Origin: Pseudomonas aeruginosa PAO1
Lineage (GTDB): Bacteria; Pseudomonadota; Gammaproteobacteria; Pseudomonadales; Pseudomonadaceae
Strand: one strand, 5' to 3'
Assembly: GCF_000006765.1 (NCBI RefSeq)
Contig: NC_002516.2
DNA length: 64,000 nucleotides
The translations under genes and the position numbers were made by a program. The notes under the pieces were generated by a model. It had not been told where the DNA came from, did no database searches, and worked only from the letters and a program-made list of their open reading frames with translations. Shown here one piece after another: positions 1-64,000 of the stretch. Position 1 is the stretch's first letter. Every line of letters starts with the position of its first letter.

Positions 1-25
1 CAGCGGGAAGCGCGGGACGGAGCAT
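1..25 (-). CDS. 5' end of a CDS running off the left edge (MLRPALPA...)
   Basis: CAT at 23-25; on the minus strand it is preceded by ACAACAACAGGA (A-rich leader plus AGGA). Only 8 codons are visible. Confidence 0.4.
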
Positions 26-133
26 GGGGAGATCCTGTTGTTGTCGTTATGGATATCCGCACCGAGGGCAGGTGCCCTGCACACGGTAGCCGGCCATGGC
101 GCGCCTGCAAGCGTTCGAAAGTGTGATTCGCGC

Positions 134-820
134 TCAGCCGTGGGTGGCCGCGCGCAGGCCGGCGAGGTCGAGAATCTCGATGCCGCCGTAGCTGAGCTGG
201 AGGATGCCCTGGGCTTCGAGGTCCTTGAGGATCTGGTTGGTGGTCTGCCGCGACAGCGACAGCATCAATGCCAACTGCTCCTGCGGCAGGTGCAGGACCT
301 GCCGGCTGCGGCTGTTGTCGTAGCCCTCGGCGAGCATCAGCAGGCGCCGCGCCAGGCGTTGTGCGGCCGGCAGCAGGGCCATCTCTTCCAGGGCGATGAA
401 TGCCAGGCGCAGCTTGTGGCTCATCAGCAGGGCCACGTCGCGCCAGTAGTGCGGCTCGCGGCGAAGCAGTTCGAGCAGCGCCGCCTGCGGTACCTGGAGT
501 AGCTGGGTGTGGCCTTCGGCGTAGGCATCGTGGGTGCGCGCCTGGCCGTCGAACAGGGCGATCTCGCCGAACCAGTGCGGCGCTTCCACCAGGATCAGCA
601 GCGCCTCCTTGCCGTTCTCGCTGACCGCGCTGATACGGATCGCGCCCTCGACCACGCAGTACAGTCCGCAGGGCGCGTCGCCGCGGGCGAACAGGCGCTG
701 GCCCGGCGGCAACTGGCGCGGTTGGGCGAGTGCCAGCAGGTGCGTCTGCAAGGCCTCCGGCAAACCCTGGAACCAGCGGCCGGCCTGGAGTTGCGAACGG
801 TAGTCGGTACGCTCGTTCAT
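134..820 (-). CDS. Crp/Fnr-family transcriptional regulator
   Basis: 228 aa; cNMP-binding-type motif FGEIALFDGQARTHDA; C-terminal HTH QEQLALMLSLSRQTTNQILKDLE. Confidence 0.93.
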   Translation of the reverse strand: MNERTDYRSQLQAGRWFQGLPEALQTHLLALAQPRQLPPGQRLFARGDAPCGLYCVVEGAIRISAVSENGKEALLILVEAPHWFGEIALFDGQARTHDAYAEGHTQLLQVPQAALLELLRREPHYWRDVALLMSHKLRLAFIALEEMALLPAAQRLARRLLMLAEGYDNSRSRQVLHLPQEQLALMLSLSRQTTNQILKDLEAQGILQLSYGGIEILDLAGLRAATHG

Positions 821-823
821 GTT

Positions 824-839
824 TGTCGTCTAGCTGACA
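824..839. promoter_or_regulatory. candidate Crp-family binding site TGTCG-N6-TGACA
   Basis: 5-N6-5 imperfect palindrome in the 75-bp gap between the divergent Crp-family and DUF962 genes. Confidence 0.55.
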
Positions 840-895
840 GAGTGGAAAACCGGGGCGGCGCGATGATGCGAGAACCCTGGCGTGAGACCACAACA

Positions 896-1411
896 ATGAA
901 AACCCTAGTCGATCACCTTGCGCAATACGCCGCCTACCACCGCGACCGGCGCAACATCTTCAGCCATTTCATCGGCATTCCGATGATCGTCCTCTCCATC
1001 GCCGTGTTGCTGGCGCGGCCGGCGCTGGGGTTCGGCCTGTCTCCGGCGCTGCTGCTGGCGCTCGCCGCGGCGCTGTTCTACCTGCGCCTGGACCTGCGCT
1101 TCGGCGTGGCCATGACGGCGCTGCTGGCGCTGACGGTGTGGGGCGCTGCGCAATTGGCGGCGGGGACTACCGCGGCCTGGCTGGGCTGGGGCGTCGGCCT
1201 GTTCGTGGTCGGCTGGATCATCCAGTTCGTCGGTCATTACTACGAAGGGCGCAAGCCGGCCTTCGTCGACGATCTCAGCGGGTTGATCGTCGGTCCGCTC
1301 TTCGTGCTGGCGGAACTGGCCTTTCTGCTGGGGCTGCGCGGCGACGTGCAGCGCGAGGTCGAGGAGCGCGCCGGCCCGACCTGCATTCGCGAGCACAAGC
1401 GGGCGGCGTGA
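896..1411 (+). CDS. DUF962/Mpo1-like membrane protein
   Basis: 171 aa from ATG 896; motifs YAAYHRDRRNIFSHFIGIP and QFVGHYYEGRKPAF; four hydrophobic segments. Confidence 0.88.
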   Translation: MKTLVDHLAQYAAYHRDRRNIFSHFIGIPMIVLSIAVLLARPALGFGLSPALLLALAAALFYLRLDLRFGVAMTALLALTVWGAAQLAAGTTAAWLGWGVGLFVVGWIIQFVGHYYEGRKPAFVDDLSGLIVGPLFVLAELAFLLGLRGDVQREVEERAGPTCIREHKRAA

Positions 1412-1413
1412 GG

Positions 1414-1439
1414 CGGTCTCCCGCGAGCGCGGGAGACCG
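1414..1439. terminator. GC-rich hairpin between convergent genes
   Basis: CGGTCTCCCGCG / CGCGGGAGACCG perfect inverted repeat; no U tract. Confidence 0.55.
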
Positions 1440-1450
1440 GGGTGGGAGCG

Positions 1451-2209
1451 TTACTTGCGATCCGCAGCGATGCGCTGGCGGATGTGATCGGCGCGGGCCT
1501 GGGAGCCCGGGTGCGAATCGAACATGCTGCTGTCGCCGCCGCCCAGCTTGGCCAGCTTCTCGAAGGCGGTGACCAGGCCCTGGGTGTTCACTCCGCGCTT
1601 CTTCAGTAGCTCGTAGGAGAAATCGTCGGCGTCGGATTCCTGGGACTGGGAGAACTGCGCGTTGACCAGCGATTCGGTGAGTTCGCCCAGCTGGGAGCCG
1701 GACAGGGCGGCCAGCGCGCCGCTCTTCGAGGCGCCGGCGGCGCCGCGCACCGCGGCGGCCGCGTAGGCGGTCTGGGCGGCCTTGCGGGTGTGGCCGAGGG
1801 CGACGTGGCCCATCTCGTGGCCGAGTACGCCTTCGATCTCGTTGTCGCTCATCAGCTCCATCAGCCCGCTGTAGACGCGGATGCAGCCGTTGGCCATGGC
1901 CCAGGCGTTGACCTCCTCGGTGAGGTAGACCTTGTAGTTCACCGGCACGCCGTCGATCTGGTCGCCCAGGGCCTTGGCGATCTTGTCCAGGCGCTGGCCG
2001 TACTTGCTGTTGGCCGGGGCGATGCGGTTCTGCTGGTCGGACTCGGCACAGGCCTGGTCGGCGACCTGGCGGACCTCGGCGTCGCTCAGGGTAGCGGCCT
2101 TCACCGCCATCATGCCGTGCTGCATGAGGTCCCCCTGGGGCAGGTTCTGGCAGCCGGCCAGGGTGGCGCAGGCGAGGGCCAGGGCGGAAAGGGAAAGACG
2201 GATCTTCAT
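1451..2209 (-). CDS. M48-family zinc metalloprotease lipoprotein (LoiP-like)
   Basis: lipobox LAGC; VNAWAMANG; HEMGH (HExxH); FSQSQESDAD; SHP near the C-terminus. Confidence 0.9.
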   Translation of the reverse strand: MKIRLSLSALALACATLAGCQNLPQGDLMQHGMMAVKAATLSDAEVRQVADQACAESDQQNRIAPANSKYGQRLDKIAKALGDQIDGVPVNYKVYLTEEVNAWAMANGCIRVYSGLMELMSDNEIEGVLGHEMGHVALGHTRKAAQTAYAAAAVRGAAGASKSGALAALSGSQLGELTESLVNAQFSQSQESDADDFSYELLKKRGVNTQGLVTAFEKLAKLGGGDSSMFDSHPGSQARADHIRQRIAADRK

Positions 2210-2380
2210 CGTGTGCTCCTTGCGATAGGTGGCGTTCCGTGCCGGACGGGCGTGTTCCGCCCGGTGCCGCGCGCCCGGTGGGGGTCGCGCGGCGGCGGAT
2301 GATAGCGGCTTGTGCCGTTCGTCGGAAGTCCCGCGAAGGCCGCAGGCCCGCCCTGGCGGGTGCGCAATGCGTCCCTGGCG

Positions 2381-3133
2381 TCAGTGGAAACCGCGCCAGG
2401 CGAGGTCGGCGCCGAGCAGCAGGAGACCGACGAAGAAGCAGCGCCTGAACAGCGTCGCGCTGATCCGCTGGCGCAGCCACTGGCCGAGGAGCATCCCGCC
2501 CAGCGCCGGGACCAGGGTCAGCAGCGAGGCGCCGAGCATCTGCGGTTCGAGCAGGTCGCCGTGCACGCCGAGAGTGACCGCCAGTGCCAGGGTCGAGGCG
2601 CTGAACGACAGGCCGAGGGCCTGGACCAGTTCGTCGCGCTGCAATCCTAGGGCTCCCAGGTAGGGCACCGCGGGAATCACGAAAACCCCGGTGACCGCGG
2701 TCAGCGCGCCGGTCGCCAGCCCGACCAGCGGACCGGCCCAGGGCTCGTGGCGTGCCGGCAGGTGCAGCGGGATCGCGGCCAGGCCGAGCAGCGCGTAGGC
2801 CACCAGGGCCAGGCCGAGCACGCCGGTGGCCTGCCTTGGTGCGTCGCCGCCGAGCCATGCGCCGACCAGCAGGGTGCCCACGACCACCCCGAGCAGCAGG
2901 CCGGCCAGGCGCTTCATCAAGCCGAGGAAGCGCGGGCCGCAGGCGAGCTGCCAGAGGTTGGTCACCATCGACGGTACGATCAGCAGCGCCGCCGCCTGCA
3001 TCGGCGGCATGGCCAGGCCGAGCAGGCCCACCGAGACCGTCGGCAGGCCCAGGCCGACCACGCCCTTGACGAAGCCGGCGAGAAGGAAGGTGAGGGCGAT
3101 CAGCGGGATCAGGGCGTGGAGGTCGACGGACAT
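2381..3133 (-). CDS. TauE/SafE-family sulfite exporter-like membrane protein
   Basis: 250 aa from ATG 3133 (MSVDLHAL); AGFVKGVVGLG and GALTAVTGVFVIP repeats; very hydrophobic. Confidence 0.88.
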   Translation of the reverse strand: MSVDLHALIPLIALTFLLAGFVKGVVGLGLPTVSVGLLGLAMPPMQAAALLIVPSMVTNLWQLACGPRFLGLMKRLAGLLLGVVVGTLLVGAWLGGDAPRQATGVLGLALVAYALLGLAAIPLHLPARHEPWAGPLVGLATGALTAVTGVFVIPAVPYLGALGLQRDELVQALGLSFSASTLALAVTLGVHGDLLEPQMLGASLLTLVPALGGMLLGQWLRQRISATLFRRCFFVGLLLLGADLAWRGFH

Positions 3134-3204
3134 GCGGGTTCTTCCTTGTCTCGGGCTGGCGCGAACGGGCGATGGCGGCCAGTATCTCTCGTCGTCGACA
3201 GGCA

Positions 3205-3228
3205 ATGTTTCATCCGGAGGTGAAGCAT
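3205..3228. promoter_or_regulatory. candidate ArsR-family operator ATGTTTCA-N8-TGAAGCAT
   Basis: 8-bp arms with 1 mismatch; covers the GGAGG SD and the ATG (3227) of the ArsR gene. Confidence 0.55.
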
Positions 3229-3925
3229 GCAATTCAATCCCGGCTTCAGTTCGCTGGCGGCGCTGCTCGCCGATCCCGGCCGAGCGCAGATGATCTGGGC
3301 ACTGATGGATGGCAGCGCCCGCCCGGCCAGCGAGCTGGCGCTGCTGGCAGGCGTTTCGCCGTCCTCCGCCAGCGGCCACCTGGGACGGCTGGTCGAGGGC
3401 GGCGTGCTGAGCCTGGAGGCGCGCGGGCGCAATCGCTTCTATCGCCTGGCCGGGCCGGAAGTGGGGCAGGCGGTGGAAGCGCTGGCCAGCGCCTCCCTGG
3501 CCCTGCAGCCGCAGCGGCGCAGCCTGCCGCCGAGCCACGGCACGCCGTCGGCGTTGCGCGAGGCGCGGACCTGCTACGACCACCTGGCCGGCGAACTCGC
3601 GGTCGGTGTGTTCGCACGGATGCTGGATGCCGGCTGGATCGAGCAGGAGGGCAGGACGCTGCGCCTGAGCGCGACCGGCGAGGCCGGGCTGGCCGGGTTG
3701 GGGATCGACCTGGCGGAGGTCCGCCGCCGCCGTCGGCAGTTCGCCTGCGCCTGCCCCGACTGGAGCGAACGCAAGCCGCACCTCGGCGGCGCGCTGGGGG
3801 CGGCGTTGCTGGAGGCCTGTCTGCGCCAGGGCTGGTTGCGGCCGCAGGACGGCTCGCGGGCGTTGCAGGTGTCGTCGAAGGGCCGCGCGGGACTGCGCGG
3901 CCTGGCGGAGCGCACGGCGGGCTGA
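3227..3925 (+). CDS. ArsR/SmtB-family winged-helix regulator with Cys/His-rich C-terminal domain
   Basis: LADPGRAQMIWALMDG...ASELA...SASGHLGRL; C-terminal RTCYDHLAG and CACPDWSERKPH; GGAGG SD. Confidence 0.9.
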   Translation: MQFNPGFSSLAALLADPGRAQMIWALMDGSARPASELALLAGVSPSSASGHLGRLVEGGVLSLEARGRNRFYRLAGPEVGQAVEALASASLALQPQRRSLPPSHGTPSALREARTCYDHLAGELAVGVFARMLDAGWIEQEGRTLRLSATGEAGLAGLGIDLAEVRRRRRQFACACPDWSERKPHLGGALGAALLEACLRQGWLRPQDGSRALQVSSKGRAGLRGLAERTAG

Positions 3926-3937
3926 ACCCGCCGGGGA

Positions 3938-4927
<990 letters not shown>

Positions 4928-4930
4928 GGT

Positions 4931-5800
4931 TCATTCCTCGTCAGCATTGCTTTTCAGTCGGGACATGCGGGATTCGCTCCACTGCTTGAGCAGAAGGATG
5001 ACCAGCGCCATCAGCAGCAACAGGCTGGCGACGCTGAAGGCGGCGACGTGGTTGTATTCGTTGTAGAGGATCTCGACGTGCAGCGGCAGGGTGTTGGTGA
5101 CGCCGCGGATGTGTCCGGAAACCACCGACACCGCGCCGAACTCGCCCATCGCCCGGGCGGTGCAGAGCACCACGCCGTAGATCAGGCCCCACTTGATGTT
5201 CGGCAGGGTCACGTGCCAGAACATCTGCCAGCCGTTGGCGCCGAGCAGGCGGGCGGCTTCCTCCTCCTGGGTTCCCTGCTCCTGCATCAGTGGGATCAGC
5301 TCGCGGGCGACGAAGGGCACGGTGACGAAGAGGGTCGCCAGGACGATGCCGGGCACCGCGAAGACGATCTGGATGTCGTGGTCGCTCAGCCATTCGCCGA
5401 AGTAGCCCTGGGCGCCGAACAACAGCACGTAGATCAGGCCGGCGATCACCGGCGAGACCGAGAACGGCAGGTCGATCAGGGTCACCAGGATGCTCTTGCC
5501 GCGAAACTCGAACTTGCTCACGCACCAGGCGGCGGCGACGCCGAACAGCAGGTTGAGCGGCACCGAGATGGCCACCGCGATCAGGGTCAGCTTCAGCGCG
5601 GCCAGCGCGTCGGGTTCGAGGATCGCCTCGAAGAAGGTGCCGAAACCCTGCTTCAGCGCCTCGCTCAGGACCACGTAGAGCGGCAGCAGGAGGAACAGGG
5701 CGAAGACCAGCCAGGCCAGGACGATCAGGGCCAGGCGGCCGCCGGCGTTGCCGCGGCGGGAGGCGCTGGCGGTGGCAGCGGAAATGCTTGCACTGGACAT
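4931..5800 (-). CDS. cysW: sulfate ABC transporter permease
   Basis: [43 protein letters not shown]. Confidence 0.96.
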
Positions 5801-5810
5801 GGCGCCCTCC

Positions 5811-6629
5811 TTACGGGGTTTCGATGCGACGCTGCAGCAGGTTGATCAGCAGCAGCAGGATGAAGGACACCACCAGCATCAGCACGCCGATGGCGGTGGC
5901 GCCGGTGTAGTCGTACTGGTCCAGCTTGACCATGATCAGCAGCGGCAGGATCTCGGTCTTCATTGGCATGTTGCCGGCGATGAAGATCACCGAGCCGTAT
6001 TCGCCGACGCCCCGGGCGAAGGCCAGGGCGAAACCGGTCAGCCAGGCCGGCAGCAGCGCCGGCACGAGGATATGGCGGAACACCTGCAGCGGCCTGGCGC
6101 CGAGGCAGGCGGCGGCTTCCTCGACTTCCTTGGGAATGTCGGCGAGCACCGGCTGCACCGTGCGGACCACGAACGGCAGGGTCACGAAGGTCAGCGCCAG
6201 GGTGATCCCCAGGGGGGTATAGGCGATCTTGAAGCCGAGGTCGCTGGCGAACTGGCCGACCAGGCCGGCCGGCGCATAGAGCGCGGTGAGGGCGATACCG
6301 GCGACGGCGGTGGGCAGGGCGAAGGGCAGGTCGATCATGGCGTCGATGATCTTCCGTCCGGGGAATTCGTAGCGCACCAGGACCCAGGCCAGCAGCGTAC
6401 CGATCAAGCCATTGAGCACGGCGGCGGCGAGCGCGGTGCCGAAGCTCAGCTTGAGCGCGGCGAGCACCCGCGGCGCGCTGATGATGGCCCAGAATTGCTC
6501 CCAGCTGAGCTGGGTGGTCTTGAGGAACATGGCCCCCAGCGGGATCAGGACCAGCAGGCTGAGGTACACCAGGGTGTATCCCAGGGTCAGCCCGAAGCCG
6601 GGTATGACCGGGGAAATGCGTCGTGACAT
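5811..6629 (-). CDS. cysT: sulfate ABC transporter permease
   Basis: [32 protein letters not shown]. Confidence 0.96.
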
Positions 6630-6673
6630 GTTCTGTCCTTACTCTGCGTTGGAACGCTTGGTGGCTCTCCCGG

Positions 6674-6788
6674 TGCCGGTTCCTTCCGGCAGTGGGCCCG
6701 GTACGGGACCGGGCCTGCTAGCCCCCTCGCCCGTCCGGGAGAGGGTCTGGGAGAGGGGCCGTGGTTCGGGCGACGGGTCTGCCGTCGC
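6674..6788. repeat. four tandem hairpins including a BoxC-like purine/pyrimidine element (6722-6758)
   Basis: stems 6674-6691, 6695-6715, 6724-6744 (CCCTCGCCCG/CGGGAGAGGG, followed by an extra GGGAGAGGGG tract) and 6770-6788. Confidence 0.6.
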
Positions 6789-6790
6789 GA

Positions 6791-7789
6791 TCATTGCGCC
6801 TGGTAGATCTGGTCGAAGATGCCCCCGTCGTTGAAGAACTTCGGCTGGGCCGTCTTCCAGCCGCCGAAATCGGAGTCGACGGTGACCAGGTTCAGTTTCG
6901 GGAACTGCGTGGCGAACTCGGCGGCGACCTTCTGGTTGCGCGGCCGATAGAAGTTCTGTGCGGCGATGCGCTGGCCTTCCTCGCTGTACAGGTATTGCAG
7001 GTAGGCCTCGGCGACCTTGCGGGTGCCTTTCTTCTCGACCACCTTGTCGACCACCGCGACCGGCGGTTCGGCGAGGATGGAGATGGAGGGTACGACGATC
7101 TCGAAGTTTTCCCCGCCCTGTTCCTTCTTCGCCAGGAACGCCTCGTTCTCCCAGGCCAGCAGCACGTCGCCGATCTGGTTGTTGACGAAGGTGATGGTCG
7201 AGCCGCGGGCGCCGGTGTCGAGCACCGGTACGTGCTTGTACAGCGCCTGCACGTAGTCCTTGGCCTTCTCGTCGCTGCCGTACTGCTTCTTCGCCCAGGC
7301 CCAGGCGGCGAGGAAGTTCCAGCGCGCGCCGCCGGAGGTCTTCGGGTTCGGTGTGATGACTTCCACGCCTTCCTTGGTCAGGTCGCCCCAGTCCTTGATG
7401 CCCTTGGGGTTGCCCTTGCGCACCAGGAACACGATGGTCGAGGTGTAGGGGGTGCTGTTGTCCGGCAGGCGTGCCTGCCAGTCGGCCGGCAGCAGCTTGC
7501 CGAGCTTGTGCAGTTCGTCGATGTCGCCGGCCAGGGCCAGGGTCACCACGTCGGCCTTGAGCCCGTCGATCACCGCGCGGGCCTGCTTGCCGGAGCCGCC
7601 GTGGGACTGCTGGACGGTCAGGTCCTCGCCGCCCTGGGCCTTCCAGTGCTTGATGAAGGCCGCGTTGTAGGCCTGGTACAGCTCGCGGGTCGGGTCGTAG
7701 GAAACGTTCAGCAGTTGCGTGGCCGCGGCAACCGGGCCGGAGACCAGGGCGCTGGCGAGTGCGGCCAGGGCGAAACGACGAAGGGACAT
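6791..7789 (-). CDS. sbp: periplasmic sulfate-binding protein
   Basis: signal peptide; [39 protein letters not shown]. Confidence 0.97.
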
Positions 7790-7861
7790 GTGCAGCTCCT
7801 AGGTGTGTGCTGTTTCGATTGTTCTAATGGGGTGTTGGCGGAACGACGGGAACACGGGGCG

Positions 7862-7927
7862 TCAGGCGCGCATTCGCGGCCGACAGCTGCAGTACCGGTG
7901 CGGATGGGGTATCGAACGGATGTTCAT
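7862..7927 (-). CDS. putative 21-aa Cys-containing small ORF (MNIRSIPHPHRYCSCRPRMRA)
   Basis: GGAGG SD 9 nt before the ATG; between oscA and sbp on the same strand; no homology evidence. Confidence 0.4.
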   Translation of the reverse strand: MNIRSIPHPHRYCSCRPRMRA

Positions 7928-7965
7928 GGCGAGACGCCTCCGGTGGTCCAGTCGGGTCGTGTGCT

Positions 7966-8148
7966 TCAGGCCTGCTTGACGGCCGGTTGCTGCAGACGGA
8001 ATTTTTCCTTGCGCTCGATCTGCACCACCTGGCCGTTGTGCACGGTGATCTCGACGGCGCCGAAGCGCAGGCCGCGCAGGGCACTCTGGATTTCACGCAG
8101 GATGGTGGCTTCGTCCTGGCCATCCAGGCTTCTGAGGGTTGCGCTCAT
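7966..8148 (-). CDS. oscA: sulfur-starvation small protein, OscA/YezD family
   Basis: 60 aa; LRFGAVEITVHNGQVVQIERKEKFRL; AGGAG SD; upstream of sbp. Confidence 0.9.
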   Translation of the reverse strand: MSATLRSLDGQDEATILREIQSALRGLRFGAVEITVHNGQVVQIERKEKFRLQQPAVKQA

Positions 8149-8227
8149 GGGTCTCTGCTCCTGTGGCTCGAGGTGCCGCGTTGCTCGACGAAGTGGAGGC
8201 GGCGTGAGGCGCATAGTAAGCAGTGGG

Positions 8228-8256
8228 CAATATTCTTAAAAATATTGTTTAAGAAT
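8228..8256. promoter_or_regulatory. AT-rich interleaved inverted repeats upstream of oscA-sbp-cys (candidate CysB site)
   Basis: CAATATT(8228-34)/AATATTG(8241-47) and ATTCTTAAA(8232-40)/TTTAAGAAT(8248-56); CysB assignment is inferred from the operon's function. Confidence 0.5.
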
Positions 8257-8311
8257 CTTTATAGGTAAAGTGGTTATAAGACGGCGAAGCGGCCCGGCTT
8301 CGCCGCCAGGC

Positions 8312-10594
8312 TCAGTCTTCCGGCAGCGCCACGGGCGGCAGGTCGAAGCGCAGCGCTTCCGCCGGTTGCGGCCGTCCGTACCAGTAGCCTTGGCCGAAGT
8401 CGCAGCCATGTTCGCGCAGGAACAGCGCCTGGTCCTGGTGCTCGATACCCTCGGCAACCACCCGCAGGCCCATGCTTTGCGCCAGGGCAACGATCGCACG
8501 GGCGATCGCGGCGTCGTCCACCGCGCCGGGCAGGCCGGCGACGAAGCCCTGGTCGATCTTCAGCTTGTGTACCGGCAGCCGCTTGAGGCGCATCAGCGAG
8601 GAATAGCCGGTGCCGAAGTCGTCGATGGCCAGGTTCACGCCGAGGATGCGCAGGCGGCAGAGCAGGTTGAGGGACTGTTCGAAGTCCTCCATCACCGCGC
8701 TTTCGGTGACTTCCAGCTCCAGGTAGCGGGGCTCCAGCCCGGACTCTTCCAGGGCGTTGGCGATCCTTTCTTCCAGGCCGCCGCGGTTGAACAGCCGGCT
8801 GGAGACGTTGACCGCGACGAACTCCAGCTCGACGCCGCGCTGTTGCCACTCGCGCATCTGCCGGCAGGCACGCTTGAGCACCCAATTGTCCAGCGCGGCG
8901 ATCAGCCCGCATTCCTCCGCCACCGGGACGAACTCGCCTGGCGGCACCAGGCCGCGCTCGGGATGCTGCCAGCGCACCAGCGACTCGACGCCGACGATCC
9001 GCCCGCTGGCCAGGTCGTGCACCGGCTGGTAGTGGACGCGCAGTTCGTCGTGCTCCAGCGCATGGCGCAGGGCCGACTCCACCTGGACATGGGCGCGGGC
9101 CCGGGCGGTCAGCACGCGGGTGTAGAAGGCGTAGGCGTTACGCCCGCTGTCCTTGGCCTGGAACAGCGCGGCGTCGGCATGCTGCATCAGGTGGTCGACG
9201 TCGCTGGCGTCTTCCGGGTAGAGGCTGACACCGAGGCTGGCGCTGATATAGATCGGCTGGCAGTGGATGTCGAACGGCGCGTTGAAACCGTCGAGGATGC
9301 GCTGTGAGAGTCGCGCGACGGCTTCCGGGTCGTCGTTCTCGACGAGGATGGCGAATTCGTCGCCGCCCAGTCGCGACAGCAGGCAGCGCTCGTCGAGCTG
9401 GTGTTGCAGGCGCTTGCTGACTTCCTTGAGGAGCATGTCGCCGGTGGTGTGGCCGAGGCTGTCGTTGATGTGCTTGAAGTGGTCGAGGTCGATCAGCAGC
9501 AGGGCCCCGGCCACCGTCCGGTCCTTGCCGTTCTCCAGCGCCTGCTCGATGCGCTCGCGCAGCAGCACGCGGTTGGGCAGGCCGGTCAGCGAGTCGTGGT
9601 GGGCGAGGAAGTCCAGTTCGTTCTCCGAGCGCTTGATGCTGCTCAGGTCGGAGAACACCCCGACGTAGTGGGTCAGTTGGCCCTGGTCGTTGCGCACCGC
9701 GCGGATGTGCAGCCACTGCGGGTAGATCTCGCCGCTCTTGCGACGGTTCCAGATCTCTCCGCTCCAGACGTCCTGCTCGCGCAGGGCCAGCCACAGGCGC
9801 TGGTAGAACGCCTGGTCCTGGCGGCCGGAGCGGAGGATCGCCGGGGTCTTGCCGAGCACGTCCTCGGAACGGTAGCCGGTGATGCGCTCGAAGGAAGGGT
9901 TGACGTGCACGATCACCGCCTGGGCATCGGTGACCAGAACGCCCTCGCGGGTGCTGTCGAATACCGCCGCGGCCTGGCGCAGGTGGTCTTCCTTGAGCCG
10001 CTGCAGGGTGATGTCGCGGGCCACGCCGGTGTAGTGCAGCGGCTTGCCCAGGGCGTCGCGGAGGACCCGGCCGCGCGAGTGGATCCAGCGGTAGTCGCCG
10101 TCCTTGTGGCGCAGGCGGTAGATGTGGTCGAGATTGTCGGTCAGGCCCTGCAGGTGGTTGCGGTGGGCCTCCAGCACGGTGGCGTACTCTTCCGGGTGCA
10201 GGCGCTTCTTCCAGGTCTCGATGGGGTCGCCGAGTTCCTCCGGAGCGAGGCCGATCAGCGCGGCGTAGCCCGGCGAGACGAACATCCGGTCGGTCACCAG
10301 GTCCCAGTCCCAGAGTCCGTCGCGCACCGCTTCCAGGGCGCGGTTCAGGCGCTGCTCGCTGCCGTGCAGTTCGTCGTAGGCCTGGGCCTTGCGGCGGAAC
10401 TGGCGTACCAGGTAGAGGTACAGGAGCAGGCCGGTTGCGGCGAAGAAGAACAGCCGCTTGGCGGTCATCCAGAACACCAGTTGGTCGTGGTCCTGGACCT
10501 GGTTTTGTAACAAATGATCGCTCAGGAACGCCCAGGCGATGGCGATTGCGAGATAAGCCAGGCTCAGGCGAAGGGCACTCAGGCGGGGGCTCAT
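8312..10594 (-). CDS. pipA: membrane-anchored PAS-PAS-GGDEF-EAL c-di-GMP phosphodiesterase (PA0285-like)
   Basis: two N-terminal TM helices, two PAS/PAC domains, SRLGGDEF, ESL variant of EAL, AIDDFGTGYSSL; gene name from recall. Confidence 0.88.
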   Translation of the reverse strand: MSPRLSALRLSLAYLAIAIAWAFLSDHLLQNQVQDHDQLVFWMTAKRLFFFAATGLLLYLYLVRQFRRKAQAYDELHGSEQRLNRALEAVRDGLWDWDLVTDRMFVSPGYAALIGLAPEELGDPIETWKKRLHPEEYATVLEAHRNHLQGLTDNLDHIYRLRHKDGDYRWIHSRGRVLRDALGKPLHYTGVARDITLQRLKEDHLRQAAAVFDSTREGVLVTDAQAVIVHVNPSFERITGYRSEDVLGKTPAILRSGRQDQAFYQRLWLALREQDVWSGEIWNRRKSGEIYPQWLHIRAVRNDQGQLTHYVGVFSDLSSIKRSENELDFLAHHDSLTGLPNRVLLRERIEQALENGKDRTVAGALLLIDLDHFKHINDSLGHTTGDMLLKEVSKRLQHQLDERCLLSRLGGDEFAILVENDDPEAVARLSQRILDGFNAPFDIHCQPIYISASLGVSLYPEDASDVDHLMQHADAALFQAKDSGRNAYAFYTRVLTARARAHVQVESALRHALEHDELRVHYQPVHDLASGRIVGVESLVRWQHPERGLVPPGEFVPVAEECGLIAALDNWVLKRACRQMREWQQRGVELEFVAVNVSSRLFNRGGLEERIANALEESGLEPRYLELEVTESAVMEDFEQSLNLLCRLRILGVNLAIDDFGTGYSSLMRLKRLPVHKLKIDQGFVAGLPGAVDDAAIARAIVALAQSMGLRVVAEGIEHQDQALFLREHGCDFGQGYWYGRPQPAEALRFDLPPVALPED

Positions 10595-10765
10595 GGGATT
10601 TTCAGTGGGCAATTATTGGCCGGGCAGTATAAATGATGGCCATCCGGCCCTGTTCATATCTAAAAGAACGGATGGTAATCCCCAGCCGCTTGGTGATAAT
10701 GCCCCCAGGTTTTGTCAGACAAGGCCCTCATCACTCCCAAGTCCCCCCGAGGTTCAGTACCGCCT

Positions 10766-11944
10766 ATGTGGTTCAACGGTTTTCTCGACCTGTCGCCGTG
10801 GCAACTGGTGGCAGTTACCCTGGTGCTGACGCATATCACCATCGTCAGCGTGACCGTCTACCTGCATCGCTATTCCGCCCACCGTGCACTCGACCTGCAC
10901 CCCGCGCTGCAGCACTTCTTCCGTTTCTGGTTGTGGTTGACCACAGGGATGAACACGCGCGAATGGACCGCTATCCACCGTAAGCACCATGCCAAGTGCG
11001 AGACCGTCGAGGATCCGCACAGCCCGGTGCACAAGGGCCTGTTCACCGTCCTGCGCGCAGGCGCGGAGCTGTACAAGGCCGAGGCGAAGAACCAGGACAC
11101 CCTGCGCATCTACGGCAAGAACTGCCCGGACGACTGGATCGAGCGCAATCTCTACTCGCGCTTCCCGATCGGCGGCGTGGTGCTGATGGCGCTCATCGAC
11201 CTGGCCCTGTTCGGCGCCCTTGGCCTGACCGTCTGGGCCGTGCAGATGGTATGGATTCCGTTCTGGGCCGCCGGCGTGGTCAACGGCCTCGGCCACGCGG
11301 TCGGCTATCGCAACTTCGAATGCCGCGACGCCGCCACCAACCTGGTGCCCTGGGGCATCCTCATCGGCGGCGAAGAGCTGCACAACAACCACCACACCTA
11401 CCCGAACTCGGCCAAGCTGTCGGTGAAGAAGTGGGAATTCGACCTGGGCTGGGCCTGGATCAAGCTGTTCAGCTTCCTGCGCCTGGCCAGGGTCGCCCGG
11501 GTCGCGCCGATCGCCCATCGGGTCGAGGGCAAGCACAGCCTGGACATGGACACCGCCATGGCGATCCTCAACAACCGCTTCCAGATCATGGCGCAGTACC
11601 GCAAGCTGGTGATCGCGCCGCTGGTCAAGCAGGAAGTGGCCAAGGCCGACGAGTCGGTGCGCCACCTGTTCCGCCGCGCCAAGCGCCTGCTGTCGCGCGA
11701 GACCAGCCTGCTGCAGGACCGCCACCACGTGCGCATCGACTCGATGCTCGCCCACAGCCAGGCGCTGAAGGTGATCTACGAGAAGCGCCTGGCGTTGCAG
11801 CAGATCTGGGCCAAGACCAGCGCCAACGGCCACGACATGCTGGCGGCGATCAAGGACTGGGTGCATGAGGCGGAAGCCAGCGGTATCCAGTCGCTGAAGG
11901 AGTTCGCCGCGCAACTGAAGACCTACTCGCTGCGTCCCGCCTGA
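10766..11944 (+). CDS. desA: delta-9 fatty acid desaturase
   Basis: His boxes HRYSAH, HRKHH, HNNHH; start MWFNGFLDL at 10766. Confidence 0.95.
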   Translation: MWFNGFLDLSPWQLVAVTLVLTHITIVSVTVYLHRYSAHRALDLHPALQHFFRFWLWLTTGMNTREWTAIHRKHHAKCETVEDPHSPVHKGLFTVLRAGAELYKAEAKNQDTLRIYGKNCPDDWIERNLYSRFPIGGVVLMALIDLALFGALGLTVWAVQMVWIPFWAAGVVNGLGHAVGYRNFECRDAATNLVPWGILIGGEELHNNHHTYPNSAKLSVKKWEFDLGWAWIKLFSFLRLARVARVAPIAHRVEGKHSLDMDTAMAILNNRFQIMAQYRKLVIAPLVKQEVAKADESVRHLFRRAKRLLSRETSLLQDRHHVRIDSMLAHSQALKVIYEKRLALQQIWAKTSANGHDMLAAIKDWVHEAEASGIQSLKEFAAQLKTYSLRPA

Positions 11945-12174
11945 CGCCCCTGGCGCGCCCTCGCGGGTGCGTCAGCCGCCTCTGCAACGCGCCGGCTCCT
12001 GCCGGCGCGTTGCGTTTCGGCGTCGCCAGTGCGACGCCCCGCCGATACTTCTCTTCCTCCGCAAGTCGACTTGCCTGATCCGGGATTCAGCCCGGGCGGC
12101 GCCCGGCCTATCTTCGGCGTGCCCAGGCGCCACGCCGGGCGTCACGCAGAACAACAAGAAAAGGAGCGCGGGCG

Positions 12175-13560
12175 ATGTTGCTGGATTACCTGATCATGCT
12201 GGTCTACGCCCTGGCCATGCTGGGCCTGGGCTGGTACGGAATGCGCAAGGCGAAGAGCCAGAGCGATTTCCTCGTCGCCGGACGCCGCCTCGGCCCCGGC
12301 CTCTACCTGGGAACCATGGCCGCGGTGGTGCTCGGCGGCGCGTCGACCATTGGTACGGTCAAGCTCGGCTACCAGTTCGGCCTGTCCGGCTTGTGGCTGG
12401 TGTTCATGCTCGGCCTGGGGATCATCGTCCTCAGCCTGGTGTTCTCGCGGCAGATCGCGCGCCTGCGGGTGTTCACCGTGACCCAGGTGCTGGAGCAGCG
12501 CTACCAGGCCTCCTCGCGCCTGATCGGCGGGGTGGTCATGGTCGCCTACGACCTGATGGTGGCGGTCACCGCGACCATCGCCATCGGCTCGGTCACCGAG
12601 GTGGTATTCGGCATCCCGCGGATCCCGGCGATCCTCTGCGGTGGCGGGATCGTCATCGTCTATTCGGTGATCGGCGGCATGTGGTCCCTTACGCTGACCG
12701 ACATCATCCAGTTCGTGATCAAGACCGTCGGTATCTTCCTGGTCCTGCTGCCGTTGTCGATCGACGGCGCCGGTGGCCTGGCGCGCATGCAGGAGGTGCT
12801 GCCGGCGGGCTTCTTCGACCTCGGCCACATCGGCCTGGATACCATCCTCACCTACTTCCTCCTGTACTTCTTCGGCGCGCTGATCGGCCAGGACATCTGG
12901 CAGCGGGTGTTCACCGCGCGCAGCGAGACGGTGGTGCGCTACGCCGGGCTTGGCGCCGGCGTCTACTGCATGCTCTACGGCGCCGCCTGCGCGCTGATCG
13001 GCGCGGCGGCGCGGGTCCTCCTGCCGGACCTGGCGGTGCCGGAGAACGCCTACGCCGAGATCACCCGCGAGGTACTGGCGCCGGGCCTGCGCGGCCTGGT
13101 GGTGGCGGCCGCGCTGTCGGCGATCATGTCCACCGCCAGCGGGTGCCTGCTGGCAGCGGCCACCGTGCTGCAGGAAGACATCTACGCGCGCTTCCTGCGC
13201 CCCGGTACCACCAGCGACATCCGCCTGAGCCGTTGCATCACCCTGCTGATGGGCGTGGCGATGCTGGTCCTGGCGTGCCTGGTCAACGACGTCATCGCGG
13301 CCCTGAGCATCGCCTACAACCTGCTGGTCGGCGGCCTGCTGGTGCCGATCGTCGGCGCGCTGCTGTGGCGTCGGGCCAGTCCGCAGGGAGCGATCGCCAG
13401 CATCGTCGCCGGTTGCCTGGCGGTGATCGCCTGCATGGCCCGCGACGGCCTGCTCGCCAACTCGCCGATCGTCTACGGCCTGCTGGCCAGCCTGGCGACC
13501 TTCGTCGCGGTCAGCCTGGCTACCCGTCCTGCCGCCAGCCTGCGAGCCCAGCCGGAATGA
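12175..13560 (+). CDS. gpuP: 3-guanidinopropionate transporter (sodium:solute symporter family)
   Basis: FLVAGRRLG, multi-TM, LSAIMSTAS; AGGAG SD; upstream of a ureohydrolase. Confidence 0.9.
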   Translation: MLLDYLIMLVYALAMLGLGWYGMRKAKSQSDFLVAGRRLGPGLYLGTMAAVVLGGASTIGTVKLGYQFGLSGLWLVFMLGLGIIVLSLVFSRQIARLRVFTVTQVLEQRYQASSRLIGGVVMVAYDLMVAVTATIAIGSVTEVVFGIPRIPAILCGGGIVIVYSVIGGMWSLTLTDIIQFVIKTVGIFLVLLPLSIDGAGGLARMQEVLPAGFFDLGHIGLDTILTYFLLYFFGALIGQDIWQRVFTARSETVVRYAGLGAGVYCMLYGAACALIGAAARVLLPDLAVPENAYAEITREVLAPGLRGLVVAAALSAIMSTASGCLLAAATVLQEDIYARFLRPGTTSDIRLSRCITLLMGVAMLVLACLVNDVIAALSIAYNLLVGGLLVPIVGALLWRRASPQGAIASIVAGCLAVIACMARDGLLANSPIVYGLLASLATFVAVSLATRPAASLRAQPE

Positions 13561-13615
13561 ACCCACCGCGCCGGGCGGCGCCCGGCGCTTTCTTCCCGCC
13601 ACACGGAGACGCCCC

Positions 13616-14572
13616 ATGTCGAACGACCATCCGCAGCCCCTCGACGCCGCCGAGATTCCCCGCTTCGCCGGTATCCCGACCTTCATGCGCCTGCCGGCGT
13701 TCACCGACCCGGCGGCGCTGCAGGTCGGCCTGATCGGCGTGCCCTGGGATGGCGGCACCACCAACCGCGCCGGTGCCCGCCATGGCCCGCGCGAGGTGCG
13801 CAACCTGTCCAGCCTGATGCGCAAGGTGCATCACGTCAGCCGCATCGCGCCCTACGACCTGGTGCGGGTCGGCGATCTCGGCGACGCGCCGGTGAATCCC
13901 ATCGACCTGCTCGATTCGCTGCGCCGCATCGAAGGCTTCTATCGCCAGGTCCATGCCGCCGGTACCCTGCCGCTGTCGGTCGGTGGCGACCACCTGGTGA
14001 CCCTGCCGATCTTTCGCGCCCTGGGTCGCGAGCGGCCGCTGGGCATGGTGCATTTCGATGCGCATTCCGATACCAACGACCGCTACTTCGGCGACAACCC
14101 CTACACCCACGGCACGCCATTCCGCCGAGCCATAGAGGAAGGCCTGCTCGATCCGCTGCGCACGGTGCAGATCGGCATCCGCGGCTCGGTGTATTCGCCG
14201 GACGACGACGCTTTCGCCCGCGAGTGCGGCATCCGCGTGATCCACATGGAGGAGTTCGTCGAACTGGGCGTCGAGGCGACCCTGGCCGAAGCGCGGCGGG
14301 TGGTGGGCGCCGGGCCGACCTATGTGAGTTTCGACGTCGACGTGCTCGACCCGGCCTTCGCGCCCGGCACCGGCACCCCGGAGATCGGCGGCATGACCAG
14401 CCTCCAGGCCCAGCAGCTGGTCCGCGGCCTGCGCGGGCTGGACCTGGTCGGCGCCGACGTGGTGGAAGTCTCGCCGCCGTTCGATGTCGGCGGCGCCACG
14501 GCGCTGGTGGGGGCGACCATGATGTTCGAGCTGCTCTGCCTGCTTGCCGAGTCGGCCGCGCGAAGCGCCTGA
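13616..14572 (+). CDS. gpuA: guanidinopropionase (ureohydrolase family)
   Basis: GGDHLVT, HFDAHSD, SFDVDVLDPAFAPGTGTP Mn-binding motifs. Confidence 0.93.
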   Translation: MSNDHPQPLDAAEIPRFAGIPTFMRLPAFTDPAALQVGLIGVPWDGGTTNRAGARHGPREVRNLSSLMRKVHHVSRIAPYDLVRVGDLGDAPVNPIDLLDSLRRIEGFYRQVHAAGTLPLSVGGDHLVTLPIFRALGRERPLGMVHFDAHSDTNDRYFGDNPYTHGTPFRRAIEEGLLDPLRTVQIGIRGSVYSPDDDAFARECGIRVIHMEEFVELGVEATLAEARRVVGAGPTYVSFDVDVLDPAFAPGTGTPEIGGMTSLQAQQLVRGLRGLDLVGADVVEVSPPFDVGGATALVGATMMFELLCLLAESAARSA

Positions 14573-14636
14573 CGGCGTTCCGCCGGCCCGGCTTTGGCGC
14601 TATAACGAAGGCGGACCGAACGCCATGGGGGCGGGA

Positions 14637-15587
14637 ATGCTGGGCAACATCAACGACATCGACCTGCGCATGCTGCGCACCTTCTGCGCCATCGTCGAGG
14701 CCGGCGGCTTCACTGCCGCCCAGGCGCGCCTGAACACCAGCCTGTCGCGCCTGAGCGTGCTGGTGCGCGACTTGGAGGTGCGCCTGGGCTATTCCCTGTG
14801 CCGGCGCGGCAACGGCGGTTTCCAGTTGACCGAGGAGGGACAGGAACTCTACGACGCCGCGCTCGGCCTGTTCAGCGACATCGCCCGTTTTCGCGAGCAG
14901 GTCCGCGGCCTCGGCGGGCGCGATCGCGAGGCGTTGCACCTGGGCTGCGTCGATGGCGTCATCGGCCAGCATTGCCTGCCGTTGCCGCTGGCCATCCGGC
15001 TGTTTCGCCAGCGCGCCCCGGAGGTGCTGCTCAAGCTGCACACGCGGCGTCCCGACGAACTCGAACACGCGGTGCTGGAAGAGCGCCTGCAACTGGCGGT
15101 GGGGGCCTTTCACCACCGGTTGTCCGGGCTCTACTACCAACCCCTGTTCCGCGAGGAGCAGAACCTCTATTGCGGCAGCGCGCACCCCTTCTTCGCCCGG
15201 GCGGACGACGAGCCGACGCTGGGCGAGATCTGCGCCGCCGACTATGTCGGCCGCGGCTACATGGCGGAAAACCATCGCCCGCACGACCTGCGCTTCAACC
15301 AGGGGACCGACGCCTACACCATGGAGGCCATCGCTACCCTGGTCTTCAGCGGCACCTACATCGGCTACCTGCCGACGCACTATGCCGCCACCTGGGTCGC
15401 CGAAGGGCGCATGCGGGCGATCCGGCCACGGCAACTGGCCTACGACTCGGAATTCCATTGCATTACCCGCCAGGGACACGAAGAACGACCGACCCTGACC
15501 CTGTTCCTGCGCTCGCTGTTCGAGGCGCAGAAACAACTGGGCGTGCAGGTGCCGGCGAATACGAACGGTATCGCTCGGCAACTGTGA
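14637..15587 (+). CDS. gpuR: LysR-family regulator
   Basis: DLRMLRTFCAIVEAGGFTAAQARL HTH; alternative start at 14625. Confidence 0.9.
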   Translation: MLGNINDIDLRMLRTFCAIVEAGGFTAAQARLNTSLSRLSVLVRDLEVRLGYSLCRRGNGGFQLTEEGQELYDAALGLFSDIARFREQVRGLGGRDREALHLGCVDGVIGQHCLPLPLAIRLFRQRAPEVLLKLHTRRPDELEHAVLEERLQLAVGAFHHRLSGLYYQPLFREEQNLYCGSAHPFFARADDEPTLGEICAADYVGRGYMAENHRPHDLRFNQGTDAYTMEAIATLVFSGTYIGYLPTHYAATWVAEGRMRAIRPRQLAYDSEFHCITRQGHEERPTLTLFLRSLFEAQKQLGVQVPANTNGIARQL

Positions 15588-15699
15588 CCGAGCGCACTGG
15601 CTGGAGCCTTTCCCTGCCGTTCGGCGGGCATTTCTGTATCGTCGCGACCCCTGCGCTAAGTTGGCGGTCGAACCCGTTCCGCGAGCAGAGCGACGATCC

Positions 15700-16671
15700 A
15701 TGGACGACCTAACCGGCATTCCCGAAGACCCGCAGGAGGCCGCGCTGGCCTTGCTGCACAGCCGTGCCGAAGTGGCCCGGCTGAAGGAGCGCGAGCAACT
15801 CTTCAGCGCCTTGCTGGCCAGCGTCAACTCGGTGCTCTGGGCCTACGACTGGCAGAACCGGCGAATGGTCTACGTCAGCCCCGCCTACGAGAAAATCTTC
15901 GGCCGTTCCGCGGCGCTGCTGCTGGCGGACTACGAGGAGTGGCGCAACAGCATCTACCCGGACGACCTCGACTACGCCGACAGCAGCCTGCTGCAGGTGC
16001 TCGAACGTGGCGCCGTGGAACAACGCGAATACCGCATCGTGCGCGGCGACGGCGAGGTCCGCTGGCTCAACGACAAGTGCTTCGTCAGTCGCCAGGGCGA
16101 GGCGGGACTGCCGCTGATGGTGGTGGGCATCGCCGAGGACATCACCGACAAGAAGCACATGGAGAGCGAGCTGCAACGGTTGGCCACCACCGACGTGCTG
16201 ACCCAGAGCAGCAACCGTCGCTATTTCTTCGACAGTGCCGAGGCGGCCTTCAAGGAGTGTCGCCGCGAGGGGATACCGTTGGCGTTCCTGCTGCTGGACG
16301 TCGATGACTTCAAGAAGATCAACGACCGCTTCGGCCACCAGGTCGGCGACCAGGTCCTCCAGCGTATCGCCCAGAGCGGCAGTGCCGCGTTGCGCCGTGG
16401 CGACCTGTTCGGGCGGATCGGCGGCGAGGAGTTCGCCGTGCTGCTGCCCGGCTGCGACGAGCAGACCGCGCGACAGATCGGCGAACGCCTGCAGCGCGAG
16501 GTGCAACGCCTGCGCTTCCAGGAGGGCGAGCACAGCTTCGGGATCACCGTCAGCCAGGGCCTGACGGTCCTCCAGGCCGATGACGAGGGACTCGGTGCCC
16601 TCTACAGCCGGGCCGACGCCGCGATGTACTCGGCCAAGCGCCAGGGCAAGGACTGCATCGTCGTGGGCTGA
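15700..16671 (+). CDS. PAS-GGDEF diguanylate cyclase
   Basis: PAS (YVSPAYEKIFG), GGEEF, RxxD I-site (RRGD) 5 residues upstream of GGEEF. Confidence 0.92.
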   Translation: MDDLTGIPEDPQEAALALLHSRAEVARLKEREQLFSALLASVNSVLWAYDWQNRRMVYVSPAYEKIFGRSAALLLADYEEWRNSIYPDDLDYADSSLLQVLERGAVEQREYRIVRGDGEVRWLNDKCFVSRQGEAGLPLMVVGIAEDITDKKHMESELQRLATTDVLTQSSNRRYFFDSAEAAFKECRREGIPLAFLLLDVDDFKKINDRFGHQVGDQVLQRIAQSGSAALRRGDLFGRIGGEEFAVLLPGCDEQTARQIGERLQREVQRLRFQEGEHSFGITVSQGLTVLQADDEGLGALYSRADAAMYSAKRQGKDCIVVG

Positions 16672-16993
16672 CCGCTGGGCAAACGTTTCCGTTTTGTCGA
16701 CGGCGCCACGGAATACCTCTTTGGGGAGGCGACCGGCAGGTCGCGGCTGCGGTACAATATTCCTTAAAGCTATTAAATATGAATAATTAATTCTTTTTAG
16801 GTTTATTGCGGATATTTTACTGTTTATTACCCACGCGCTATAAAGCGCGGGAAATAACGATTTCTGAAACGTGGCGGTAACTCGCCAGAAAGGAAGCTGT
16901 AATAGGCGGTTTTCTGCCGACACCCTTCGGCCCGTCAGCCGGGAGAAGGGCAGGAAGCCCGAGAGGACGCGAAGGCGGAGCCCGATGGAAAGA

Positions 16994-17010
16994 TTGGCTT
17001 ACAAATTGCC
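16994..17010 (+). promoter_or_regulatory. sigma54 (-24/-12) promoter upstream of oprE
   Basis: TTGGCTTACAAATTGCC: GG 16996-97 and GC 17008-09, canonical GG-N10-GC. Confidence 0.75.
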
Positions 17011-17066
17011 TTCACTGGCGGTGGGTCGAGACACCCGCCGCACAATAACAAGACACGAGTACGCCC

Positions 17067-17147
17067 ATGCACACGCTTCCGTTCGCTGCCTCCCTGCCTG
17101 CTTGCCTGCCCCGTCGTTCCATCGTCGCGGGTTGCGCCGTTTCCTGA
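17067..17147 (+). CDS. putative 26-aa uORF in the oprE leader (MHTLPFAASLPACLPRRSIVAGCAVS)
   Basis: ATG 17067 to TGA 17147; preceded by ACAATAACAA and a weak GAG SD. Confidence 0.35.
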   Translation: MHTLPFAASLPACLPRRSIVAGCAVS

Positions 17148-17283
17148 TCCATCGAATGCCGAGTTTCGCGCGCGCCATCTTCCGGGATGGTACGGCGCTC
17201 AGTGTTTCAACGACCGGTCGGGCCCACGCGTTCCACTTCCCCCGACCGGAAGACAATTAGCAATACCAATGGGGAAAAGACCA

Positions 17284-18666
17284 ATGAAGAGTCGCAAGAT
17301 CAACAAGTCACGACTGGCCCTGGCCATCACTGCCGGTACCCTCGGTGCCCTGGCGCAACAGGCGGTCGCCGCCGGTTTCATCGAGGACAGCAAGGCATCG
17401 CTGACCCTGCGCAACTTCTACATCAATACCGACAACCGCAATGGCACCGCCTCGCCGAGCAAGCAGGAAGAGTGGGGCCAGGGCTTCATCCTGAATTACC
17501 AGTCGGGCTTCACCCAGGGCACCGTCGGCTTCGGCGTCGACGCGCTGGGCCTGCTCGGCGTGCGCCTGGACGGCGGCGGCCGTGCCGGCAAGAGCGGCCT
17601 GGACCGCCAGCCGGGCACCGTGTTCCCGCTGGAAAGCAACGGCGAGCCGGTGCACGACTTCGCCAGCCTGGGCCTGACCGCCAAGGCCAAGGTGTCCAAC
17701 ACCGAGTTCCGCTACGGCACCCTGCAGCCGAAGCTGCCGGTGGTCACCTACAACGACGGCCGCCTGCTGCCGGTCACCTTCGAGGGCGGCCAGGTCACCT
17801 CGACCGACCTCAAGGACTTCACCCTGGTTGCCGGCCAACTGGAGCACTCCAAGGGCCGTAACTCCACCGACAACCGCAGCCTGAGCATCGCCGGCGCCAA
17901 CGGCAGCAGCGCCAGTTCGCGCGACAGCAACAAGTTCTACTACGCGGGTGGTGACTACAAGGTCAACAAGGACCTGACCCTGCAGTACTACTACGGCAAC
18001 CTGGACGACTTCTACAAGCAGCACTTCCTCGGCCTGATCCACAACTGGCAGATTGGCCCGGGCGTCCTGAAGACCGACCTGCGCGCCTTCGACAGCAGCT
18101 CCGACGGCAAGAACGGCAGCCGTTCCGGCCGTGCCGACGGCTACGTCAGCAGCGGCTACTACGGCAGCGGCGTGACCAAGGGCGAAGTCGACAACCGCGC
18201 CTTCAGCGGCCTCTTCACCTATACCGTCAGCGGCCACAGCATCGGCGCCGGCTACCAGATCCTCAACGGCGACAGTGACTTCCCGTTCCTGAACCGTGGC
18301 GATGGCGAAGGTTCTACCGCGTACCTGATCACCGATGTGCAGATCGGCAAGTTCCAGCGTGCCGGCGAGCGCACCTGGCAGGTCCGCTACGGCTACGACT
18401 TCGCCACCGTCGGCGTGCCGGGCCTGACCTTCAATACCATTTACCTGAGCGGCGACAAGATCAAGACCGCCCGCGGCGACCAGAGCGAGTGGGAACGCGA
18501 TATCTCCCTGGCCTACGTGATCCCGGACGGCACCTTCAAGGGCCTGGGCTTCACCTGGAAGAACGCCTCCTTCCGCAGCGGCCTGCCGGCTGCCGGTTCG
18601 AGCAACAACCAGCGCGACCAGGACGAGAACCGCCTGATCGTCAGCTACACCCTGCCGCTGCTGTAA
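17284..18666 (+). CDS. oprE: OprD-family outer membrane porin
   Basis: signal peptide; FIEDSKASLTLRNFY, WGQGF, SGFTQGTVGFGVD, EWERD, C-terminal RLIVSYTLPLL. Confidence 0.95.
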   Translation: MKSRKINKSRLALAITAGTLGALAQQAVAAGFIEDSKASLTLRNFYINTDNRNGTASPSKQEEWGQGFILNYQSGFTQGTVGFGVDALGLLGVRLDGGGRAGKSGLDRQPGTVFPLESNGEPVHDFASLGLTAKAKVSNTEFRYGTLQPKLPVVTYNDGRLLPVTFEGGQVTSTDLKDFTLVAGQLEHSKGRNSTDNRSLSIAGANGSSASSRDSNKFYYAGGDYKVNKDLTLQYYYGNLDDFYKQHFLGLIHNWQIGPGVLKTDLRAFDSSSDGKNGSRSGRADGYVSSGYYGSGVTKGEVDNRAFSGLFTYTVSGHSIGAGYQILNGDSDFPFLNRGDGEGSTAYLITDVQIGKFQRAGERTWQVRYGYDFATVGVPGLTFNTIYLSGDKIKTARGDQSEWERDISLAYVIPDGTFKGLGFTWKNASFRSGLPAAGSSNNQRDQDENRLIVSYTLPLL

Positions 18667-18682
18667 GCTCCGGCCGGACAGG

Positions 18683-18719
18683 AAAAAGCCCGCGTCCTCC
18701 TGGAGGACGCGGGCTTTTT
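18683..18719. terminator. bidirectional intrinsic terminator
   Basis: AAAAAGCCCGCGTCCTCC-T-GGAGGACGCGGGCTTTTT perfect inverted repeat between oprE and aguA. Confidence 0.92.
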
Positions 18720-18800
18720 TCATTCATGGCGCCACTCGGCGTGCCGGGCCGGCCAGGGCGAACAGCGCCGCGGCTGGCCATCCGCCCTGCGGGATGCCCG

Positions 18801-19907
18801 TCAGGCCTTGCGCGGCGCCGGTTGCTGCTGGGTGATGCAATGGATGTTGCCGCCGCCGAGGAGGATCTCGCGCCCCGGGACCATCACCACCTCGTGCTCG
18901 GGGAACACGCGCTGGAGTATCGCCCTGGCCTCGGCGTCCTTGGGATCGTCGAAGCTCGGCGCGATGATGCCGCCGTTGACGATCAGGAAGTTCACGTAGG
19001 AGCCGGCCAGGCGAATGGAGGGATCGCGCGGCTGGCTGCCCTCGACGATATCCACGCCGTCGCACTCTTCCTGGGTCGCGTACAGCGGGCCGGGGATCGG
19101 CATCTTGTGTACCACCAGCTTGCGTCCCTTGGCGTCGCGGCTTTCTTCCAGCACGCGGAGGGCGGCCTGGCAGCGCAGGTAGTTCGGGTCGTCCTGGTCG
19201 TCGGTCCAGGCCAGCAGCACCTCGCCGGGACGCGCGTAGCAGCAGAAGTTGTCGACGTGGCCGTCGGTCTCGTCGTTGTAGAGGCCGTTCGGCAGCCAGA
19301 TGATGCTCTCCACCGCAAGGTAGTCGCGCAGGGTCCGCTCGATCTCCGCCTGGCTCAGGTGCGGGTTGCGGTTGTGGTTGAGCAGGCATTCCTCGGTGGT
19401 GATCAGCGTGCCTTCGCCGTCGACGTGGATCGAGCCGCCCTCGAGGACGAAGTCGTCGGTGCGGTAGCGGGCGCGCCGTTCGATCTCGAGGATCTTGCGT
19501 GCCACCTGGTCGTCGCGCTGCCAGGGGAAGTACAGGCCGCCTTCGAAGCCGCCCCAGGCGTTGAAGCCCCAGTCGACGCCGCGTACATCGCCCTTGTCGT
19601 CGATGACGAAGGTCGGGCCGGTGTCGCGGACCCAGGCATCGTCGCTGCTGATTTCCACGACGCGGATGTTGCCGTCGTCGAGGCGTGCGCGCGCGTTCTC
19701 GTACTGCCCGGCGCTGGCGCAGACGGTGACCGGCTCGAAGCGCGCGATGGCCTTGGCCACCGCGGCGAAGGCCGCCTGGGCCGGCTTGCCGCCGTTGCGC
19801 CAGTTGTCCGGGCGTTCCGGCCAGACCATCCAGGTCTGCTCGTGGGGTTCCCATTCGGCGGGCATGCGGAAGCCGTCGGCGCGTGGGGTGCTGGTCGGGT
19901 TGCTCAT
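18801..19907 (-). CDS. aguA: agmatine deiminase
   Basis: [48 protein letters not shown]. Confidence 0.97.
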
Positions 19908-19992
19908 CGCTGCTCCTGAAATCGTTGCTATGCGCGGCGGACGCCGGCGCGGAATGCGCGGGGCGTCCCCGCGCGGATCGTTTCCCGAGGCC

Positions 19993-20871
19993 TCAGGACT
20001 CCAGCGAACCGTCCAGGGTCTTCAGCGGACCGTAGAGGTTCGGCCGGCGGTCGCGGAACACGCCCCAGGCGCTGCGGGTGCGCTCCAGCGCATCGAGGTC
20101 GAAGGTGTGGACAAGGATACCTTCCTCGGTGCGGTTCAGCTCCTCGACTTTCTCGCCGAACGGGTCGGCGATGAACGAAGAACCATAGAAGGTGATGTCG
20201 TAGCCATCCTGCTCCTCGCGGCCGATGCGATTGGAAGCCACCAGCGGCATCAGGTTGGCTCCGGCATGGCCTTGCTGCACGCGTTGCCAGTGATCGCGCG
20301 AGCTGATGCTGGCGTCGTGCGGTTCGCTACCGATGGCGGTCGGGTAGAACAGGAGTTCCGCGCCGAGCAAGGCCATGCTGCGCGCCGATTCGGGGAACCA
20401 CTGGTCCCAGCAGATACCGACGCCGATCCGTGCGTAGCGGGTCTGCCAGACCTTGAAGCCGGTGTCGCCCGGATTGAAGTAGTACTTCTCGTGGTAGCCC
20501 GGGCCGTCCGGGATGTGGCTCTTGCGGTAGACCCCGAGGTTGCCGCCATCGGCGTCGATGACCGCGATGCTGTTGAAGCGGGCGCGCCCGGCGCGTTCGA
20601 AGAAGCTGATCGGCAATACCACCTGCAACTCCCGGGCGAGGGCCTGGAAGTGGGCGATGGCGGCGTTCTCCTCGACCGTGGTGGCCAGCTGCAGGTAGTC
20701 CGGGTTCGGCTTCTGGCAGAAGTAGGGGGTCTCGAACAGTTCCTGGATCAGGATGATCTGCGCACCCCTGGCGGCGGCCTGGCGCACCAGTTTCTCGGCG
20801 CGGGCGATGTTCGCCGGACGATCCCAGGAGCAGGCCATCTGGGTGGCGGCGACGGTGACGTTGCGGGTCAT
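19993..20871 (-). CDS. aguB: N-carbamoylputrescine amidohydrolase
   Basis: nitrilase triad: QELF, YRKSHIP, ICWDQW; PTAIGSEP. Confidence 0.97.
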
Positions 20872-20973
20872 GGAGCACCTCGTGTGCTGGCTCGGATGGC
20901 TGCCGGGCTTGGCGGCGGCCGGTTGTGGGTCGGGCGGGCGGGAACGGGGTGTCGCGCCCGATCGAGTGATGGG

Positions 20974-21061
20974 CGGATTTATATCCGATAAAAATCGGAC
21001 TGTGAAGCGGTTTAAGAGGGTGTTATGGATTTTCTATCGATTTAAATCGGATATAAATCCG
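20974..21061 (-). promoter_or_regulatory. aguBA sigma70 promoter with two TetR-type operators
   Basis: minus-strand -35 TTCACA (21001-06), 17-nt spacer containing the palindrome TCCGAT-N4-ATCGGA (20984-99), -10 TATAAA (20978-83); second imperfect site 21036-51. Confidence 0.8.
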
Positions 21062-21699
21062 GATAATGGTTCGCTACGCTTTTCCAGGATCGGCGGCAGG
21101 TAGAGCCCCAGGTAGGCGTCGAACACCCGCATGCCTTCTTCCGCCAGGCGTGCGTCGATGATCCCGTGACGCTGGACCGACAATGCGTAGACGCGATCGC
21201 CTAGCTCCATGGCCAGGCTGAAGATCTCGATATCGGTCGGCAGCGGTGGCAGCAGGAAATGCCGCTCGAACAGGGCGCGCATGGCCTGGCCGAGTTGCAC
21301 GTCATGCTGGCGATCGGCCTGGGTGACTTCGGCCAGGCCGTGGCTGGCGAGAATCAGTTGGCGGGCCGCCGCGTCGCGGGCGTAGACCGCCAGCATGCGC
21401 TCCTCGACGATCCGCGACAGGTCGCGCCAGCAGCGCAGGCCTGCATGGTCCACCGGCTGTTCGAGGCACGCGCGGAAGGCGGCGTGGACCTCGCCGGTCA
21501 GCCCCTGGAGCAGGGCCGGCACGCTGGGGAAGAAGTGGTAGACCGACGATGGTGGCATTTCCGCGCGTTCGGCCACGCTGTAGATGGACAGGCCGCCGAT
21601 GCCTTCGTCGGCGAGCAGGCCGCGGGCGGCGTCGAGGATCGCGGCGATCCGGGCCTGGCTGCTGGCGCGGGGCTTGCGGGTGGGCGAGGTGGGCTGCAT
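21034..21699 (-). CDS. aguR: TetR-family repressor of aguBA
   Basis: 221 aa; ILDAARGLLADEG...SIYSVAERAEMPPSSVYHFF. Confidence 0.93.
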   Translation of the reverse strand: MQPTSPTRKPRASSQARIAAILDAARGLLADEGIGGLSIYSVAERAEMPPSSVYHFFPSVPALLQGLTGEVHAAFRACLEQPVDHAGLRCWRDLSRIVEERMLAVYARDAAARQLILASHGLAEVTQADRQHDVQLGQAMRALFERHFLLPPLPTDIEIFSLAMELGDRVYALSVQRHGIIDARLAEEGMRVFDAYLGLYLPPILEKRSEPLSGFISDLNR

Positions 21700-21761
21700 G
21701 TGGCGGGTCTCCGGGCGTGAGCGGCTATTGGACGCCAGCTCACGCGACCGGGGCAAGCCGC

Positions 21762-22823
21762 TCAGTGGCTGGCGCCGCGGAAGGCCTTCCAGATCTCGTC
21801 GACCACCGGCCGGAGTTTTTCCGGCGGCGTTTCCAGGGCGAACAGGCGGCGGCTGGTGTCGCGGTCCGGATACAGGCCGGGTTGCTGGCGCAGGGCGGGA
21901 TCGAGGAAGCCGGCGGCGTCGGCGTTGCCGCTGGGGTAGAGGGTGGCGGCGGTGATCTGTGCGGCGATCTTCGGTTGCATCAGGTAGTCGATGAAACGGT
22001 GCGCCTCGCGTGGATGCTGGGCGCCGGCCGGGATCACCAGGTTGTCGATGAACAGCACCGAGCCTTCCTGCGGTACCTCGAAACTTACCGGCTGGCCCGC
22101 CTTGGCCGCGCGCAGGGCGTCGCCGACCCAGGCCATGGCCAGGCAGAGGCGACCGCCTTCGAGGTCGGCGATGTAGCGCTCGCTGTCGACGTAGCGCAGG
22201 TTCGGTCGCAGTCCGTGCAGCGCCTCGGCGGCGCGGCGTACCTGGCTCGGCGCAGTACGACCGAGGTTGCGGCCCTGGTAGTTGAGGAGGATCGCCAGGG
22301 TTTCGTCCGGCGCGTCCAGCAGGCTGATGCCGCAGCTTTTCAGGCGCTGGCTCTGGCTGGCGTCGAACAGCAGGCTCCAGCTGTTGGGCAGCGGCCCGCC
22401 ATAGGCGGCTTCGGCCTGCGGGGTATTGATGGCCAGGCCTACGGCACCCCATAGATAGGGGACGGCGTGGCGATTGTCAGGATCGACCGCGGCCAGTTTG
22501 CTCAGCAATTGACGGTCGAGATGGCTGCGGTTGGGCAGCTGGGTGAAGTCCAGCGGCCGCAGCAGGTTGTCCTTCAGCAGGGCCGGCAGGGTGTCGTGGG
22601 AGGGGACGGCGACGTCGATCGCCTCGCCACTGCGCAGCGCCTTGTCCAGTTCCTCGGCGGTGGCGAAGGTGTGGTACTCGACGCGGATGCCGGTGTCCTT
22701 CTGGAAGGACTCGAGCACCTGCGGGTCGATGTAGTCGTTCCAGTTGTAGACGCGCAGGGTCTCCTCGGCCTGGGCCAGCCAGGGTGCGAGGGCGAGGAAC
22801 AGCAGGGCGGAAAGGCGGGGCAT
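21762..22823 (-). CDS. polyamine-family periplasmic binding protein (PotD/PotF-like), no adjacent permease
   Basis: signal peptide; LRVYNWNDYI, VPYLWG, FIDYLMQP. Confidence 0.92.
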   Translation of the reverse strand: MPRLSALLFLALAPWLAQAEETLRVYNWNDYIDPQVLESFQKDTGIRVEYHTFATAEELDKALRSGEAIDVAVPSHDTLPALLKDNLLRPLDFTQLPNRSHLDRQLLSKLAAVDPDNRHAVPYLWGAVGLAINTPQAEAAYGGPLPNSWSLLFDASQSQRLKSCGISLLDAPDETLAILLNYQGRNLGRTAPSQVRRAAEALHGLRPNLRYVDSERYIADLEGGRLCLAMAWVGDALRAAKAGQPVSFEVPQEGSVLFIDNLVIPAGAQHPREAHRFIDYLMQPKIAAQITAATLYPSGNADAAGFLDPALRQQPGLYPDRDTSRRLFALETPPEKLRPVVDEIWKAFRGASH

Positions 22824-23078
22824 GGAATCTTCTCGCTGGACGGAACGGAGCGGACGATGGTGCCGGAGCCAGGCGGCAGAGGCATTGATGCAGGCCAGCA
22901 TCGAGTCTGGCGGGAGGCGTGGCGGCAGGCTGTGCCGTGGCGCACATTTCCCGGTTCCGAGAAAAGGACCGGGGCGGTTTCCCAGACACAGACGCCCCCG
23001 CGTTGAGTGTCTGCGAAACCGCCCCGGATTTCGCTGCGTACGGCGCCGGCCCAGGACCGGCGCGCCGATACCGCTACC

Positions 23079-24455
23079 TCAGACGGTATGCAGGTACCAG
23101 TTGTACTCGAGGTCGGAGATCGAGTGCTCGAACTCCTCCAGCTCGCTTTCCTTGCAGGCGACGAAGATGTCGATGTACTTCGGGTCGATGTACTTCGCCA
23201 TGATCTCGCTTTCGTCCAGCTCGCGCAGGGCGTCGCGCAGGTTGTTCGGCAGGCTCGGCTCCATCTGCTCGTAGGAGTTGCCTTCGATCGGCGCGCCCGG
23301 CTCGACCTTGTTGGTCAGCCCGTGATGAACGCCTGCCAGCACCGCTGCCAGTAGCAGGTAGGGGTTGGCGTCGGCGCCGGCCACGCGGTGTTCCAGGCGT
23401 ACCGCGTCCGGGCTGCCGGTGGGCACGCGCAGGGCCACGGTGCGGTTGTCCAGGCCCCAGCTCGGCGCGTTCGGCACGTAGAACTGCGAACCGAAGCGGC
23501 GGTAGGAGTTGACGTTCGGGCAGAGGAAGGCCATGGAGGCCGGCAGGGTCTCGAGCACACCGCCGATCGCATGGCGCAATGCGGCGTTCTGCTCGGGATC
23601 CTCGCTGGTGAAGATGTTGTTGCCATGCTTGTCGAGCAGCGAGATATGCACGTGCAGTCCGTTCCCGGCCTGGCCCGGATAGGGCTTGGCCATGAAGGTG
23701 GTGTCCATCTCGTGGTCGTAGGCGATGTTCTTGACCAGGCGCTTGAGCAGCACCGCGTGGTCGCAGGCCTTGAGGGCGTCGTTGACGTGGTTGAGGTTGA
23801 CCTCGAACTGCGCCGGTGCGGATTCGGCGACGATGGCGTCGGCCGGGATGCCCTGGGCGCGGGCGCCGTCGATGATGTCCTGGAGGCACTCGACGTATTC
23901 GTCGAGGTCGTCGATGGAGTACACCTGCACCGACTGCGGACGTTTGCCGGAGATCGGCGAGCGCGGCGGTTGCGGCCGGCCGTTCACGTTCTCCTGGTCG
24001 ATCAGGTAGAACTCCAGCTCGAAGGCGGCGACGATGGTCAGTTCCATCTCGGTGAACCTGGCCACCACCTGGCGCAGGACTTCGCGGGGGTCGGCGAAGA
24101 ACGGCTCGCCTTCCAGTTCGTGCATGGTCATCAGCAGTTGCGCGGTCGGGCGCTTCTGCCAGGGTTCCATGGAGAGGGTGCCGGGGATCGGGTAGCAGAT
24201 CCGGTCGGCGTCGCCGATGTCGAGACCCAGGCCGGTACTCTCTACGGTGGAGCCGGTGATATCGAGGGCGAACAGGGAAGCGGGAAGGTTGATACCTTTT
24301 TCGAAGACTTTGTTCAGACTGTTGCGTTCGATCCGCTTGCCGCGAACCACGCCATTCATGTCTGCAATAAGGAGGTCGACGAACTGGACCTCGGGATGTT
24401 CCTTGAGGAACTCGCTCGGTTCAGTGAGCTGAACGGCACGCTGGGGTACCGACAT
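23079..24455 (-). CDS. spuI: gamma-glutamylpolyamine synthetase (GS-like)
   Basis: DMNGVVRGK, AFELEFYL, ESAPAQFEVN, FMAKP, NRTVALRVP, LEHRVAGADANPYL; also called pauA1. Confidence 0.93.
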   Translation of the reverse strand: MSVPQRAVQLTEPSEFLKEHPEVQFVDLLIADMNGVVRGKRIERNSLNKVFEKGINLPASLFALDITGSTVESTGLGLDIGDADRICYPIPGTLSMEPWQKRPTAQLLMTMHELEGEPFFADPREVLRQVVARFTEMELTIVAAFELEFYLIDQENVNGRPQPPRSPISGKRPQSVQVYSIDDLDEYVECLQDIIDGARAQGIPADAIVAESAPAQFEVNLNHVNDALKACDHAVLLKRLVKNIAYDHEMDTTFMAKPYPGQAGNGLHVHISLLDKHGNNIFTSEDPEQNAALRHAIGGVLETLPASMAFLCPNVNSYRRFGSQFYVPNAPSWGLDNRTVALRVPTGSPDAVRLEHRVAGADANPYLLLAAVLAGVHHGLTNKVEPGAPIEGNSYEQMEPSLPNNLRDALRELDESEIMAKYIDPKYIDIFVACKESELEEFEHSISDLEYNWYLHTV

Positions 24456-24733
24456 GATGCAACACCTTTTTTGTTAAAAATTTCAATCATGCGGGGGGTA
24501 GGCTATGAGTCAATCCGAAAGCCTGTGGGATGTCAATAGCCGCCAAAAACGCCCTCTTGTGGGGCGTTGAGGCCGTTTTCAGGGCATTTTCGCCGGACGA
24601 AAAGCCGAAAAAAACCTCGCGTCGAAGGGTGTTCAGGAGTGCGTGTTCAATTTTTTACAGGCCTATTGTGTAAAAAAATGAACAACGCTAAGCTCGGCCA
24701 AACCCCATAACATCTACAAACAACGGGTGTCTC
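24456..24733. ncRNA. spuI-spuA intergenic region, reported location of Pseudomonas sRNA P1
   Basis: recall that P1 maps between the GS-like and glutamine amidotransferase genes; ends and strand cannot be derived from the sequence. Confidence 0.35.
24644..24694 (+). promoter_or_regulatory. candidate PauR operator (16-bp inverted repeat) overlapping the spuA promoter
   Basis: TGTTCAATTTTTTACA (24644-59) / TGTAAAAAAATGAACA (24669-84), 1 mismatch; -35 TTGTGT (24666-71), 17 nt, -10 TAAGCT (24689-94). Confidence 0.7.
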
Positions 24734-25486
24734 ATGTCTCGCCTGCCGTTAATCGGCGTCACCGCCTGCACCAAGCAGATCGGTCTTCATCCCTACCATA
24801 TTGCCGGCGACAAATATCTGCGTGCCGTCGTCAACGGCGCTGGCGGTCTCCCGCTGATCATTCCTGCGCTGGGCGAGTCGATCGACCAGGCAGCCCTGCT
24901 GGACAGCGTCGACGGCTTGCTCTTCACTGGCTCGCCGTCGAACGTCGAGCCCCGTCATTATAGTGGACCGGCGAGCGAGCCCGGCACCCTCCACGACTCC
25001 GACCGCGACGCCACTACGTTGCCGCTGGTCCGCGCCGCCATCGACGCCGGCATTCCGGTCCTCGGCATCTGCCGCGGTTTCCAGGAAATGAACGTGGCTT
25101 TCGGCGGCAGCCTGCACCAGAAGGTGCACGAGGTCGGAACCTTCATGGACCACCGCGAGCCGGCCGACCAGCCGCTCGAGGTTCAGTACGCGCCGCGCCA
25201 TGCCATGCATGTGCAGCCGGGCGGAGTGCTCGCCGGTATCGGCTTGCCGAGCGAGTTCCAGGTCAATTCCATCCATGGCCAGGGCGTTGATCGTCTGGCG
25301 CCGGGCCTTCGAGTAGAAGCACTGGCGCCTGACGGGTTGGTCGAAGCCATCTCCGTAGAAGGTGCAAAAGCCTTCGCTCTTGGTGTGCAATGGCACCCGG
25401 AGTGGCAGGTTCTGACGAACCCCAACTATCTCGCTATCTTCCAGGCTTTCGGTAAGGCCTGCAGCAAGAGGGCGGGGCAACGTTGA
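24734..25486 (+). CDS. spuA: gamma-glutamyl-GABA hydrolase-type glutamine amidotransferase
   Basis: LGICRGFQEMNV, VNSIHGQG, VQWHPE. Confidence 0.94.
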   Translation: MSRLPLIGVTACTKQIGLHPYHIAGDKYLRAVVNGAGGLPLIIPALGESIDQAALLDSVDGLLFTGSPSNVEPRHYSGPASEPGTLHDSDRDATTLPLVRAAIDAGIPVLGICRGFQEMNVAFGGSLHQKVHEVGTFMDHREPADQPLEVQYAPRHAMHVQPGGVLAGIGLPSEFQVNSIHGQGVDRLAPGLRVEALAPDGLVEAISVEGAKAFALGVQWHPEWQVLTNPNYLAIFQAFGKACSKRAGQR

Positions 25487-25526
25487 GTCCGGCTGTTGGG
25501 GCCGGACTCTCAACCCTGAGGTCTTT

Positions 25527-26885
25527 ATGACTACCAAGTTAGACCAGCTGACCAGCTGGCTGAAGGAACGCAAGATCACCGAAGTGGAATGCCTGATTTC
25601 CGATCTGACAGGCATCGCCCGCGGCAAGATCTCGCCGACCAACAAATTCATCGCGGAAAAGGGCATGCGCCTGCCGGAGAGCGTTCTGCTGCAGACCGTC
25701 ACCGGCGACTACGTGGAAGACGACATTTACTACGACCTGCTCGACCCGGCCGACATCGATATGGTCTGCCGCCCGGACGAGAATGCCGTGTTCCTCGTCC
25801 CCTGGGCCATCGAGCCCACCGCGATGGTGATCCACGACACCTTCGACAAGCTCGGCAATCCCATCGAGCTGTCGCCGCGCAACATCCTCAAGCGCGTGTT
25901 GAAGATGTATGCCGACAAGGGCTGGCGGCCGATCGTGGCGCCAGAGATGGAGTTCTACCTGACCAAGCGCAGCGACGACCCCGACTATCCGTTGCAGGCC
26001 CCGGTGGGCCGCTCCGGACGCCAGGAAACCGGGCGTCAGTCGTTCTCCATCGACGCCGCCAACGAGTTCGACCCGCTGTTCGAGGACATGTACGACTGGT
26101 GCGAGGCCCAGGGCCTTGACCTGGATACGCTGATCCACGAGGAAGGCACCGCGCAGATGGAGATCAACTTCCGTCATGGCGACGCCCTCGACCTGGCCGA
26201 CCAGATCCTGGTGTTCAAGCGCACCATGCGCGAGGCCGCGCTCAAGCACAACGTCGCCGCGACCTTCATGGCCAAGCCGATGACCGGCGAGCCGGGCAGC
26301 GCGATGCACCTGCACCAGAGCATCGTCGACGTGAAGACCGGCAAGAACATCTTCTCCAATGCCGACGGCACCATGAGCGAGCTGTTCCTGCACCATATCG
26401 GCGGCCTGCAGAAGTTCATCCCGGAAGTGCTGCCGCTGTTCGCGCCCAACGTGAACTCGTTCCGCCGCTTCCTGCCCGATACCTCGGCGCCGGTGAACGT
26501 CGAGTGGGGCGAAGAGAACCGTACCGTCGGCCTGCGCGTGCCGGACTCCAGCCCGGAGAACCGCCGGGTCGAGAACCGTCTCGCCGGCGCCGACGCCAAC
26601 CCTTACCTGGCGCTGGCTGCCAGCCTGCTGTGCGGCTACATCGGCATGGTCGAAGGCATCAAGCCGAGCGCCCAGGTCAAAGGTCGCGGCTATGAACGCC
26701 GCAACCTGCGCCTGCCGCTGACGATCGAAGCGGCGCTGGAGCGCATGGAGAACTGCAAGCCCCTCGAGCAGTATCTCGGCAGCAAGTTCATCAGCGGCTA
26801 CGTCGCGGTGAAGCGTGCGGAGCACGAGAATTTCAAGCGGGTAATCAGCTCCTGGGAGCGGGAATTCCTCCTGCTTTCCGTTTGA
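25527..26885 (+). CDS. spuB: gamma-glutamylpolyamine synthetase (GS-like)
   Basis: GIARGK, APEMEFYL, HEEGTAQMEIN, FMAKP, ENRLAGADANPYL; also called pauA2. Confidence 0.94.
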   Translation: MTTKLDQLTSWLKERKITEVECLISDLTGIARGKISPTNKFIAEKGMRLPESVLLQTVTGDYVEDDIYYDLLDPADIDMVCRPDENAVFLVPWAIEPTAMVIHDTFDKLGNPIELSPRNILKRVLKMYADKGWRPIVAPEMEFYLTKRSDDPDYPLQAPVGRSGRQETGRQSFSIDAANEFDPLFEDMYDWCEAQGLDLDTLIHEEGTAQMEINFRHGDALDLADQILVFKRTMREAALKHNVAATFMAKPMTGEPGSAMHLHQSIVDVKTGKNIFSNADGTMSELFLHHIGGLQKFIPEVLPLFAPNVNSFRRFLPDTSAPVNVEWGEENRTVGLRVPDSSPENRRVENRLAGADANPYLALAASLLCGYIGMVEGIKPSAQVKGRGYERRNLRLPLTIEAALERMENCKPLEQYLGSKFISGYVAVKRAEHENFKRVISSWEREFLLLSV

Positions 26886-26950
26886 TCCTGACCGGGGGCG
26901 GCCGGCGTGGTCCGCCGCTCCCGGACAGTCTTGAATAGAAGAGGTGTGAC

Positions 26951-28321
26951 ATGAACAGCCAAATCACCAACGCCAAGACCCGTGAGTGGCAGGCGTTGAG
27001 CCGCGACCACCATCTGCCGCCGTTCACCGACTACAAGCAGTTGAACGAGAAGGGCGCGCGGATCATCACCAAGGCCGAAGGCGTCTATATCTGGGACAGC
27101 GAGGGCAACAAGATCCTCGATGCGATGGCCGGCCTCTGGTGCGTCAACGTCGGCTACGGCCGCGAGGAGCTGGTCCAGGCCGCCACCCGGCAGATGCGCG
27201 AGTTGCCGTTCTACAACCTGTTCTTCCAGACCGCCCACCCGCCGGTGGTCGAGCTGGCCAAGGCGATCGCCGACGTCGCTCCGGAAGGCATGAACCACGT
27301 GTTCTTCACCGGCTCCGGCTCCGAGGCCAACGACACCGTGCTGCGTATGGTCCGCCACTATTGGGCGACCAAGGGCCAGCCGCAGAAGAAAGTGGTGATC
27401 GGCCGCTGGAACGGCTACCACGGCTCCACCGTCGCCGGCGTCAGCCTGGGCGGCATGAAGGCGTTGCATGAGCAGGGTGATTTCCCCATCCCGGGCATCG
27501 TCCACATCGCCCAGCCCTACTGGTACGGCGAGGGCGGCGACATGTCGCCGGACGAGTTCGGCGTCTGGGCCGCCGAGCAGTTGGAGAAGAAGATTCTCGA
27601 AGTGGGCGAGGAAAACGTCGCCGCCTTCATCGCCGAGCCGATCCAGGGCGCCGGCGGCGTGATCGTCCCGCCGGACACCTACTGGCCGAAGATCCGCGAG
27701 ATCCTCGCCAAGTACGACATCCTGTTCATCGCCGACGAAGTGATCTGCGGCTTCGGCCGTACCGGCGAGTGGTTCGGCAGCCAGTACTACGGCAACGCCC
27801 CGGACCTGATGCCGATCGCCAAGGGCCTCACCTCCGGCTACATCCCCATGGGCGGGGTGGTGGTGCGCGACGAGATCGTCGAAGTGCTCAACCAGGGCGG
27901 CGAGTTCTACCACGGCTTCACCTATTCCGGTCACCCGGTGGCGGCCGCCGTGGCCCTGGAGAACATCCGCATCCTGCGCGAAGAGAAGATCATCGAGAAG
28001 GTGAAGGCGGAAACGGCACCGTATTTGCAGAAACGCTGGCAGGAGCTGGCCGACCACCCGTTGGTGGGCGAAGCGCGCGGGGTCGGCATGGTCGCCGCCC
28101 TGGAGCTGGTCAAGAACAAGAAGACCCGCGAGCGTTTCACCGACAAGGGCGTCGGGATGCTGTGCCGGGAACATTGTTTCCGCAACGGTTTGATCATGCG
28201 CGCGGTGGGCGACACTATGATTATCTCGCCGCCGCTGGTGATCGATCCGTCGCAGATCGATGAGTTGATCACCCTGGCGCGCAAGTGCCTCGATCAGACC
28301 GCCGCCGCCGTCCTGGCTTGA
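26951..28321 (+). CDS. spuC: putrescine:pyruvate aminotransferase (class III PLP)
   Basis: DAMAGLWC, GSGSEAND, AEPIQGAGG, DEVICGFGRTG, AKGLTSGY. Confidence 0.96.
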   Translation: MNSQITNAKTREWQALSRDHHLPPFTDYKQLNEKGARIITKAEGVYIWDSEGNKILDAMAGLWCVNVGYGREELVQAATRQMRELPFYNLFFQTAHPPVVELAKAIADVAPEGMNHVFFTGSGSEANDTVLRMVRHYWATKGQPQKKVVIGRWNGYHGSTVAGVSLGGMKALHEQGDFPIPGIVHIAQPYWYGEGGDMSPDEFGVWAAEQLEKKILEVGEENVAAFIAEPIQGAGGVIVPPDTYWPKIREILAKYDILFIADEVICGFGRTGEWFGSQYYGNAPDLMPIAKGLTSGYIPMGGVVVRDEIVEVLNQGGEFYHGFTYSGHPVAAAVALENIRILREEKIIEKVKAETAPYLQKRWQELADHPLVGEARGVGMVAALELVKNKKTRERFTDKGVGMLCREHCFRNGLIMRAVGDTMIISPPLVIDPSQIDELITLARKCLDQTAAAVLA

Positions 28322-28436
28322 GTCCCTGAGCGGACTTTTGCCAGACTGCGCCAGTGCGTTGGCCAGGCTCACCGGGTGGTGACGCGATCGGTTGCGCCAC
28401 CGCCCGGATACTTCAACAAAAATGGAGCTACCCCGC

Positions 28437-29540
28437 ATGATGAAACGTTTCGGTAAGACCCTGCTCGCCCTGACCTTGGCGGGCTCTGTGGCCGGTATGG
28501 CGCAGGCTGCGGACAACAAGGTGCTGCACGTGTACAACTGGTCCGACTACATCGCGCCGGACACCCTGGAGAAGTTCACCAAGGAAACCGGGATCAAGGT
28601 CGTCTACGACGTCTACGACAGCAACGAAGTGCTGGAAGCCAAGTTGCTGGCGGGCAAGTCCGGGTACGACGTGGTGGTGCCGTCCAACTCCTTCCTCGCC
28701 AAGCAGATCAAGGCCGGGGTCTACCAGAAGCTCGACAAGTCCAAGCTGCCGAACTGGAAGAACCTGAACAAGGACCTGATGCACACCCTGGAAGTCAGCG
28801 ACCCGGGCAACGAGCATGCGATTCCCTACATGTGGGGCACCATCGGCATCGGCTACAACCCGGACAAGGTCAAGGCGGCCTTCGGCGACAACGCGCCGGT
28901 GGATTCCTGGGACCTGGTATTCAAGCCGGAGAACATCCAGAAGCTGAAGCAGTGCGGCGTCAGCTTCCTCGACTCGCCGACCGAGATCCTCCCGGCGGCC
29001 CTGCATTATCTCGGCTACAAGCCGGACACCGACAATCCCAAGGAACTCAAGGCGGCCGAAGAGCTGTTCCTGAAGATCCGTCCCTACGTCACCTACTTCC
29101 ACTCGTCGAAGTACATTTCCGACCTGGCCAACGGCAACATCTGCGTCGCCATCGGCTACTCCGGCGACATCTACCAGGCCAAGTCCCGCGCCGAAGAGGC
29201 GAAGAACAAGGTCACCGTCAAGTACAACATTCCCAAGGAAGGCGCCGGCAGCTTCTTCGACATGGTCGCCATTCCGAAGGACGCCGAGAACACCGAGGGC
29301 GCCCTGGCCTTCGTCAACTTCCTGATGAAGCCGGAAATCATGGCCGAGATCACCGACGTGGTTCAGTTCCCCAACGGCAACGCGGCGGCCACCCCGCTGG
29401 TGTCCGAGGCGATCCGCAACGACCCGGGCATCTACCCGAGCGAAGAGGTCATGAAGAAGCTGTATACCTTCCCCGACCTGCCGGCCAAGACCCAGCGGGC
29501 GATGACCCGCAGCTGGACCAAGATCAAGTCCGGCAAGTGA
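28437..29540 (+). CDS. spuD: putrescine-binding periplasmic protein
   Basis: 367 aa from MMKRF; YNWSDYI, YDSNE, GYSGD, F273. Confidence 0.95.
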
Positions 29541-29934
29541 TCCGCGAGGAGCCCGGCGGCGCCTGAAGCCGCCGGCGCTCCGGCACGAGAGAACCGGAAC
29601 GCGGCCGGGTTTCCTCCGGCCGCGCTCCCCTGCGAAGAGGTTCGACTCTTTTGCCCGTTCGTCCAGACGCTTCCTCCTGGGGGCCCGACGACCGGACGCA
29701 GTATCGACGACGAAGACGCTGCCATGGGCGCTGCGCCAATCTGCCGCGCCGGGGCCGGTCGTGTCGCTCGCACCGGGGCCGAGGGCCCGGAAAACCTGAA
29801 ACCAACACGCCGGTAGGGAACCCAGCTCACTCATGTTTCCCGGCGGAATCGTCGGGTTGTCATGAAACCCGAGTGATCTGGGCTTACATCGGCACTTGAA
29901 GAACACGGGTCGAACAGGCAGGGTGCTGCCGTGA

Positions 29935-31056
<1,122 letters not shown>

Positions 31057-31110
31057 GTTCAAATTCCGCCCGGTAGCGTGACCGGGCTCAACGACTTGGG
31101 AGTTGTGGTA

Positions 31111-32265
31111 ATGGCGATAGCCTCCGGTGCCTACAAGAAAGCCCTAGAGGGCAACCAGCAGCCGAAAGAGGTGCTGGTAAAGATCGACCGGGTAACCAAG
31201 CAGTTCGACGAGACGCTGGCGGTGGACACCGTGTCCCTGACCATCAACAAGGGCGAGATCTTCGCCCTGCTCGGCGGCTCCGGCTCGGGTAAATCCACCC
31301 TGTTACGCATGCTCGCCGGTTTCGAGCGGCCCACCGAGGGGCGGATCTTCCTCGATGGCCAGGACATCACCGACCTGCCGCCCTACGAGCGGCCGATCAA
31401 CATGATGTTCCAGTCCTATGCGCTGTTCCCGCACATGAGCGTGGCGCAGAACATCGCCTTCGGCCTCAAGCAGGACGGCCTGCCCAAGGCCGAGATCGAC
31501 GAGCGCGTGGCCGAGATGCTCAAGCTGGTGCACATGACCCAGTACGCCAAGCGCAAGCCGCACCAGCTCTCCGGCGGCCAGCGCCAGCGGGTGGCCCTGG
31601 CTCGTTCGCTGGCCAAGCGGCCGAAGCTGCTGCTGCTCGACGAGCCGATGGGCGCGCTGGACAAGAAGCTGCGCTCGCAGATGCAACTGGAACTGGTGGA
31701 GATCATCGAGCGCGTCGGCGTGACCTGCGTGATGGTGACCCACGACCAGGAAGAGGCCATGACCATGGCCCAGCGCATCGCCATCATGCACCTGGGCTGC
31801 ATCGAGCAGATCGGCAGCCCGATGGACATCTACGAGACCCCGGCGAGCCGCCTGGTCTGCGAGTTCATCGGCAACGTCAACCTGTTCGACGGCGTGCTGG
31901 TGGAGGACGTGCAGGACCATGCGGTGATCGCCTGCCCGCAGCTGGAGAACCCGATCTACATCGGCCACGGCATCAGCACCCGCGCCGAGGACAAGCGCAT
32001 CACCTACGCGCTGCGGCCGGAGAAAGTGATGATCAGCGCGCAGAAGCCGGACAACCTGGAACACGCCGGGCACAACTGGGCCCAGGGCACCGTCTACGAC
32101 ATCGCCTACCTTGGCGGCCACTCGGTGTACTACATCAAGCTGGCGTCCGGGATGATCGTCCAGGCCTTCATGGCCAACGCCGAGCGCCACGTCGCCCGGC
32201 CGACCTGGGACCAGTCGGTGTACATCAGCTGGTACGACGACAGCGGCGTGGTACTGCAGTCATGA
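31111..32265 (+). CDS. spuF: polyamine ABC transporter ATP-binding protein
   Basis: [24 protein letters not shown]; start MAIASG at 31111. Confidence 0.95.
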   Translation: MAIASGAYKKALEGNQQPKEVLVKIDRVTKQFDETLAVDTVSLTINKGEIFALLGGSGSGKSTLLRMLAGFERPTEGRIFLDGQDITDLPPYERPINMMFQSYALFPHMSVAQNIAFGLKQDGLPKAEIDERVAEMLKLVHMTQYAKRKPHQLSGGQRQRVALARSLAKRPKLLLLDEPMGALDKKLRSQMQLELVEIIERVGVTCVMVTHDQEEAMTMAQRIAIMHLGCIEQIGSPMDIYETPASRLVCEFIGNVNLFDGVLVEDVQDHAVIACPQLENPIYIGHGISTRAEDKRITYALRPEKVMISAQKPDNLEHAGHNWAQGTVYDIAYLGGHSVYYIKLASGMIVQAFMANAERHVARPTWDQSVYISWYDDSGVVLQS

Positions 32266-33173
32266 AATTCGCCAACAGCCTGAAAAAGCGCATGCCCACC
32301 GGGCGGCATGCGGTCATCGGGGTGCCGTTCCTGTGGCTCTTCCTGTTCTTCCTGCTGCCCTTCGCCATCGTGCTGAAGATCAGCCTGGCGGAAGCGGACG
32401 TGGCCATCCCGCCCTATACCGAGATCTTCGCCTACGCGGACCAGCAGTTGCAGGTGCTCCTCAACCTCGGCAACTACCTGATGCTGACCGATGACCCGCT
32501 CTACATCGATGCCTACCTCGGCTCGCTGAAGATGGCCTTCATCAGTACCCTGATCTGCCTGCTGGTGGGCTACCCGATGGCCTACGCCATCGCCCGCTCC
32601 AGCCAGTCCTCGCAGACCGTCCTGCTGCTGCTGATCATGATGCCGACCTGGACGGCGATCCTGATCCGGGTCTATGCCTGGATGGGCATCCTTTCCAACA
32701 ACGGCCTGCTAAACAGCGTACTGATGGGGCTGGGGCTCATCAGCGAGCCGCTGACCATCCTCAATACCAACATCGCGGTGTACATCGGCATCGTCTATTC
32801 CTACCTGCCGTTCATGATCCTGCCGCTCTACGCCAACCTGGTGAAGCACGACCCGAGCCTGCTGGAGGCCGCTTCCGACCTGGGCGCGCGTAACTTCACC
32901 AGCTTCTGGAAGATCACCGTGCCGCTGTCGAAGAACGGCATCATCGCCGGCTGCATGCTGGTGTTCATCCCGGCGGTGGGCGAGTTCGTCATCCCGGAAC
33001 TGCTCGGCGGCCCCGAGACCCTGATGATCGGCAAGGTGCTCTGGCAGGAGTTCTTCAACAACCGCGACTGGCCGGTGGCGTCCGCCCTGGCGGTGGTGAT
33101 GCTGGCGATCCTGATCATCCCGATCATCCTGTTCAACAAGAACCAGGCCAAAGAACTGGAGGGCAAGGTATGA
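32262..33173 (+). CDS. spuG: polyamine ABC transporter permease
   Basis: ATGA overlap with spuF; EAASDLGA, FIPAVGEF, RDWPVASA. Confidence 0.94.
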   Translation: MKFANSLKKRMPTGRHAVIGVPFLWLFLFFLLPFAIVLKISLAEADVAIPPYTEIFAYADQQLQVLLNLGNYLMLTDDPLYIDAYLGSLKMAFISTLICLLVGYPMAYAIARSSQSSQTVLLLLIMMPTWTAILIRVYAWMGILSNNGLLNSVLMGLGLISEPLTILNTNIAVYIGIVYSYLPFMILPLYANLVKHDPSLLEAASDLGARNFTSFWKITVPLSKNGIIAGCMLVFIPAVGEFVIPELLGGPETLMIGKVLWQEFFNNRDWPVASALAVVMLAILIIPIILFNKNQAKELEGKV

Positions 33174-33259
33174 GCCAGCACAGCGTATCCCGCTCCGTAT
33201 CCCGTTCAACAGGCTCTCCATCCAGAAGCGTGGCCAAAGAACTGGAGGGCAAGGTATGA
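33146..33259 (+). repeat. perfect 28-bp direct repeat GGCCAAAGAACTGGAGGGCAAGGTATGA (33146-33173 and 33232-33259)
   Basis: read directly; period 86 bp; each copy contains a GGAGG SD and ATGA. Confidence 0.97.
33170..33259 (+). CDS. putative 29-aa relay mini-ORF (MSQHSVSRSVSRSTGSPSRSVAKELEGKV)
   Basis: open frame from the ATG overlapping the spuG stop to the TGA overlapping the spuH start; SD present. Confidence 0.55.
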   Translation: MSQHSVSRSVSRSTGSPSRSVAKELEGKV

Positions 33260-34125
33260 AGCGCTGGAATTTCTCCAACGTCATGCTGATCGTCGGCCTG
33301 CTCTTCATCTACCTGCCGATGCTGATCCTGGTGATCTATTCGTTCAACGCCTCCAAGCTGGTGACGGTGTGGGGCGGCTGGTCGGTGAAGTGGTACGTCG
33401 GCCTGCTGGACAACACCCAACTGGTCAGTTCGGTCGGACGCTCCCTGGAGATCGCCTTCTATACGGCGTTCTCCTCGGTGTTCCTCGGCACCCTGGCGGC
33501 CTTCGTCCTCACCCGTATCCCGCGCTTCCGCGGTCGTACGCTGTTCGGCGGCATGGTCACCGCGCCGCTGGTGATGCCGGAAGTGATCACCGGCCTGTCG
33601 CTGCTGCTGTTGTTCGTGGCCATGGCGCAACTGATCGGCTGGCCGCAGGAACGGGGTATCGTGACCATCTGGATCGCCCACACCAGCTTCTGCTCGTCCT
33701 ACGTGGCGGTGGTGGTGTCGGCGCGCCTGCGTGAACTCGACCTGTCGATCGAGGAAGCGGCGATGGACCTGGGCGCCAAGCCCTGGAAGGTGTTCCTGCT
33801 GATCACCATCCCGATGATCGCGCCCTCGCTGGCGGCGGGCGGCATGATGTCCTTCGCCCTGTCGCTGGACGACCTGGTACTGGCCAGCTTCGTCTCCGGA
33901 CCCGGCTCGACCACCTTGCCGATGGAAGTGTTCTCGGCGGTACGCCTGGGCGTGAAGCCGGAGATCAACGCGGTGGCCAGCCTGATCCTGCTGAGCGTTT
34001 CGCTGTTCACCTTCTTCGCCTGGTACTTCACCCGCCAGGCCGAGGAGCGGCGTCGCCGGGCGATCCAGCAGGCGATGGAAGAGACCGCGACCGACTGGCA
34101 GAAAGGCTCGCCGACCCCGGCCTGA
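33256..34125 (+). CDS. spuH: polyamine ABC transporter permease
   Basis: IYSFNAS, PLVMPEVITG, EEAAMDLGA, LSLDD, PEINA. Confidence 0.95.
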   Translation: MKRWNFSNVMLIVGLLFIYLPMLILVIYSFNASKLVTVWGGWSVKWYVGLLDNTQLVSSVGRSLEIAFYTAFSSVFLGTLAAFVLTRIPRFRGRTLFGGMVTAPLVMPEVITGLSLLLLFVAMAQLIGWPQERGIVTIWIAHTSFCSSYVAVVVSARLRELDLSIEEAAMDLGAKPWKVFLLITIPMIAPSLAAGGMMSFALSLDDLVLASFVSGPGSTTLPMEVFSAVRLGVKPEINAVASLILLSVSLFTFFAWYFTRQAEERRRRAIQQAMEETATDWQKGSPTPA

Positions 34126-34141
34126 GCCCTCCGCCGAAAAG

Positions 34142-34167
34142 AAAAGGCCACCTGCGGGTGGCCTTTT
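34142..34167. terminator. bidirectional intrinsic terminator after spuH
   Basis: AAAAGGCCACC-TGCG-GGTGGCCTTTT. Confidence 0.92.
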
Positions 34168-34208
34168 TCATTGGCGCGTCGGTGGCAGGAAATGCCTGGC
34201 TACGCTCC

Positions 34209-34287
34209 GTAGGGCGACGCCCGAGGCGTTATCCGCCGATACCCCGTTGTACCCGGCGGACAACCACCATGCGGCTACTCGCCCGAC
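34209..34287. repeat. two degenerate GTAG-family REP-like units
   Basis: GTAGGGCG..ACGCC-CGA-GGCGTTATCCGCC (34209-37) and GGCGGACAACC..GCGGCTACTCGCCCGAC (34255-87). Confidence 0.55.
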
Positions 34288-34302
34288 CCCACGCCGGCCG
34301 GC

Positions 34303-36690
34303 TCAGCGCTTCGGCTCCAGCACCAGCACGCCCTTGCTGTTCGCCTTCACCTCGTTTTCCTCATAGTGCTGCGGCAGGTAGTGGCCCTCGATGTAGGCCT
34401 CGGCCTGGTCGTCGTAGTGGCCGTCGAAGGGCACGCCGCTCTGCCCGACCGGGTTGATGCCGAGGCTGTGGGTCGGGTCGGCGAAGTCCACCAGGCGCCG
34501 GGTCGATGGGCCGTAGGTGACCGCCCAGGGGGCCGGGCCGATCTTCGCCGACAGATTGTTCGGTACCTCGTGGGTGCCGGGGGCGGCGAACGGACCGACG
34601 TTGAGAAGGCGCCTGAGCAGCGCTTGCTGGCCCAGGGCGTGCTCGTGGGTCAGGGTATGCGCCTTGCCCCACAGCCAGCCGGACGGGTCGTTGCCGAGGG
34701 TGCCGCGCAGATGCGCGAGGGAGGCGTTCCAGGCGGTCCTGACGATATCCGCGCGGGTTTCCCGGCGTTCTGTGCGGCGGTCGTCCCACCAGGGCGAGTC
34801 GGCGTCGCCAGCCAGCCGAGGCAGCGCGCTGTCGATGGCGCGGGTGGCGATCAGGCTGTCGAAGAAGGCATCGCCCAGTTCGTCGTGCAAGGCGCCCTCG
34901 GCAATCTGGAACAGCAACTGGTTGAACAGCGTGGCGGCGGTCGAGTCGACCGGGTAGTCGCCGTTCCAGGCCGCCAGTTGCTCGACCAGGCGCTTGCCTT
35001 CGGCGTCGTCGACCACCTCGCGCAGGACCGGCAGCAAGGGTGCGAGCAGGCGTGGCGCGTAGCCGGTGCGATTGCCGAGTTGCAGCGCGCGGCTGTTGTC
35101 CAGGTTCCATTTGGTGCCGCGGTCGGCCAGTTGGGTATCCAGCCACTGGCCGCGGTCCGCCAGGTTGTAGTAGCCGGGAATCGGCCGGCCATTGGCCGGG
35201 ACCGGCTGGAAGTTGGCGGAGACGATGTAGCCGCGCGCCGGGTTTTCCTCCTGTGGGTTGTCGGCGAACGGATAGAAGCCGGACTTGTCCGCCTCGCCCT
35301 TGCTGCCGTCGAGGATGAAGCTCGGGTTCACCCCCTCCGGCCGCTTCGGCAGGGCCGCCGAGGCCCACCAGCCGATATCGCCGGCGGCGTTGGCCCAGAC
35401 CAGGTTGAGTCCCGGCGAATGGATCTTCGAGGCCGCCGCGCGGGCCTTGGCCAGGGTATCGGCGCGATTCAGCTGGTAGAAGGCGTCGAGCACCGGGTTC
35501 TCGGTCTCGAGGAAAGCCCACCACATGGCGATCGGGGTCTTGCCGGAGCTGGCGCCGAGCGCGTCGTTGACGATCGGACCGTGGGGCGAGCGGCGCAGGG
35601 TGAGCTTCACCGGCGCAGCGCCCTTGACCGCGATTTCCTGCTCCTCGCTCTGCAGGTCGACCCATTCGCCCTGGTACCAGACCTGGTTGGGGTTGTCCGG
35701 GTTGACCTTCTCGGCGACCAGGTCGAGGTCGTCGTTCTGGAACATCGTCAGGCTCCAGCCGAACGCACGGTTGTGGCCCAGCGAGGCGAAGGGGTTGAGA
35801 GCCTGGTGGTGGCCATAGAGTTCGAAGCCGGGCGCGCTCAGCTGGGCCTCGTACCATACCGCCGGCGCGGCGAAGCGGATATGCGGGTCGCCGGCCAGCA
35901 GGGGCTTGCCGCTGGCGGTGCGGCTGCCGGCGACGACCCAGGCGTTGCTGCCCTCGAACTGCGGCAGGCCGGCGTCCTCCAGGGCCTGCTGGCTGAGACG
36001 GGCGAGGGCGCCGAGGTCCTTCCAGTCGCCGGCGCCCAGTGCGCCGGAGGGCGTCAGCACGCCCTGCGGATGCCAGTCGAGATCGAAGATGCGCAGGTAG
36101 TCGCTGCCCAGTTCGTCGCGGATGTAGGTCAGCACCGGCTCGGTGCGGAAGGCGGCAGCGAAGCTGTAGGCCATGTAGCCGGCGATGCTCAGGGTATCTT
36201 CGGGGGTGAAGGGACGCCTGGGTATGCCCAGCAGATCGAATTCGAGCGGCGCCGGGTTGTTCTCCTGGAACTGGTTGACCCCGTCCAGGTAGGCCTCCAG
36301 CACTTTCCAGGGCTGCGACTGCTTGTCCTGGCGGGCGCTGTATTCGGCGGCGTGGTCGCGGATGCGCAGGGTGCGGAACAGACGGTCGGTATCCACCAGC
36401 TTGGGTCCGAGCACTTCGGCCAGCTCGCCGCGCGCCAGGCGCCGCAGCATTTCCATCTGGAACAGGCGGTCCTGGGCGTGCACGTAGCCGAGGGCGCGGT
36501 AGAGGTCGGTCTGGTTCTGCGCATACAGGTGCGGAACCCCGCGCTCGTCGTAGCGCACGTCGACCGGCGCCTGCAGGTGGGCCAGGGCGAGCGAGCCGTT
36601 GCGGAGCGGCTGCTTGGCATGGAGGTACCAGGCGCCGCCGGCAGCCGCGGCGGCGACCGCCACGGCGATCACGGTCAGGGTGCGTTTCAT
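34303..36690 (-). CDS. hacB: Ntn-hydrolase (penicillin acylase family) acyl-homoserine lactone acylase
   Basis: 795 aa; N-terminal hydrophobic anchor, YDERGVPH, HAQDRLFQME, beta-subunit start GSNAWVV, LAGDPH; name from recall of PA0305. Confidence 0.9.
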   Translation of the reverse strand: MKRTLTVIAVAVAAAAAGGAWYLHAKQPLRNGSLALAHLQAPVDVRYDERGVPHLYAQNQTDLYRALGYVHAQDRLFQMEMLRRLARGELAEVLGPKLVDTDRLFRTLRIRDHAAEYSARQDKQSQPWKVLEAYLDGVNQFQENNPAPLEFDLLGIPRRPFTPEDTLSIAGYMAYSFAAAFRTEPVLTYIRDELGSDYLRIFDLDWHPQGVLTPSGALGAGDWKDLGALARLSQQALEDAGLPQFEGSNAWVVAGSRTASGKPLLAGDPHIRFAAPAVWYEAQLSAPGFELYGHHQALNPFASLGHNRAFGWSLTMFQNDDLDLVAEKVNPDNPNQVWYQGEWVDLQSEEQEIAVKGAAPVKLTLRRSPHGPIVNDALGASSGKTPIAMWWAFLETENPVLDAFYQLNRADTLAKARAAASKIHSPGLNLVWANAAGDIGWWASAALPKRPEGVNPSFILDGSKGEADKSGFYPFADNPQEENPARGYIVSANFQPVPANGRPIPGYYNLADRGQWLDTQLADRGTKWNLDNSRALQLGNRTGYAPRLLAPLLPVLREVVDDAEGKRLVEQLAAWNGDYPVDSTAATLFNQLLFQIAEGALHDELGDAFFDSLIATRAIDSALPRLAGDADSPWWDDRRTERRETRADIVRTAWNASLAHLRGTLGNDPSGWLWGKAHTLTHEHALGQQALLRRLLNVGPFAAPGTHEVPNNLSAKIGPAPWAVTYGPSTRRLVDFADPTHSLGINPVGQSGVPFDGHYDDQAEAYIEGHYLPQHYEENEVKANSKGVLVLEPKR

Positions 36691-36800
36691 CGATCCTTTC
36701 TCCTTGTTGTAGTGCCGAGCATTCTGCGGATGCCGCCGGCCCGCGGCATTGACCGAATGCTCGGACCCTGGAAGTCTTTGGTCAATCGCGAGGAGCCGCC

Positions 36801-37853
36801 ATGCAGGACGACCCGTCTACCAGCCCCCTGACCCATTCCGCCACGTTGCGGCGTCTGTTGTATGAAGCCCTGGACGCCCTCGGGCTCGACCCCACCCGCG
36901 TCTACCGCAGCGTCTACCGGCGTATCCCGCTGCCGCCGCCGACCCTGGGCGGCCGCCTGGTGCATGACAACGCCCCGTTGTTCTGGACCGAGCTGGCGGC
37001 GGTGACCGGCGATGCCGACATCGGCCTGCACCTGGGCGAGGCAATGAAGCCGCGCCTGCTCGATGTGGTCGGCTACCTGCTGCTGTCCGCGCGCGACCTG
37101 GAGGAGGCGCTGCGCAGCTTCGTGCGTTTCCAGCACATTCTCTCCGGCGGTTTCGCCGCGCGCCTCGAGGTCGAAGGGGAAACGGCAAGGCTGATCCTCG
37201 ACATCAACTACCTGGGCTATGCCTCGCTGCGCCAGCAGATCGAATGCCTGATGCTGCTGTTCCTCAAGCTGCTGGCGCTGATCAGCGACGACGAGTTCGT
37301 CGCCGAGCGCATCGAGTTCCGCCACCGAGCCCCGCCGCGGCTGGGCGAACACCGCCGGTTGTTCGGCAGGCTGCCGCTGTTCTCGCGGCCGCACGATGCC
37401 CTGGTGTTTTCCGCCGCCTTGCTGCGGCGTCCTTCGCGCAACGCCAATCCGGACATGCATGACGTGCTGACCCGCCACGCGGAAGAACAGTCCCGCGAAC
37501 TCAGCGAGAACCGCTTGCTCAATCGCGTGCGCTACCTGATCGAGCTGCGCCTCGGGGAGGGCTATGGCTTGCGCCAGTGCGCGGCGGAGCTGGGCCTTGG
37601 CAGCGGTGCCTTGCAGCGTGCGCTGGCCGCTGGGGGAGCGAGTTTCCGGCAGGTTCGCGATGAGGTTCGCCGGCAGCGGGCGAGCGAGATGCTGTTGGCC
37701 GGTCGCGCCATCCGCGAGGTGGCCAAGGCTTGCGGGTTCGCCGAGCTGTCGCCGTTCTACCGGGCCTTTCGCCGCTGGCACGCCGCGCCCCCGGAGCAAT
37801 ACAGGGCGCGGCTGGCGAAGCGGGAAGAGGGTTACTCGACCAGCGGTACCTGA
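36801..37853 (+). CDS. AraC-family regulator with a long N-terminal ligand domain
   Basis: GDADIGLHLG; C-terminal double HTH (FRQVRDEVR...IREVAKACGFAELSPFYRAFRRW). Confidence 0.92.
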   Translation: MQDDPSTSPLTHSATLRRLLYEALDALGLDPTRVYRSVYRRIPLPPPTLGGRLVHDNAPLFWTELAAVTGDADIGLHLGEAMKPRLLDVVGYLLLSARDLEEALRSFVRFQHILSGGFAARLEVEGETARLILDINYLGYASLRQQIECLMLLFLKLLALISDDEFVAERIEFRHRAPPRLGEHRRLFGRLPLFSRPHDALVFSAALLRRPSRNANPDMHDVLTRHAEEQSRELSENRLLNRVRYLIELRLGEGYGLRQCAAELGLGSGALQRALAAGGASFRQVRDEVRRQRASEMLLAGRAIREVAKACGFAELSPFYRAFRRWHAAPPEQYRARLAKREEGYSTSGT

Positions 37854-38335
37854 CGGCCGATCTCCAGGGTGGCGATGGCGTCGAGCTGGATCTCGATCTG
37901 CAGGAAGCGCATGGCGCGCTTGGGCGAGACGTTCTTGGCGATGCGCTTGACGTACTTGTCGCGCAGTTCCAGACGGTCCTCCTGGAGGTCGTCGACACGC
38001 TCGATCAGCTTGCTCGCCTGGTCGTCGCTGACGTTGCCGCTGTTGTAGGCCTGGGCGTAGTCGAGCAGGAGCTTGAGGGTTTCCTTGCTGAGCTTGTCCG
38101 ACTCGGTGCGGTAGGTATTGTAGATCGGCCAGAACTTCTCGCCTTCCTGGTCGGTGAGGTTCATGTTGGCCTCGACGATGCGCTTGCGCTTGTAGTCGAC
38201 GTCGGCCAGGTCGTTCTGGATCTGCGCCTGGTGCTCCTTCATCAGTTCCTTGCTGCTGGGCTGAGGGTCGTTCTGGGCGGCCATCAGTGGCAGGCTGACG
38301 AGGGCGAGCAGGGCGAGGGTGGGACGTAGGGACAT
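37832..38335 (-). CDS. secreted alpha-helical protein, Spy/CpxP-like
   Basis: 167 aa; AAGGAG SD; signal peptide; MNLTDQEGEKFWPIYNTY; typical P. aeruginosa codon usage; 22-nt tail-to-tail overlap with the AraC gene. Confidence 0.85.
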   Translation of the reverse strand: MSLRPTLALLALVSLPLMAAQNDPQPSSKELMKEHQAQIQNDLADVDYKRKRIVEANMNLTDQEGEKFWPIYNTYRTESDKLSKETLKLLLDYAQAYNSGNVSDDQASKLIERVDDLQEDRLELRDKYVKRIAKNVSPKRAMRFLQIEIQLDAIATLEIGRQVPLVE

Positions 38336-38439
38336 GCAGCGACTCCTTGGTTCGGCAACGGCCCCTCGTGGGCCGACCCGGGCAGTGTAGCCGCTACGCC
38401 TTCCGGCGCCCCCTCCGGAAGGCCCGGTGTTGAGCCAGG

Positions 38440-39015
38440 TCAGCCTTTTTCCGGGGTCCAGGGGCAGTAGCAACCCACGGCGAGGGTATGGGTGGCATCC
38501 ACCGGACGTCCCTGCAGCAGCGCTTCGAGGATCGGTTCGATGAAGCTGTTGCTGGAGGTGCATACCGCGCCCTCGCTATAGGGGCCGAAGTAGGCCAGGC
38601 GGCCGTCGCGGTCCCAGATCGCCACGGCCGGGCTGGCCGGCAACTGCTCGGAACCGGGCAGACCGGCGAGGGCGCGCAGGGCGGCCAGGTTGTCCGGCAG
38701 GCGGCCCTGGCTGCCAGGCTTCTGCAGGACATGGAACTCCACGCCCTTGCCGGCGAAGCGTTCGATCAGCTCGCCGAGGTGCTGCTGGTTGCCGACGTTG
38801 CAGGGGCAGGCCGGGTCCCAGAAATGCACCAGGCGGATCGCCCCCGGCCCGGCCAGCTCGGCCGGCAGGCGCAGGCTGTCGCCGGAGAACAGGGTGGTCT
38901 GCTCGCTGAACGGGCGGATGTAGCGGATCTCGAACCACCAGTAGGCGGCGAGCAGGCCGCCGGCCCAGAGCAGGCCGACCAGGCTGACGAGGAGCGTCTT
39001 GCGGCGGGGAGTCAT
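38440..39015 (-). CDS. membrane-anchored thioredoxin-like protein (DUF6436-like)
   Basis: N-terminal TM; LVHFWDPACPCN; PASPAVAIWD; C-terminal GCYCPW; alternative start at 39051. Confidence 0.8.
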   Translation of the reverse strand: MTPRRKTLLVSLVGLLWAGGLLAAYWWFEIRYIRPFSEQTTLFSGDSLRLPAELAGPGAIRLVHFWDPACPCNVGNQQHLGELIERFAGKGVEFHVLQKPGSQGRLPDNLAALRALAGLPGSEQLPASPAVAIWDRDGRLAYFGPYSEGAVCTSSNSFIEPILEALLQGRPVDATHTLAVGCYCPWTPEKG

Positions 39016-39127
39016 GGCATTCACACGGAAAACGGGTGCCAAGCTTGCCATGTGTTCGCGCGCAGCTGAATATCCCTGGGTTTCGCCCGTGGCCCGGCCA
39101 CGAATCGATTGCAGCCCGGAACCGCCG

Positions 39128-40069
39128 ATGTCAGAAGCCTTCAACCCCGATTACCTGCGCCAGCACCTGCGACCCTTGGCCGCGGCCGAGGCGGACGCCG
39201 CCGTCCTCGCCTACCAGGCCTACTACGGCCTGGACCTGCGCTCCCGCCATCCGCGCCTGCAAGCGCGGCTCGGCAGCATGGCGGTCGACGGGCGCCGCCT
39301 GGCGGTGCAGGCCTGGCTGCTGCCGGAAGCGCGCGGCAGCCTGTTGCTGATGCATGGCTATTACGACCACATGGGACTGTATCGGCACGTGGTCGACTGG
39401 GCGCTGGGCATGGGCTTCTCGGTGCTCGCCTGCGACCTGCCGGGGCATGGCCTGTCCGAAGGCGAGCGGGCCAGCATCCGCGACTTCGCCGAATACCAGG
39501 CGGTGTTCAAGGGCCTGCTGGGCCAGGCTGCCGAACTCGACCTGGCGGCGCCCTGGCACCTCTGCGGACAAAGCACCGGGGGGGCGATCCTGCTGGACTA
39601 CCTGCTGCACGGCGGCGAACGTCCCGAGCTGGGCGAGACGATTCTCCTGGCGCCGCTGGTGCGCCCGCGCGCCTGGGGCTGGTCGAAGCTCAGCTACCGC
39701 CTGCTGAGCCCCTTCGTCGACTCGATCCCGCGGCGCTTCTCGGAGAACTCCAGCGATCCGCAGTTCCTCGACTTCCTCCGCGAGCACGATCCGTTGCAGC
39801 CACGCACCCTGCCGACCGCCTGGGTCGGCGCGCTGACCCGCTGGGTGCCGCGCATCGAGCGGGCGCCTCGGCGTGCCCTGAGCCCTCTGGTGGTGCAGGG
39901 CGAGTCCGACGAGACGGTGGACTGGCGCCATGGCCTGAAGGTGCTGCGGGAGAAATTCGACGAGCCGCGGATACTGTTGCTGGAAGAGGCGCGCCATCAC
40001 CTGGCGAACGAAAGCGAGGGGCTGCGGCGGCGCTATTTCGATTTCCTGAGCGACGCGCTGGGGGCCTGA
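39128..40069 (+). CDS. alpha/beta hydrolase (lysophospholipase-like)
   Basis: LMHGYYDH, DLPGHGLS, nucleophile elbow GQSTGG, QGESD, RHHLANE. Confidence 0.9.
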   Translation: MSEAFNPDYLRQHLRPLAAAEADAAVLAYQAYYGLDLRSRHPRLQARLGSMAVDGRRLAVQAWLLPEARGSLLLMHGYYDHMGLYRHVVDWALGMGFSVLACDLPGHGLSEGERASIRDFAEYQAVFKGLLGQAAELDLAAPWHLCGQSTGGAILLDYLLHGGERPELGETILLAPLVRPRAWGWSKLSYRLLSPFVDSIPRRFSENSSDPQFLDFLREHDPLQPRTLPTAWVGALTRWVPRIERAPRRALSPLVVQGESDETVDWRHGLKVLREKFDEPRILLLEEARHHLANESEGLRRRYFDFLSDALGA

Positions 40070-40088
40070 GTACCAGGCCCCGCGGCGA

Positions 40089-40841
40089 TCAGGGGGCGAC
40101 CGCCTGGTCCACCGCCAGGCCGGCTTTCAGCGCGGCCAGGGCCGCCTGGTAGTAGCTGCGGCCGGCCGGCGACTCGGCGAAGTTCACGTACTGGGTGAGT
40201 TCCGCATCGGAGAGATCGCGGTAGACATACAGCAGGGTGTTCTCCAGGTCCGCGCCGATCTGCTGCACCAGGCGCTGGCGCTGGCCTTCCAGCAACTGGC
40301 CGGTCTGTCCGCCGCCAAGCAGGCCGGGGAGGCCCGGAAGCATCTGGCTGAGGCTGTCGGCGGCGACCCCGGCCAGGGCCAGGCTGACTTCCGCGCCGGC
40401 CTCTCGGGCCGGAAGGACCTGGGCCAGGCGCTTCACCAGGGCCCGGCGTGGCTCGCTGGCGGTCTGCCGCGGCAGGCCGTTGCTGTGCTGGAGCAACTGG
40501 TCGCGGCGGGTGGCGAGCACCTCGGCGGCGACCACCTTGCGCCCCAGCGGCGACTCGAAGAAATTCAGCGGGCTGGCGCTGTCCGGCAGGTTCTCGCGCA
40601 GGCCGTTGAGGGCGCGCTGGTCGACTTCGGCCGGGGCGAAGCGGCGATTGCTGTTGTCCACCAGGGTCTGGTAGAGCGCGGGCGGCAGCTTGTCCTGGTA
40701 GCGCTTCTGCGCCGCGTCCAGGGCATCGCTGAAATGCGCGCGCTGGTCGGGCCAGCCAGCGGCCTGGTACAGGCGTTGATAAGGGTCGGCCAGGGCGGGC
40801 AGACCAACCAGCAGTAAAGCGAAGGCGAGCAAAGCGCGCAT
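40089..40841 (-). CDS. secreted hypothetical protein (DUF2059-like)
   Basis: 250 aa; GGAG SD; signal peptide; FFESPLGRK and FAESPAGR repeats. Confidence 0.82.
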   Translation of the reverse strand: MRALLAFALLLVGLPALADPYQRLYQAAGWPDQRAHFSDALDAAQKRYQDKLPPALYQTLVDNSNRRFAPAEVDQRALNGLRENLPDSASPLNFFESPLGRKVVAAEVLATRRDQLLQHSNGLPRQTASEPRRALVKRLAQVLPAREAGAEVSLALAGVAADSLSQMLPGLPGLLGGGQTGQLLEGQRQRLVQQIGADLENTLLYVYRDLSDAELTQYVNFAESPAGRSYYQAALAALKAGLAVDQAVAP

Positions 40842-40958
40842 TGATACTCCTTTGGCGGCGAAAGCCTCGTCGTTCGGGTGGTGCCGTCCATGGGGCGCTA
40901 TTGTCGACATGCGGCGGACCGCTTGTCGAGACACCGGGGCGGCACGCTACAATGGACA

Positions 40959-41588
40959 ATGCACATCAACGTCAATCATCCCCTCCTGCATCGCATCGTC
41001 GATGAACTGGTCGACCAGGGCTGGTCGCACCAGAGCATCTTCATGCCTGAGCGTCTGACCACCAGATTGGCCGAAGAGTGCCGCACCCGTGCGGTCGCGG
41101 GCGACCTGACCCCGGCGGCGATCGGCCGCGGCGACGGCCAGGTGATCCGCGAAGGCATCCGCGGCGACCTCACGCAATGGCTGGAGCCCGGAGAATCCGA
41201 GGCCTGCGACGAATACCTGGGGGTGATGGACAGCTTGCGCCAGGCGCTCAACGCCTCGCTGTTCCTCGGCCTCGAGGATTTCGAGTGCCACTTCGCGCTG
41301 TACCCGCCGGGCGCCTATTACCAGAAGCATGTCGATCGTTTCCGCGACGACGACGCACGCACCGTCTCCGCGGTTCTCTACCTCAACGATGCCTGGTTGC
41401 CCGAGCATGGCGGCGCGCTGCGCCTGCACCTGCCGCAGCGGCAGGTGGACATCCAGCCGACGGGCGGTAGCCTGGTGGTGTTTATGTCCGCCGGCACCGA
41501 GCACGAAGTCCTGCCCGCCAGCCGCGACCGGCTGTCGCTGACCGGCTGGTTCCGCCGGCGCAACGAATCCCTCCTGCAACTCTCCTGA
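40959..41588 (+). CDS. 2OG-Fe(II) oxygenase, prolyl-4-hydroxylase (PPHD-like)
   Basis: IRGDLTQWL, YPPGAYYQKHVD (HxD), VLYLN, EHEV, RLSLTGW. Confidence 0.9.
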   Translation: MHINVNHPLLHRIVDELVDQGWSHQSIFMPERLTTRLAEECRTRAVAGDLTPAAIGRGDGQVIREGIRGDLTQWLEPGESEACDEYLGVMDSLRQALNASLFLGLEDFECHFALYPPGAYYQKHVDRFRDDDARTVSAVLYLNDAWLPEHGGALRLHLPQRQVDIQPTGGSLVVFMSAGTEHEVLPASRDRLSLTGWFRRRNESLLQLS

Positions 41589-41609
41589 ACCCTCGGCGGG
41601 GTCGCCGCC

Positions 41610-42164
41610 TCAGTGACCCCAGACCTTGATCGTGCCGCGCAGGTCGGTGATGTCGCGCAGTTCGATGCGGCCGATCGAGTTGTCGCCGATGTACAGGTCG
41701 CTGGCCACCCGCAGGCGGATGCGCTGCGCCGGCAGGCCGCTGGCGATCAACTGGTCGTTGATGGTGGCGAGGTCCGGCAGGCTGATCGCCAGTTGCTGCC
41801 CGCCGCCGCTGCCGGTGGTCACGTCCAGTGCCAGGGTCGGCTGCTCGACGCCGAAGATCGGCAGGCTCAGGCCGAGCTGGGCGGCGCCCAGGGGGATGTT
41901 GCCGCCGCGCCCGTCCGGGCAGTCGCCGGCCTTCACGCAGCCGTTGTCGATCACCAGGTTGCGCAGCGAGAGGCTGCCGCCGTCGTCCACCCAGGCGACC
42001 CTGGCCGCGCCGGCGCGCAGGTCCAGGCGCAGGCTGATGCCGGCCTGGCCGGTGACCTGGCTGAGACTGTCGTTGTCCAGGGCCTCCATGGCCGCCTGGC
42101 TGGCAGCGCTGGCGAGCAGCGCGGGGGCCAGGAAAAACGGTAGAAGCGAGCGGGTCGGGAGCAT
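41610..42164 (-). CDS. secreted DUF6160/FilA-like protein
   Basis: signal peptide then AMEALDNDSLSQVTGQAGI; Cys pair CVKAGDC; ends IKVWGH. Confidence 0.75.
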   Translation of the reverse strand: MLPTRSLLPFFLAPALLASAASQAAMEALDNDSLSQVTGQAGISLRLDLRAGAARVAWVDDGGSLSLRNLVIDNGCVKAGDCPDGRGGNIPLGAAQLGLSLPIFGVEQPTLALDVTTGSGGGQQLAISLPDLATINDQLIASGLPAQRIRLRVASDLYIGDNSIGRIELRDITDLRGTIKVWGH

Positions 42165-42429
42165 GACGGGCGGGTCCTTCGCGGTTGCGCGGGAAGCCAG
42201 TCTGCTCGGGGCGGCGGAGGTTCGCCATGGGCCGCCCGCAGTTCTATCCTAAGGATCGGCAAGAAATAGCCCTGGTCCCCGCCATACGGGCGCTGGAGCG
42301 CTACCGCGAGGCCTAACTCCGGTTGGGTCGAGGGCGGGTTTCCCCGGTGCTTCCCGGCTACTGTTACCGGGCGTGACCATCGGTGAGCGGCAGGCTACTC
42401 TGTGTGCCTGTCAAAGGGGTGGAGCATCC

Positions 42430-42924
42430 ATGCAGAAGGTTCTGGTCAGCCGTTGCCTGCTGGGCCACCTGGTGCGCTACGACGGTGGCAGCCATGGCCC
42501 GTTCGACCTGCTCTCGCGCTGGCATGCGCAGGGGCGGATCGTCGCCCTTTGCCCGGAGGTCGCCGGCGGCCTGCCGACGCCCCGCCCGCCAGCGGAGATC
42601 CCCGGCGGCCAGGGCGGCGAAGTGCTGGACCGGCTGAACCGGGTCTTCACCGTCGACGGCGAGGATGTCAGCGAAGCATTCCTGCTGGGTGCGGAGGCGG
42701 CAGTGGAGCTGGTCCGCCGCCATGACATCCGGATGGCCGTGCTCAAGGCGCGCAGTCCGTCCTGCGGCAACCTGGAGAACTACGACGGGCGCTTCAACGG
42801 CAACCGGGTCGCCGGCGAGGGCGTTACCGCCGCCGCCCTCAAGCGCATGGGCGTGCTGGTATTCAACGAGGATGAACTGGACCGCGCCGCGGTCTGCCTG
42901 GCCGGCCTCGACGCCGGCGGCTGA
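42430..42924 (+). CDS. DUF523/TudS-family thiouracil desulfidase-like Fe-S protein
   Basis: SRCLLGHLVRYDG, CPEVAGG, KARSPSCG, GEGVTAAAL. Confidence 0.88.
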   Translation: MQKVLVSRCLLGHLVRYDGGSHGPFDLLSRWHAQGRIVALCPEVAGGLPTPRPPAEIPGGQGGEVLDRLNRVFTVDGEDVSEAFLLGAEAAVELVRRHDIRMAVLKARSPSCGNLENYDGRFNGNRVAGEGVTAAALKRMGVLVFNEDELDRAAVCLAGLDAGG

Positions 42925-42926
42925 AC

Positions 42927-43619
42927 TCAGCGCCGCAGCGGCGCGGTCAGGCGGTTCTCCAGGGCTTTCTGCACACGCTCGAAGAGTGCCGAAAGCAGCC
43001 AGTAGATCCCGGCGGCGGCGAGATAGAGCGGCAGCGGCTGGAAGGTCTCGGCGATGACCTCCTTGGTCGCCAGCATCAGTTCGGTCACGGTGATCACGGA
43101 GATCAGCGAGGTGTCCTTGATCAGGCTGATCAGGCTGTTCGACAGGCTCGGCACCGCCAGGCGCAGGGCCTGCGGGGTGATGATGTTCCACAGGGTCTGG
43201 CCCCAGGTCAGGCCGACCGAGAGCCCGGCTTCCCATTGTCCCTTGTCGATGCCGAGGATCGCCCCGCGCATGGACTCCGAGAGATAGGCCGCGACATTCA
43301 GGGTCAGCGCCAGGATGCCCGCGGTGACCGGGGTGAACTCGATGCCTACGCTCGGCAGCCCGTAGTACAGGACGAAGATCTGCACCAGCAGTGGCGTCCC
43401 GCGGAAGGCGCTGACGTAGACCGCGGCGATCTGCGAGACCACCGGCACCTTGGTCACCCGGACCACCGCGACGCTGAAGCCGAGGATCAGGCCCAGGACC
43501 ATCGATACCGCGGCGAACAGCACGGTATACATCGCGCCCTGGAGCAGGAAGGGCCAGGCCATCCCGAGCAGCTCGACCAGGTTGGCGAGCCATTCGAGCA
43601 ATTTCTGCAGCGAATTCAT
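42927..43619 (-). CDS. cystine/polar amino acid ABC permease (TcyL/YecS-like)
   Basis: FRGTPLLVQIF, AAYLSESMRG, GQWEAG, IKDTSL. Confidence 0.92.
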   Translation of the reverse strand: MNSLQKLLEWLANLVELLGMAWPFLLQGAMYTVLFAAVSMVLGLILGFSVAVVRVTKVPVVSQIAAVYVSAFRGTPLLVQIFVLYYGLPSVGIEFTPVTAGILALTLNVAAYLSESMRGAILGIDKGQWEAGLSVGLTWGQTLWNIITPQALRLAVPSLSNSLISLIKDTSLISVITVTELMLATKEVIAETFQPLPLYLAAAGIYWLLSALFERVQKALENRLTAPLRR

Positions 43620-43690
43620 TCAACACTCCATCGACAAACACGACGGCCGCGTCTCTCGGGCGCGGCCGCTTCCCCCGTTCGGGCGGGAAC

Positions 43691-44461
43691 TCACTTCGGC
43701 GGCTGGCTGACGTCCAGGCCGAACCACTTTTCCGAGAGCTTGGCGAAGCGGCCGTCGGCCTTGATCTTCTCCAGCGCCGCGTTCAGCGCCTCGCCGAACT
43801 TCGGATTGTTCTTCCGGTAGGGAATCGCCATGTTCGCCACCGGTCCCACCGCCGCGCCGGGCTTGACCGGCAGCTTGGCCTCGCGGATGGCGAAGGGGAT
43901 CAGCAGGCGGTCGTTGAGCGCCGCGTCGATGCGTTTGCTGGCCAGGTCCTGCAGGTATTCCGGGGCGCCCGGATAGGTGCGCACGTTGACGCCGGCCACC
44001 GACTTCGCCAGGTCGGCGTAGTTGGTGCCCTGGCCGACGCCGAGCTTGAGGCCCTTGAGGTCTTCCAGCGACTTGAACTGGCGGGTTTCGTCGGCGCGCA
44101 CGATCAACTGGGCGCTGGAGATGGTGTATGGCTCGCTGAAGTCGAAGACCTTGCGCCGCTGCTCGTTCACCGAGACCTGGTTCAGCGCGATGTCGTACTT
44201 GCCGCTCTGCAGGCCGGCGAGGATGCCGCTCCATTCGGTGGTGACGAATTCAGGCTTGACCGCCAGTTCGGCGGCCAGCAGTTCGCCCAGTTCGGTCTCG
44301 AAGCCGGTGAGCTTGCCACCCTGCTTGAAGTTGAACGGCGGATAGGTGCCCTCCAGGGCGATGCGCAGGGCGCCGCGCTGGTGGACGTCGTCGAGCAGCT
44401 CGGCATGGGCCAGCGGAGCGGCCAGGGATACCAGCATCAGCAGGCGGGGCAGAAATCGCAT
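43691..44461 (-). CDS. cystine/polar amino acid ABC binding protein (TcyJ/FliY-like)
   Basis: 256 aa from MRFLPR; LEGTYPPFNF, LQSGKYD, FDFSEPY. Confidence 0.92.
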   Translation of the reverse strand: MRFLPRLLMLVSLAAPLAHAELLDDVHQRGALRIALEGTYPPFNFKQGGKLTGFETELGELLAAELAVKPEFVTTEWSGILAGLQSGKYDIALNQVSVNEQRRKVFDFSEPYTISSAQLIVRADETRQFKSLEDLKGLKLGVGQGTNYADLAKSVAGVNVRTYPGAPEYLQDLASKRIDAALNDRLLIPFAIREAKLPVKPGAAVGPVANMAIPYRKNNPKFGEALNAALEKIKADGRFAKLSEKWFGLDVSQPPK

Positions 44462-44753
44462 GTAGTACTCCTCGGGTGGGAATGAACGTCGGTCGGGCCT
44501 ATGCTGTTCGTTCAGCTTAGCCGGGCCCGCGTCCTGGACAATCGCGAACCTACTGGGTTGCATGCGGTCTTTCCAGGGGTTGCGGGCATTGACCCGGATT
44601 ATGTGCGCGAGCGCCGCTCTAACACGGGCTTCGCAGTGGAAATCGCTGTGCCAGCGATGCCTTTCCCTGATTCGGAAGGCACGAAGAGTGCCGGGGAAAT
44701 TCCGTCCAGTGGTGTTTCCCGGGTGCTAACGGAAGTGAAAACAGGAGACTCCC

Positions 44754-45191
44754 ATGAGAGTGACATTGCCTTGCCTCGGTCTAGCCGCCCTGATGTTCGG
44801 CGCATCCGCCAGCCTGATGGCTGCCGACCTGCCCCGGACGAAGGCGCCCGAAGGGGCGAAAGTGTATTTCATCACGCCGGCCGATGGTGCAACCGTCGAC
44901 AAGACCTTCACCGTGAAATTCGGCCTGAAAGGCATGGGCGTGGCGCCGGCCGGCGTCGACATGCCGGATACCGGCCACCATCACCTGTTGGTGGACCTGA
45001 AGGAGCAGCCGGCGATGAACCTGCCGCTGCCGATGACCGACAACATCCGCCACTTCGGCAAGGGCCAGACCGAAACCGAGATCACCCTGCCGCCGGGCAA
45101 GCACACCCTGCAACTGCTGGTGGGCGACAAGAACCACGTGCCGCTGGAGCCGACCGTGGAGTCGGAGAAGATCACCGTTACCGTCAAGTGA
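44754..45191 (+). CDS. secreted DUF4399-family protein
   Basis: signal peptide; VYFITPADG, TGHHHLLVD, HFGKGQTE, PGKHTLQL. Confidence 0.85.
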   Translation: MRVTLPCLGLAALMFGASASLMAADLPRTKAPEGAKVYFITPADGATVDKTFTVKFGLKGMGVAPAGVDMPDTGHHHLLVDLKEQPAMNLPLPMTDNIRHFGKGQTETEITLPPGKHTLQLLVGDKNHVPLEPTVESEKITVTVK

Positions 45192-45201
45192 CGGAAACGA
45201 A

Positions 45202-45227
45202 AAAAGGAGGCCGCTGGGCCTCCTTTT
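45202..45227. terminator. bidirectional intrinsic terminator
   Basis: AAAAGGAGGCC-GCTG-GGCCTCCTTTT. Confidence 0.9.
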
Positions 45228-45247
45228 CCTTTCCGCCGGACGCTGCC

Positions 45248-46477
45248 TTAGAACAGCACGCGGCTACGGATGGTACCGTTGACCTGCTGGAGTTTCTCCA
45301 GGGCCAGGTCCGAGTACTCGGCATCGACGTCGATCACTACGTAGCCGACCTTCTCGTTGGTTTGCAGGTACTGGCCGGAAACGTTGATGCCGTTGTCGGC
45401 GAAGACCTTGTTGATCTCGCTCATCACGCCGGGGATGTTGGCGTGGATGTGCAGCAGGCGGTGCTTGCCTGGGTGCGACGGCAGGGCCACTTCGGGGAAG
45501 TTGACCGAGGACACCGAGGTGCCGTTGTCGCTGTACTTGACCAGCTTCTCCGCCACTTCCAGGCCGATGTTGGCCTGTGCCTCGGCGGTGGAGCCGCCGA
45601 TGTGCGGGGTCAGGATCACCCGGTCCAGGCCACGCAGCGGGCTGGCGAATTCCTCGTCGTTGGATTTCGGCTCGACCGGGAACACGTCGATGGCGGCGCC
45701 GATCAGGTGCTCGTCCTTGATCGCGGCGGCCAGGTGGTCCAGCTCGACCACTGTGCCGCGCGCGGCGTTGATCAGGATGCCGCCCTTCTTCATCGCGCGG
45801 ATTTCCTTCTCGCCGATCATCCACTGGGTGGAGGGCAGTTCGGGAACGTGCAGCGAGACGATGTCGGACATGCCCAGCAGCTCGTGCAGGCTGCCGATCT
45901 GCACCGCGTTGCCCAGCGGCAGCTTGGTCACGGTGTCGTAGAAGAACACCTGCATGCCCAGGGCCTCGGCGAGTACCGAGAGCTGGGTGCCGATCGAGCC
46001 GTAGCCGACGATGCCGAGCTTCTTGCCACGGATCTCGAAGGAATTCGCCGCGCTCTTGATCCAGCCGCCGCGATGGCAGGAGGCGTTCTTTTCCGGGATG
46101 CCGCGCAGCAGCAGGATCGCCTCGGCCAGTACCAGCTCAGCCACAGAGCGGGTGTTCGAGTAGGGCGCGTTGAACACGGCGATACCGCGTTCGCGGGCGG
46201 CGTTGAGGTCGACCTGGTTGGTGCCGATGCAGAAGCAGCCGACCGCGATCAGTTTCTTCGCGCAGTCGAAGACCTCTTCGGTCAGCTGGGTGCGGGAGCG
46301 AATGCCGATGAAGTGCGCATCGGCGATCCTTTCCTTCAGCTCGTCGCCGGAAAGCGCGGTCTTGAGGTACTCGATGTTGGTGTAGCCGGCGGCCTTCAGC
46401 GTGTCCACGGCGTTCTGGTGGACACCTTCGAGAAGAAGGAACTTGATCTTGCTCTTGTCGAGAGAGGTCTTGCTCAT
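45248..46477 (-). CDS. serA: D-3-phosphoglycerate dehydrogenase
   Basis: GIRSRT, CIGTNQVD, GIVGYGSIG, TPHIGGST, C-terminal ACT domain. Confidence 0.98.
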   Translation of the reverse strand: MSKTSLDKSKIKFLLLEGVHQNAVDTLKAAGYTNIEYLKTALSGDELKERIADAHFIGIRSRTQLTEEVFDCAKKLIAVGCFCIGTNQVDLNAARERGIAVFNAPYSNTRSVAELVLAEAILLLRGIPEKNASCHRGGWIKSAANSFEIRGKKLGIVGYGSIGTQLSVLAEALGMQVFFYDTVTKLPLGNAVQIGSLHELLGMSDIVSLHVPELPSTQWMIGEKEIRAMKKGGILINAARGTVVELDHLAAAIKDEHLIGAAIDVFPVEPKSNDEEFASPLRGLDRVILTPHIGGSTAEAQANIGLEVAEKLVKYSDNGTSVSSVNFPEVALPSHPGKHRLLHIHANIPGVMSEINKVFADNGINVSGQYLQTNEKVGYVVIDVDAEYSDLALEKLQQVNGTIRSRVLF

Positions 46478-46680
46478 CTGCGTAAACCTGTTGTCCCGGA
46501 GGAAGTGGCTGGAAAGCGAACTGCGCGAAGCGGGTCCGGCCGGCGCTGGCCGGCACCCGCAACTCGGCGCCCAGAGGCACTAAGCGCGGGGGGCGTATGC
46601 TAGCATGTTCTCCCTTTTCCTTGCCCGGTTGCGACCTGAGTTGTTCTCAGGACGACCATGAATCATTTGAGAGTTCCCGA

Positions 46681-48075
46681 ATGACCCGCGAAGCCCTGAT
46701 CGAATCGCTCAAGCCCCTGGTCGAGCCTGGCAAGCTGCTCGACGACGCCGCCTCCCTGGACGCCTACGGCAAGGACTGGACCAAGCATTTCGCCCCTGCG
46801 CCGCTGGCCATCGTGTTCCCCAAGAGCGTCGAGCAGGTCCAGGCGATCGTCCGCTGGGCCAACCAGCACAAGGTCGGTCTGGTCCCGTCGGGCGGTCGTA
46901 CCGGGCTCTCCGCCGCGGCCGTGGCGGCCAACGGCGAAGTCGTGGTGGCCTTCGACTACATGAACCGGATACTCGACTTCAATGCCTTCGACCGCACCGT
47001 AGTCTGCCAGCCGGGCGTGGTTACCAAGCAACTGCAGACCTTCGCCGAGGAAAACGGCCTGTACTACCCGGTTGACTTCGCTTCTTCCGGTTCCAGCCAG
47101 ATCGGCGGCAATATCGGCACCAATGCCGGCGGGATCAAGGTCATTCGCTACGGCATGACCCGTAACTGGGTGGCCGGGATGAAGGTCGTCACCGGCAAGG
47201 GCGACCTGCTCGAGCTGAACAAGGACCTGATCAAGAACGCCACCGGCTACGACATGCGCCAGCTGTTCATCGGCGCCGAAGGCACCCTGGGCTTCGTGGT
47301 CGAGGCGACCATGCGTCTGGAGCGCACGCCGAAGAACCTCACCGCTATGGTCCTCGGCACGCCCGACTTCGACTCGATCATGCCGGTGCTGCATGCCTTC
47401 CAGAGCAAGCTCGACCTGACCGCCTTCGAGTTCTTCTCCGACAAGGCCCTGGCCAAGGTCCTGGCCCGTGGCGATGTACCACGGGCGTTCGAGACCGACT
47501 GCCCGTTCTACGCCCTGCTGGAGTTCGAGGCGACCACCGAGGAAGTCGCCAACGAGGCGCTGGCCACCTTCGAGCACTGCGTCGAGCAGGGCTGGGTGCT
47601 GGACGGGGTGATGAGCCAGAGCGAGCAGCAGTTGCAGAACCTGTGGAAGCTGCGCGAGTACATCTCCGAGACCATCTCCCACTGGACGCCGTACAAGAAC
47701 GACATCTCGGTCACGGTTTCCCGGGTGCCCGCCTTCCTCAAGGACATCGACGCCATCGTCGAGGCCAACTACCCGGACTTCGAGGTGGTGTGGTTCGGCC
47801 ACATCGGCGACGGCAACCTGCACCTGAACATCCTCAAGCCGGAAAACCTCGGCAAGGACGAGTTCTTCGCCAAGTGCGCGACCGTCAACAAGTGGGTGTT
47901 CGAGACCGTCGAGAAGTACAACGGCTCGATTTCCGCCGAGCATGGCGTGGGCATGACCAAGCGCGACTACTTGACCTACACCCGCTCGGAAACCGAAATT
48001 GCCTATATGAAGGCACTGAAGGCGGTGTTCGACCCCAACGGGATCATGAATCCCGGCAAGATCTTCGCCGAGTAG
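46681..48075 (+). CDS. FAD-dependent D-2-hydroxyglutarate dehydrogenase
   Basis: GGRTGLS, GGNIGTNAGG, IGAEGTLG, GHIGDGNLH, SAEHGVG, DPNGIMNPGK; divergent from serA. Confidence 0.9.
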   Translation: MTREALIESLKPLVEPGKLLDDAASLDAYGKDWTKHFAPAPLAIVFPKSVEQVQAIVRWANQHKVGLVPSGGRTGLSAAAVAANGEVVVAFDYMNRILDFNAFDRTVVCQPGVVTKQLQTFAEENGLYYPVDFASSGSSQIGGNIGTNAGGIKVIRYGMTRNWVAGMKVVTGKGDLLELNKDLIKNATGYDMRQLFIGAEGTLGFVVEATMRLERTPKNLTAMVLGTPDFDSIMPVLHAFQSKLDLTAFEFFSDKALAKVLARGDVPRAFETDCPFYALLEFEATTEEVANEALATFEHCVEQGWVLDGVMSQSEQQLQNLWKLREYISETISHWTPYKNDISVTVSRVPAFLKDIDAIVEANYPDFEVVWFGHIGDGNLHLNILKPENLGKDEFFAKCATVNKWVFETVEKYNGSISAEHGVGMTKRDYLTYTRSETEIAYMKALKAVFDPNGIMNPGKIFAE

Positions 48076-48166
48076 CAGGTGTCGCAACGCAGAGGGCCGG
48101 TCATCCGGCCCTTCTCGTCTGTGGCGGGCGCCACGGATGCCTTTCCACCCGTTCAGGAGTCGGTAA

Positions 48167-48832
48167 ATGAGTTACCAGCATCAATATATCGACGGCACCC
48201 CGATCCACTTCCCCCTGGGCAAGCTGGTCTGCGTCGGGCGCAACTACGCCGAACACGCCAAGGAACTGAACAACCCGGTTCCCACCGAGCCGCTGCTGTT
48301 CATCAAGCCCGGCTCCTGCGTGGTGCCGGTGAGCGGCGGGCTGAGCCTGCCGCAGGAGCGCGGCTCGGTACACTACGAGGCGGAAATCGCCGTGCTGATC
48401 GGCAAGCCGCTGTCGCGCAAGCCGAACCGCGAGGAGGTCCTCGACGCGATCTCCGGCTATGCGCCGGCGCTGGACCTGACCTTGCGCGAGGTCCAGGCGA
48501 AACTGAAGGAAAAGGGCCTGCCCTGGGAGCTGGCAAAGAGCTTCGATGGCGCCGGCGTGCTGTCGCCGTTCGTGAACGCCGACCAGTTTCCCGACCCGAC
48601 CGACATCGGCATCCGCCTGACCATCAACGGCGAGGTGCGCCAGGACGGCAACAGCCGCGACATGCTCAATCCGATCGTGCCGCTGATCCAGCACATCGCC
48701 GGGCATTTCTCGCTACAGGCCGGCGATGTGGTGCTGACCGGCACGCCGTCCGGGGTCGGGCCGCTGAACAGCGGCGACGAGTTGCTGCTCGAATTGCCGG
48801 GCGCCAGCCGTTTCGAGACCCGCGTGCTCTGA
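48167..48832 (+). CDS. fumarylacetoacetate hydrolase-family protein
   Basis: CVGRNYAEH, FIKP, HYEAE, KSFD, LTGTPSGVG. Confidence 0.93.
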   Translation: MSYQHQYIDGTPIHFPLGKLVCVGRNYAEHAKELNNPVPTEPLLFIKPGSCVVPVSGGLSLPQERGSVHYEAEIAVLIGKPLSRKPNREEVLDAISGYAPALDLTLREVQAKLKEKGLPWELAKSFDGAGVLSPFVNADQFPDPTDIGIRLTINGEVRQDGNSRDMLNPIVPLIQHIAGHFSLQAGDVVLTGTPSGVGPLNSGDELLLELPGASRFETRVL

Positions 48833-48987
48833 ACCGCTGCGGCCGCCGGGTGCGGCCGGCCTCCCTAGCGCCGGCAGCGGAAACGACTGTCGGTCGGCTG
48901 GCCGACGCTTCGATTGACAGGCCGGGGGCAATGCCCTTTCATGGCGACGCCCAAGAAAACACCTGGCCAAACAGTCGAGCCTCGCCC

Positions 48988-49920
48988 ATGTCCCTTGCCT
49001 CCAAGCTTCCCCGTTTCCGCTGGCTGCTGCCGGCGTTCGTCGTGCTCGTCGGCGTGGTGCTGACCATCGTCATGCATTGGGACGATCGCGCCGGCCTTTG
49101 GTGGAAGGAAAGCCAGGCCAGCCAGCAGCAGCGCGACGAAAGCATCTGGCTGCCGGGCTATCGGGTGGTGATCGACGCCAAGCCGTTGCAGGGCCTGGAG
49201 GAGGAAGAAACCTCGGACCTGGCCTACAACCCGGCAACCAGGACCCTGTTCACCGTTACCGGCAAGCGGCCGCTGCTGGTGGAGCTGTCGCTCACCGGCG
49301 ACGTGCTGCGCACCATCCCGCTGCTCGGCCTGAGCAATCCCGAAGGCGTGGCGGTGCTGGAGAACGGCAACGTCGCGGTGACCGACGAGCGCCGCAATAC
49401 CCTGACCATCTTCCATGTCGACCCGCAGACCGCCGAGCTGAGCACCAAGAGCCTGGCCGAATTCCCGCTGGGCAATATTGGCAAGAAGAACAAGGGCTTC
49501 GAGGGCATCGCCTGGGATCCGCGCCAGCAGCGTCTGTTGCTGAGCAAGGAGCGCGATCCGATGACCCTGTTCAGCTGGAAGAGCGACGGCGGGCCGAGCC
49601 TGAGCGGGGCGATGACCGCGCTACCGAGCGACGACCTGTACATGCGCAACGTCTCGGCCCTCAGCGTCGACCCGCGTACCGGCCATACCCTGGTGCTGTC
49701 GGCCGAATCGCATCTGCTGCTGGAGCTGGACGAGAAGGGCGAGCCGGTCAGCTTCATCAGCCTGCTCGGCGGCTTCAACGGCCTGGACAGCAAGATCCCG
49801 CGCGCCGAAGGGGTGGCCATCGACGACGAGGGCACCATCTACATGGTCAGCGAGCCGAACCTGTTCTACGTGTTCCGCAAGAAGAGCGGCGAGCGCCTGG
49901 CCACCAGCGACGCCGATTAA
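48988..49920 (+). CDS. SdiA-regulated/YjiK-like beta-propeller, paralog of carP
   Basis: N-terminal TM; SIWLPGY, NPEGV, KGFEGIAWD, AEGVAID, VSEPNLFY. Confidence 0.88.
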   Translation: MSLASKLPRFRWLLPAFVVLVGVVLTIVMHWDDRAGLWWKESQASQQQRDESIWLPGYRVVIDAKPLQGLEEEETSDLAYNPATRTLFTVTGKRPLLVELSLTGDVLRTIPLLGLSNPEGVAVLENGNVAVTDERRNTLTIFHVDPQTAELSTKSLAEFPLGNIGKKNKGFEGIAWDPRQQRLLLSKERDPMTLFSWKSDGGPSLSGAMTALPSDDLYMRNVSALSVDPRTGHTLVLSAESHLLLELDEKGEPVSFISLLGGFNGLDSKIPRAEGVAIDDEGTIYMVSEPNLFYVFRKKSGERLATSDAD

Positions 49921-49948
49921 GCCTGGTTTCAGCAAGGCTTCGTAGCCT
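49917..49948 (+). promoter_or_regulatory. CarR/BqsR-type box plus -10 element upstream of carO
   Basis: TTAAG-N6-TTCAG (49917-32), -10 TAGCCT (49943-48); same layout upstream of carP. Confidence 0.75.
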
Positions 49949-49981
49949 GGACCCATCGAAACCAACTACGAGGCGTTACCC

Positions 49982-50332
49982 ATGAAACTTCGTCACCTGC
50001 CCCTCATCGCTGCCATCGGCCTGTTCTCCACCGTCACCCTGGCCGCCGGCTATACCGGCCCGGGCGCTACCCCGACCACCACCACGGTGAAGGCCGCGCT
50101 GGAAGCCGCCGACGACACCCCGGTGGTCCTCCAGGGCACCATCGTCAAGCGCATCAAGGGCGACATCTACGAGTTCCGCGATGCCACCGGCAGCATGAAG
50201 GTGGAGATCGACGACGAAGACTTCCCGCCGATGGAAATCAACGACAAGACCCGGGTCAAGCTGACCGGCGAAGTCGACCGCGACCTGGTCGGCCGCGAGA
50301 TCGACGTCGAGTTCGTCGAAGTGATCAAGTAA
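49982..50332 (+). CDS. carO: periplasmic OB-fold (BOF) protein
   Basis: 116 aa; signal peptide; GYTGPG, DDTPVVLQG, YEFRDATG, VEIDDE. Confidence 0.9.
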   Translation: MKLRHLPLIAAIGLFSTVTLAAGYTGPGATPTTTTVKAALEAADDTPVVLQGTIVKRIKGDIYEFRDATGSMKVEIDDEDFPPMEINDKTRVKLTGEVDRDLVGREIDVEFVEVIK

Positions 50333-50342
50333 GGCCCTGAAT

Positions 50343-50382
50343 CGAAACGGCCCGCCTCCCGGAAGAGAGGCGGGCCGTTTCG
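50343..50382. terminator. terminator hairpin between carO and the deacetylase gene
   Basis: CGAAACGGCCCGCCTC-N8-GAGGCGGGCCGTTTCG. Confidence 0.85.
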
Positions 50383-50412
50383 CGTTCCGACCGGGTGAAG
50401 TTGCGGGCGGGC

Positions 50413-51447
50413 TTACCGGTGAACCCCTTCGAAACCCTGTAGCACGTTCACTGCGTTGATCCCGATTTCCTCCACCGCGTAGCCTCCCTCCATCACGAAC
50501 AGCGTGGCCAGGCCGAGCTTGCCGATGGCTTCGCCCATGCGCAGGTAGTCGGGGCTGTCCAGGCGGAACTGGGAAATCGGGTCCTCCTTGAAGGTATCCA
50601 CCCCCAGGGAAACGATCAGGGCGTCCGCCGCATAGGCCTGGATCTGCCGGATCGCCGCCTGCAGCGCCTGGCTCCAGGTCGCCCAGTCGCTGCCGGCCGC
50701 CAGTGGGTAGTTGAAGTTGTAGCCGGTGCCGACGCCGTTGCCCTTCTCGTCGGCGTAGCCGAGGAAATAGGGGTATTCGAAGCGCGGATCGCCGTGGATC
50801 GAGGTGAACAGCACATCGGCGCGGTCGTAGAAGATGTCCTGGGTGCCGTTGCCATGGTGGTAGTCGACGTCGAGGATCGCCACCCGCCCGGCGCCCCGGT
50901 CGAGGAAGGCCTGGGCGGCGATGGCGGCATTGTTGAAGAAGCAATAGCCGCCCATGTAGTCGGCCGCGGCGTGGTGGCCCGGCGGGCGACAGAGCGAAAA
51001 TACCGAGCGCGCGCCGTTGGCGAGTTCGGACTGGCCGCTGAGGGCGACGTTGGCCGAACTGGTGATCGCCTGCCAGGTCCCGGCGGTGATCGGCGCGCCG
51101 GCGTCGAAGGAGTAGTAGCCGAGGCGACCGTCGATGTTGTCCGGCTCCGTCTGCCGCAGGCGCCGGGTCGGCCAGGCGATCGGCAGCATGTCGTGGCTGC
51201 GGCCGGTGGCCAGCCAGTCCTGCCAGGCGTTCTGCAGGAAACGCACGAAACCCTCGCTGTGCACCCGGCGGATCGGTTCCAGGCCGAAGTCGCGCGGTGC
51301 GCGGACTTCGCCGAGGCCGACGGCCTTCACGCGGTCGAGGACCATGTCGGCGCGGCTGGGTTTTTCGAAGCAGGGGGTGAACTGGCCGCCGATCAGTTCG
51401 TGCCGGCCGTGGTGCAGGCGATGGTCGTCGCTGTAGATGGTCAGCAT
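50413..51447 (-). CDS. aphB: acetylpolyamine amidohydrolase (HDAC family)
   Basis: RPPGHHA, GGYCFFNN, LDVDYHHGNGTQ, SLGVD, MEGGY; symbol from recall of PA0321. Confidence 0.88.
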   Translation of the reverse strand: MLTIYSDDHRLHHGRHELIGGQFTPCFEKPSRADMVLDRVKAVGLGEVRAPRDFGLEPIRRVHSEGFVRFLQNAWQDWLATGRSHDMLPIAWPTRRLRQTEPDNIDGRLGYYSFDAGAPITAGTWQAITSSANVALSGQSELANGARSVFSLCRPPGHHAAADYMGGYCFFNNAAIAAQAFLDRGAGRVAILDVDYHHGNGTQDIFYDRADVLFTSIHGDPRFEYPYFLGYADEKGNGVGTGYNFNYPLAAGSDWATWSQALQAAIRQIQAYAADALIVSLGVDTFKEDPISQFRLDSPDYLRMGEAIGKLGLATLFVMEGGYAVEEIGINAVNVLQGFEGVHR

Positions 51448-51462
51448 GTCGGGCTCCCGGGC

Positions 51463-52857
51463 TCAGTTCTGTTCGGAGAAGGTCACGGTCGGCGCCTTGC
51501 GGCGGAAACCGCCGGTATGCAACGCCAGGTAGGCGAGGCCGGCGGCGAACCAGGTCAGGCCGATCACCAGGGTCAGCGCCGAGAGGCTGGTCCACAGCCA
51601 CAGGGTCAGGCCCAGGCCGATGGCCGGCACCAGCCCGTAGCGCAGCAGGTCGCGCGGGGCGCGGCGGCCGTCGAGCAGCAGGTAGCTGCGGATCACCGCC
51701 AGGTTCACCGCGGAGAACGCCACCAGCGCGCCGAAGCTGATCATCGAGGCCAGGGTGGTGAGGTCGATGACCACCGCCAGCAGGGAAATCACCGAGACCA
51801 CCAGGATCGCGATCACTGGCGTCTTGAAGCGCTCCGAGAGGCTGCCGAACACGCGCCGCGGCAGGATGCCGTCGCGGCCCATGCTGTAGAGGATGCGCGA
51901 CACCGAGGCCTGCGAGGCCAGCGCCGAGCCGGCGGCGCCGGCGACGTAGGCGGCGGTGAAGAAGCTGGCGAGGAACTTGCCGCCGGCCGCCAGCATCACT
52001 TCGTTGGCCGCCGACTCGGCGTCCTGGAATACGCTGCCGGGGAACACCAGTTGGCTGAAGACCGCCAGCACGGTGAACAGCAGGCCGGCGCCGACCGTGG
52101 TGATGACGATGGCGCGCGGGATGTCGCGTTGCGGGTCGCGGGTTTCCTCGGCCAGGGTCGAGACCGCGTCGAAGCCGAGGAACGACAGGCACAGCACCGC
52201 CGCGCCGGCCATCAACGGGGCGAAGCCCGGCTGGCTGCCGTCGCCGACGAAGGGCAGGCTCAGGTCCAGCGAGGGGATGCCGGCCAGGTGCTTGACCGCC
52301 ATGGCGACGAACACCACGGCGAAGACGAACTGGGCGCCGACGATCACGTTGCTCATGCCGGCCACCGAGCTGATGCCGATCACGTTGAGCACGGTGACCA
52401 GGCCGATCGCCGCGAGCACGAAGACCCAGGCCGGCACCATCGGGAAGGCGATGTTGAGGAACAGGCCGATGAGCAGGTAGTTGATCATCGGCAGGAACAG
52501 GTAGTCGAGCAGCAGCGACCAGCCGGCGAGGAAGCCGACGCAGGGGCCGAAGCTGAGGCTGGTATAGGAATAGGCCGAGCCGGCGATGGGATATTTCTTC
52601 ACCATGAAGCTGTAGGAAAAGGCGGTGAAGAGCATCGCCGCCAGGGTGATCAGGTAGGCGCTGGCGGTACGACCGCCGGTGATCTCGGTGACTACCCCGT
52701 AGGTGGTGAACATGGTCAGCGGAACCATGTAGACCAGCCCGAAGAAGACCAGGGCGGGAAGCCCGAGGATGCGCCGCAGGCCGGTGCCCTGGGCGCTGTG
52801 GACGTACTCGGGGCGCTTGCCGCCGATGAGGATGCCGTTGTTGCGTTCGCTGGCCAT
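51463..52857 (-). CDS. APC-family amino acid/polyamine permease
   Basis: 12-TM pattern; PIAGSAYSY, FLGFDAVSTLAEE. Confidence 0.92.
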   Translation of the reverse strand: MASERNNGILIGGKRPEYVHSAQGTGLRRILGLPALVFFGLVYMVPLTMFTTYGVVTEITGGRTASAYLITLAAMLFTAFSYSFMVKKYPIAGSAYSYTSLSFGPCVGFLAGWSLLLDYLFLPMINYLLIGLFLNIAFPMVPAWVFVLAAIGLVTVLNVIGISSVAGMSNVIVGAQFVFAVVFVAMAVKHLAGIPSLDLSLPFVGDGSQPGFAPLMAGAAVLCLSFLGFDAVSTLAEETRDPQRDIPRAIVITTVGAGLLFTVLAVFSQLVFPGSVFQDAESAANEVMLAAGGKFLASFFTAAYVAGAAGSALASQASVSRILYSMGRDGILPRRVFGSLSERFKTPVIAILVVSVISLLAVVIDLTTLASMISFGALVAFSAVNLAVIRSYLLLDGRRAPRDLLRYGLVPAIGLGLTLWLWTSLSALTLVIGLTWFAAGLAYLALHTGGFRRKAPTVTFSEQN

Positions 52858-53277
52858 GTTCCGCTCCTCGCGAAATGCCGTATCGATCCCGCAGGCGGCC
52901 GCTTGGGCGGACCTTTCCTGCGCCGGGTGAATGGACGGGCTAGTGGAAAACCGCTGGGGTTTCCGCCGGGTCGGTGGAAATGGCAGTGACGAGAGGGCGC
53001 GCGGCGTGTGCGGGCACGGGCGTTGGGGCGTCGATAGTGTTCATGGCGTTCTCAGGAAGCGTTCTTGTTGGATTTCTAGCTCGCGGTCGCGAGGTTCCCT
53101 TGGGCTCTGCCGGCGCCGTTTCCGCGGCTCCGGGCGACCCCTCGAGGAGGGCGCGGTTCGACTCTAGCAATCCGGTTTCGCCGGGGAGAACCCTGTAGAC
53201 GGTCAAAAAGGGATCGAAATGGCCAAGCTGGCTGGCCGGCCAGCGCTGGCGCGAGCTGGCCGCCAGCGCCGCGTCGA

Positions 53278-54321
53278 TCATTTCTTAAGCTTGGTCCAGA
53301 CCTTGCTGCGCAACGCCAGGGCTTTCGGCGAGCAGAGCTTGAACGGCTTCAGGCGGTCGAGCTTGTCCTGCGGGGTGTTGATCGCCGGGTCGTCGAACAG
53401 TGCTTTCTCCATGAATTTCTCCGAGCCGACGATGGCGTTGTTGTACTTGGCGAAGTTGGAGGCGGCGGCGATGTTCTCCGGGCGCATCATCCAGTCGATG
53501 AAGACGTGGGCTTCCTTGACGTTGCTGGCGTCGCGCGGAATCGCGAAGTTGTCGATGAACAGCCGGATGCCTTCCTTCGGATAGACGTATTCGAGGCTGG
53601 CGCGTTGGGCGTGGGCGCGGTGGAAGGCGCCGTTCCACTGCTGGTGCATGGCGACCTCGCCGGCGGCCATGCGCTCGATGGTGCCGTCGCTGTTGTACAT
53701 GGCCAGCGCCGGCTTTTGCCTGAGCAGCAGGTCGAGGACCTTCTGCGCTTCCCTGGCGTCCTCGGTGCATTCGTCGATGCCGAGGTAGTAGGTGGCGGGA
53801 ATGAACAGTTCCTCGATGGAGTTCAGAGCCACCACCTTGCCTTTCAGCTCGGCTGGTGGTTCGAAGAACGGCTTCCAGCTTTCTTCCAGCCTGCCGCCCG
53901 GCACCTTCGCCGTATCGTAGCTGTAGCCGGTGGTGCCCCAGAGATAGGGAATGCTGTAGTCGTGGCCGGGATCGAAGCCAAGGGTCCGGAAGTTTTCCTT
54001 CAGATTGCCCAGGCTCGGCAACTGGCTCTTGTCGAGCTTTTGCAGCAGCCCCTCCTTGACGAATATTTCTATGAAACTGTCCGACGGCACCACCACGTCG
54101 TAGGCGCCGCCACCGGCCTTGAGCTTGGCCAGCAGCGTCTCGTTGCTGTCGTAGGCGTCGAGGGTGGCCTTGATCCCGGTGTCCTTCTCGAACTTCTTCA
54201 GTAACTCCGGCGGGTAGTAGTCCGACCAGTTGGCGAAGTGCAGGGTGCCTTCGGCGCGAGCCTGGCCGCCCAGGGCTAGACCGGCGGCGAAGAGCAGGGT
54301 GAGCGGTGTGCGGTAGGTCAT
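53278..54321 (-). CDS. PotD-like periplasmic binding protein
   Basis: 347 aa from MTYRTP; NWSDY, YDSNE, PYLWGTTG, QWNG. Confidence 0.92.
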   Translation of the reverse strand: MTYRTPLTLLFAAGLALGGQARAEGTLHFANWSDYYPPELLKKFEKDTGIKATLDAYDSNETLLAKLKAGGGAYDVVVPSDSFIEIFVKEGLLQKLDKSQLPSLGNLKENFRTLGFDPGHDYSIPYLWGTTGYSYDTAKVPGGRLEESWKPFFEPPAELKGKVVALNSIEELFIPATYYLGIDECTEDAREAQKVLDLLLRQKPALAMYNSDGTIERMAAGEVAMHQQWNGAFHRAHAQRASLEYVYPKEGIRLFIDNFAIPRDASNVKEAHVFIDWMMRPENIAAASNFAKYNNAIVGSEKFMEKALFDDPAINTPQDKLDRLKPFKLCSPKALALRSKVWTKLKK

Positions 54322-54368
54322 GATGGACTCCTGGCGATCTTCTGTTTTTTCTTCGTGGAGGCAGGTTC

Positions 54369-55157
54369 TCAGCGGCGGCGTTGGCCGAGGTAGTACGACA
54401 GGGCGACGAAGGCGATGGAAATCATGAGGATGATCGAGGAAATCGCATTGATCTTCGGGGATATGCCCATGCGGATGGAACTGAAGATGTACACCGGCAG
54501 GGTGGTTGCGCCGGCGCCGGCGACGAAATAGGTGATGACGAAATCGTCCATCGAGATGATGAACGCGAGCATCGCCCCGGACAGCACGCCGGGCATCAGC
54601 AGCGGCAGGGTGATTTTCCAGAAGGCCTTCCACGGCGAGGCGTAGAGGTCGGCGGCGGCCTCTGCCAGGCGCGGGTCCAGGCCCTCCAGGCGGGCGCGGA
54701 TCGGCAGGTAGGCGAAGGGGATGCAGAACACGATGTGGGCGATGAGGATGGTGAACAACGACAGCTTCAGGCCGATGAAGGAGAAGAACATCAGGGTCGC
54801 CACCGCGGTGACGATCTCCGGCACCAGCAGCGGCAGGCCGAGAACGCCGTTCATCAGGGTCTGCCCGCGGAAGGCGCGACCGCGCATGCCCAGCGCGGCG
54901 AGGGTGGCCAGGACGGTCGAGGCCAGGGTGGCGAGGGTGGCGACGAGCAGCGAGTTCTTCGCCGCGCGGAGGATTTCCGGATCGTTGGCCACCACCGCAT
55001 ACCATTTCAGGCTGAAGCTCTCCCAGAGCGTCGCCGACTGGCCGCTGTTGAAGCTGAGCACTACCAGCACCAGGATCGGGATGTAGAGGAAGGCGAAGAA
55101 CAGCCAGGCGGCCTGGCGCACGCCGCTGAAGGTCCAGAGTGGATTGCGGCCGTTCAT
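54369..55157 (-). CDS. PotC-like ABC permease
   Basis: VLSFNS, PEIVTAV, EAAADL, ISMDDF. Confidence 0.92.
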   Translation of the reverse strand: MNGRNPLWTFSGVRQAAWLFFAFLYIPILVLVVLSFNSGQSATLWESFSLKWYAVVANDPEILRAAKNSLLVATLATLASTVLATLAALGMRGRAFRGQTLMNGVLGLPLLVPEIVTAVATLMFFSFIGLKLSLFTILIAHIVFCIPFAYLPIRARLEGLDPRLAEAAADLYASPWKAFWKITLPLLMPGVLSGAMLAFIISMDDFVITYFVAGAGATTLPVYIFSSIRMGISPKINAISSIILMISIAFVALSYYLGQRRR

Positions 55158-56083
55158 GGCTGGCCTCCGCCGGCGTTGGCCCGGAAGCGCAGGTTGTAGA
55201 TCAGCATCGCCAGCAGGACGAAGGCCAGCAGGGCGAACGAAAGGGCGGCGCCGAACGGCCAGTTGTGCGCGGTACCGAATTGCAGCTGGATCAGGTTGCC
55301 GATCATCAGCGCCTTACCGCCGCCGAGCAATTCCGGAATGATGTAGCTGCCCAGGGCCGGGATGAATACCAGGATGCAGCCGGCGACTATCCCCGGCATC
55401 GCCAGCGGCACGATCACCCGGCGCAGCGCTTTCCAGCGGTTGGCGCCGAGGTCGAATGCCGCCTCCACCAGGCGCCAGTCCATCTTTTCCAGGCTGCTGT
55501 AGATCGGCAGCACCATGAACGGCAGGTAGGTATAAAGGAGGCCGATGATCACCGCGTTGTCGGTATAGAGCAGCCCCAGCCCGGTGTCGGTCAGGCCGAT
55601 GCCTTGCAGGCCGGCGTCCACCAGCCCGCCGTTGCGCAGCAGCAGGATCCAGGCGTAGACCCGCACCAGCAGGTTGGTCCAGAACGGCACGGTGACCAGG
55701 AACAGCAGCAGGTTGCGCCGGCGTTCCGGCTGCAACGCCAGGTACAGCGCGGTGGGGAAGCCGAGCGCCAGGCAGCCGAGGGTGGTCAGCAGCGACAGCC
55801 AGAACGAGCGCTGGAAGATGCCCAGGTAGTCGGCGTTGAACACCAGGCTGTCGTCCAGGTCGCGTTCCCAGAGGAAATTGAGGTAGGCCTCCAGGCTGTG
55901 CTGGCCCCATTTCACTCCGCCGTAGTCGCCGGATTGCTGGATCGACACGGCGAACATGATGCCCAGCGGGATCACCAGGAACAGCACCAGCATCAGCATC
56001 GCCGGGCTGCTCAGCAGCAGGCGCCGACGCAGCTGCCGGCGTTCGGCCGACTGTTGCGCGGTAGGTCGGCCGGCGGTGCTCAT
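55154..56083 (-). CDS. PotB-like ABC permease
   Basis: [38 protein letters not shown]. Confidence 0.92.
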
Positions 56084-57129
56084 TCGGCGAGCACCCGGAT
56101 GGCGGCGGCGGGAATCCGCACCCGCACCTTCGCCCCCGGACTGTGCGGGCAGCGTGCGCCGTCGCGGTTCTGCTGGCGCACGCGGAAGCCCGGCTGTCCG
56201 GCCACGTTCAGGTGGTAGACGGTATCGGTGCCGACATAGACGATGTTTTCCAGCACGCCTTCCAACTGGCCGTCGGCGGCCAGTTCGGTGCGCTCCGGGC
56301 GGATCGCCAAGGTCACAGCGCCGCTGCCCGGGGTCGTCGCGGCCAGCCGCTGGCCGTCCGCCAGGCGCACGCCGTCGGCGTCGGCCTGGCCCTCGAGGAA
56401 GTTGGTTTCGCCGATGAAGTCGGCGACCGCCCGGTTCAGCGGCGCCTCGTAGATGTCGCTGGGCGTGCCGACCTGCAACACCTTGCCCTTGCTCATCACC
56501 GCGATGCGGTCGGACATGGTCAGCGCTTCCTCCTGGTCGTGGGTGACGAAGATGAAGGTGATCCCGGTCTCGTGCTGCAGGCGCTTCAGCTCGATCTGCA
56601 TTTCCTTGCGCAGCTTCAGGTCCAGCGCCGACAGCGACTCGTCGAGCAGCAGCACCTTGGGCCGGCTGGCCAGCGCGCGGGCCAGGGCGATGCGTTGCTG
56701 CTGGCCACCGGACAACTGGTCGGCGCGGCGCTTGCCGACCTCCGGCAGCTTCACCAGGTCGAGCATGCGGCTCACGGTGGCGTCGATCTCGCTGCGCGGG
56801 CGGCCCTGCATCTCCAGGCCGAAGCCGATGTTGTCGGCGACGCTCATGTGCGGGAACAGCGCATAACTCTGGAACACCGTGTTGACCGGGCGGCGGAACG
56901 GCGGCAGGCCTTCCATGTGTTCGCCATAGAGGCGGATGCTGCCGGAACTGGGCTGTTCGAAGCCGGCGATGAGGCGGAGGAGGGTGGTCTTGCCGCAGCC
57001 GGAAGGGCCGAGGAGGGTGAAGAATTCGTTGGCGTGGATATCCAGGGACACATCGTCAAGGGCCTTCAGGCCTTGGCCGGGGGTACCGAATTCCATGCAG
57101 ATCCGCTCGATGGCTATCGCGCTGGTCAT
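56080..57129 (-). CDS. PotA-like ABC ATP-binding protein
   Basis: [31 protein letters not shown]; alternative start at 57141. Confidence 0.93.
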
Positions 57130-57370
57130 GCTGAATTCCATGCAGTCAAGCAGTTGTTATTGTTGAGGTTTTGCGGTTTCTGGGGCCCGCTTCACCTGCT
57201 GCGGTTCGATAATGACCGGGGCGCCGCGGGCGCAGAACGATAGATGCGGCCAATAAGGGATCGAACAGGCCAATCTGGTGGCGCTGGAAGAAGACTGCGG
57301 ATGCTCTCTTGTCGTCTCTTTCGGACAGGAAACTCGGACCTGTCCGAGTCTCCCGGGCGGCTGGCTGACT

Positions 57371-57402
57371 TTAAGCTTGGCTTCAGCCTGGAGCCGTAGC
57401 TT
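57371..57402 (+). promoter_or_regulatory. CarR/BqsR-type box plus -10 element upstream of carP
   Basis: TTAAG-N6-TTCAG (57371-86), -10 TAGCTT (57397-402). Confidence 0.75.
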
Positions 57403-57456
57403 GCGTAGGAAAGGTCGGGCGCAGCCCGTTTCCATACAGCGTACAGGCTCTATGCT

Positions 57457-58422
57457 ATGACTATCCACGCCCAAACTCCCGAGCCGTTTTCCATGTCCCG
57501 AGCTTTCACGCCTCGCCGTCTGCTGCTGGCCGTCCTGCTGGTCGCGCTGTCCGCGCTGGTCCTTCTCGGCCAGAGCTTCCGGGTCTTCGACCGGGCCTGG
57601 TTCGCCGTCCAGGAGTGGCGTCACGCCGATGCCTGGAAAGAGCGCTCGATATGGCTGCCGGACTACCGCGTGCGGATCGAGGCGCAGCCCATCGAGGGGT
57701 TGAACGACGACGTTTCCGCGCTGACCTTCGATCCCGACCGGCGCACCCTGTTCACCGTGACCAACCAGCCGGCGCAGATCATCGAGCTGTCCTTGCAGGG
57801 CAAGGTACTGCGGACCATCCCGCTGACCGGCTTCGGCGACGCCGAGGCCATCGAGTACATCAGCCGCGGCGTCTACGTGATCACCGACGAGCGCCAGCAA
57901 CGCCTGGTCAAGGTGCGCCTGGAGGACGACACGCGCTTCATCGACGCTGCCGATGCCCAGCAGCTTTCGCTGGGTATCGGCCTCAACGGCAACAAGGGTT
58001 TCGAAGGGCTAGCTTACGACGCCGAGGGCAAGCGCCTGTTCGTCGCCAAGGAGCGTGACCCGGTGCGCATCTACGAGATCCACGGTTTCCCCCACACCCA
58101 GGCGGACAAACCGTTCGCCGTGCACGTGGTGGACGACCCCGGGCGCGACAAGCGCCTGTTCGTCCGCGACCTGTCCAGTCTGCAGTTCGACGAGGGCACC
58201 GGGCACCTGCTGGCGTTGTCCGACGAGTCGCGTCTGGTAGTCGAGCTGGACACCGACGGCGAGCCGGTCAGCACCCTGTCGCTGCTGCGCGGCATGCACG
58301 GCCTGAAGCGCAGCGTGCCGCAGGCCGAGGGCGTGGCGATGGACGACCGTGGCGTGCTCTACCTGGTCAGCGAGCCGAACCTGTTCTACGTCTTCAGCAA
58401 GGACGAGCCGGCGCAGCCCTGA
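57457..58422 (+). CDS. carP: calcium-regulated beta-propeller protein
   Basis: N-terminal TM; SIWLPDY, DAEAI, KGFEGLAYD, AEGVAMD, VSEPNLFY; alternative start at 57493. Confidence 0.88.
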   Translation: MTIHAQTPEPFSMSRAFTPRRLLLAVLLVALSALVLLGQSFRVFDRAWFAVQEWRHADAWKERSIWLPDYRVRIEAQPIEGLNDDVSALTFDPDRRTLFTVTNQPAQIIELSLQGKVLRTIPLTGFGDAEAIEYISRGVYVITDERQQRLVKVRLEDDTRFIDAADAQQLSLGIGLNGNKGFEGLAYDAEGKRLFVAKERDPVRIYEIHGFPHTQADKPFAVHVVDDPGRDKRLFVRDLSSLQFDEGTGHLLALSDESRLVVELDTDGEPVSTLSLLRGMHGLKRSVPQAEGVAMDDRGVLYLVSEPNLFYVFSKDEPAQP

Positions 58423-58461
58423 CGCGGCCTACGGGGACGGCAGGAGCGTCCCCTGGCCCGC

Positions 58462-60405
58462 TCAGAACTGCCAGTTCACCCCGAGCGAATAGCCCGCTTG
58501 GTTGCCTTCGCTGTGGGCGAAGCGGCTGTTGGCTTCGGCGAAGACCCCGAGCTGCTCGGTGATCGCCAGTTGCGCGCCAAGCTGGGCGCGGCCGAAATCC
58601 TTGTCCACGCCGCCCATGTCGGCGACCCGGACACGCCCGTCGCCGCGGCTGGTCAGGTCCATGTCGTCCAGGCGTCCGTCCGCCAGCTCGCGGACCCAGC
58701 GCAGGCTGGCGTAGGGTTGCAGGCGCATTCTCGCGCCCAGCGCCAGCTCGCCGCGCAGGCGCCAGCCGAGACTCGCCTCCAGCGAGTCGTAGTCCTGCTT
58801 CTCGTAGCCGAGTGCGGTACGCAGGGCCTCGTCCTCGCGGAAGTCGTCGATGCGGTAGTGCATGTAGTCGAGGCCGGCCAGCGGCCCGCTCCGCAGTTCG
58901 CCGAAGCTGAAGTCATAGCCGCCTTCCAGCCGGGCGCCCCAGGACCAGGCCGAGGTGTCGCCCGACAGACGCTGGTCGAGCAGCACCGGCCCGCCGGCGG
59001 CCTGGAGGTAGACCGAACGCTTGCTGTCGTAGCGGGTATGCCCGAGGTTCAGCTCGCCGGCCAGCCATTCCGGACCGCCGTCGTTGTACAGGCCGAACAG
59101 GCCGAGCTGCCAGGTGTCGCCCTCGATGCGCCCACCATGGTCCAGCTTGTCGCGGCTGCGCTGGAAGGCCAGGCTGCCGCCGAGAGTCAGGGCCTCGCTG
59201 TAGCGGTAGTCGCCGAGCAGATGCACGCCGGCGCGCCTGGACTCCGGATTGCCAGGCATGTCGAAACCGCTGTCCGGCGAGACCTCGCCCTCCGCGCCCA
59301 CCTCGCCGTCGAAGCTGCCTACCGGCCGGTTGCTGCCGAGCAGGGTCAGCCAGCGGCGGTCGTGCAGGCGGGTCAGTGCCTGATGCTGGCGCTGCAACTG
59401 GTCTTCCATCTGCCGCGCCAGGGCGCCGCCGGAGGCGGTGGAGGCCAGCAGGTCGGCGTTGGTCTGCTCCAGCACCAGGCGCGTCAGCAGGCGGGAAAAG
59501 TCGCGCATGCGTTGCTCGATGCGCTCCTGGCCGAGGGCGTTGGTCAGTACTTCCTTGTTGTCCTCGGCCGGGTCGTGCCAGGTTGAGCCGCCGGGAATCG
59601 CCGGGTTGTCGGTCTGCTCGTAGCCGTCCAGGTCGCCCAGTTCCCAGTTGGTCGCCTCGATGAACAACACCGGGATGTCCATCCCGTTGAAGCTTTCGCC
59701 GTCGCTGCAGCAGCCGGTACCCGCCGGGTATTCGGCGTTCAGGCCGGGGTTGGTGAACAACGGGATGTCCAGCTCGCGGGCGATGCGCAGGATCTGTTCG
59801 CGGTAGGCGCCGAGGGCCGGGTTGGACACGCTGTTGGAGCCGGCATGGGCGTACATCTTGTCGCCGGTGACCAGGCTGTCGAGGTTGATCATTCCCAGCA
59901 GGTTGGCGCGCTGGCTGGCGTCGAGGGACTCGACGTAGGCACGCGAACCGCGCAGGCCTTCCTCCTCGGCGCCGAAACCGACCACCTCGAGGCCGTTCTC
60001 CAGGGCGATGCCGCCGAGGTTGCGGGCGATCTCGGTGAGCACCGCCGCGCCCGAGGCGTTATCGTCCAGGCCCTGCAGGGTCGGGCGACCGTAGTAGGTG
60101 TCGTAGTGCGCGCCGAGTACCAGGAACTTCCCGCTGCTGCCGGGCGCCGAGGCGATGACGTTCTGCGAACTGCGGTTGCCGGCCCAGGTGAAGTCCTGGC
60201 GACTGGTCTGGTAGCCGAAGCCCAGGCGCGACTGCATCAGTTTGCTGGCGCCGGCGAAGCTGGCGGTGCCGCGATAGCGGCCCGGGTAGTCGGTGATCAG
60301 GCGCTCCAGGGTCTCCCCGGCGTATTCCCCGTATTGATAGGCGTTGGCACCCAACGACAGCGCAGCACATCCCAGGCCTACAGCGACAGCTAATGGTTTG
60401 AACAC
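58462..60405 (-). CDS. aaaA: arginine-specific aminopeptidase autotransporter
   Basis: GTG start after GAGGA, 647 aa; M28 motifs GAHYD, DDNASG, EEEG; C-terminal beta-barrel ending WQF. Confidence 0.92.
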   Translation of the reverse strand: MFKPLAVAVGLGCAALSLGANAYQYGEYAGETLERLITDYPGRYRGTASFAGASKLMQSRLGFGYQTSRQDFTWAGNRSSQNVIASAPGSSGKFLVLGAHYDTYYGRPTLQGLDDNASGAAVLTEIARNLGGIALENGLEVVGFGAEEEGLRGSRAYVESLDASQRANLLGMINLDSLVTGDKMYAHAGSNSVSNPALGAYREQILRIARELDIPLFTNPGLNAEYPAGTGCCSDGESFNGMDIPVLFIEATNWELGDLDGYEQTDNPAIPGGSTWHDPAEDNKEVLTNALGQERIEQRMRDFSRLLTRLVLEQTNADLLASTASGGALARQMEDQLQRQHQALTRLHDRRWLTLLGSNRPVGSFDGEVGAEGEVSPDSGFDMPGNPESRRAGVHLLGDYRYSEALTLGGSLAFQRSRDKLDHGGRIEGDTWQLGLFGLYNDGGPEWLAGELNLGHTRYDSKRSVYLQAAGGPVLLDQRLSGDTSAWSWGARLEGGYDFSFGELRSGPLAGLDYMHYRIDDFREDEALRTALGYEKQDYDSLEASLGWRLRGELALGARMRLQPYASLRWVRELADGRLDDMDLTSRGDGRVRVADMGGVDKDFGRAQLGAQLAITEQLGVFAEANSRFAHSEGNQAGYSLGVNWQF

Positions 60406-60705
60406 GGCACTTTCCTCTGTGTCGGTACGATGGTGCATCGAATGATGCTCGCGCCGCGGAAAGCAGGATGCGGACCGTTTCATGTCTCTGGAGCACGAAT
60501 TGACGCCTGGGCGACCTGAGGTGTCGCTACGTTGTAACTGGCAGCGGCTTGGACGGCGAAGCAGAGAGAGGCAGCGGCCGGGAGTGTTACTTGCGAGCCT
60601 GAAAATGGGGCGCTGCGTTCAACTCCTGGGACGGGAAGTAACCGCGGAAGGGAATGCAGAGGTGGATGGGCGGCGCTTGTGCCTCGGCACAGGCGCCGCC
60701 AGGCC

Positions 60706-61038
60706 TCAGCTTTCGTCGCTGAGACCGGCTTCCGGCGTTGCGCGCTTCACCGACTGCACGCCGGCTTCGGCGTTGGCCTGGCTGGCATAGAGCTGGCTCT
60801 GGCCGACGACCTGGCCATTGGTGGCCTTGAGCACGAAGTGGAACTTGCCGTTGTTGGCCGGCTTGACCTCGAAGGCACCGTCGCGCTGGGAGTTCTTGCG
60901 CACCGACTCGATGCCGCCGAGCGCCGAGTCCTTGGCCTTGTACAGTTCGCTGGTGAGAATGATCTCGCCGTTGGCGGCATGCAGGTTGAAGTGGAACTGG
61001 CCGTCTTTCGCTTTCTTCAGATGGAATTTGGCTGCCAT
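60706..61038 (-). CDS. YegP-family protein (two DUF1508 repeats)
   Basis: 110 aa; repeats FHFNLHAANGEII..SELY and FHFVLKATNGQVV..SQLY; AAGGAG SD. Confidence 0.9.
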   Translation of the reverse strand: MAAKFHLKKAKDGQFHFNLHAANGEIILTSELYKAKDSALGGIESVRKNSQRDGAFEVKPANNGKFHFVLKATNGQVVGQSQLYASQANAEAGVQSVKRATPEAGLSDES

Positions 61039-61161
61039 GTCTAGCTCCTTGTTCACAGGGTGAGGCGGATCGCAACGGACCAGCCGTCTGCTGAGACACA
61101 GCGTAGCCGCTTTTGTTGCAGTGTCGCCCCGCTCCGGTCATCGGCCCTGGGGCAAGCGGGC

Positions 61162-61833
61162 TCAGGCCTTGAGGGTCTTGACGCCGTCGGCGGTGCCGAG
61201 TAGCAGCAGGTCGGCCGGGCGGGCGGCGAACAAGCCGTTGGTGACCACGCCGACGATGGCGTTGATCTTCTCTTCCAGTTCCACCGGGCTGTCGATGCGC
61301 AGGTTGTGCACGTCGAGGATGATATTGCCGTTGTCGGTCAGCACGCCTTCGCGGTAGACCGGATCGCCGCCGAGCTTCACCAGTTGGCGGGCGACGTGGC
61401 TGCGAGCCATCGGGATGACCTCCACCGGCAGCGGGAACTGGCCGAGGATGGGCACCAGCTTGCTGGCATCGGCGATGCAGATGAAGGTCTTGGCCACCGC
61501 GGCGACGATCTTCTCGCGGGTCAGCGCGGCACCGCCGCCCTTGATCAGCTCCAGGCGCTCGTTGCTTTCGTCGGCGCCGTCGACGTAGAACTCCAGCTCG
61601 CTGACCGTGTTCAGCTCGTAGACCGGGATGCCATGCTCCTTCAGGCGCTTGGCGGTGGCCTCCGAACTGGCTACTGCGCCGTCGAACTCGGCCTTGTGGC
61701 GGGCCAGGGCATCGATGAAGAAGTTGGCGGTGGAGCCTGTGCCGACGCCGACGATGCTCTTGCTGTCGAGGTGCGGAAGAATGTGGTCGACGGCGGCCTG
61801 TGCCACTGCCTGCTTGAGCTGATCCTGGTTCAT
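61162..61833 (-). CDS. rpiA: ribose-5-phosphate isomerase A
   Basis: [34 protein letters not shown]. Confidence 0.98.
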
Positions 61834-62090
61834 CCCGGGTGCCTGTCTGGTGCCTGGCCGGCCGTCCCGGCGGCGCAGGCGGAGGGTGCGCGCGGCCGGG
61901 GCGGCCCGGCGGGTTTCCGGCACGTCCTGTGCCGCTGCGATACGAAGGGACGAATTATAGCGGCCTGGCGTGCTCCGGTCTTGCCCCGGATGACCGGCAG
62001 TCGCGGTGTTTTCCTGCGGCGCGCCGGTAGTCCGCCCGGCGGGCCTGGAGTAGACTCCGGGCTTCCGTGAAGTCCGCCGAACCGCCTCCG

Positions 62091-63605
62091 ATGCTCGAAC
62101 AATACGTCAAGAAGATCCTCACCTCGCGCGTCTACGACGTCGCGGTGGAAACGCCCCTGCAACCCGCCCGCCAGTTGTCCGAACGCCTCGGCAACCAGGT
62201 CCTGCTCAAGCGCGAGGACCTGCAGCCGGTGTTTTCCTTCAAGATCCGCGGCGCCTACAACAAGGTCGCGCAGCTCACCGAGGAGGAGAAGGCCCGCGGG
62301 GTGATCGCCGCCTCGGCCGGCAACCACGCCCAGGGCCTGGCCCTGGCGGCCAAGCGGCAGGGGATCAGGGCGGTCATCGTGATGCCCAAGACCACCCCCG
62401 AGATCAAGGTCCAGGCGGTGCGCGCCCACGGCGCCAAGGCGGTGCTGCACGGCGACGCCTTCCCCGAGGCGCTGGCCCACGCGCTGAAGCTGGTCGACGA
62501 GAAGGGCTACACCTTCGTCCATCCCTACGACGATCCGGACACCATCGCCGGCCAGGGCACCGTGGCCATGGAGATTCTCCGCCAGCAGCCCGGCCGCCTC
62601 GATGCGATCTTCGTCCCGGTGGGCGGTGGCGGACTGGTCGCCGGCATCGCCGCCTACGTCAAGTACCTGCGTCCGGAGATCAAGGTGATCGGCGTCGAGC
62701 CGGACGAGTCGAACTGCCTGCAGGCGGCCATGGCCGCCGGCGAGCGGGTGGTGCTGGGCCAGGTCGGGCTGTTCGCCGACGGCGTGGCGGTGGCGCAGAT
62801 CGGCCAGCACACCTTCGACATCTGCAAGGACCACGTCGACGAAGTGATCACCGTCAGCACTGACGAGATCTGTGCGGCGATCAAGGACATCTACGACGAC
62901 ACCCGCTCGATCACCGAGCCGGCCGGCGCGCTGGCGGTGGCCGGGATCAAGAAGTACGTCGAGCGCGAGCGCGCCGAGGGGCAGACCCTGGTGGCGATCG
63001 ACTCCGGCGCCAACGTCAACTTCGATCGCCTGCGGCATGTCGCCGAACGCGCCGAACTGGGCGAGCGCCGCGAAGCGATCATCGCGGTGACCATTCCCGA
63101 GCGGCCGGGCAGCTTCAAGGCCTTCTGCGAGGCGGTCGGCAAGCGCCAGATCACCGAGTTCAACTATCGCTACCACAGCGGCAGCGAGGCGCACATCTTC
63201 GTCGGCGTGCAGACCCACCCGGAGAACGACCCGCGCGAGGCGCTGGTGGCCTATCTGCGCGAGAAGGGCTTCCCGGTCCTCGACCTGACCGACAACGAAC
63301 TGGCCAAGCTGCACATCCGCCACATGGTTGGCGGCCATGCGGTGAAAGTCAGCGACGAGATGGTGTTCCGCTTCGAATTCCCCGAGCGGCCCGGCGCGCT
63401 GTTCAACTTCCTCACCAAGCTCGGCGGGCGCTGGAACATCTCGATGTTCCACTACCGTAACCATGGTGCGGCCGACGGCCGGGTGGTGGCCGGGTTGCAG
63501 GTGCCGGAAGACGAGCGCCACCTGATCCCGCAGACCCTGGAGGCGATCGGCTATCCGTACTGGGACGAGACCGCCAACCCGGCCTACCAGCTGTTCCTCG
63601 GCTGA
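62091..63605 (+). CDS. ilvA: biosynthetic threonine dehydratase
   Basis: [35 protein letters not shown], two ACT domains with FPERPG. Confidence 0.97.
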
Positions 63606-63724
63606 CCCGCGGCGGCTCGCCGACACGGGCTGCTAAGCTTCACGGGCAGGTGATCTCCTTCCTCGGGAACTGAGCCCGCCCCCGGCCCCTCAAACGGGCC
63701 GGGAACACGGACAAGGATGCGCTG

Positions 63725-64000
63725 ATGGAACATTTTCTCCAGATCAAGATTCTCCACGGAGTCGCCACCGTGCTGCTGTTCGGCGGCCTGCTCGGCCTGG
63801 CGTTCTACGCCTGGCGCAGCTGGCGGACGGGCGACGCGGCGCGGGTCGCGCGCGGTTTCAAGCGGGTCCGCCTGATCGGCTGGCCGCTGCTGGGGCTCAG
63901 CCTGCTGGCCCTGCCGGTCAGCGGCTGGTGGCTGGTGCACCTGGCCGGCTGGCCGTTGGGCCAGAGCTGGCTGCTGTTCGGCGCCTGCCTCTATCTGCTC
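63725..64000 (+). CDS. DUF2269-like membrane protein, truncated by the window edge
   Basis: AAGGA SD; open to the window end; MEHFLQIKILHGVATVLLFGG...LPVSGWWLVHLAGWPLGQSWL. Confidence 0.8.
   Translation, partial: MEHFLQIKILHGVATVLLFGGLLGLAFYAWRSWRTGDAARVARGFKRVRLIGWPLLGLSLLALPVSGWWLVHLAGWPLGQSWLLFGACLYLL

Follow-up and report, generated by a model that had tools for sequence, protein, structure and literature searches.

Why should two permease genes of one transporter be joined through a third, very short open reading frame (ORF), which begins in the stop codon of the first gene and ends in the start codon of the second? This arrangement is found in the window, by which we mean the whole 64,000-nt stretch of Pseudomonas aeruginosa PAO1 DNA that was analysed, within a spuD/E-F-G-H-type polyamine ABC importer. 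In P. aeruginosa, spuDEFGH is important for the uptake of spermidine and for signalling that depends on it (PMC2110884), so alleles that alter SpuH dosage could have phenotypes. We consider it likely, with a probability of roughly 0.7, that the short frame is a tolerated duplication of the gene junction that must stay translated to keep SpuG and SpuH coupled by termination and reinitiation.

A duplicated junction between spuG and spuH

The features of the locus, in window coordinates, are as follows.

31111..32265, + strand: spuF-like ABC ATPase with ABC_tran and TOBE_2 domains, called as a 384-aa gene in P. aeruginosa genomes
32262..33173, + strand: spuG, PotH-like permease of 303 aa (ORF list, PF00528)
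33117..33140, + strand: source segment in the spuG tail, ATCATCCCG ATCATCCTG TTCAACAAG, copied in diverged form into the spacer
33146..33173, + strand: junction copy 1, the last eight sense codons of spuG (AKELEGKV) plus ATGA
33158-33163, + strand: Shine-Dalgarno sequence SD1, GGAGGG, inside junction copy 1
33170..33259, + strand: relay mini-ORF of 29 codons, from ATGA to ATGA
33174..33231, + strand: spacer of 58 nt, C-rich and G-poor, occurring once in the 64-kb window
33184-33195 and 33196-33207, + strand: 12-nt tandem CGTATCCCGCTC / CGTATCCCGTTC, polymorphic in P. aeruginosa
33212..33231, + strand: cassette-specific motif GGCTCTCCATCCAGAAGCGT, which substitutes for AACCAG of the spuG tail (alignment A1)
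33232..33259, + strand: junction copy 2, the identical 28-mer
33244-33249, + strand: SD2, GGAGGG, inside junction copy 2 and 6 nt before the spuH ATG
33256..34125, + strand: spuH, PotI-like permease of 289 aa (ORF list, PF00528)

Both spuG and spuH carry the BPD_transp_1 domain and adjoin an ATPase with a TOBE domain, as in the permease pair of an ABC importer. The genes, down to a penicillin-amidase gene that follows them, are ordered as in P. aeruginosa genomes encoding identical proteins, and the exact SpuG protein is present on more than 1000 P. aeruginosa contigs. Annotation pipelines disagree on the length of spuG, giving either 303 aa, with a start in the ATGA at 32262-32265 where the TGA stop of spuF overlaps it, or 293 aa, with a start at 32292. 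The original prediction described a chain of ATGA overlaps running from spuF through spuG and the mini-ORF to spuH. We found -4 nt overlaps at 32262, 33170 and 33256, so the chain is present, but with the pipelines split in this way its spuF-spuG link depends on the longer spuG start. In diverged loci, tblastn alignments that run from residue 1 favour this longer form.

Two copies of the 28-mer GGCCAAAGAACTGGAGGGCAAGGTATGA are present, one at 33146-33173 and one at 33232-33259, and the offset of 86 between the perfect copies is the one originally described. No further match was detected at three or fewer mismatches, with none expected in shuffled sequences. The first copy ends in the ATGA at 33170-33173, which contains the spuG stop and the mini-ORF start, and the second ends in the ATGA at 33256-33259, which contains the mini-ORF stop and the spuH start. 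Reading directly between them gives the predicted Ser-rich ORF of 29 codons, which closes in the second ATGA. Its product, MSQHSVSRSVSRSTGSPSRSVAKELEGKV, has 9 Ser among the first 20 residues and ends in the eight residues of the SpuG tail; wherever pipelines call it, it is left without a name. The layout is that of a bicistronic design, with SD1 and a short ORF, SD2 within that ORF, and the ORF stop at the next start.

In the spacer, a copy of the spuG tail that has diverged and shifted frame is followed by the cassette-specific motif (A1). The spacer counterpart of ATCATCCCG-ATCATCCTG-TTCAACAAG in spuG is CGTATCCCGCTC-CGTATCCCG-TTCAACAGG, and the match that had been noted between 33199-33213 and 33126-33140 is identical at 13/15 positions. 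A tandem of CGTATCCCG had also been reported; the repeat exists, but its actual unit is 12 nt long (CGTATCCCGCTC / CGTATCCCGTTC), and it mirrors the ATCATCCCG/ATCATCCTG repeat of spuG itself. The mini-ORF is rich in Ser because Ile, Pro and Phe codons of the spuG copy are read one base out of frame: in the window cassette ATC-CCG-TTC-AAC is read as A-TCC-CGT-TCA-AC. The first proposal, that the spuG 3' end was duplicated long ago together with the junction, is supported.

Distribution and frame closure of the cassette

A protein-guided scan with one genome per Pseudomonas species yielded 80 spuH loci, with the junction readable in 79. We found a direct ATGA overlap between spuG and spuH in 66/79 of these species loci, a few of which differ by one extra start codon, and a cassette at the junction in 13/79. 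Metagenome contigs were searched with the frame-blind DNA pattern TGGAGGG-N6-DTGA-N{51,81}-TGGAGGG-N6-ATGA, which gave 118 loci, 39 of them in spuG/spuH context as judged by tblastn. Genome loci, metagenome loci and the window gave a total of 52 cassette loci with 49 distinct units.

The unit length (n = 49) is 86 nt in 33 units, 80 nt in 8, 77 nt in 4 and 83 nt in 2, with single units of 78 nt and 89 nt; a further length, the 74-nt allele of P. aeruginosa, lies beyond these 49. Units of 86 nt occur in the nitroreducens, resinovorans-like, oryzihabitans-like and anguilliseptica-like groups, and the genome survey found 83-nt units at two loci (L053 and L064) and a 77-nt unit at another (L016). 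A junction holds 0-2 units, with two in P. paraeruginosa. All spacers are C-rich and G-poor (35% versus 18%, in 49/49 units).

The ORF opened at the spuG ATGA or GTGA closes exactly in the spuH ATGA at 52/52 loci, tandem pairs included, and the ORF of the 74-nt allele does likewise; the GTGA form replaces ATGA at the spuG junction in one group of loci (L037). The survey of species and strains that had been suggested thus found the ATGA-to-ATGA frame kept in all length classes, and the feared out-of-frame orthologous spacers numbered 0 among the 52 spu-context cassette loci. Every unit length is 2 mod 3 except that of a single 78-nt unit (L117), which reads in frame into an adjoining 77-nt unit, and the pair closes. 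The original prediction pointed out that a correct frame in one genome is a 1-in-3 event; the comparative data go far beyond chance. The frame was not imposed by the search, since the non-spu matches of the same frame-blind pattern have offsets that fall into the three classes mod 3 in 33, 13 and 33 loci. As far as sequence comparison can show it, selection removes variants that break ORF closure. For any duplication of a length that is 2 mod 3 the relay ORF would come automatically, because the ATG of the ATGA reads the copy to its own TGA in the SpuG frame.

A separate recent duplication in each lineage was rejected, since the 86-, 83-, 80- and 89-nt types share the cassette-specific motif and an indel pattern. 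Independent duplication is possible for the 77-nt units at L016 and L091, which lack the motif and resemble their own spuG tails over the full length, and these two units may also be younger. If they are independent, there has been more than one duplication of the junction, and every surviving unit is 2 mod 3 in length. A mobile or dispersed element was discarded as an origin because spacer and motif are unique in the 64-kb window, with a single occurrence and no other copy there. Among plasmids the only match was spuG-like coding sequence in one 4.9 Mb record labelled Aeromonas caviae.

A putative relay of ribosomes to spuH

The mini-ORF apparently ends at the spuH start to hand ribosomes on. 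The duplicated segment is the last ~75 nt of spuG, with the embedded Shine-Dalgarno sequence and ATGA. In the relay that we propose, ribosomes finishing spuG, or loading at SD1, would translate an ORF of 25-30 codons and terminate on the UGA that overlaps the spuH AUG, where SD2 would help them to reinitiate. The peptide would be a by-product of this relay. With ribosomes terminating and restarting at the spuH AUG, the coupling of the two permease subunits would survive an insertion of 74-172 nt.

Published work on coupling gives this scheme a rationale. Overlaps of -4 nt are enriched among the subunits of heteromeric complexes, and untranslated gaps of ~20-38 nt between native gene pairs nearly abolish reinitiation (PMC10666635). 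An untranslated gap of 70-82 nt would therefore be expected to uncouple SpuH, which a translated spacer with its end on the spuH AUG would not. Bicistronic designs require translation of the leader to finish at the restart site, and leader ribosomes that overrun the start out of frame make downstream expression much lower (10.1101/2023.02.09.527918); this penalty offers a plausible cost for cassettes of the wrong length. What the comparison of loci speaks to is a constraint on frame once a cassette is present, and not a benefit of carrying one. The cassette is most likely a near-neutral, tolerated passenger and not an adaptation.

Copy number, recombination and a possible tuning role

We found that the two junction copies differ at 2.4/28 positions within a genome and at 5.6/28 between genomes. 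At lineage-specific positions the copies match in 44-48/49 genomes, with 47/49 as the figure for lineage-specific bases, against ~25 expected; one example is CAAGGT versus CCGGCC ahead of the ATGA. Within any one haplotype of P. aeruginosa or P. paraeruginosa, all copies have the same choice of GGCC or GGCT. By this comparison the junction copies are homogenised by gene conversion. The lack of mismatches in the window's 28-mer might be taken as a sign of strong conservation; this reading does not stand, since other lineages have 0-9 mismatches, and the perfect repeat in the window is attributable to recent gene conversion.

Look-ups with the exact proteins revealed three alleles within P. aeruginosa, of 86 nt, of 74 nt and with the cassette deleted without a scar. 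In the 74-nt allele (L203-L212) the 12-nt tandem is single-copy and the mini-ORF has 25 codons. The deletion alleles (L202, L216 and L221, and two further places given as similar) bring back the direct overlap at ATGA, so the clean removal by recombination between the repeats that had been foreseen has occurred in natural isolates. They make up ~5/73 of the P. aeruginosa contigs read, which are a non-random sample. The junction is therefore a length polymorphism of 0, 74, 86 or 172 nt in P. aeruginosa and P. paraeruginosa. On a tree of the flanking spuGH coding sequence, presence and absence of the cassette call for a minimum of 7-9 changes, with differences even between very close relatives. 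This pattern fits repeated loss by recombination between junction copies with occasional gain of a unit. The alleles show, at the level of sequence, recombination between copies adding and removing units to give 0, 1 or 2.

Variation of this kind raises the question of whether the cassette is kept in order to set or regulate the SpuH:SpuG ratio, with a copy number of 0, 1 or 2 acting as a rheostat. Fewer ribosomes would pass each relay step, and GCTCTCCA would mask the spuH Shine-Dalgarno sequence unless the mini-ORF is translated, which would tighten the coupling. Although easily deleted, the cassette is still present in distant lineages, and copy number differs between close relatives as well as within P. 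aeruginosa. A neutral cassette lying between 28-nt repeats would be expected to vanish fast, and its persistence might hint at a benefit. However, 66/79 species and some P. aeruginosa isolates do without it, and an adaptive presence that tunes the SpuG:SpuH ratio is unproven.

At the RNA level, the spuH Shine-Dalgarno region has a complement within the cassette motif, GCTCTCCA (33213-33220). The complementarity of GCTCTCCA to TGGAGGGC, around SD2, is kept in 92% of cells compared with 33-61% when the pairing is slid, and all variation is C<->U opposite G. In the local fold of the window the unpaired probability is 0.06 for SD2 and 0.36 for SD1, as sequestration of SD2 would have it. Across the 49 units, however, accessibility of SD2 was not reduced relative to shuffled spacers (0.213 versus 0.207) and did not differ from that of SD1 (p=0.51). 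RNAalifold gave no consensus structure (-1.64 kcal/mol, covariation 0), and Rfam had no match at E<=1; structure, covariation and family match, the marks of a structured cis-regulatory RNA, were thus all absent. The motif itself is missing from several lineages (L099, L157, L016 and L091). A general conserved anti-SD hairpin was rejected on account of the missing RNAalifold structure, the control-like SD2 accessibility and the lineages without the motif; anti-SD pairing in the window's own lineage is possible according to the folding model. We regard a tuning role as unlikely overall.

Probable translation of the spacer

The preferred reading of a translated relay can also be set against an untranslated intergenic remnant, in which spuH starts independently from SD2, with nothing but mutational bias and gene conversion behind the frame pattern. 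The strong GGAGGG of SD2 lies 6 nt before the ATG, and by itself it might be sufficient for spuH initiation. Codon-phased repeats, such as the 12-nt tandem, favour slippage in steps of 3n, and length changes of 3n could in part be due to slippage on codon-phased repeats of 9 or 12 nt and not to selection. If left untranslated, the C-rich, G-poor spacer would be a potential Rho-loading segment.

Several observations argue against such a remnant. There were no in-frame stops in the mini-ORF frame (0/49 units), whereas the other frames have stops in 19/49 units (+2) and about 23/49 (+1, with the ATGA's own TGA excluded), that is, in 39-47%. This stop-free signal is partly non-independent, since the open frame of class I units comes from spuG and gene conversion can repair them. 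These class I units (eight of the 86-nt units) have a base more at column 44 of A1 and a base less at column 88; the +1 and -1 indels compensate each other, the length stays 86, and the spuG copy is read in the SpuG frame (..IILFNRLSTQNRAKEMEGRP). The remaining 86-nt units, including that of the window, form class II, in which the middle is one base out of frame (..CSTGSPSRS.AKELEGKV). Without its in-frame read-through the 78-nt unit would not close, and the start codon at the first junction was kept in 13/13 genome-survey loci, although the survey set no condition on that codon. An untranslated remnant is thus quite improbable.

The encoded peptide

We found little in the peptide that selection appears to have kept. 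Pooled over 13 roughly independent pairs, the spacer-encoded peptide has a pN/pS of 0.98, compared with 0.79 in each other frame; its N-terminal halves are unalignable between lineages, and it has no Pfam match. An arrest or leader peptide would be recognised by a conserved peptide sequence, and the two frame classes and the pN/pS of 0.98 show none. That closure is kept while the peptide drifts points to a constraint on translation from junction to junction and not on the product. The original prediction allowed a role for the peptide, among others by mimicry of the SpuG C-terminus, and this part was not borne out: with two frames across lineages and a pN/pS of 0.98, a functional peptide was excluded from the candidates.

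A 29-aa product that acts on the transporter, for example through such mimicry, is exceedingly improbable. Its last eight residues do equal the SpuG tail and class I peptides copy ~20 SpuG residues, but two reading frames give unrelated middles across lineages, the N-terminal halves do not align, the 74-nt allele loses four residues, natural deletion alleles exist and no family matches. The mini-ORF is better not annotated as a functional micropeptide. The frame upstream of 33256 is open, but an extended SpuH or a SpuG-SpuH fusion was dismissed, there being no start codon in it in the window. Moreover, GGCTAAAG places a TAA in this upstream spuH frame in P. paraeruginosa, in the nitroreducens group and in the 74-nt P. 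aeruginosa allele.

Relation to known systems

No description of the cassette was found in the literature, and among the 7 papers that name both spuG and spuH no title or abstract concerns the junction. By analogy, the closest natural precedent of the cassette is the mycobacterial interspersed repetitive unit (MIRU) and its closest functional analogue the bicistronic design. As recounted in PMC12548453, each repeat unit of the MIRUs (Supply et al. 1997) contains an ORF with a -4 nt coupling to its neighbouring gene, which would minimise the impact of insertion. The likeness extends to intra-operon units of tens of base pairs with a -4 coupled ORF and a copy number that varies between strains: the spu units are 74-89 nt long, are present in 0, 1 or 2 strain-variable copies, and have an ORF that overlaps the flanking stop and start. 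According to the same source, MIRUs are dispersed, apparently mobile and found at many mycobacterial loci. The spu cassette, in contrast, belongs to Pseudomonas, is seen at the spuG-spuH junction only, once in the 64-kb window, and was copied locally from the 3' end of spuG itself, the parent gene with which it is homogenised; it shows no interspersion within the window.

In the bicistronic design, as here, SD1 drives a leader ORF that contains SD2 and whose stop overlaps or abuts the start of the gene of interest (10.1101/2023.02.09.527918; reference 78 of PMC12548453). That design is engineered, lies at the 5' transcript end and uses TAATG, whereas the spu cassette is natural, sits between two cistrons, has ATGA at both ends and came from a duplication. 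Coupling at -4 nt through ATGA is also known between genes for subunits of heteromeric complexes (PMC6728339; PMC10666635). The plain -4 overlap is the state of most Pseudomonas spuG/spuH pairs, and the cassette splits this overlap into two with a translated spacer between them. [quoted passage not shown] Those ORFs stand before the first gene and are often regulatory (PMC12548453), whereas the spu mini-ORF is internal to an operon and is the duplicate of a junction.

The locus illustrates how two subunits of a complex may stay coupled when their operon takes up an insertion at the stop/start overlap. It also constitutes a natural experiment, in which translation is constrained and the encoded content is not, so that 'translation matters' is separated from 'product matters'; this ambiguity between translation and product is a recurring difficulty in the annotation of small ORFs. 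A wider extension is that 'relay ORFs' formed by junction duplication are a general and so far unrecognised operon polymorphism in bacteria and archaea, which we hold to be rather unlikely. Such ORFs would arise at any ATGA overlap, pass a 2 mod 3 filter and act as a copy-number rheostat for stoichiometry, and if they are general, balancing selection could act on the spu cassette and so tune spermidine uptake in Pseudomonas. The frame-blind scan returned several look-alikes outside spuG/spuH: a pair resembling two aminomutase subunits, judged by eye only (L114), a trpF-like/trpE-like pair (L148) and a junction upstream of a nuoK-like gene (L186).

Natural variants of the spuG–spuH cassette

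Among the other loci and contigs compared with the window (L-numbers), the duplicated spuG–spuH junction, an 86-nt unit in the window, was found to vary in P. aeruginosa and P. paraeruginosa as follows.

L202:1100-1260, L216 and L221: natural scarless 86-bp deletion, direct spuG/spuH ATGA overlap restored
L203-L212, P. aeruginosa with SpuH variant P0033: 74-nt allele, 12-nt tandem in single copy
L001:2329-2504 (P. paraeruginosa ATCC 9027), and likewise L170: tandem cassettes, 2 x 86 nt

All three deletion loci are from P. aeruginosa: two assemblies (GCA_053347835.1, GCA_051350955.1) and one sequencing run (SRR31658528). Because these deletions are present on two different SpuH protein backgrounds, the sequences suggest that cassette loss in P. 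aeruginosa has been recurrent. In the 74-nt allele, junction copy 1 carries GGA versus GGC in copy 2, and GGCT is present in both copies.

In the tandem pair of L001, the unit adjoining spuH differs from the window cassette by a single spacer position, as counted by hand on the aligned sequences. For the unit adjoining spuG, 9 of 59 positions are different, and the 5' part of this unit appears to have been re-converted towards the spuG tail.

Reading frames at spuG and in the window

We found that the annotated start of spuG is inconsistent (window 32262-32294), giving 303 aa from the ATGA shared with spuF versus 293 aa from 32292. No obvious SD was seen at either of these starts in the window. 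Since SpuG residues 1-10 of the long form align in diverged loci, the comparison favours the 303-aa start.

One SpuG variant, P0011 (MFI9655702.1, P. aeruginosa PA6761), is a 332-aa 'hypothetical protein' that corresponds to SpuG with a frameshift near residue 255. It reads through in the frame of the 29-codon mini-ORF, with the C-terminal end ...MSQHSVSRSVSRSTGSPSRSVAKELEGKV, and reflects either a sequencing error or a genuine frameshift in spuG.

The window also contains long ORFs that lie antisense to the real genes or in another frame (28428-30050, 29884-31062, 34366-36831 and others); these are usual in high-GC DNA and are no evidence of genes.

Other loci

Comparable duplicated junctions with a closing mini-ORF were observed in metagenome contigs (L148, L114, L186 and L150/L184) at gene pairs other than spuG/spuH. 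By-eye reading of the translations suggested a trpF-like/trpE-like pair, putatively the two subunits of an aminomutase, and a junction 5' of a nuoK-like gene.

P. kulmbachensis has two paralogous spuGH-like loci in one genome (L047 and L049), both without the cassette. Locus L004 (JBKYMN010000008.1) is titled 'Enterobacterales bacterium', yet its spuGH sequence falls within the P. nitroreducens clade; probably the label is wrong or the bin is contaminated.
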